Part shown: positions 1-32,000 of the stretch, one piece after another
How positions within the stretch are numbered: position 1 is the first letter of the stretch
Layout of the letters: each line of letters begins with the position of its first letter
Assembly (NCBI RefSeq): GCF_000284115.1
Contig: NC_017080.1
Span: 960,001-992,000 of the forward strand
Direction: 5' to 3'
Origin: Phycisphaera mikurensis NBRC 102666
Lineage (GTDB): Bacteria; Planctomycetota; Phycisphaerae; Phycisphaerales; Phycisphaeraceae
DNA length: 32,000 nt
The notes under the pieces: model-generated
The model's input: the letters and a program-made list of their open reading frames with translations, nothing else
What the model was told of the DNA's origin: nothing
The model's database searches: none
Program-made: the position numbers and the translations under genes

Positions 1-131
1 GCAAGAAACGCCTTGCGGCGGGCATGGCAAGCGTCTTCGAGCGGCTGAACCTGGACGCCGACGCGGTGGTCGGGCGGGTGCTGGCGATGGCGCAGCGGGA
101 CGGGCTGGCGGTGGCGGGCCGGGGCAGCTGA
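1..131 (+). CDS. Partial CDS: 3' end of an unidentified gene entering from the left edge
   Basis: Frame 3 reads ...VFERLNLDADAVVGRVLAMAQRDGLAVAGRGS* and ends at TGA 129-131. Third codon positions are almost all G/C. No recognisable domain. Confidence 0.35.
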   Translation, partial: KKRLAAGMASVFERLNLDADAVVGRVLAMAQRDGLAVAGRGS

Positions 132-247
132 ACCCGCAAGCGGCAGCGGCGGTCCCGCTGATCTACGACCGATCGCATCGCTGCCGGACCATCAAGCGTC
201 ACCCGGAGCCCGATTCAGCGTTGGCGGAGAAGGTGGCAGCCACCAAG

Positions 248-330
248 GGAAGCAAGGGGTCAAGCCCCTTGCAGAGGTGCTATAATGCCGTCGCCGAGTA
301 GGAAGCAAGGGGTCAAGCCCCTTGCAGAGG
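248..330. repeat. Two identical 30-bp direct repeats (248-277 and 301-330), each containing a hairpin
   Basis: GGAAGCAAGGGGTCAAGCCCCTTGCAGAGG occurs twice with a 53-bp period. Each copy folds as GCAAGGGG-TCAAG-CCCCTTGC, an 8-bp stem with a 5-nt loop (252-272 and 305-325). Confidence 0.9.
278..286 (+). promoter_or_regulatory. Extended -10-like promoter element TGCTATAAT
   Basis: Perfect TGnTATAAT in otherwise very GC-rich DNA, lying exactly between the two 30-bp repeats and about 280 nt upstream of the gltA ATG. No convincing -35 element. Confidence 0.35.
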
Positions 331-564
331 CCCGCGGGCCAGCCGCCGCCACCGCTCCGGACCCGGCGACGCGGCAGGTGCCGGCGGCGGGGAGGTGGTC
401 CCGGGCGCGTCGTTGCCGAGCGCAAGGCCGTTCCGCCGGCCGCCGAGGTCGATCGCGAGGCAACGCGGCACGCGTGCGGGCGGAACGGGGCCGCCCGGGG
501 ATCCTCTAGACTCCCGCAACCCGGGCCGGGCCGAGCCGGGCGCTGCCACCCCCACCGATCTTTT

Positions 565-1845
565 ATGCCTGAGAACTCCCCGCCGACCGCTCGCCTCGAC
601 CTGCCCGAAGGGCCCATCGACCTGCCGATCGTTGTTGGCACCGCCGACGAGAAGTCGGTCGACATCTCGAAGCTCCGGGCCCAAACCGGCTACATCACGC
701 TCGACGAGGGGTACCGCAACACGGGCAGCGTCAAGAGCGACATCACCTTCATCGACGGCGAGAAGGGCATCCTCCGCTACCGCGGCTATCCCATCGAGGA
801 GGTGTGCGAGAACAGCTCCTTCATTGAGACGGCGCTGCTGCTGATCCACGGCGAGAAGCCGAGCAAGGAGTCGCTCTCGAGGTTCAGCGAGCGGCTGACG
901 CACCACCAGATGATCCACGAGTCGGTGCGGCAGATGTTCGACGGCTTCCCGCCGACGGCGCACCCGATGGCGGTGCTCTCGTCGATGATCAACACGATCT
1001 CCTGCTTCCAACCGGCGATCATGAACATCGACGACGAGGAGGAGTTCGACGACACCGCGGCGATGCTGATCAGCAAGGTGCGGACGGTCGCGGCGGCCGC
1101 TTACAAGACCCAGATGGGGCATCCCATCATGTACCCGGATCCGAAGCTCACGTACTGCGAGAACTTCCTCCACATGATGTTCTCGCTCCCGCTGGGGCGG
1201 ATCGAGCCCGATCCGGACGTCGTGGAGGCGCTCAACCTCATCTTCATCCTGCACGCGGACCACGAACAGAACTGCTCGACGGCGACGGTGCGGATGGTCG
1301 GCTCCTCGGGGGCGAACCTCTTCGCCAGCTGCGCCGCCGGCGTCTGTGCCCTCTGGGGCCCGCTGCACGGCGGCGCGAACGTCGCGGTCATGAACCAGCT
1401 CGAGGAGATCCACAACAGCGACATCACGACGCGGAAGTACATCGACAACCTGAAGGCGACCAAGGGCAAGCTCTTCGGCTTCGGCCACGGCGTCTACAAG
1501 AGCTACGACCCGCGTGCGATGGTCCTCAAGAAGTCCGCCGACAAGGTGCTCGCGAAGCTCGGGGTCGACGATCCGCTGCTCGCGATCGCTCGCGAGCTGG
1601 AGGAGACGGCGCTCAACGACGAGTACTTCGTCAGCCGGAACCTCTATCCCAACGTCGACTTCTATTCCGGGATCCTCATGCGGGCGATGGGCATCCCCAC
1701 GAACATGTTCACGGTGATGTTCGCGATCGGCCGCATGCCCGGCTGGATCGCTCAGTGGTGGGAGGTCAACCAGCAGAAAAGCCGGATCTACCGGCCGCGG
1801 CAGGTCTACACCGGCGCCCGGGAGCGAGCCTGGAACGCCGGCTGA
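565..1845 (+). CDS. gltA: Citrate synthase (type II)
   Basis: Sequence ...GYITLDEGYRNTGSVKSDITFIDGEKGILRYRGYPIEE...LHADHEQNCSTATVRMVGSSGANLFASCAAGVCALWGPLHGGAN...GFGHGVYKSYDPRA... The ATG at 565 is in frame with track ORF 322..1845. The upstream part of that ORF is Arg-rich junk. Confidence 0.95.
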   Translation: MPENSPPTARLDLPEGPIDLPIVVGTADEKSVDISKLRAQTGYITLDEGYRNTGSVKSDITFIDGEKGILRYRGYPIEEVCENSSFIETALLLIHGEKPSKESLSRFSERLTHHQMIHESVRQMFDGFPPTAHPMAVLSSMINTISCFQPAIMNIDDEEEFDDTAAMLISKVRTVAAAAYKTQMGHPIMYPDPKLTYCENFLHMMFSLPLGRIEPDPDVVEALNLIFILHADHEQNCSTATVRMVGSSGANLFASCAAGVCALWGPLHGGANVAVMNQLEEIHNSDITTRKYIDNLKATKGKLFGFGHGVYKSYDPRAMVLKKSADKVLAKLGVDDPLLAIARELEETALNDEYFVSRNLYPNVDFYSGILMRAMGIPTNMFTVMFAIGRMPGWIAQWWEVNQQKSRIYRPRQVYTGARERAWNAG

Positions 1846-2097
1846 GGCGGAGCCCAAACGCCGCAGAGCAGCCGGGCGGGGCTCCGGGATGCCGAGGCCG
1901 GCCGGGTGACCCGCGTGCGACCCCCCCGTGCCCCCGCGCCCTAAGCGGGTGGCAACGGTGGATCCGGGGGCCGGCGACACGCCCCCGTCCGACGCCCGCC
2001 AGGGGCCACCGGCTTGTGGACGCCGCCCGAGCGACGACCGATGCGGAAACTCCAGACGGGCTCGACCCCCGGCGTCCCAGGCCGCATCTTCAGCACC

Positions 2098-2412
2098 ATG
2101 ATCCACCACACGGTCTACTTCTGGCTCAAGCCGAACCTCCCCGAGGCGGAGCGGCACGCGTTCCTGGAGGCCCTGCGGATGCTGGTGCTCAGCCCGAACG
2201 TCTACTCCTGCCGGGTGGGCACGCCCGTGCGGCCGGGACGGGACGACGCCGACGCGACCTTCGACTTTCAGCTCGCGATCGAGTTCCCCTCCGCGGAGGA
2301 TTACGCGGCGTACCAGTCGGCAGAAGACAACGTCCACACGATGTTCGTGCTGGAGAACCAGGACAAGTGGGCCCGGATCCGCGTGTACGACGCCGTCTCG
2401 GCTCAGGGCTGA
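2098..2412 (+). CDS. Dabb-family (stress-responsive alpha/beta barrel) protein
   Basis: MIHHTVYFWLKPNLPEAERHAFLEALRMLV...FDFQLAIEFPSAEDYAAYQSAEDNVH fits the small Dabb/ferredoxin-like barrel pattern. ATG at 2098 lies within track ORF 2014..2412. Confidence 0.75.
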   Translation: MIHHTVYFWLKPNLPEAERHAFLEALRMLVLSPNVYSCRVGTPVRPGRDDADATFDFQLAIEFPSAEDYAAYQSAEDNVHTMFVLENQDKWARIRVYDAVSAQG

Positions 2413-2522
2413 GCGCCCGATGCGGGCCCAGATGCGGGCCGGCCGGGGCCGCTCCAACGTCCGGATATGCGGTGGGCGCGGAATGGGTTGGGCGTGCCGA
2501 GTCCAAGCTTTAGGCTGGGGCC

Positions 2523-3062
2523 GTGAGCGAGGACGCGGAGACATCCAAGGCGGCCCCACCCACCGCCCCGGCGGGGCGGCTCGCGGCCGCCGGCGGCCGG
2601 GCGGTCATCTGGGGGGGCGTCGAGGAGCAGGCCCAGCTCGCGGCGTTGCTGCGACGCCGCGACCTGCTGCCCGAGCGGGTGTCCAGTGCGCCCGCGGCCG
2701 TCCTCGCGGTGCTCCGGGGCGGCCCCCCGCCCGCGGCGCTCATCCTCGTGCAGCCCAACGCGCTGCCGCTCGCGGACGAGGTGATCGAGGTGCTCCAGCA
2801 GCAGCCCGCCGCCACGCGGTGCTGGAGCTTCGAGCCCGCACCCGCCGGCCCGGGTGGCGCGGGCCTGCTGGTCCCGATCGAGGGCCCGCTGCGGCCCTCC
2901 CCCTGCTTCCGGATCGGCCCGCCGCCGGTGAACCCGGGCCCGGAGGCGGGCACGAGCCCCGCCTGGCCCCCCACCGGCCGCACGCGGCTGAGCCGAGAAG
3001 AGCTCGCGATGCTCCTCGGGCCGACGAAGACCCTCCGCACCCCTGCCGGAGACGCGGGTTGA
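2523..3062 (+). CDS. Hypothetical protein, possibly a degenerate receiver-like domain
   Basis: GTG start. Amino-acid composition is natural (A/L/P/E/V) and third positions are G/C-rich, whereas the overlapping frame of ORF 2420.. is Arg-rich junk here. Its stop TGA (3060-3062) overlaps the TTG (3059-3061) of the downstream GGDEF gene. Confidence 0.55.
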   Translation: MSEDAETSKAAPPTAPAGRLAAAGGRAVIWGGVEEQAQLAALLRRRDLLPERVSSAPAAVLAVLRGGPPPAALILVQPNALPLADEVIEVLQQQPAATRCWSFEPAPAGPGGAGLLVPIEGPLRPSPCFRIGPPPVNPGPEAGTSPAWPPTGRTRLSREELAMLLGPTKTLRTPAGDAG

Positions 3063-4387
3063 GCCCCCACACGCTGGATCCCGCACCGCCGGTCTCGGTC
3101 GGCGGCGAAGCCCCGCGGCGCGTCCTGGTGGTTCGCGACGGCCGCCTCGCGGGCTTGCTCGGCGATGCCTGCGCCGCCACCGTGGAGGTCGAGCGGATCC
3201 CCGGCTTCCTCGGCGGCCTGGCGGAGCTGATCACCGGCCGCGCGGATCGGCTGCTGGGGCCCGCCGAGGCGCTCGCCGGCATGCGTGAAGCCATGGCCGC
3301 GACGCTGCTGGACGCGGGCCTCGCGGACCGCGTGGTGCTGACCGATCCGAGCCCCTCGGTCCGCGACGCGCTGCTGGAGGCGGGCTTCCACGCCGTCCTC
3401 GACGCCGCCGCGTCCGGCGAAGAGCTCGCGGCCGCCATCGGCGCCGGCGGGCAGGCCCAAGCCGCGGGCGAGGCCGGTGCAGAGGGGCCGCAGCGGGCCG
3501 CGCCGCCCCCCGGCGGGCCGGGCACGCCGGTCCGCCCCTCGGAGACGCTCGGCGACAGCGACCTGGTGGAGGCCATCCACGACGCGGGCGGCGGCGCGGA
3601 CGGCCGCCTCCACGGGCTGATCGTGCGGCTGCTCCGCAGCGAGTCGGGGATCCCCGGCATCGAGCTCGTGCCCGAGGACGAGCCGCAAGCGGGCCAGGCC
3701 TCGGTCCGCGTGTGCTTCCGAGGCGAGTGCTTCGGGCGTCTTCAGGCGCCCCCGCCCGCGGTGGAGCAGGCGCTGGCGCCCTGGGCCGGCTGGGCGGCGC
3801 GGTGGCTGGCGTTGGAGCAGCAGACGCGGCAGCTGCGTGAGCTGGCGATGCGGGACGAGCTCACGGGCGTCTGGAACCGCCGCTACTTCAACCGCTTCCT
3901 CGCGCGAATCCTCGAGCGGGCCGCGCTCGATCGCCAGCAGGTCACGCTGCTCGTCTTCGACATCGACGACTTCAAGTCGTACAACGACCTCCACGGGCAC
4001 GCCGCCGGCGACGCCATTCTGGCCGGAGCGGCCCAGCTCATGCAATCGACCGTGCGGTCGCACGACGTCGTGGCCCGGATCGGCGGGGACGAGTTCGCGG
4101 TGATCTTCTGGGACCCCCGGGGCCGCCGCGAGGAAGGCTCCTCCCACCCCGACGACGTGCTCGCGATCGCCCGCCGCTTCCAGCGAGCGGTCACGGACCT
4201 CCGCTTCCCGCAGCTCTCCGCGGACGCGCCGGGCACCCTCACCGTCTCCGGCGGCATCGCCGGCTTTCCCTGGGACGGCCGCACGCCGGCCGAGCTGCTG
4301 CAGAAGGCGGACCTGATGGCGCTGGAGAGCAAGGCGCAGGGCAAGAACGCGATCACGCTGGGAGCGGGCCGCGAGCCTCCGGCCTGA
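3059..4387 (+). CDS. GGDEF-domain diguanylate cyclase with an N-terminal receiver-like region
   Basis: RDELTGVWNRRYFNRFL...LLVFDIDDFKSYNDLHGHAAGDAIL...RSHDVVARIGGDEFAVIF. GGDEF is intact, with an RxxD I-site at the canonical spacing. The N-terminus RRVLVVRDG...VVLTDPSPSVRDALLEAGFHAVL is REC-like. The start is uncertain: TTG 3059 is preferred and GTG 3128 is the alternative. Confidence 0.9.
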   Translation: MSPHTLDPAPPVSVGGEAPRRVLVVRDGRLAGLLGDACAATVEVERIPGFLGGLAELITGRADRLLGPAEALAGMREAMAATLLDAGLADRVVLTDPSPSVRDALLEAGFHAVLDAAASGEELAAAIGAGGQAQAAGEAGAEGPQRAAPPPGGPGTPVRPSETLGDSDLVEAIHDAGGGADGRLHGLIVRLLRSESGIPGIELVPEDEPQAGQASVRVCFRGECFGRLQAPPPAVEQALAPWAGWAARWLALEQQTRQLRELAMRDELTGVWNRRYFNRFLARILERAALDRQQVTLLVFDIDDFKSYNDLHGHAAGDAILAGAAQLMQSTVRSHDVVARIGGDEFAVIFWDPRGRREEGSSHPDDVLAIARRFQRAVTDLRFPQLSADAPGTLTVSGGIAGFPWDGRTPAELLQKADLMALESKAQGKNAITLGAGREPPA

Positions 4388-4519
4388 TGGCCGGCAGCGG
4401 CCGTCTCTCCGCAAACGGCTTGGGCGGATCTCCGCAGGGGGTGGAGCGGCGGCGGGCGGCGCGGTCCATCCCCGGCCGCTGATGGGCTTCGTGAGGCGTC
4501 GCCAAGGCACGCGGTTGCA

Positions 4520-4720
4520 TCACGGGGTCGGCGCCGGCGGTGGCTTCCCCGTCTTCTTCTCTTCCGCCAGCTCGCGGCGGTTGATGGCCACCTCGCGGGG
4601 GAAGGAGAAGGCGAGGCGGACGCGGTCGCCGCTGACGTCCACGACCCGCACGAAGCCCAGCGGCTTGTCCGGGTCGCCGATCACGACTTCTTCGCCGATC
4701 CTTCGGGTGAGTGCGAGCAT
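4520..4720 (-). CDS. csrA: Carbon storage regulator CsrA/RsmA family RNA-binding protein
   Basis: MLALTRRIGEEVVIGDPDKPLGFVRVVDVSGDRVRLAFSFPREVAINRRELAEEKK matches the CsrA fold signature (MLxLTRxxGExxxIGD ... AP.EVxIxRxE). The ATG is at 4720-4718, preceded by GGAGAACCAAGG. Confidence 0.9.
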   Translation of the reverse strand: MLALTRRIGEEVVIGDPDKPLGFVRVVDVSGDRVRLAFSFPREVAINRRELAEEKKTGKPPPAPTP

Positions 4721-5064
4721 CCTTGGTTCTCCGGGATCGGCGGGTGCCCATCGGCGGGGCGGTTCGCGACGCAACCGTGCGGCACGGTTCCCGTTTCGGC
4801 CCGATCGGGGGGGGCGGTTGAGTACGCCGGGCGGGGACCCGCGGCGGAAGAGGGCGGCCCCGCTCCCGACGCCGGAGCCGTCGCGACGCGACCGGAAGCC
4901 TCCGTGGTCGCTTCGGCTCCGCCCCTGCTCCCCACGAGGGCGGGGTCCGGCGACGCCAGCGGGTCCGTCGGGCGGGAAACCCGGAGCGACCCGCCCCCGG
5001 CGGGGAACCCCCGCCGGACGCGGGCCGTGGGAGGGAAGGGCCTCCTCGGGCTCGCCCGCGCCAC

Positions 5065-5093
5065 TTGACGGCCGCGCGGGCGCTTCCTACGCT
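5065..5093 (+). promoter_or_regulatory. Candidate sigma-70 promoter for the tRNA-Thr/tuf unit
   Basis: TTGACG (5065-5070), a 17-bp spacer, then TACGCT (5088-5093), about 95 nt upstream of tRNA-Thr. The extended -35 block TTGACGGCCGCG is identical to the one at 18771. Confidence 0.4.
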
Positions 5094-5186
5094 CTCGGCG
5101 CTCAGATCCACCGGCCGTCAGGCCGGCGCGATCGACACCGCTGAACGGCCTCCGGGCGCGTCCACGGCGGGGTTGTTCGCCCATCC

Positions 5187-5259
5187 GCCACCCTAGCTCA
5201 GTTGGTAGAGCACACCCTTGGTAAGGGTGAGGTCGTGGGTTCGAGTCCCATGGGTGGCT
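5187..5259 (+). tRNA. tRNA-Thr (anticodon GGU)
   Basis: Hand-folded cloverleaf of 73 nt. Acceptor GCCACCC/GGGTGGC, D arm GCTC-AGTTGGTA-GAGC, anticodon arm CACCC-TTGGTAA-GGGTG, T arm GTGGG-TTCGAGT-CCCAT. No encoded CCA. Confidence 0.93.
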
Positions 5260-5411
5260 TCCCGGCCGGGCGAACGCCCGTCCGCGGGGGAGACCGCCCC
5301 CGCCCCACCTTGATCCGCGGAGCCGCCTTCTGATCGGGCGAGCGGCCCTCCCAAGCAAACCTGACCCGACGCAGAACCACGCCGCTCCCGCGGCCATCCA
5401 CGGAGACCACC

Positions 5412-6617
5412 ATGGCCAAAGACAACTTCGAGCGAACCAAGCCCCACGTCAACGTCGGCACGATCGGTCACATCGACCACGGCAAGACCACGACGACCGC
5501 GGCCATCACCGCCGTGCAGGGCGCCAAGGGCCTCGCGCACTTCACCAGCTACGACGACGTCGCGAAGGCCTCCGCCTCCGACGGTCGCCGCGACGCGACC
5601 AAGATCGTCACGATCGCGACCAGCCACGTCGAGTACGAGACGGAGAACCGCCACTACGCGCACGTCGACTGCCCGGGCCACGCGGACTTCGTGAAGAACA
5701 TGATCACCGGCGCCGCCCAGATGGACGGAGCGATCCTCGTCGTGGCCGCCGACGACGGCCCGATGCCCCAGACCAAGGAGCACGTCCTCCTCGCCCGCCA
5801 GGTGAACGTCCCCAAGATGGTCGTCTTCCTGAACAAGGTCGACCTGGTCGACGACGCCGAGCTGCTCGACCTCGTCGAGCTCGAGGTCCAGGAGCTGCTG
5901 ACCAAGTACGACTTCGAGGAGGACACCCCGATCATCCGCGGCGCCGCCTTCCCGGCCCTCCAGAACCCCTCGGACGCCGAGGCTTCCAAGGGCATCACGG
6001 ACCTGATGAACGCCATCGACACGTGGATCCCCGAGCCCGAGCGGGAGCTCGACAAGCCGCTGCTCATCTCCGTCGAGGACGTGTTCTCGATCAAGGGCCG
6101 CGGCACGGTCGCGACCGGTCGTGTCGAGCGGGGCCAGGTCAAGGTGGGCGACTCCGTGGAGATCGTCGGCCTGCGGGACACGCAGACGACCACCGTCACC
6201 GGCGTGGAGACCTTCAACAAGCCGATGGAGTCGGCCATGGCCGGCGACAACGTCGGCTGCCTGCTCCGCGGCATCGACAAGAACAACATCCAGCGTGGGC
6301 AGGTGCTCGCGAAGCCCAAGTCGATCACGCCGCACAAGAAGTTCGAGGCGGAGGTCTACGTGCTGACCGAGGAGGAGGGCGGCCGCAAGACGCCGTTCTT
6401 CAACGGCTACAAGCCGCAGTTCTACTTCCGCACCACCGACGTGACCGGCTCCATCGAGCTCTCCGGCGGCGCCGAGATGTGCATGCCCGGCGACAACATC
6501 AAGATGATCGTCGACCTCGGCGAGAAGCCCATCGCGATGGAGGAGGGCGTCCGCTTCGCCGTCCGCGAGGGCGGCCGGACCGTGGGTGCCGGTGCCGTCA
6601 CGAAGATCCTCGAGTAG
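5412..6617 (+). CDS. tuf: Elongation factor Tu
   Basis: [26 protein letters not shown] and NKVD GTPase motifs, with full-length EF-Tu similarity. GGAG lies about 10 nt upstream of the ATG. Confidence 0.99.
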
Positions 6618-6659
6618 CTCCCCATGGCGGAGCGGGATGACCCGTTCCCGATCGATTTC

Positions 6660-6689
6660 GCGGACGCCGGCCCACCGGCCGGCGTCCGC
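6660..6689 (+). terminator. GC-rich hairpin downstream of tuf (possible terminator or attenuator)
   Basis: GCGGACGCCGGCC-CACC-GGCCGGCGTCCGC, a 13-bp perfect stem with a 4-nt loop, followed only by TT with no U-tract. Confidence 0.4.
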
Positions 6690-6751
6690 TTGGAGGCCCG
6701 TGCCTCTTTCCTTCCCCTAGAACCTCCTCCCACTCCCCCCGGAGACCGGCC

Positions 6752-6931
6752 ATGGCCAAGAGCAAAGACGCCGTCGAGTTCGTCTGGCTGCAGTGCACCG
6801 AGACGGGCGACCTCAACTACCGCACGCCCGTGAACGTCCGCGGCGGCATGCCCGAGAAGCTCAAGGCGGGGATGAAGAAGTACTGCCCGCGTCTGCGGAA
6901 GCACACGCTGCACAAAATCAAGCGGAAGTGA
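6752..6931 (+). CDS. rpmG: 50S ribosomal protein L33
   Basis: A 59-aa ORF absent from the track: [59 protein letters not shown]. It is L33-like (..PEKL....KYCP..RKHT.HKE.K), has GGAG upstream, and sits in the canonical position between tuf and tRNA-Trp/secE. Confidence 0.88.
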
Positions 6932-7037
6932 CCCGGAGGGTCAATCCGCAGCAGCGGGCCTCTTGGCCCGCGTCTGCATCGGGATCCCCGGCACTCCCGC
7001 GGGGAGGTCTCCATCCGGACGCCCGCTGCGACACCAC

Positions 7038-7111
7038 GCCGGTGTAGCTCAGTTGGTTAGAGCAGTGGATTCCAAATCCACAGGTCGCGGGTTCGAGTCC
7101 CTCCGCCGGTG
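7038..7111 (+). tRNA. tRNA-Trp (anticodon CCA)
   Basis: Hand-folded, 74 nt. D arm GCTC-AGTTGGTTA-GAGC, anticodon arm GTGGA-TTCCAAA-TCCAC, T loop TTCGAGT. The acceptor GCCGGTG/CGCCGGT has two G-U pairs and the T stem has one C-U mismatch. Canonical position upstream of secE. Confidence 0.85.
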
Positions 7112-7129
7112 CTGAAGTCTTCGGGTCGT

Positions 7130-7154
7130 CCCGCCGCCGCGCATCGGCGGCGGG
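7130..7154 (+). other. Hairpin between tRNA-Trp and secE
   Basis: CCCGCCGCCG-CGCAT-CGGCGGCGGG, a 10-bp perfect stem. Function unknown; it could be a processing site or a terminator. Confidence 0.3.
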
Positions 7155-7226
7155 CACCCGCCCCGAGCGTCCCGCGGCTCGTCGGGCGGGTTCCCTTGTT
7201 CCCCGCGGATCCCACGCTTGGCTTCC

Positions 7227-7640
7227 ATGGCACTGCTCCGTTACAAGCCCGGCCAGGGTTACTACACCCGGACGCTCTCCTTCATCTGGTTCCTCACGCT
7301 GGCGGCGGCGTTGACGCTTTGGATCTGGACGGAGTTGAGCGCCATCCGCGAGAACGCCGTCTTCTGGCAGGCCGGATCCGCGATCGGCATGTCGCTGCTG
7401 TTCGTCCCGCTGCTGTACTGGATCGTCAACCGGCCGAAGATCGCCGACTTCATGATCGCGACCGAGCAGGAGATGCGGAAGGTGAACTGGCCGTCGCAGA
7501 AGGAGATCATCGGCTCGACGGCCGTGGTGATCACCGGCACGCTGATCATGGCCCTGATCCTGTTCCTCATCAACATCTTCTTCGGCGCGTTCTTCCAGTC
7601 CATCGGCATCCTCAACGCAGGATCCGGCGCCGAGGCCTGA
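7227..7640 (+). CDS. secE: Preprotein translocase subunit SecE (three-TM form)
   Basis: The C-terminal region ...ATEQEMRKVNWPSQKEIIGSTAVVITGTLIMALILFLINIFFGAFF matches the SecE core (KV.WP...E......VV). There are two additional N-terminal hydrophobic segments. ATG 7227 is preferred; TTG 7218 is the alternative. Confidence 0.85.
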   Translation: MALLRYKPGQGYYTRTLSFIWFLTLAAALTLWIWTELSAIRENAVFWQAGSAIGMSLLFVPLLYWIVNRPKIADFMIATEQEMRKVNWPSQKEIIGSTAVVITGTLIMALILFLINIFFGAFFQSIGILNAGSGAEA

Positions 7641-7692
7641 AGCGGCCGCGGAATCCCCAACCTCCCGGGCCCGGAGCGGCCCGCCCCCGACC

Positions 7693-8382
7693 ATGACCGA
7701 GACCGACACCCAGGCCGACGACCCGAACCTCGAGGAAGCCCCCAACGGCGGCGCTGCGACCGACCTCGAAGACGGCATCGTGGAGGAAGAGGAGCCGCTG
7801 GTCTTCCCGGGGATGAACTGGTTCGTCCTGCGGGTCGCGAGCAACAAGGAGGACAGCGTGCGCAAGACGCTGCTCCGCAAGGTCAAGATCGAGGGCTTCG
7901 ACGGCGAGCACCCCGACCGGCCGCACCTGGTCAACCGGATCCTGGTGCCCACCGAGAAGACCAAGACGATGAAAGGCGGCAAGGAGAAGGTCATGGAGAC
8001 CAAGCTCTACCCGGGCTACGTCTTCGTGGAGATGCAGCTCGAGCCCGACGGCCGGATCCCCCAGGACGTCTTCTTCCTGATCAAGGAGACCACCGGCGTC
8101 GGCGACTTCATCGGCACCGCGGGCCGCCCGAGCCCGATGTCGATCCCCGAGATCGAGAAGATGCTCACCTCCGCCAAGCCGCAGGAAGAGCAGCCGCAGG
8201 TGCGGATGGAGTTCGAGCCGGGTGACCACATCCGCATCAAGGAAGGCCCCTTCGAGAACATGGAGGGGACCGTCGACGAGCTGCTGCCCGATCAGGGCAA
8301 GGTCCGCGTGATCGTCACGATCTTCGGGCGGGCGACGCCGGTGGAGCTGGAGTACTGGTTGATCGAGCGGATCACCGAGTGA
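7693..8382 (+). CDS. nusG: Transcription termination/antitermination factor NusG, with an acidic N-terminal extension
   Basis: NGN domain NWFVLRVASNKEDSVRKTL... and KOW motif GDHIRIKEGPFENMEGTVDEL...KVRVIVTIFGRATPVELEY. Confidence 0.97.
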   Translation: MTETDTQADDPNLEEAPNGGAATDLEDGIVEEEEPLVFPGMNWFVLRVASNKEDSVRKTLLRKVKIEGFDGEHPDRPHLVNRILVPTEKTKTMKGGKEKVMETKLYPGYVFVEMQLEPDGRIPQDVFFLIKETTGVGDFIGTAGRPSPMSIPEIEKMLTSAKPQEEQPQVRMEFEPGDHIRIKEGPFENMEGTVDELLPDQGKVRVIVTIFGRATPVELEYWLIERITE

Positions 8383-8491
8383 GGCTCTGGTGAGGCTCTC
8401 GGGTCCCGGCTCGCCGAGGCCGCTTGGTCGGACGACGGCGTCGGGTCCACCTCGGCCTGTCGGCGAATGTTCCTGACACCTTCGCGCTCTC

Positions 8492-9874
8492 TTAGAGCCC
8501 TGCGCGGAAGGCGTTGAGCAGGTTGAAGCCGAAGCTGGGATAGGCGGCGGCGGTGTCGGCGAGCCGCTCGGTGGCGGCGGGGTCGTGCAGACCGGTGGCG
8601 AAGAGGTTGATCGCCTCTTCAGCGCCTGGGCCCACCAGGTGGGCGCCGACGAGGCGCCGGTCGCGGGCGGCATCGGAGCCGGCGTAGACGAACTTGTAGT
8701 AGGCGTGCTCGGCGCGTTGCTGCTTCATCAGCTTCCAGGCGGAGGCGTCGCCGCTGACGGCATCGACTTCCCCGAGGCCGGCGGTACCCCGGGCCTCGGC
8801 TTCGGTGTAGCCGGCCATCGCCGCGGTGGGCAGCGTGAAGGCGGCGGCGGTGATCCGCGGCGGGTCCGGCCGCAGGTGCGTCCGCGGCGGGTCGGCGTCG
8901 AGCAGGTTGCGGCGGAGCACGCGGCCGTCGCGGGCGGCCGTGGGGGTGAGCGAGGGGTTGCCGGTGTCGGCGACGTCGCCGCCCGCGTAGATGCGGGGGT
9001 TCGTCGTGCGGAGCTGCCGATCCACGCGGACGCCGCGTTCTCCGGCCTCGACGCCGGCGGCCGGCAGGTTCAAGCCGGCGACGGCCGGAACCCGGCCGGC
9101 GGTGGCCACGACCAGGTCGACCTCCACGGGCGGGCTGCCGTCGCCCTGGCAGAGCCGGAAGCCGCTCTGGCTCGGCTCGATCGCGGTCACCCGGCGCCCC
9201 GTCGACAGGCGGACGCCCACCGCCGCCATGCCCGCGGCGACCACCCGGACCGCGTCCGCGTCGAAGGGTGCCAGGACCCGGTCCGCGGCCTCGAACACGG
9301 TGACGCGGCTGCCCGCGACGGCGGCGACCGCCGCGAACTCCAACCCGACGTACCCGCCCCCGACGAAGGCGACGCGGCGTGGGAGCGCGTCGAGACGGAG
9401 GAACGCGGCGGAGTCGATGGCGTGCCCGCCGCCGGCGGTGTCCAGCGTCCCGGGCACGCGGCCGGTGCACACCGCCGCCTTGCCGAAGCGGAAGCGATCG
9501 CCGGCGACCTCCAGCGTCTGCTCGTCGACGAAGGCGGCCTCGGCCTCCACGAGGCGGATGCCGGCGGCGGCGAGGTCGTGGCGGGTCTGCGCCGGGATCG
9601 GGGCCGTGAAAGATTCTTTGAAGGCGTGGAGCTCGCCGTACCGCAGCTCCGGCGTCCCGCCGAGGCCGTGCCCGCGGAATGCTATGAAGCGGTGGAGGGC
9701 CTCCGCGGCGGCGACCAGCGGCTTCTTCGCGTCGCAGCCGCGGTTGGCGCAGGTCCCACCCGGGCTGTGCGGGTCGATCATCAAGACCGATCGTCCGGCC
9801 TTGGCGGCGGCGTAGGCGGGCATCTGCCCGGCCGTCCCGCACCCGAGGATCGCCACGTCGACATCGGTCATCAC
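8492..9874 (-). CDS. Class I FAD-dependent pyridine nucleotide-disulfide oxidoreductase (glutathione reductase / dihydrolipoyl dehydrogenase family)
   Basis: DVAILGCGTAGQMPAYAAAK (FAD-binding GxGxxG), redox-active GGTCANRGCDAKK (CxxxxC), a second Rossmann fold VAFVGGGYVGLEFA, and IYAGGDV. The C-terminal HPT.SE-type motif is not obvious, so the substrate is unassigned. Confidence 0.9.
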   Translation of the reverse strand: MMTDVDVAILGCGTAGQMPAYAAAKAGRSVLMIDPHSPGGTCANRGCDAKKPLVAAAEALHRFIAFRGHGLGGTPELRYGELHAFKESFTAPIPAQTRHDLAAAGIRLVEAEAAFVDEQTLEVAGDRFRFGKAAVCTGRVPGTLDTAGGGHAIDSAAFLRLDALPRRVAFVGGGYVGLEFAAVAAVAGSRVTVFEAADRVLAPFDADAVRVVAAGMAAVGVRLSTGRRVTAIEPSQSGFRLCQGDGSPPVEVDLVVATAGRVPAVAGLNLPAAGVEAGERGVRVDRQLRTTNPRIYAGGDVADTGNPSLTPTAARDGRVLRRNLLDADPPRTHLRPDPPRITAAAFTLPTAAMAGYTEAEARGTAGLGEVDAVSGDASAWKLMKQQRAEHAYYKFVYAGSDAARDRRLVGAHLVGPGAEEAINLFATGLHDPAATERLADTAAAYPSFGFNLLNAFRAGL

Positions 9875-9922
9875 CGGAAGCTACGCGGGTGGTTTGGCTT
9901 GCGTTGCCCCGCAGCGGCGCCT

Positions 9923-9940
9923 GCGCGTCGGCCGACGCGC
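9923..9940. promoter_or_regulatory. Perfect 18-bp palindrome GCGCGTCGGCCGACGCGC in a divergent intergenic region
   Basis: The reverse complement equals the sequence. Each half contains CGACGCGC, the same core as the iterons at 10911-10970. It lies between the oxidoreductase start (9874, minus strand) and ORF 10002. Confidence 0.35.
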
Positions 9941-10001
9941 CGCCTTAGCCTGAAGCCGGGCACCCGGACCGCCCGATAGCGCCGACGCGGGTCGGCCCCG
10001 C

Positions 10002-10892
10002 GTGCGACCCGTCGCTCCCTGCCCGTGCCGCGCCGGCACCGCCGCAGCCGCTTCTCTACCCGAGACCGACCCCTTGCGATACCGCTTCAGAGGACTGCTC
10101 CGCGAGACCGGCAAACCCGTCGAGGGCCACGTCGAGGCGCAAGGCCAGGCGAGCGCCTTCCGGATGCTCGGGGACAACGGCATCGTCTGCGAGGCGTTGC
10201 GTGAAGACCCGCTGCCCGAGGCCTACACCGGCAGCGACGACGAGGTCGGGTCCGCCATCGACTCGGCCTTGGACGTGTCGAGCACGCACGTCGACGTCGA
10301 CGAGATCGCCCGCCGCTACGGCGGCCAGAGCGTCCGCGTGATCGACCGCGACAAGATCCGCAAACGCGTGATGGAGGTGGTCACCACCGCGATCAAGAAG
10401 AGCCTGCCCGCGAGCACCTCCGCCGACACCAGCGCCCGCGACGAGACGCTCGAACGCGTCGAGGAGGCGATCAAGAAGGTCTTCGGGAACAACGCGAACC
10501 TCACCAGCGAGGTCCCGGCCCCCGCCGCGGCGGAGCCGGCCCCCGCTCCCGCCCCCGCCCCGGGCCCGCGGCCGGTCCCGACCGCCGCGGTCGCCGCGGG
10601 CGCCGGCGTTGCCGAGGGGACGCCTTTCGCCGAGAACAAGTTCCAGCTCATCTCCGAGGCCCTCGGCCGCATCGAGCGGAACATGAACGTCGTGGTGGCC
10701 GCCGCCAAGCGGGGCGGCATCGGCGGCGGCGGCGGGGGCGGTCGCGGCGCCGACCACAGCGCCAACGTCGGCCGGCACCTCAAGACGGTCCGCAACCCCG
10801 AGAACGACAAGGTGCTCCTGCAGATCTTCGAGACCAACGTGAAGATGCAGAAGAAGGTCGCCGAGAAGGCCGCCGGCGGCGGCGACGGCTGA
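10002..10892 (+). CDS. Hypothetical protein with a Pro/Ala-rich linker and a Gly run
   Basis: The N-terminal YRFRGLLRETGKPVEGHVEAQGQASAFRMLGDNGIVCEAL resembles the small N-terminal domain of GspF/PilC-type proteins. It is followed by helical regions, APAAAEPAPAPAPAPGPRPVP, and GGIGGGGGGGRG. Third positions are G/C-rich. The start is uncertain (GTG 10002 or TTG 10074). Confidence 0.65.
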   Translation: MRPVAPCPCRAGTAAAASLPETDPLRYRFRGLLRETGKPVEGHVEAQGQASAFRMLGDNGIVCEALREDPLPEAYTGSDDEVGSAIDSALDVSSTHVDVDEIARRYGGQSVRVIDRDKIRKRVMEVVTTAIKKSLPASTSADTSARDETLERVEEAIKKVFGNNANLTSEVPAPAAAEPAPAPAPAPGPRPVPTAAVAAGAGVAEGTPFAENKFQLISEALGRIERNMNVVVAAAKRGGIGGGGGGGRGADHSANVGRHLKTVRNPENDKVLLQIFETNVKMQKKVAEKAAGGGDG

Positions 10893-10910
10893 AACCGGAG
10901 CCGTCGGCCC

Positions 10911-10970
10911 TGACGCGGTCCGACGCGGGGCCGACGCGGTCCGACACGCCTGACGCGCCCCGACGCGCCC
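10911..10970. repeat. Array of six ~10-bp iterons with core GACGCG
   Basis: TGACGCGGTC CGACGCGGGG CCGACGCGGT CCGACACGCC TGACGCGCCC CGACGCGCCC. Cores start at 10912, 10922, 10933, 10943 (GACACG), 10952 and 10962. The array begins 18 nt after the stop of ORF 10002-10892 and ends 178 nt before the actin-like ATG. Confidence 0.8.
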
Positions 10971-11147
10971 TCGTAGGTCTGCCCCTTTTGTCCAGCCCCC
11001 CCGGCTTTCCGGACCTTCCGGCTAACCTCCAAACCAACTCCTGCCGATGGCAGGCCCACCGCCCGAGATCGGGCGACCCGGCGTCGCCGGGACCCTTTCG
11101 AGCCCGATCGCTCGCCCCCACCGCCACCGCAAGGAGCACCCCGCAGC

Positions 11148-12203
11148 ATGAGCAAGAACCGCAACAAAGCCGACGACAGCGGCTCGACGACCGACGCCCT
11201 GTACCTCGGCATCGACCTGGGCACCAGCCGCTCGTCCATCGCAACCGCCGAGGGCGCCCGCAAGACCGTCGAGTCGTACGTCGGCTGGCCCAAGGACGCG
11301 GTCTCGATGAAGCACCTCAACGGCCGCTCCATCATCTACGGCCGCGAAGCCCTGGACAACCGGCTCTCGCTGGACCTCTACCGCCCGCTCGCCGACGGCG
11401 TCATCAAGACCGACGAAGCCGGCGACCGCAACCTCGAGGCCGCTCGCGAGCTGATCGCGTACCTGGTCGAGCTGGCCGACCCGCCGCGCGGCGTCGAGCT
11501 CTTCGGCGTGTGCGGCGTGCCCTCCGAGGCGAGCGGCACGAACAAGGAGGCGATCATCGAGTCGACCAAGGGCATCCTCGACGCGGTGATGATCGTCACC
11601 GAGCCCTTCTGCGTGGCCTACGGCCTCGAGCGGACCAGCGACGTGCTCGTCGTGGACATCGGTGCCGGCACGACGGACCTCTGCCGGATGCACGGCACGG
11701 TGCCCACGATGGAGGACCAGATCTCCATCAACGTCGCCGGCGACGCCGTCGACAAGAAGATGTACGAGCTGATCAAGAACGCGTACCCCGACGCGTCGCT
11801 GAACATCAACATGTGCAAGAAGTTCAAGGAGCAGTACGGCTACGTGCACTCCGCGACCGACAAGATCGAGGTCATGATGCCGGTCAACGGCAAGCCGACC
11901 AAGCACGACATCACGCAGATCGTCCACGACGCCTGCTACATCCTGGTCGACCCGATCGTCGAGGCCATCCACAAGCTGATCTCGACCTTCGATCCCGAGT
12001 TCCAGGACAAGCTCCGCAACAACATCATCCTCTCCGGCGGCGGCGGCCTCATGGGGGGCCTGAACAAGGCCATCGAAGACAAGCTCGAGCGGGTCGGCGG
12101 CGCGTCCGTCACCCAGGTCGAGGAGCCGATGTACGCCGGCGCCAACGGCGGCCTCCAGCTCGCGCTGGACATGCCCGAGGACTACTGGCAGCAGCTGCGG
12201 TAA
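11148..12203 (+). CDS. Actin-like ATPase of the MreB/MamK superfamily (MamK-like)
   Basis: Actin-fold motifs LGIDLGTSRSS (phosphate 1), VVDIGAGTTDL (phosphate 2) and ILSGGGGLMGGL (adenosine). From memory, YVGWPKD, VTEPFCVAYGL and the C-terminal PEDYWQQL parallel MamK (VVGYPKD, VSEPFMVGYGL, PPQYWRQL). AAGGAG lies 11 nt upstream of the ATG. Confidence 0.9.
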   Translation: MSKNRNKADDSGSTTDALYLGIDLGTSRSSIATAEGARKTVESYVGWPKDAVSMKHLNGRSIIYGREALDNRLSLDLYRPLADGVIKTDEAGDRNLEAARELIAYLVELADPPRGVELFGVCGVPSEASGTNKEAIIESTKGILDAVMIVTEPFCVAYGLERTSDVLVVDIGAGTTDLCRMHGTVPTMEDQISINVAGDAVDKKMYELIKNAYPDASLNINMCKKFKEQYGYVHSATDKIEVMMPVNGKPTKHDITQIVHDACYILVDPIVEAIHKLISTFDPEFQDKLRNNIILSGGGGLMGGLNKAIEDKLERVGGASVTQVEEPMYAGANGGLQLALDMPEDYWQQLR

Positions 12204-12298
12204 CGCCTCCTGTGGGCGGCCCGGGCGCCACCGCCGGGGCCGCGCGCCGGACCAAGCCTCCGGCTTCCGCCGATCCGATCCGGTTGTCACGAACAAGC

Positions 12299-12324
12299 GC
12301 AGGCCGGTCCCCGGACCGGCCTGC
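12299..12324. terminator. Hairpin between the convergent actin-like and M20 genes (possible bidirectional terminator)
   Basis: GCAGGCCGGTCC-CC-GGACCGGCCTGC, 10-12 bp of perfect pairing. No U-tract. Confidence 0.4.
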
Positions 12325-12346
12325 TTGCTGCGCCGCGAGCCGGATG

Positions 12347-12392
12347 CCGCGGACCGCAAGGCTTCCGGGCCCCCGGCGGCCGCGGTCCGCGG
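12347..12392. repeat. 46-nt palindromic element, copy 1 (CCGCGGACCGC-N24-GCGGTCCGCGG)
   Basis: 11-bp perfect arms at 12347-12357 and 12382-12392, with arm centres 33 bp apart. It lies 9 nt beyond the M20 stop codon on the minus strand. Confidence 0.85.
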
Positions 12393-12401
12393 ACCGGCCG
12401 C

Positions 12402-13805
12402 TTATCCCTCCGCCAGGCGGCCGAGCAGCTCCGCGTGCACCCTCGCCCCCAGGTGGAAGCGGTCGAGCCCGAAGTGCTCGTCGGGGCTGTGGATGTCGTC
12501 GGCGTTGAGGCCGAAGCCCAGCAGCAGCGTGTCCATGCCAAGCGTTTCCTTGAAGTCGGCGATGACCGGGATCGTGGCGCCCGAGCGGACGAGGGCCGGC
12601 CTCACGCCGGCGATCGCCTCGCAGGCCGCGACGGCGGCGGCGATCTCGGCGGAGTCACGCCGCACCAGCACGGGGTCCGCCTCGCCGTGGTTCTCCAGGT
12701 CCCAGCGGCATCCGTCGACCTCCTGTTGCTCCAGCCACTCGGTGAAGAGCGCCGCGACGCGCCTTGCCTCCATGTTCCCAGGGATGCGGAAGCTGACCTT
12801 TGCGCCGGCGAAGGACGGCAGAACGGTCTTCGCACCCTCGCCCATGTACCCGCCGTAGAGGCCGTTGACGTCGCAAGCGGGGCGGGCCCAACGCCGCTCC
12901 AGGGTGGAGAAGCCGGCCTCGCCCGAGGCGGTTCCGCCCACGGCGCCGACGAAGCCCTCGTCGGTGAAGGGCAGGGCGGCCCACTCCTCGCGCTCGGCGG
13001 GATCCAGCGGCGCGACGTTGTCGTAGAAGCCGGGGATGGCGATGCGGCGGTCTTCGTCGAAGAGCTTCCCGAGCACGCGGGCGAGGACGGTCGCGGGGTT
13101 GGCCAGCGTGCCGCCGTACACGCCGGAGTGCAGGTCGCGGTCGGGGCCGTGGAGCTTCAGGTCGAAGTAGACGAGCCCGCGCAGGCCGTACGTCAGCGTC
13201 GGCGTTCTGGCGTCCCACATCGCGGTGTCGCTCACGACCGCGACGTCCGCGGACAGGTCCTTCCCCCGCTCTTGGAGGAAGGCCGGGAGGGTGCGGCTGC
13301 CGCACTCCTCCTCGCCCTCGATCAGCACCTTCACGTTGACCGGCAGCGGGACGCCGGCGTCGCGGAAGCCCTGCAACGCCTCCAGGAAGCAAGCCACCTG
13401 CCCCTTGTCGTCGCTCGCCCCGCGGGCGTACACGGCGTCGCCATCGCCGGCGGTCTGGCTCGGCCGCACCGCCGGCTCGAAGGGCGGGCTTGTCCAGAGC
13501 TCCAGCGGGTCCGGCGGCTGCACGTCGTAGTGCCCGTAGAAGAGCACCGTCGGCTTCTCGGCACCCGCCTCCGCGTTCCTGCCGAGCACCACCGGGTGGC
13601 CGCCGCCGGAGGAGACGGTCTCGGTGTCGAAGCCGAGCGCCTCGAGCCGCTGCGCCACCCACGCCGCGCCCCGCCGGACCTCCACGCCGTACGCCGGATC
13701 GGTGCTGACGGAGGGGATCGAAAGGAAGGACACCAGCCGTGCAACGGCCGCGTCGCGGGCTTCCTCAAGGGCTTGCTGAACGGCGGGGTGCTTCGCGTCG
13801 GGCAT
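12402..13805 (-). CDS. M20-family metallodipeptidase
   Basis: LFYGHYDVQP, ARGASDDKGQ, LIEGEEECGS and SPDEHF motifs typical of M20 (ArgE/DapE/CNDP-like) dipeptidases. Full-length 467-aa ORF. Confidence 0.92.
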   Translation of the reverse strand: MPDAKHPAVQQALEEARDAAVARLVSFLSIPSVSTDPAYGVEVRRGAAWVAQRLEALGFDTETVSSGGGHPVVLGRNAEAGAEKPTVLFYGHYDVQPPDPLELWTSPPFEPAVRPSQTAGDGDAVYARGASDDKGQVACFLEALQGFRDAGVPLPVNVKVLIEGEEECGSRTLPAFLQERGKDLSADVAVVSDTAMWDARTPTLTYGLRGLVYFDLKLHGPDRDLHSGVYGGTLANPATVLARVLGKLFDEDRRIAIPGFYDNVAPLDPAEREEWAALPFTDEGFVGAVGGTASGEAGFSTLERRWARPACDVNGLYGGYMGEGAKTVLPSFAGAKVSFRIPGNMEARRVAALFTEWLEQQEVDGCRWDLENHGEADPVLVRRDSAEIAAAVAACEAIAGVRPALVRSGATIPVIADFKETLGMDTLLLGFGLNADDIHSPDEHFGLDRFHLGARVHAELLGRLAEG

Positions 13806-13966
13806 CCGCCCAAGCTACGCGGATCCCGGCGGGCGCTCCCGCGGCGGCGGGGCGTCGGCGTGCGGGCGGATCCGTCGGCGGGCTGCGGGCCGGCCGGCTC
13901 GGACCGTGCGGAAGCGGCTGGCGGATCCCGGGGTCGCGGCCGGCCCCGCCCCCGTACCGTCGCCCC

Positions 13967-15148
13967 ATGACCGACCCCCGTCTCGCCAAGCTCGCCCGGG
14001 TTCTCGTCCGCCACTGCGTCGGGGTGAAGCCCGGCCAGACCGTCCGCATCGCCGGCGACGTCGTCGGGCTCCCGCTGCTGGAGCTGATCCACGAGGAGGT
14101 CGTCAGGGCCGGCGGGCACCCGCTCGTGCGGATGTCCTCGCAAAACATGCAGGACGCCTTCCTCGAGCTGGCGGGCGAGGATCAGCTCCGGCACCTGCCC
14201 GGCCTGGCGCTCGAGGAGGTCGAGGCGATCGACGCGTCGATCGGGCTCTGGGCCGACGTCAACACCAAGGCGCAGAGCCAGGCCGATCCGCAGCGGCAGG
14301 CCACGGTCTCGGCCGCCCGCTCGCCGCTGTCCGAACGCTTCTTGAAGCGGGCGGCCGCGGGCGATCTGAGGTGGTGCGGCACGCAGTTCCCCACCAACGC
14401 CGCGGCCCAGGACGCCGAGATGTCGCTGCGTGCGTACGCCGACTTCGTCTTCACCGCCGGCCACCTGGACGCCGCCGATCCGGCGGCCGAGTGGGAGCGG
14501 ATCTCCAAACGGCAGCAGCAGGTGGTCGATTACCTCGACGGCAAGGAGCAACTCCACTTCGAGGCCCCCAACGGCACCGACCTCGCCGTCGACGTTGCGG
14601 GCAACACGTGGATCAACTGCGACGGGCACGAGAACTTCCCCGACGGGGAGGTCTTCACCGGGCCGAATCTCCGGGCCGGCGGCGACTCCCCCGCCCCCGG
14701 CGGCGTGGCCGGTGTGGTGCGGTACAGCTTCCCCGCCGTGCACGGCGGCCGCGAGGTCCACGGCATCGAGCTGACCTTCGAGGGCGGGCGCGTGGTCGAC
14801 GCGAAGGCGGAGAAGAACCTGGGCTTCCTGCTGGCGATGCTCGACCAGGACGAGGGCGCCCGGCGCCTGGGCGAGATCGCGATCGGGACGAACTACCAGA
14901 TCACGCGCTACACGAAGAACACCCTCTTCGACGAGAAGATCGGCGGGACCTTCCACGCCGCCGTCGGCGCCGGCTACCCCGAGACCGGCAACGCGAACAA
15001 GAGCGGCCTGCACTGGGACATGGTGTGCGACCTGCGCGAGTCGGCGCCGGGCGCCGCCGATGGCGGGCGGATCACCGCCGACGGCGAACTCTTCCACGAG
15101 CACGGCCGGTTCGTGGGGCCGCTCGCCGGCGTGTTCGGCGCGGCCTGA
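13967..15148 (+). CDS. M29-family aminopeptidase (AmpS/PepS/aminopeptidase T-like)
   Basis: MTDPRLAKLARVLVRHCVGVKPGQTVRI..., ...NFPDGEVFTGP..., ...IGTNY...TKNTLFDEKIGGTFHAAVGAGY...SGLHWDMV. ATG at 13967 lies within track ORF 13739..15148. Confidence 0.92.
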   Translation: MTDPRLAKLARVLVRHCVGVKPGQTVRIAGDVVGLPLLELIHEEVVRAGGHPLVRMSSQNMQDAFLELAGEDQLRHLPGLALEEVEAIDASIGLWADVNTKAQSQADPQRQATVSAARSPLSERFLKRAAAGDLRWCGTQFPTNAAAQDAEMSLRAYADFVFTAGHLDAADPAAEWERISKRQQQVVDYLDGKEQLHFEAPNGTDLAVDVAGNTWINCDGHENFPDGEVFTGPNLRAGGDSPAPGGVAGVVRYSFPAVHGGREVHGIELTFEGGRVVDAKAEKNLGFLLAMLDQDEGARRLGEIAIGTNYQITRYTKNTLFDEKIGGTFHAAVGAGYPETGNANKSGLHWDMVCDLRESAPGAADGGRITADGELFHEHGRFVGPLAGVFGAA

Positions 15149-15163
15149 GCCGTGCCCGCGCGG

Positions 15164-15211
15164 GCCGCGGACCGCGCGGCCGGCGAGCCCAAAAAGCTCG
15201 CGGTCCGCGGC
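15164..15211. repeat. Palindromic element, copy 2 (GCCGCGGACCGCG-N22-CGCGGTCCGCGGC)
   Basis: 13-bp perfect arms at 15164-15176 and 15199-15211, with centres 33 bp apart (A15171, T15204). It starts 15 nt after the M29 stop codon. Confidence 0.85.
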
Positions 15212-15313
15212 GCTTCAGTGGGCGGGGGATCGCCCCGATGCCAAGCGTGTCGCGCGGGACGTCCTGCGCCGCCGCTGCCCCACGCCCGCACCCCCGAGCC
15301 CCCGACCGCCCCG

Positions 15314-15706
15314 ATGAAGAAAGACACGCCCATCTCCGCCGGCTCCGCCGCCGCCTTGACCGCCCGCATCACCGCCACGCTGGGCCCGCTGGACGCGGAC
15401 GAGCAGGCCTGCTGCGAGAAGCTCGAGGACCTCGGCGCCAAGGTCGCCGAGCTGCAGGCGCAGATCAGCGACGCCGAGGAGAACCTCCGCATCGTCAAGG
15501 CCGCCAAGGTGGACGCGATCCGCTCGCTGATGAACGACGACCCGCTGCTGTCGCAAGCCTTCGGCGGCTCGGCCGCGGAGGCCGTGGAGGAAGCCGCGGC
15601 CCTGGAGGAGGACGAGGACGTGGTGGAGGCCACCGCCGAGGACGAGGACGCGGCCGGCGACGCGGACGCGGACGACGGCAACCCGCTGCTGAAGCTCAAG
15701 GACTAG
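15314..15706 (+). CDS. Small acidic, probably coiled-coil, hypothetical protein
   Basis: MKKDTPISAGSAAALTARI...CCEKLEDLGAKVAELQAQISDAEENLRIVKAAKVDAIRSL..., followed by a D/E-rich tail. Third positions are G/C-rich. No family recognised. Confidence 0.55.
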   Translation: MKKDTPISAGSAAALTARITATLGPLDADEQACCEKLEDLGAKVAELQAQISDAEENLRIVKAAKVDAIRSLMNDDPLLSQAFGGSAAEAVEEAAALEEDEDVVEATAEDEDAAGDADADDGNPLLKLKD

Positions 15707-16187
15707 ACGCCAGCGCCGCCGGATCGACCCGCACGCTGCGCCCCGGCGCTCTTCGTCGCCCGGAGCTTGCGGGGGGGCGTCCAGCGGCCCGGGCGGGGCA
15801 GCCGCCCGGCGGGCGTCTCTCGCGGAGGCATGCCCGCGCCACGCGCTCCAGGCGTGAGGCCGGGACCGCGCCTGGAGGCAGAACCCATCCCCGGGCGGCG
15901 GTGGCGCTCAAAAGCGGGTGGGGTGCGGATCGGACCTTCTGCGGCGTCGACGAGGCGGCCGCCTTCGGGCGCGACCCCGCGTGCGTGCGGACGTCCGCGC
16001 GGCCGCTCGCGCTCCCGGGGATCCGCGGCCGGGAGGCGTGGCAGCGGTAGCGGAACGCTCCGTCGGCGAGCCGCACCCGATCGTCACCGCACGCGGGGGC
16101 GGACGGCTCGGCGGATGGGGGGTTCCACCGGCGCCGCTCCCGCTCTACGATCCTCGCTCCTCTCCACCGCCTCCCCGGTCGCCCCGC

Positions 16188-17105
16188 ATGCCCGAACCCC
16201 GCCGCACCCCCGCGCTGCTCGCCGTCCTCCTCTCCGCCTCCGCGTGCCTGGGTCAAGCGTCGCCCGCCGCCGCCCTCGTGGTCGCCGGCGCCTCGCCGAC
16301 GGACCCGGCGCTGGCCGATGCGCTCGCCGCGATGGGGCGGTGGGAGGACGACGCCGCGGCCGTGGCCGTGGCTCCCGACTGGGTGCTGACCACGCGACAC
16401 CAGGGGTCGGCCTCCACCGTGACCTTCGGGGGCGTCGCGTACACGCCGCTCGCGAACACGCCCGGCGGGCCCGAGAACGTCCGCAACCTGGGGCAGGACC
16501 TCCGGCTCGTGCGGCTCGTCGACGCTTCGGGGGCGCCGGCGGCGCTCGCTTCCACGCTCTCGGTGGCCACGGGGCCCGTCACCGCCGGCACCCTCGTCAC
16601 GCTGGGCGGCTTCGGGCCGACCCGGGGCGGCTTCAACCAGGATGGTTTCGACTGGGCGGGCCCGCTCGGCAACGCCAACGGCCCGCTGGCGGGAACCAAC
16701 ACGCTGGTGCAGGTCGGCACGCTCGGCCCGTCCAGCGGCCCGTACGCCGGGATGGCGGCCCTCGCGGCCGTGTTCGACGAGCCCGGCGACGCGGGCGTTC
16801 TGCCCTCGGAGGCGACGGTCGCGCCGGGCGACTCGGGCGGCTTCTGGCTCGTGGGCGACGCGTTGAACGGCTACGAGATCGCCGGGCTCTCCCACGCCGT
16901 CGAACTCCGGAGCGAGCGGGACAACGATCCCGACCCGGCGGTCGTCGAGCGGCCCGCGTCGCAGGCGTTCTACTCGCAGGTCCTCCTCGCCGCGGACGCC
17001 ACGCCCTTCGCCTCGGAGATCAACGCCATCCCCGAGCCGGCCTCCGCGGCGTGGCTCGCCGGTGGCTTCGGTCTGCTCGCGAGGCGCCGCCGGCGCCACG
17101 CGTAG
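16188..17105 (+). CDS. Secreted trypsin-like (S1 family) serine peptidase with a PEP-CTERM sorting signal
   Basis: Signal-peptide-like N-terminus MPEPRRTPALLAVLLSASACLG. Catalytic triad context WVLTTRHQ (His), DLRLVRL (Asp), APGDSGGFW (Ser). The C-terminal IPEPASAAWLAGGFGLLARRRRRHA comprises a PEP motif, a TM segment and an Arg cluster. Confidence 0.85.
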   Translation: MPEPRRTPALLAVLLSASACLGQASPAAALVVAGASPTDPALADALAAMGRWEDDAAAVAVAPDWVLTTRHQGSASTVTFGGVAYTPLANTPGGPENVRNLGQDLRLVRLVDASGAPAALASTLSVATGPVTAGTLVTLGGFGPTRGGFNQDGFDWAGPLGNANGPLAGTNTLVQVGTLGPSSGPYAGMAALAAVFDEPGDAGVLPSEATVAPGDSGGFWLVGDALNGYEIAGLSHAVELRSERDNDPDPAVVERPASQAFYSQVLLAADATPFASEINAIPEPASAAWLAGGFGLLARRRRRHA

Positions 17106-17150
17106 AGTCGCTGCTTTCCCCTCCGCCCTCCCGAGAAAGTGACCCTCCCG

Positions 17151-17669
17151 ATGACCGAACGCGACGCCGCCGTGACGATGAAAGGCTCCCCCAAGACCCT
17201 CCTCGGAGACGAGTTGAAGGTCGGAGACCCCGCCCCCGCGTTCAAGCTCACCGCGGTCGACTTCTCCGAGAAGACCCTGCAGGACTACGCGGGCAAGGTG
17301 AAGCTGCTGGTGACGGTGCCCTCGCTGGACACCGACGTCTGCGACGCCGAGATCCGCCGGTTCAACCAGGAAGTGGGGGGGCTGGGTGATGGCGTCGTCA
17401 CGCTGGTCGCGAGCATGGACCTGCCGATGGCCCAGAAGCGCTGGTGCGGCCACGCCGAGGCTTCCAACGTCCACACGCTGTCCGACTTCATGGACCACGC
17501 CTTCGGCACCGCCTACGGCGTCCGGATCAAGGAGATGGGCCTGCTGGCCCGGACCGTGATGGTCATCGACAGGGACGACAAGCTCGCGTACGTGCAGGTC
17601 GTCAAGGACGTCGCCGACGAGCCGGACTACGACGCGGCCCTGGCCGCCGCGAAGTCCGCCGCGGCCTGA
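17151..17669 (+). CDS. tpx: Thiol peroxidase (atypical 2-Cys peroxiredoxin)
   Basis: KVGDPAPAFKLTAVDFSEKTLQDYAGKVKLLVTVPSLDTDVCDAEIRRFN...RWCG matches Tpx (PS.DT.VC, second Cys). Confidence 0.93.
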   Translation: MTERDAAVTMKGSPKTLLGDELKVGDPAPAFKLTAVDFSEKTLQDYAGKVKLLVTVPSLDTDVCDAEIRRFNQEVGGLGDGVVTLVASMDLPMAQKRWCGHAEASNVHTLSDFMDHAFGTAYGVRIKEMGLLARTVMVIDRDDKLAYVQVVKDVADEPDYDAALAAAKSAAA

Positions 17670-18679
17670 TGACGCCCCGGCGTCTGGAGGACACGGCGGC
17701 GGGCGTCGCCGAGGCCGCCCGCCTGCTCGCCGCCGGCGGGCTCGTCGCGTTGCCGACGGAGACCGTCTACGGGCTCGCGGCCGACGCGCTGGACGCGGGC
17801 GCGGTGGCGCGGATCTTCGCGGCCAAGCAGCGGCCCCGCTTCGACCCGCTGATCGTCCACCTCGCCGACCCGCCCGCGGCGGGCCGGGACTTCTTCGGCG
17901 TGCTCGATGACCCGATCGCCGCCGCGCTCGCGGCGGGGGCCTGGCCGGGGCCGCTCACGCTGGTGGTGCCGAGGCCGGGGTGGATCCCGGGCATCGTGAC
18001 TTCCGGCCTCGACACGGTGGGCGTACGCGTGCCGGACCACGCCGCGACCCGGGCGGTCCTCCGCGGGCTCGACGCGGCGCGCCCCGGCCGCCCGGGGGCC
18101 GTCGCCGCGCCCTCGGCCAACCCCTTCGGCGGCGTGTCGCCCACGCGGGCGGAGCACGTCGCCGTGCCCTGCGACGCGGTGCTCGACGGCGGCCCGTGCC
18201 GCACCGGCGTGGAGAGCACCGTGGTCCGGACCACCGAGCGGGGCGTGCTGGTCCTGCGGTGGGGCGGTCTCACCGGTGAGCGGATCGCGGCGCTGCTCGC
18301 GGGCGCCGGCGTCCCGGCCCGGGTGGAAGAAGCCCGGCCCGGCGGCCCGCTCGCGAGCCCCGGGCGCCTGGAGCGCCACTACGCCCCGGGCACCCCGCTG
18401 CGGCTGCTCGCCGCGGGCGAGCCTTGGCCGCCGCCCGACCCGCGGGCGGGCGTCCTCGCCTTCGGGCCGTTCGATCCGGCCGGCTGGGGCGGCGAGGAGA
18501 ACCTCAGCCCCAGCGGCGACCTGGTGGAGGCCGCCGCCCGCCTCTTCGCGGCGGTGCGTCGCCTGGACGCGGCGGGCCTCGCCTCCCTCGTCGCCGCGCC
18601 CGTTCCCGACGCCGGGCTCGGCCGCGCCATCAACGACCGCCTTCGCCGCGCCGCGGACCCGGCGGCGGCTTCTTCGTGA
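17669..18679 (+). CDS. tsaC: L-threonylcarbamoyladenylate synthase (Sua5/YwlC type, with a C-terminal Sua5 domain)
   Basis: GGLVALPTETVYGLAADALDAGAVARIFAAKQRPRFDPLIVH..., ...GVRVPDH..., ...APSANPFGGVSPT... The ATG overlaps the tpx stop (TGATG at 17667-17671). Confidence 0.92.
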   Translation: MTPRRLEDTAAGVAEAARLLAAGGLVALPTETVYGLAADALDAGAVARIFAAKQRPRFDPLIVHLADPPAAGRDFFGVLDDPIAAALAAGAWPGPLTLVVPRPGWIPGIVTSGLDTVGVRVPDHAATRAVLRGLDAARPGRPGAVAAPSANPFGGVSPTRAEHVAVPCDAVLDGGPCRTGVESTVVRTTERGVLVLRWGGLTGERIAALLAGAGVPARVEEARPGGPLASPGRLERHYAPGTPLRLLAAGEPWPPPDPRAGVLAFGPFDPAGWGGEENLSPSGDLVEAAARLFAAVRRLDAAGLASLVAAPVPDAGLGRAINDRLRRAADPAAASS

Positions 18680-18770
18680 TGCCGAGACATCCACTGCGAC
18701 GCGGCCGGCGCCGGGCGGCGAGGCCCCGTCCTGCCGCGGCGGGCCGCTCACGCGGATCGACGCCGCCGTG

Positions 18771-18799
18771 TTGACGGCCGCGAGCCGCCTCGGTAACCT
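18771..18799 (+). promoter_or_regulatory. Candidate sigma-70 promoter for rplK-rplA
   Basis: TTGACG (18771-18776), a 17-bp spacer, then TAACCT (18794-18799), about 170 nt upstream of the rplK GTG. It shares TTGACGGCCGCG with the candidate at 5065. Confidence 0.4.
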
Positions 18800-18966
18800 C
18801 CCGCGTTCGCCGGCGGGTCCGCCCCGTCGCGTGGGCTGTTCTGCCGCTCCCCGGCGTCGCGTCGGGCGGGGTGGCCGACCGAATCGAAGCCCAAGCTCAA
18901 GCCCGAGCGCGAACCCGAACTCAAGCCCGGGCAACCCGCAACGCCCCCCAGGAAGGTCCCCCCGCC

Positions 18967-19401
18967 GTGGCCAAGAAGAAGGAAATCACCAAGGTCTTCA
19001 AGATCCAGGCCCCCGGCGGCCAGGCCACCCCGGCCCCGCCGATCGGCCCCGCCCTGGGCGCCAACGGCGTGAACCCGGGCCAGTTCATCCAGCAGTTCAA
19101 CGAGGCCACCCGCCAGCTCAACGGCATGGTCGTCGGCTGCGTGATCACGGTCTACAAGGACCGCAGCTTCGAGTTCGAGCTCAAGGCGCCGCCCGTGGCG
19201 GAGCTCATCAAGGCCGAGCTGGGTGTGAAGGGCGGCTCCGGGGAACCCAACAAGAACAAGATCGGCAACCTCACCGCCGCGCAGGTCACCAAGATCGCCG
19301 AGGAGAAGAAGAAGGAGCTCACCGGCCACACGCTCGCGGCGATGGAGCAGACCGTCCGCGGCACGGCCCGCAGCATGGGCGTCACCTGCGACGCGGCCTG
19401 A
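18967..19401 (+). CDS. rplK: 50S ribosomal protein L11
   Basis: VAKKKEITKVFKIQAPGGQATPAPPIGPALGANGVNPGQFIQQFN... GTG start with AGGAAGG upstream. The part of track ORF 18871.. upstream of this start is non-homologous. Confidence 0.95.
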   Translation: MAKKKEITKVFKIQAPGGQATPAPPIGPALGANGVNPGQFIQQFNEATRQLNGMVVGCVITVYKDRSFEFELKAPPVAELIKAELGVKGGSGEPNKNKIGNLTAAQVTKIAEEKKKELTGHTLAAMEQTVRGTARSMGVTCDAA

Positions 19402-19542
19402 AGCCGCGACCGGATCCGTGGCTGAGGAGCCGCGGCGTCCGCTTTGGGGTTTACCACGCGCCCTTTGTCGAGCGTGGGAGTCGAGAGGCCGGTCCATCGG
19501 GCCGGATGCTCCGACGCACACCTTCGTGAAGGAGCCGCCGCC

Positions 19543-20232
19543 ATGGCCGGCAAGCGTTACCGCTCGGATCTCGAGAAGGCCACCACCGACCCCGTGCCGC
19601 TGATCGAAGCGGTCAACCGGGTCAAGGCCATGAAGAAGCTGAAGTTCGATCAGACGATCAACCTCTGCGTCCACCTCGGCATCGACCCCAAGCAGGCCGA
19701 CCAGCAGCTGCGGGGGGCGATCTCGTTGCCCAACGGCATCGGCGGCGACCCCAAGCGGGTCGTGGCCTTCGTCGCTCCCGAGAAGGAGGAGGCCGCCAAG
19801 GAGGCCGGCGCGATCCGCGCCGGCTCCGAAGACCTCGTCAAGGAGATCGAGGGCGGCTGGCAGGCCTTCGACGTCGCCATCGCCGAGCCGGCGATGATGC
19901 GGGTGGTCGCCCGCCTCGGCAAGGTGCTCGGCCCCCGCGGCCTGATGCCCTCGCCCAAGGCCGGCACCGTGACGCCCAACGTGGCGCAGGCCGTGAAGGA
20001 GTTCGTCGCGGGCAAGGTGGAGTACCGCAACGACGACGGCGGCAACATCCACGTCGTCATCGGTCGCCAGAGCTTCGAGCCCGGCCAGCTGGCCGAGAAC
20101 GCGCAGGCGATGATCGACCACCTCAGCGGCCGCAAGCCGTCGTCCTCCAAGGGCGTGTACTTCAAGAAGGCCACGATCGCCGGCACGATGACCCCCGGCG
20201 TGGCCGTCCAGCTCGCCGCCGCCGCGGACTGA
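19543..20232 (+). CDS. rplA: 50S ribosomal protein L1
   Basis: MAGKRYRSDLEKATTDPVPLIEAVNRVKAM...FDQTINLCVHLGIDPKQADQQLRGAISLPNG... AAGGAG lies upstream of the ATG. Confidence 0.97.
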   Translation: MAGKRYRSDLEKATTDPVPLIEAVNRVKAMKKLKFDQTINLCVHLGIDPKQADQQLRGAISLPNGIGGDPKRVVAFVAPEKEEAAKEAGAIRAGSEDLVKEIEGGWQAFDVAIAEPAMMRVVARLGKVLGPRGLMPSPKAGTVTPNVAQAVKEFVAGKVEYRNDDGGNIHVVIGRQSFEPGQLAENAQAMIDHLSGRKPSSSKGVYFKKATIAGTMTPGVAVQLAAAAD

Positions 20233-20319
20233 AGCCCTCCCCCTCCTTCCCCCACCCCGCGGCGGCCCGGCCTCCGCTCACAGGGGCGGCCCGGCCCGCC
20301 CCGGAACAGGACCGACACC

Positions 20320-20871
20320 ATGTCGAAGCCCGTCAAGAACCTGATCACCGACCAGTACCGCGAGCTGTTCAAGGACGTCGGCGGCGCCGTCGTCGTCGAC
20401 ATCCGCGGCATCCCCGCGAACACGACCAACGCGATGCGTGCGGACCTCGCGTCCAAGAACATCAAGGTCACCATCGTCAAGAACTCGCTCGCCAAGCGGG
20501 CTTGGGACGGCCACGCCCTCGAGCCCATGGGCGACTACCTCGACGGCGCCTGCACCGTCGTGTACCCCACCGACGAGAACGCTTCGGCCGTGGTGGTCGC
20601 CCGCGAGCTGGTCGACTGGGCCAAGAAGGAGAAGAAGATCCAGTTCCGCGGCGCGGTGCTCGACGGCCTCAAGTTCGGCCCCGAGGAGATCACCCGGCTC
20701 TCGGAGTTCCCGACCAAGGCCGAGGCCCAGGCCACGGTGGTCACGCTGCTGCTCTCGCCGGCCAAGAACCTGGTCGGCGCCACCCTGGCCCCCGCCCGCA
20801 ACATCGCCGGCATCCTCAAGACCGTCCAGGAGAAGCTCGAAGCCGGCGAAACCCTCGCCAAGGCCGGCTGA
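20320..20871 (+). CDS. rplJ: 50S ribosomal protein L10
   Basis: MSKPVKNLITDQYRELFKDVGGAVVVDIRGIPANTTNAMRADLASKNIKVTIVKNSLAKRA... Position between rplA and rplL. Confidence 0.95.
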   Translation: MSKPVKNLITDQYRELFKDVGGAVVVDIRGIPANTTNAMRADLASKNIKVTIVKNSLAKRAWDGHALEPMGDYLDGACTVVYPTDENASAVVVARELVDWAKKEKKIQFRGAVLDGLKFGPEEITRLSEFPTKAEAQATVVTLLLSPAKNLVGATLAPARNIAGILKTVQEKLEAGETLAKAG

Positions 20872-21030
20872 GCGGTCGCGGAGCGGTCGGCTCCTCCCCG
20901 CCGGTCTCCTCTGCTTCTTCCTTGTTCCCTCCCCCGCTTTCCCCACCCGCGATGCGACTGGCCCCTCGGGGTTAAAGAACCGGCGTTCGGTGACCTCTCG
21001 CATCCGCCTCTTCCGAAAGAAGAACCCCCC

Positions 21031-21420
21031 ATGGCCGAAGTCGCCGACAACATCAAGCAGCTCGCCGAGAGCATCGTTTCGCTCACCCTCAAGGACGCGG
21101 TCGACCTGGCCGACTACCTGAAGGAGGAGTACAACATCGAGCCCGCCGCCGGAGGCGGCGGGATGATGATGGCCGCGGCCGCCGGTGGCGGCGAGGAGGC
21201 CGAGGAGAAGACCGAGTTCGACGTGGTCCTCAAGGCCGCCGGCGCCAACAAGATCCAGGCGATCAAGACCGTCCGGGAGATCACCGGCCTCGGCCTCAAG
21301 GAGGCCAAGGAGATGGTCGAGTCGGCCCCGAAGCCCATCAAGGAGGGCGTCGACAAGGAGACCGCCGACGGCATCGTCGAGAAGCTCAAGGCCGCCGGCG
21401 CCGAGGTCGAGCTCAAGTAA
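21031..21420 (+). CDS. rplL: 50S ribosomal protein L7/L12
   Basis: ...[67 protein letters not shown]. Confidence 0.98.
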
Positions 21421-21435
21421 GCCACCGGCTCGCTT

Positions 21436-21456
21436 CCCCGCGGCGTCGCCGCGGGG
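21436..21456 (+). terminator. Hairpin after rplL (possible terminator)
   Basis: CCCCGCGGC-GTC-GCCGCGGGG, a 9-bp perfect stem located 16 nt after the stop codon. No U-tract. Confidence 0.35.
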
Positions 21457-21585
21457 TCGCATCCGCACCGCGGGCCTCACCCGGCCTACGGTGCTTTTCC
21501 CTCCCGGCCGGGCCCCCCGGTCATCCCTCAGAAACTCCAGCCCCTGCGCCGCGTGCCGGTCCGGGGGCGTAGCCCCCGGAAGATC

Positions 21586-21855
21586 ATGCCCCGCGTCTGC
21601 GACTACACCGGCAAGAAGACCAGCACCGGCTTCCAGTACACGCTGCGTGGCCGCAAGAAGTACCTCGGCGGCGTGGGCACCAAGGTCACCGGCAAGACCA
21701 AGCGGACCTTCAAGCCGAACATCCAGACGATCCGGGCCGTGGACGAGAACGGCGTCGTCCGCCGCGTCAAGGCTTCGACGCGTGCCATCCGCAACGGCTT
21801 GATCACCAAGCCGCTCTCGCGGAAGCTCTCGTACACCGACAAGCAGGACGGCTGA
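21586..21855 (+). CDS. rpmB: 50S ribosomal protein L28
   Basis: MPRVCDYTGKKTSTG...KRTFKPNIQTIRAVDENGVVRRVKASTRAIRNGLI matches L28 (M.R.C..TGK....G...SH....TKR.F.PN...). It carries an internal insertion relative to the short forms I recall. Confidence 0.85.
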   Translation: MPRVCDYTGKKTSTGFQYTLRGRKKYLGGVGTKVTGKTKRTFKPNIQTIRAVDENGVVRRVKASTRAIRNGLITKPLSRKLSYTDKQDG

Positions 21856-21862
21856 TCTCCCC

Positions 21863-21904
21863 CTGCAAGGCGGATCGAGGCTTCATCGAATCCGCCGCTT
21901 GCAG
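21863..21904 (+). terminator. Imperfect long hairpin after rpmB
   Basis: CTGCAAGGCGGAT...ATCCGCCGCTTGCAG: 13 bp of pairing with a 2-nt bulge, plus an inner TCGA...TCGA. It starts 8 nt after the stop codon. Confidence 0.3.
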
Positions 21905-22073
21905 CAGCTTCCGGCGGCGTTCCGGCCGCGTGCACGCGGCAGTGGAGCGTCCGTGTCGCTCCATTGCCGCTCCAGGGTGAACCGCGACCACGGACGCCGA
22001 CGGCGGTCGAGCGTAGCGGGCGCCCGACCCCGCGGAGCCGAATCCCTTTCGCACCTCAGCTCGCGGAGCGAAG

Positions 22074-24200
22074 ATGAACAACGACCGGGAGCGTGTGCTG
22101 GCGGCGACGGATCTCGTCGCGCTGATCGGCGAGTTCGTGGCGTTGCGGCCGCAGGGCCGCGAGTTCGTCGGGCTGTGCCCCTTCCACGACGACAAGAAAC
22201 CCTCGATGGGGGTCTCGCCCGCGAAGCAGATCTTCAAGTGCTTCCCTTGCGGGGCCGGGGGCACCGCCTTCGACTTCGTGATGCGGTACCACAAGCTCGA
22301 GTTCGTGGAGGCGCTGGAGTTCCTCGCCCAGCGCAGCGGCGTCGAGCTGACGCCCTGGAAGCCGCGGACCGCCGGCTCTTTGGGCTCCAGGAGCCCGCGG
22401 TCCGCGGATTCGGCTCCCGAGGAGGAGGCGGCGCCGAGGGAGTCGCCGCGGCGTCGGCTGACCAGAGCCTGCGGGCAGGCCCAGGCCTTCTTCCAGGCGA
22501 TGCTGAAGCACGAGGTGCACGGGGCGGCGGCCCGGGCGGTCCTCCAAGCCCGCGGGATCTCGGCGGAGTCCGTCGAGCGGTTCGGCCTCGGCGCCGCACC
22601 GGACCGCTGGGACGGGCTGGAGCGGATGGTCGCCAGCAAGGCTTGGGACGCCGAGGCGTTCGCCGCCGCCGGCCTCGTCCGCGCCCGCGACAAGAGCAGA
22701 CGCGACGCCGTCGACCTCTCCGCGGGAGCCCCCGCCGCCGCCGCCGTCGCCGACGGTGGCAGCTTCGACATGCTCCGGCACCGGCTGGTCTTCCCGATCG
22801 CGGACGCGCTCGGCCGGCCGGTCGCTTTCGGCGGCCGGAAGATCCGCGAGGAGGACGACCCGAAGTACCTCAACACGCCCGAGAGCGACGTCTTCCACAA
22901 GCAGCGGACGCTGTACGGCCTGCACCTGGCGAAGCAGAAGATCCTCGAGACCCGCACGGCGGTGCTGGTCGAGGGGTACACCGACGTGGTCGCCTGCCAC
23001 CAGGCCGGGGCGACCAACGTCGTCGCCGCGCTGGGGACCGCGTTGACGCCCGGCCACGCCGGCGTGCTCCGCCGCTTCTGCGACCGGGTCGTGCTCGTGA
23101 TGGACGGCGACGCGGCGGGGCAGTCCGCGGCCGACCGGGCGATCGAGACCTTCCTGACCGCCGACCTCGACGTCGCGCTCGCCGCGCTGCCCGACGGCCT
23201 TGATCCCGACGAGCTGCTCAAGGAGCGCGGCCTGGACGCTTGGAATCGGGCCGTCGGCTCGGCGCAGGACGCGCTGGCCTGGCAGCTGGACAAGCTCGCA
23301 GCGACGCTCGGCGGCGACGCGACGGTGACCGGACGGCAGAAACTCGCCGAGGCGTTCCTCCAGCGGATGGCCGACGCCGGGCTCGCGAAGGCGTCGCCGC
23401 TGCGCCGGGCGTTCCTGCACGAGCGGCTTGGGGAGCTGCTGCACGTGCCCGGCGACGCGATCGGCGGGATGATCGACCGGCTCCCCGCCCGGGCCGCCGC
23501 CTACGAGCCGGCGCCCGAGCCCGATCCCGGCGAGTACGCGATGTACGTGCAGGGCAGCGAGGACCGGGAGGACGAGCCGCCGATGCCGCCGGAGGGCTGG
23601 GAGGAGGCGGGCGCGGCCACCGAGCAGGCCGCGACGCCTGCGCCGGTGAGCCCGGTTCGGGCGCCTACGCTCCGGGCGGTCCGGGCGGCGGAGCTCGGGG
23701 TGCTGGCCGCGCTCGCCAGCCGAACGGCGCTCTTCGACGCGACGCTGCCGGGGGGGACCCCGGTCGACGAGGCCCTGACCCCGGCGGACTTCGTGACGCC
23801 GGGCCACCGCCGGGTGTTCCAGGTGCTCTTCGATCGGCTCTGCCGCGGGGAGCGGCCCAGCCTGGCGGGTCTGGTGGCGGGGATCGACGACCCGCAGGAC
23901 CGCGGGCTGCTGCTGGAAGCCGAGGCCGCGGAGGGGATCGGCGACGCGGACGACGCCTCCGCCCTCGCCGTCCTGGAGCAGTCCGCCACCGCCCTCATCG
24001 CCCACCGCCGCCGCGCCGCCCGCCGCCTCGACACCGCCCGCGTCCTCGCCGAGCTGCGGGACGACCCGCCCGCCGACCCCGCCGATCCCGCCACCGCCCA
24101 AGCCGACGCCGCTCGGCTCGACCGCCTCGAGAAGCTCCGCCTGCTGATGGCCGAAGGCCAAGCCCCCACCCGCATCACCCGCCTCCGCCCCTCGCGCTAA
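22074..24200 (+). CDS. dnaG: DNA primase
   Basis: CHC2 zinc finger [37 protein letters not shown] domain [16 protein letters not shown]...[18 protein letters not shown]. Confidence 0.96.
22362..22407. repeat. Palindromic element, copy 4, embedded in-frame in dnaG
   Basis: CCGCGGACCGC (22362-22372), N24, GCGGTCCGCGG (22397-22407), with centres 33 bp apart. It encodes ...[17 protein letters not shown]... in the linker after the zinc-finger domain. Confidence 0.8.
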
Positions 24201-24348
24201 GCCCGTCCGGCCCCGCTGGACCCCGGCCGCCGATCCCCGGGGACGCAGCCGCGGGCGACCCCCGCTTTCCCGGGGCCGATCCGCCCGGAGCGGCCGGCGC
24301 CGCCGCGAACCGGACCCCGACCCCGAACCCGCACGCTTCGAGAAAACC

Positions 24349-26268
<1,920 letters not shown>

Positions 26269-26351
26269 GGTGCGCCGGCGCCCGGCCGGGCAGGCCACGG
26301 GGTTTCCCGGGGGCTCCTGAAGCGGCGGGTCGATCCGGCCGATGCGGCAGC

Positions 26352-27020
26352 ATGGCGCTGTGGAACGCGATCCCGCGGTTGAACCGGCTCGGTGCGGTCT
26401 CCAAGGCGGCGGAGGCGTCGATGCCGCGGCGGGTGCCACGTCATCCCGCCAAGAGCGGGCTGAAGACTTCGCTGGGCCGGGCGGTCGATCTGTCCGCGGG
26501 CGGGGCACGCATTCGCTGCGAGGACCGGCCGGAGGTCCTGCGGGACGCCGCGCTGCAGCTGGAGCTCTACCTGGTGACCGGCTCGGAGGTCGTCAACGCC
26601 CGGGTCTGCTGGATCCGGCGGTGCGGCTTCGTGAAGGGGCATTGGGAGGTGGGTTTGAAGTTCATCGCCGTGCCCCCGGGCCAGCAGAAGCGGCTGGCCC
26701 ACGTGGCGGAGAAGGGCTTCCTCCCGCCGCCGGCGGAGGCCGCTTCCGCGGAGCCCCGAGGGCCGCAGGCCGCGCAAGCGGCGGGCGTCGACCCGGTGAT
26801 GGCGGCGCTGCGGGAGGACTTCGAGGAGCTGGGTCTGGCCCCCGACGCCTCGGCCGAGGACGTCCGCGGGGCGCACCGCCGGCTCGTCCGCGTGTGTCAC
26901 CCCGACGTCGCGCCCGGAACGGACGCGAAGGACCACTTCCTCCGCCTCCAAGCCTCCTACCAGCGGATCACCGACGCGATGCGGGAGCGGGACGAGCACC
27001 GCGCGGCGACCGCCGCCTGA
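26352..27020 (+). CDS. PilZ domain / J-domain (DnaJ-like) fusion protein
   Basis: N-terminal PilZ signatures RRVPR (RxxxR) and DLSAGGARI (DxSxxG). The C-terminal J-domain is FEELGLAPDASAEDVRGAHRRLVRVCHPDVAPG...FLRLQASYQRITD, with an intact HPD tripeptide. Confidence 0.8.
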   Translation: MALWNAIPRLNRLGAVSKAAEASMPRRVPRHPAKSGLKTSLGRAVDLSAGGARIRCEDRPEVLRDAALQLELYLVTGSEVVNARVCWIRRCGFVKGHWEVGLKFIAVPPGQQKRLAHVAEKGFLPPPAEAASAEPRGPQAAQAAGVDPVMAALREDFEELGLAPDASAEDVRGAHRRLVRVCHPDVAPGTDAKDHFLRLQASYQRITDAMRERDEHRAATAA

Positions 27021-27032
27021 AGGCCGGGCCGG

Positions 27033-27761
27033 GTGCTCCGGCGCGGCGGTAGGCTCGCGCCCGTGCAGGACCTGATCGTCACCCTCGACGGCCCCGCGGG
27101 GTCGGGCAAATCCACCGTGGCCCGCGTGCTCGCCCAGCGGTTGGGGCTGGAGTTCCTCGACACCGGGGCCATGTACCGCGGCATCACCGCGATGGCGATC
27201 GCCCGCGGCGTGGACGTCCACACCGAGACGCACCTCGTGAACGAGCTGGTGCGGCACTGCGAGATCGGCTTCGATTGGGCGACCGATCCGCCCCGCCTGC
27301 ACGTCCGGGGCCAGGACCTCACCGGCCGGCTGCGCGACGACGACGTCACCGGCGGCGTCTCCGCGGTCGCGCGGCTGCCCGCCGTGCGGGAGGTGATGGT
27401 GCGGGAGCAGCAACGCATCGGCCGCGAGCACCCGCGGCTGGTCACCGAGGGACGGGACCAGGGCTCGGTCGTCTTCCCGGGAGCCGCCGCGAAGTTCTTC
27501 CTGGAGGCCAGCCCCGCGGTCCGGGCGCAGCGCCGGGCCGACCAGATGCGGGCGGCCGGCCGGCGGGTCGACGTGGAGCGGATCCGCGAGCAGATCACGG
27601 CCCGCGACGCCGCCGACGCGTCGCGCAGCGTCGCCCCGCTGATCTGCCCGGAGGACGCGGAGCGCATCGACACGAGCGAGATGCAGCTCGACGAGGTGCT
27701 CGACCTGCTCACGGCGCGCGTCCGGGCGTTGCCCGGCGGTGGTCCCCGCGCCACCTCCTGA
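27033..27761 (+). CDS. cmk: Cytidylate kinase
   Basis: IVTLDGPAGSGKSTVARVLAQRLGLEFLDTGAMYR..., ...GRDQGSVVFP..., ...KFFLEASPAVRAQRR... The start is GTG 27033 or GTG 27063. Confidence 0.9.
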   Translation: MLRRGGRLAPVQDLIVTLDGPAGSGKSTVARVLAQRLGLEFLDTGAMYRGITAMAIARGVDVHTETHLVNELVRHCEIGFDWATDPPRLHVRGQDLTGRLRDDDVTGGVSAVARLPAVREVMVREQQRIGREHPRLVTEGRDQGSVVFPGAAAKFFLEASPAVRAQRRADQMRAAGRRVDVERIREQITARDAADASRSVAPLICPEDAERIDTSEMQLDEVLDLLTARVRALPGGGPRATS

Positions 27762-27790
27762 ACGGCGGCCGGGGATCGTCGGCGGGCCCC

Positions 27791-28621
27791 TCAGCTCGCC
27801 GAGACGAAGCGCCCGCAGATGCGGTCCAGATAATCGTCCTGGTCCTCCGCCCAGTGCTCGGTCGAGAAGATCTCGACTTCGCCGAGCCCGGCGAACCCGG
27901 CCCGCTCCACCATCTTGCGGATGCCCGCGACGTCGATGCAGCCGTCGCCCATCAGGGCCCGGTCCAGCAGCAGGTCCCGCGTCGGCACCCGCCAATCGCA
28001 GACGTGGAAACCGAAGAGCCGGCTCTCCTCACCCAGCGCGGCGATCTGGGCCTCCAGGTCCGGATCCCACCACACGTGGTAGACGTCGACGGCGACGCCG
28101 ACGATCGGGTGATCGACCTCGTCGCAGACGGCGCGGGCGGAGGCGATGGTGTTGATGCAGCTCTTGTCGGCCGCGTACATCGGGTGCAGCGGCTCGATCG
28201 CGAGCTTCACGCCCACGGCCTCCGCGTGCTCGACGCAGGCGGCGATGCCCTCGGCCACCTGCACGCGGGCGGCGTTCAGCGGCACGCTCGGCACCGCGCC
28301 GACGACGAGCACGACCTGCTCCGCCCCGAGCGCCGCCGCCTCGTCGAGCATCGACTTGTTGTGGTCGACCGCGACCCGCCGCTCGCCCGCGTCCGCCGCC
28401 GGGAAGAACCCGCCCCGGACGTAGGCCGGCACCGCCAGGCCCGAGCTCTTCACGATCTTCACCGCCTCCTCCAGCCCCACCCCGCCCTCGTCCGGCGCGA
28501 CTTTGTCGCGCCAGATCGACACCCCCGCGACACCGGCCGCCGCCAGCTTCGAGCAGGTCGTCGCCAGGTCCCACGGCTTCAGCGTGGCGGTGTGGACGGC
28601 ACAGGAGGAGAGCTCAGGCAT
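27791..28621 (-). CDS. Sugar phosphate isomerase/epimerase (xylose isomerase-like TIM barrel)
   Basis: ...AVEHAEAVGVKLAIEPLHP..., ...VGVAVDVYHVWWDP..., ...FHVCDW... is typical of the AP endonuclease 2 / xylose isomerase-like TIM family. ATG at 28621 lies within track ORF 27791..28795. Confidence 0.85.
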   Translation of the reverse strand: MPELSSCAVHTATLKPWDLATTCSKLAAAGVAGVSIWRDKVAPDEGGVGLEEAVKIVKSSGLAVPAYVRGGFFPAADAGERRVAVDHNKSMLDEAAALGAEQVVLVVGAVPSVPLNAARVQVAEGIAACVEHAEAVGVKLAIEPLHPMYAADKSCINTIASARAVCDEVDHPIVGVAVDVYHVWWDPDLEAQIAALGEESRLFGFHVCDWRVPTRDLLLDRALMGDGCIDVAGIRKMVERAGFAGLGEVEIFSTEHWAEDQDDYLDRICGRFVSAS

Positions 28622-28723
28622 GGCGGGATCGCGTGAGGCGGGGCGGCAAACGGCGCCGGGGCCCGGAGGGCTCCGGCGGTGGTGCGTCGAAGCTCGACGG
28701 ACCCACCGAGGAAGGCTCCGGCC

Positions 28724-28769
28724 CCGCGGACCGCGGCGGGACGCGGAGGAAAACGGCGGCGGTCCGCGG
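28724..28769. repeat. Palindromic element, copy 3
   Basis: CCGCGGACCGC (28724-28734), N24, GCGGTCCGCGG (28759-28769), with centres A28730 and T28763 33 bp apart. It lies in the intergenic gap 45 nt beyond the Gfo/Idh/MocA stop codon on the minus strand. Confidence 0.85.
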
Positions 28770-28814
28770 TTCGACGCTGCCGCCTCCGGCGGCATGGCAG
28801 GTCGCCGACCTGCT

Positions 28815-30008
<1,194 letters not shown>

Positions 30009-30106
30009 GGCAAGCAGCCTAAAGCGCGTCGGGGGTGCGGCGATGGCGGCGGGGGACGGGGCGTGTTTGCGGATGTGGACGGGGGGGCAGCGGCCTGCGG
30101 CCGCTC

Positions 30107-30225
30107 AAGCGGGGAAGCGAAGAAGCGAGGAGGTCAGCACCGCACGCTGCGCGTCAAGGGGCGGGCGACGCAGCCGCCGCTTCTGCCTGACTTCTTCGCT
30201 TCCCCGCTTCTTCGCTTCTTCGCTT
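30107..30225. promoter_or_regulatory. 19-bp inverted repeat plus reiterated AAGCGAAG/CTTCGCTT octamers, upstream of the oxidoreductase gene
   Basis: AAGCGGGGAAGCGAAGAAG (30107-30125) pairs perfectly with CTTCTTCGCTTCCCCGCTT (30191-30209). CTTCTTCGCTT recurs at 30207 and CTTCGCTT at 30218. The region lies between the AraC stop (30232) and the Gfo/Idh/MocA start (30008). Confidence 0.5.
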
Positions 30226-30231
30226 GCCTTC

Positions 30232-31140
30232 TCACAGCGACCCCGGATCCTCCCGGAACCGCTTCGGTGGCATCCCCGCGCTCTCGCTGAACCACCGCGT
30301 GAACGCGGCTGGCCCGCTGAAGCCGAGTTTGTCGCCGACCTCGAAGACGCGGAGGGCGGGGTCGCGGAGGAGGTCTCTGGCGGCGGCGAGGCGGCGGGCG
30401 TCGGCGTAGGCGTGAGGGGTGCAGCCGATCCGCTCGGCGAAGCGGCGGGAGAAGTGGCGGGTGCTCAGGTGGCACGCGTTCGCGAGCTCGCTCAGCGAGG
30501 GGGGCGGGGCCATCGGCAGCGGGGGGGCGTGGAGCAGGCGGAGAGCGGGCGTCAGCCTCGGGTCCAGCGCCTCGAGGTTCGCCTCGCCGCGGTCGCGGGG
30601 GGCGGCGGCGTGGGGAGCGCCGAGGCGGGGCCACAGCGCGAGGATCTCGGCGAGGAGGGCGACCTCCTCGGCGGCGTCGGGCGGGGCGCCGCCGCCGCGG
30701 GTGAGGCGGCGGAACGGCGTGAGCAGGTCGCGGGCCGCGTCGATCCGCGGAGCGCACGGCCGCAGGTGGCCGCCGTCGAACAGCGGCCAACCGGCGGTGT
30801 CGTCGATCCGCAGCTTCACGTGGTGGACCGCCGCGGCGCCGGGCGTCGGATGCAGGTCGTAGCCGTGCGTCTCGCCGGGTCGGCTGAGCAGAGCGGTCAG
30901 CCCGGCGATCCCGCGCCAGGCCCCGCCGGTGTGGCACCTGCCGGCGCAGCCGTCGATCAGGTCGAGCTGCAGCAGGTCAGCGTGGGCGTGCGGGGCGATG
31001 GTGAAGCGGGCGGTGGGGTTGTGCTGGTAGGCGGTGTCCACGCGGCCGCGGCCCTCGGCCAGCCGGGCCACCGCCGCGAGCACCGCGGACACGGCCGGGT
31101 CGTCTCGCTTCGAGATGTCGGGTTCGGCGTCCGGAGCCAT
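30232..31140 (-). CDS. AraC-family transcriptional regulator
   Basis: C-terminal double HTH LSELANACHLSTRHFSRRFAERIGCTPHAYADARRLAAARDLL...VFEVGDKLGFSGPAAFTRWFSESAGMPPKRFR. ATG at 31140 lies within track ORF 30232..31248. Confidence 0.87.
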   Translation of the reverse strand: MAPDAEPDISKRDDPAVSAVLAAVARLAEGRGRVDTAYQHNPTARFTIAPHAHADLLQLDLIDGCAGRCHTGGAWRGIAGLTALLSRPGETHGYDLHPTPGAAAVHHVKLRIDDTAGWPLFDGGHLRPCAPRIDAARDLLTPFRRLTRGGGAPPDAAEEVALLAEILALWPRLGAPHAAAPRDRGEANLEALDPRLTPALRLLHAPPLPMAPPPSLSELANACHLSTRHFSRRFAERIGCTPHAYADARRLAAARDLLRDPALRVFEVGDKLGFSGPAAFTRWFSESAGMPPKRFREDPGSL

Positions 31141-31347
31141 GTCGCAGCGGGTGAAAGAAGCGGGTGCCACGCCGCTTGCGGGGTGCGGTCGCCGCAGGCG
31201 ACGCGGTGGGGCGGGACGCTGCTCCCCCGCCGGCCTCCGGCCGCACACCCCGCGAGCGGCGTGGCACCCGGAAGGTTACCGGATCCGGACGCCGATCCGC
31301 CGTGCCGCGCGGTGGACCCGCCGCCGCGTCCGTGTCATCCTCCGTCC

Positions 31348-32000
31348 ATGATCGACGCCGACCAGAGCCTGCAGCCCGCCGACCTCCTCGACGCGCTCAC
31401 GCGGCACTGGGAGGCCTCCGCCACCGCGATCCGGAAGATCGACGACTCCTGCCCGCCCGGCTCGGCCTCGCCGGTCTTCACCGTCGGGGGCGCGTACCGG
31501 GCCCAGGGCTGGACCGAGTGGACGCAGGGCTTCCAGCACGGCGCCGCCTTCCTGCAGTTCGACGCGACCGGCGAAGCCTCCTTCCTGGAGCTCGGCCGCA
31601 AGCGGACCCTGGAGGTGATGGCCCCGCACCTCACGCACACCGGGGTGCACGACCACGGCTTCAACAACGTGAGCACCTACGGAAACCTCTGGCGGCTGGG
31701 CAACGAGGGGAAGATCGACCTCCCGGAGCACGAGCGCAACTACGCCGAGCTGGCGCTGAAGGTGACCGGCGCCGTGCAGGCCAGCCGATGGAAGCAGACC
31801 GCCGACGGCACCGGCTACGTCTACAGCTTCAACGGCCCGCAGTCGCTGTTCATCGACACGATCCGCACGATGCGGGCGCTGTCGCTCGCGCACCTGCTCG
31901 GCCACAGGCTCAGCCACGAGGGCGACGCCGTGGCGAACCTGCTCGACCGCTCGATCGAGCACGCGATCAACACCGCCCGGCACGTCATCTGGTACGGCGG
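31348..32000 (+). CDS. Partial CDS (5' part): probable six-hairpin glycosidase, GH88/GH105-like unsaturated glycuronyl hydrolase
   Basis: My own translation, since this ORF is not in the track: MIDADQSLQPADLL...YRAQGWTEWTQGFQHGAAFLQFDATGEASFLELGRK...THTGVHDHGFNNVSTYGNLWRL... It parallels the GH88 pattern W..GFW.G......TG......., HD.GF. The ORF runs off the right edge of the window. Confidence 0.55.
   Translation, partial: MIDADQSLQPADLLDALTRHWEASATAIRKIDDSCPPGSASPVFTVGGAYRAQGWTEWTQGFQHGAAFLQFDATGEASFLELGRKRTLEVMAPHLTHTGVHDHGFNNVSTYGNLWRLGNEGKIDLPEHERNYAELALKVTGAVQASRWKQTADGTGYVYSFNGPQSLFIDTIRTMRALSLAHLLGHRLSHEGDAVANLLDRSIEHAINTARHVIWYG

What the first reader, a model, noticed from the sequence alone, without database searches (positions are those of the whole stretch)
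12347..12392. A 46-nt palindromic element family (CCGCGGACCGC-N24-GCGGTCCGCGG) with identical geometry at four sites in 32 kb
Read directly from the sequence. Copies lie at 12347-12392, 15164-15211 (13-bp arms), 22362-22407 and 28724-28769.

- In every copy the arm centres (the A of GGACC and the T of GGTCC) are exactly 33 bp apart.
- The 24 nt between the 11-bp arms differ in sequence. Several loops can form an inner stem, for example GGGCTCC-A-GGAGCCC in the dnaG copy and CGAGC...GCTCG in copy 2.
- Each arm is itself a near-perfect 13-bp palindrome, CCGCGGWCCGCGG. It contains a SacII site (CCGCGG) and an RsrII-type site (CGGWCCG).
- Three copies sit 9-45 nt past stop codons, of the M20 peptidase, the M29 aminopeptidase and the Gfo/Idh/MocA gene. 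Copies 1 and 2 flank the divergent peptidase pair.

By my rough composition estimate, an 11-mer of this kind is expected far less than once per window. Four perfectly spaced pairs are therefore not chance.

The position after stop codons resembles REP/BIME-like or MITE-like hairpins. However, the fixed-length variable loop and the self-palindromic arms would fit equally well with paired binding sites for a dimeric DNA-binding protein three helical turns apart. I do not recognise it as a named element.
Basis: seen in the sequence. Interest (0 to 1): 0.7.

Follow-up and report, generated by a model that had tools for sequence, protein, structure and literature searches.

The report
REP-like palindrome pairs in Phycisphaera
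The window carries a real, lineage-specific family of 46-base palindromic repeats that resembles the REP/REPIN elements of proteobacteria and mostly sits just after stop codons. At least one copy was built inside a conserved gene by point mutations rather than by insertion, which is unexpected for such elements.

Summary
The source is Phycisphaera mikurensis. The conserved unit is CCGCGGACCG-N26-CGGTCCGCGG (46 nt).

- **Copy number:** the window holds 6 copies, the 4 reported plus degenerate ones at 3321 and 9243. In 92.7 kb of this genome there are 14 copies with N26 and 3 with N27, and no exact copy at any other spacing from 18 to 34.
- **Range:** the family also occurs in four related uncultured Phycisphaera-like genomes and in about 30 contigs of one marine metagenome.
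- **Position:** intergenic copies lie 1-45 nt after stop codons, with no T-tract following.
- **Interior:** interiors differ between copies but share a weak consensus and fold better than shuffled interiors.
- **Conservation:** the arms are conserved at orthologous sites while their surroundings diverge.
- **In-place origin:** copies in an SDR gene and a pyridine-nucleotide oxidoreductase gene overlay gap-free coding sequence. The SDR copy arose in place through about 8 substitutions.
- **Possible partner:** the genome has at least 5 RAYT-like Y1 transposase paralogs. One has its 3' end at window 1-131. Two paralogs (58% identical) keep an N27 copy at the same position inside their own ORFs.

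Best reading: a REP-doublet (REPIN/BIME-like) family tied to RAYT-like enzymes, with arms under selection. This is a new variant of a known kind. The function has not been demonstrated.

The parts
12347..12392 (.). Copy 1. Exact 11-nt arms. Lies between the convergent mreB and M20 peptidase genes, 9 nt after the M20 stop codon.
   Evidence: RNA MFE -38.2 kcal/mol, z = -4.1.
15165..15210 (.). Copy 2. Exact arms (13 bp if read 15164-15211). Lies 16 nt after the M29 aminopeptidase stop codon.
22362..22407 (.). Copy 3. Lies inside dnaG, in the linker after the Zn-ribbon, and is read as [15 protein letters not shown]. The arms are kept in two relatives whose DnaG is about 80% identical.
28724..28769 (.). 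Copy 4. Lies 45 nt after the Gfo/Idh/MocA stop codon and 103 nt upstream of the AP_endonuc_2 start. The arms also align with relative L182 in an intergenic region that otherwise cannot be aligned.
3321..3366 (.). Degenerate copy, TCGCGGACCG-N26-CGGTCCGCGA, inside the GGDEF gene (3059-4387 +). The two changes are at the outermost positions and remain complementary (T...A).
9243..9288 (.). Degenerate copy with 2 arm mismatches, inside the pyridine-nucleotide-disulfide oxidoreductase gene (8492-9871 -). It overlays the conserved sequence AADRVLAPFDADAVRV with no indel.
1..131 (+). 3' end of a RAYT-like HUH/Y1 transposase gene (window -954..131) and candidate protein partner. Its ORF contains a 47-nt (N27) variant of the doublet at window -257..-211, outside the window.

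Best explanation
**What it is.** This is a REP-doublet (REPIN/BIME-like) repeat family of the Phycisphaera lineage. Two inverted copies of a 10-13-nt near-palindromic unit, CCGCGGWCCG(CGG), are held 26 nt apart. I extrapolate roughly 450-700 copies per 3.8-Mb genome.

**What is shown.**
- The arms and their spacing are the conserved determinants.
- The spacer is free to vary but tends to fold.
- Copies concentrate within a few to a few tens of nt after stop codons.
- The arms are conserved at orthologous sites.
- At least one copy was created in place by substitutions.
- RAYT-like Y1 enzymes of the same genome carry a conserved internal copy.

**What is inferred.**
- A sequence-specific protein reads both arms at a fixed distance. 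The most plausible candidate is one of the RAYT-like HUH/Y1 enzymes, which bind hairpins in single-stranded DNA.
- When transcribed, the element forms a hairpin of -25 to -40 kcal/mol at mRNA 3' ends. It could act there as a 3'-end stabiliser or as a ribosome-proximal hairpin.
- The family is therefore maintained by selection or drive on the arms, not by transposition alone.
For: **Geometry.** Strict N26 spacing with an N27 minority, and no exact copy at any other spacing.

**Spread in the lineage.** The family is present with the same geometry in relatives L122, L123, L182 and L183 and in about 30 contigs of one marine assembly.

**Match to the published REPIN description.**
- Inverted REP doublet.
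- Spacers never identical, yet structured.
- One dominant spacing with +/-1 variants.
- A/T runs inside the doublet next to the arms.
- Several distinct RAYTs per genome.

**Interior.**
- Interiors share a weak consensus. Pairwise identity of at least 15/26 was seen 88 times against about 6 expected.
- Interiors fold better than shuffled interiors (mean z = -0.90, t = -5.5, n = 58).

**Position.** P. mikurensis intergenic copies lie 4, 6, 8, 9, 16, 45, 68, 91 and 228 nt after a stop codon. In the marine assembly at least 11 of 33 copies lie 1-23 nt after one.

**Conservation of the arms.**
- In dnaG, the five arm codons that are invariant in all three species (P, R, T of the left arm; S, A of the right) all keep their third base, against 45% of same-amino-acid codons elsewhere in the gene.
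- The arms align in an otherwise unalignable intergenic region.

**RAYT link.**
- The Y1 protein matches NCBIfam REP_Tyr_transpos with E = 4.6e-12.
- The best structural match of its model is 4er8, RAYT bound to a REP hairpin.
- Paralogs P0121 and P0124 (58% amino-acid identity, 66% nucleotide identity) keep 19 of 20 arm bases with N27 at the homologous ORF position.
- All three N27 copies found in 92.7 kb lie in Y1 genes.
Against: - **Y1 genes are not flanked by the doublet.** None of the three Y1 genes examined (2 of at least 5 paralog families) has it on either side. They are flanked by other hairpins or repeats.
- **No tag.** There is no unpaired GTAG or CGTC tag.
- **Many intragenic copies.** 6 of 16 P. 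mikurensis copies lie inside genes.
- **Some copies are not insertions.** The SDR and Pyr_redox copies are gap-free overlays. The SDR copy arose by about 8 substitutions, including 3 amino-acid changes. A transposition model does not predict this.
- **Fixed spacing in in-place copies.** The in-place copies have exactly N26. A hairpin alone does not need a fixed loop length. A double-stranded-DNA binder would explain the spacing more simply.
- **No direct evidence.** No insertion/empty-site pair was found, and there is no evidence for transcription, binding or cleavage.
Confidence: 0.5

Rival explanations
1. The element is a bipartite operator on double-stranded DNA. A dimeric or tetrameric DNA-binding protein unrelated to transposition (architectural, roadblock or topology-related) binds two 10-bp half-sites 36 bp apart. 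The sites evolve and turn over in place under selection, like transcription-factor sites, HIP1 or uptake sequences.
For: - The SDR copy arose in place through about 8 substitutions, with exact N26 spacing.
- The Pyr_redox and GGDEF copies also have N26.
- Only the arms are strongly conserved.
- Unpaired single arms are rare: 2 against 22 paired arms in 50.6 kb.
- Mirrored complementarity of the interior is not above expectation.
- Possible site turnover: L183 has the copy in the intergenic region about 200 nt from where P. mikurensis and L182 have it inside the SDR gene.
Against: - Copies cluster within 1-20 nt of stop codons.
- Interiors fold better than shuffled interiors.
- There is a conserved internal copy in RAYT-like genes.
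- Subfamily structure exists, for example 13-nt arms ending TCG in the marine assembly.
- No candidate binding protein was identified.
Confidence: 0.22
2. The element is a purely selfish REPIN or MITE spread by a RAYT or IS200-type transposase. It has no host function, and its position after stop codons only reflects where insertions are tolerated.
For: - The doublet architecture and copy number match those of REPINs.
- RAYT-like genes are present.
- The dnaG linker is 11-14 aa longer in the clade that carries the copy.
- No copies occur in a 12.7-kb RHS/DUF6973 stretch.
Against: - The SDR copy arose in place.
- The arms are conserved at synonymous sites and in a diverged intergenic region.
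- Interiors are almost unrelated, although the family is shared by species whose orthologous proteins are 80-89% identical.
- There are no target-site duplications.
Confidence: 0.1
3. The elements are transcript-level hairpins only: U-tract-less terminators or 3' stabilisers that converged on one stem sequence.
For: - The hairpins are stable.
- They lie after stop codons.
- Canonical U-tract terminators are not above chance in this region.
Against: - Copies lie inside dnaG, the SDR gene and the oxidoreductase gene.
- No T-tract follows the element.
- A hairpin function needs neither one fixed 10-nt sequence nor a fixed 26-nt loop.
- The polarity of the interior is not tied to gene direction, 7 against 4.
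Confidence: 0.07
4. The element is a DNA-uptake-signal-like motif that accumulates through biased uptake and recombination.
For: - The motif arises by substitution inside genes.
- Intergenic copies sit at gene ends as inverted pairs, as described for USS and DUS (one search lists that literature; the comparison itself rests on my own knowledge).
Against: - Single arms are rare, whereas USS and DUS are mostly single.
- Competence is unknown in this organism.
- A 46-bp bipartite uptake signal has no precedent.
Confidence: 0.04

Closest known systems
REPINs (REP doublets forming hairpins) with RAYT transposases, as in Pseudomonas fluorescens SBW25 (Bertels & Rainey; PMC3337134, PMC3116915)
   Same: - Two inverted copies of a short imperfect palindrome whose central base sets the orientation.
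- One dominant spacing with +/-1 variants.
- Spacers never identical but foldable.
- A/T runs inside the doublet.
- Hundreds of copies per genome.
- Several distinct RAYT-like genes in the genome.
   Different: - Much smaller: 46 nt against about 89-110 nt.
- The spacer is almost unrelated between copies.
- About 40% of copies are intragenic.
- At least one copy arose by substitution in place.
- The RAYT-like genes examined are not flanked by the doublet. Instead they carry an N27 copy inside the ORF.
- One RAYT-like gene is duplicated (96% identity).
E. coli REP/BIME elements
   Same: - Palindromic units in inverted pairs with linkers of defined length.
- Located at gene 3' ends.
- Many lie close to stop codons. 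I recall this from Liang, Rudd & Deutscher 2015; the paper is not in the searchable library.
   Different: - No GTAG tag.
- The arms are invariant and the linker is variable, the reverse of BIME linkers.
- IHF or gyrase binding is unknown here.
GTAG- and CGTC-tagged REP superfamilies (Di Nocera et al. 2013; PMC3733652)
   Same: - Short stem-loop repeats.
- Head-to-head dimers.
- Some intragenic copies.
- Present in the PVC superphylum.
- CGTC families lack a flanking transposase.
   Different: - No conserved unpaired tetranucleotide tag.
- Intragenic tagged REPs are insertions that add 20-30 aa. Here two copies add nothing.
HIP1 of cyanobacteria and USS/DUS uptake sequences (comparison from my own knowledge)
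   Same: An over-represented motif that arises by point substitution inside genes and is conserved at orthologous positions.
   Different: Those motifs are single short units of 8-12 nt. This one is an obligate pair with a fixed 26-nt gap and a strong preference for gene ends.

Membership tests
REPIN (REP doublet) | [quoted passage not shown] | tested here: met
   All copies are CCGCGGACCG...CGGTCCGCGG. Single arms are rare.
REPIN (REP doublet) | One dominant discrete spacing with minor variants; the spacer is poorly conserved but folds | tested here: met
   N26 occurs 14 times and N27 3 times, with nothing else. Interior folding z = -0.90, n = 58. No two interiors are alike.
REPIN (REP doublet) | Copies arise by transposition, as an insertion relative to an empty site | tested here: not met
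   Not met for the copy that could be tested against an empty site. The SDR copy is gap-free and arose by about 8 substitutions. The Pyr_redox copy is also gap-free, but no empty-site ortholog was examined for it. dnaG is inconclusive: its linker is 11-14 aa longer in the clade that carries the copy.
REPIN (REP doublet) | A cognate single-copy RAYT gene flanked by the repeats | tested here: inconclusive
   RAYT-like genes are present. Three genes from 2 of at least 5 paralog families are not flanked by the doublet. Two paralogs do carry it inside the ORF. The other paralogs could not be fetched.
Tagged REP (GTAG or CGTC superfamily) | A conserved unpaired GTAG or CGTC tetranucleotide at one end | tested here: not met
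   Information content of the outer flanks is at most 0.3 bit per position over 130 half-sites.
Classical REP | Extragenic location, mainly at 3' ends or between convergent genes | tested here: inconclusive
   9 of 16 P. mikurensis copies are intergenic, and all of these lie 3' of a gene. One overlaps a stop codon and 6 are intragenic.
MITE | Terminal inverted repeats plus a target-site duplication, with an interior derived from a parent IS | tested here: not met
   No duplicated or conserved flanks. The interior is not conserved.
Intrinsic terminator | GC-rich hairpin followed by a U-tract | tested here: not met
   No T-run follows the element in 20 oriented copies. Terminator-like sites number 9 against 7.8 expected, and none coincides with an element.
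USS/DUS-type uptake sequence | A single short motif, abundant as singletons, in a naturally competent organism | tested here: not met
   Singletons are rare. Competence cannot be tested with these tools.
Rfam RNA families | Match to a curated covariance model | tested here: not met
   Only two tRNAs reach the gathering threshold. Nothing lies on the elements at E <= 1.

The most novel reading that the evidence does not exclude
The doublet is a selected, or driven, bipartite recognition signal that this lineage builds by point substitution even inside conserved genes and keeps at orthologous positions. It would be read at a fixed 26-nt gap by a domesticated RAYT-like enzyme or by another dimeric protein. 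On this reading the REP-like sequences persist through host-level selection on a chromosomal or mRNA function, not through transposition.
Probability: 0.3. Interest if true: 0.8.

Novelty: new variant of a known kind. Interest (0 to 1): 0.6.

Why it matters
REP/REPIN elements are abundant, but it has long been debated whether they are selfish DNA or serve the host. This system offers several handles on that question.

- It is a compact 46-nt family in a phylum where none has been described.
- The arms are invariant and the spacer is free to vary.
- There is a documented case of origin by substitution inside a conserved gene.
- The arms are conserved at synonymous sites.
- A conserved copy sits inside the RAYT-like genes themselves.

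Together these make the question directly testable, by binding and cleavage assays with the Y1 proteins and by comparative genomics of gain by insertion against gain by substitution. The family is also a practical annotation issue for Phycisphaera genomes, because the hairpins lie immediately after stop codons and inside ORFs.

Tried and rejected
- **Even spacing along the chromosome.** In 34 kb the gaps looked regular (minimum-gap p = 0.009, CV p = 0.012). Extending the sequence revealed a 12.7-kb gap and 2.8-kb neighbours, so I dropped the idea.
- **Simple long hairpin.** Mirrored complementarity of the interior is not above the permutation expectation (257 against 257.8 pairs).
- **Interior polarity tied to gene direction.** The split is 7 against 4, so there is no rule.
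- **RNA-specific G·U wobble at position 11.** T-G and C-A mismatches are equally frequent on the transcribed strand.
- **Canonical terminator.** Not supported.
- **Known families and literature.** Rfam gave nothing. No viral contig carries the motif. There is no literature on palindromes in P. mikurensis.
- **Chance or composition.** Excluded.
- **Integron attC and CsrA sites.** I considered both from memory and rejected them. The neighbouring genes are housekeeping genes, the length is fixed, and the GGA lies inside the stem.
- **Y1 homologs on element-bearing contigs.** None found.
- **Technical dead ends.**
  - The plasmid records AP012339 and NC_017081 are not held.
  - Three exact-protein look-ups failed.

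Full report
**Source and observation**

The window is from Phycisphaera mikurensis NBRC 102666 (GC about 72%). Its DnaG is 100% identical to the NCBI protein and lies on contig JACHEL010000007.1 of GCA_014207395.1.

The four reported palindromes exist exactly as described. With up to 3 mismatches there are 6 hits against 0.03 expected. The extra two, at 3321-3366 and 9243-9288, have the same 46-nt geometry.

The invariant core is CCGCGGACCG-N26-CGGTCCGCGG. Position 11 varies between C and T, and the 13-nt self-palindrome is only a consensus tendency.

**The spacing rule**

I tested the rule with only the 7-mers CGGACCG and CGGTCCG. They occur 16 times each in 34.2 kb. Seven pairs lie exactly 33 nt apart and one other pair lies within 120 nt.

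I then assembled 50.6 kb around the window and added two other 21-kb loci of the same genome. In these 92.7 kb:
- Exact arms occur 10 times with N26 and twice with N27.
- Exact arms never occur at the other 15 spacings tested between 18 and 34.
- With up to 2 mismatches there are 14 copies with N26 and 3 with N27.

This extrapolates to roughly 450-700 copies per genome. The estimate is biased, because the window was flagged for being rich in copies.

As a control, the same 11-mer arms occur in 120 loci of unrelated high-GC genomes at every spacing from N10 to N40, and at N24 only 3 times.

**Distribution in other organisms**

Four uncultured relatives carry copies with the same geometry but different interiors.
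- L122 and L123 have DnaG about 80% identical to that of P. mikurensis. L182 and L183 have the SDR protein 89% and 86% identical.
- L182 holds 9 copies in 20.8 kb.

An exact-pattern scan of metagenomes returned 53 contigs. Of these, 31 come from the ORXU/ORXT/ORXM marine assemblies and hold 33 copies. Some of the remaining hits are probably chance.

No viral contig has the motif. Rfam has no match. I found no literature on it.

**Anatomy**

- **Hairpin.** The arms pair into a 10-11-bp GC stem. RNA folding energies are -25.7 to -38.2 kcal/mol (z = -2.6 to -5.6).
- **Interior is not a plain extension of the palindrome.** Mirrored complementarity equals the permutation expectation, except at position 11 (0.61 against 0.36).
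- **Interior is not random.**
  - Pairwise identity of at least 15/26 occurs 88 times against about 6 expected.
  - An oriented consensus emerges, with a T-run and an A-run next to GC-rich segments inside the arms.
  - Real interiors fold better than shuffled ones (mean z = -0.90, t = -5.5, n = 58).
- **Flanks.** The outer flanks carry no conserved tag or duplication.
- **No terminator tail.** No T-tract follows the element. Canonical terminator-like sites are not above chance in the region.

**Position relative to genes**

Of 16 P. mikurensis copies:
- 9 are intergenic, and all of these lie 3' of a gene. Their distances from the stop codon are 4, 6, 8, 9, 16, 45, 68, 91 and 228 nt.
- 1 overlaps a stop codon.
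- 6 are intragenic: GGDEF, Pyr_redox, dnaG, SDR and two Y1 genes.

In the marine assembly at least 11 of 33 copies start 1-23 nt after a stop codon. In L182 two copies lie 2 and 7 nt after stop codons.

**Conservation**

- **dnaG.** The copy sits in a variable linker that is 11-14 aa longer in the clade carrying it.
  - The left arm is identical in all three species and the outer 8 nt of the right arm are identical, while only 10 of 24 interior bases are invariant.
  - All five arm codons that are invariant in the three species keep their third base, against 45% (38 of 85) of same-amino-acid codons in the conserved N-terminal part of the gene (p about 0.02).
- **Gfo/Idh/MocA to AP_endonuc_2 intergenic region.** The arms align between P. 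mikurensis and L182, although the rest of this region cannot be aligned.

**Not all copies are insertions**

- The SDR copy has exact arms and reads PRTDVENVLEELRSAG. The Pyr_redox copy reads AADRVLAPFDADAVRV. Both align without gaps to solved homologs.
- For the SDR gene, an 11-sequence protein alignment is gap-free in this region.
- The syntenic ortholog in L183 has CCCGAAGCCG...CGCGCCGCCG. That differs at 8 of the 20 arm positions, and the protein reads PEA...RAAG like all outgroups.
- P. mikurensis and L182 have the arms, and the protein reads PRT...RSAG.
- The doublet was therefore built in place by about 8 substitutions, including three amino-acid changes, at exactly N26.
- L183 instead has a perfect copy in the intergenic region about 200 nt away, 33 nt after the upstream stop codon. 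This looks like site turnover, but it is a single case.

**RAYT-like enzymes**

- **Two duplicated genes beside the window.** Immediately left of the window lie two 96%-identical copies of a 361-363-aa gene. The second ends at window 131.
- **Evidence that they are RAYT-like.**
  - The protein has HUH and Y motifs.
  - It matches Pfam Y1_Tnp marginally and NCBIfam REP_Tyr_transpos with E = 4.6e-12, below the curated cut-off.
  - An AlphaFold model (pLDDT 74.8) has as its best PDB match 4er8, the RAYT bound to a REP hairpin, followed by the IS608 and ISDra2 TnpA structures.
- **Paralogs.** P. mikurensis has at least 5 divergent paralogs. JGI names some homologs RayT.
- **Flanks.** The genes examined are flanked by other repeats, not by the doublet. 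P0121 has GCAAGGGG-TCAAG-CCCCTTGC hairpins and GGAAGCAAGGGG tandem repeats. P0124 has GGGGTGACACCC repeats.
- **An internal copy is conserved.**
  - P0121 (exact) and its paralog P0124 (one mismatch) carry the doublet with N27 at the homologous position of their ORFs. The two are 58% identical in protein and 66% in nucleotides.
  - The position is a disordered linker, and the rare Gly codon GGT is retained in both.
  - 19 of 20 arm bases are identical, with p about 0.003 at 66% background identity.
  - All three N27 copies in the 92.7 kb are in Y1 genes, and all N26 copies are outside them.

**Interpretation**

The architecture matches the published description of REPINs point by point, and the genome has RAYT-like enzymes that are specifically linked to the motif. 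I therefore place the element closest to REP doublets (REPIN/BIME-like).

It fails several membership features:
- There is no GTAG or CGTC tag.
- No RAYT flanked by the doublet has been found so far.
- At least one copy was made by substitution rather than insertion.

The fixed N26 spacing in copies that arose in place argues that a protein measures the distance between the arms. That keeps a double-stranded-DNA bipartite-site model alive. The function is inferred, not shown. Candidates are an mRNA 3' hairpin, a RAYT substrate or regulator, or a chromosomal site.

**Verdict**

This is a real, lineage-specific repeat family and a new variant of a known kind. Its unexpected property is origin in place under apparent selection on the arms, and that deserves follow-up.

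Noticed in passing
window 1-131 and 249-325; L179 3585-4837 and 8327-9766: Two 96%-identical copies of a RAYT-like Y1 transposase gene lie 4.7 kb apart on either side of RHS-repeat genes. Each is preceded by tandem GGAAGCAAGGGG(TCA) repeats that end in the hairpin GCAAGGGG-TCAAG-CCCCTTGC. Two more such hairpins follow the second copy, at window 252 and 305. This is a second, separate repeat family and may be the ends of an IS200-like unit.
   Followed up: partly
window 12299-12324: A perfect 11-bp-stem hairpin, GCAGGCCGGTCC-CCGG-GGACCGGCCTGC, lies just after mreB and 23 nt before copy 1. This convergent intergenic region therefore holds two different strong hairpins. The sequence also contains GGTCC/GGACC.
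   Followed up: no
L121 20720-20940 (window coordinates about 32793-33013, just beyond the window): The intergenic region upstream of the SDR gene holds a long inverted repeat made of tandem GCGAAGAA / TTCTTCGC units. L182 has a different purine-rich inverted repeat at the same place, whereas L183 has the 46-nt element there.
   Followed up: no
window 12387-12396 and window coordinate 37613 (L177): Two isolated 10-nt arms have no partner at N26 or N27. One of them overlaps the right arm of copy 1.
   Followed up: no
L179 605-7767 (window -8831..-1669): A 12.7-kb stretch with RHS-repeat, DUF6973 and dockerin-like genes has no N26 copy. It may be recently acquired DNA that has not yet gained the motif.
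   Followed up: no
L002, L009, L014 and about 30 other Kitasatospora loci; L004, L016-L018 and other Streptomyces loci: The same 11-mer arms, CCGCGGACCGC...GCGGTCCGCGG, recur with N38 in many Kitasatospora species. They recur with N16 in several Streptomyces species. In each genus they appear to mark one conserved orthologous locus. The nature of these loci was not examined.
   Followed up: no
L131 1488-1533: A contig of only 39% GC carries a perfect copy with 11-bp arms (CCGCGGACCGG...CCGGTCCGCGG). This is unlikely by chance at that composition, and its origin is unknown.
   Followed up: no
window 4520-4720 (-), 5187-5259, 7038-7111: A CsrA gene and two tRNA genes flank the tuf - rpmG - secE - nusG cluster. 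Further on, L28 - dnaG - rpoD are arranged in tandem like a macromolecular-synthesis operon.
   Followed up: no
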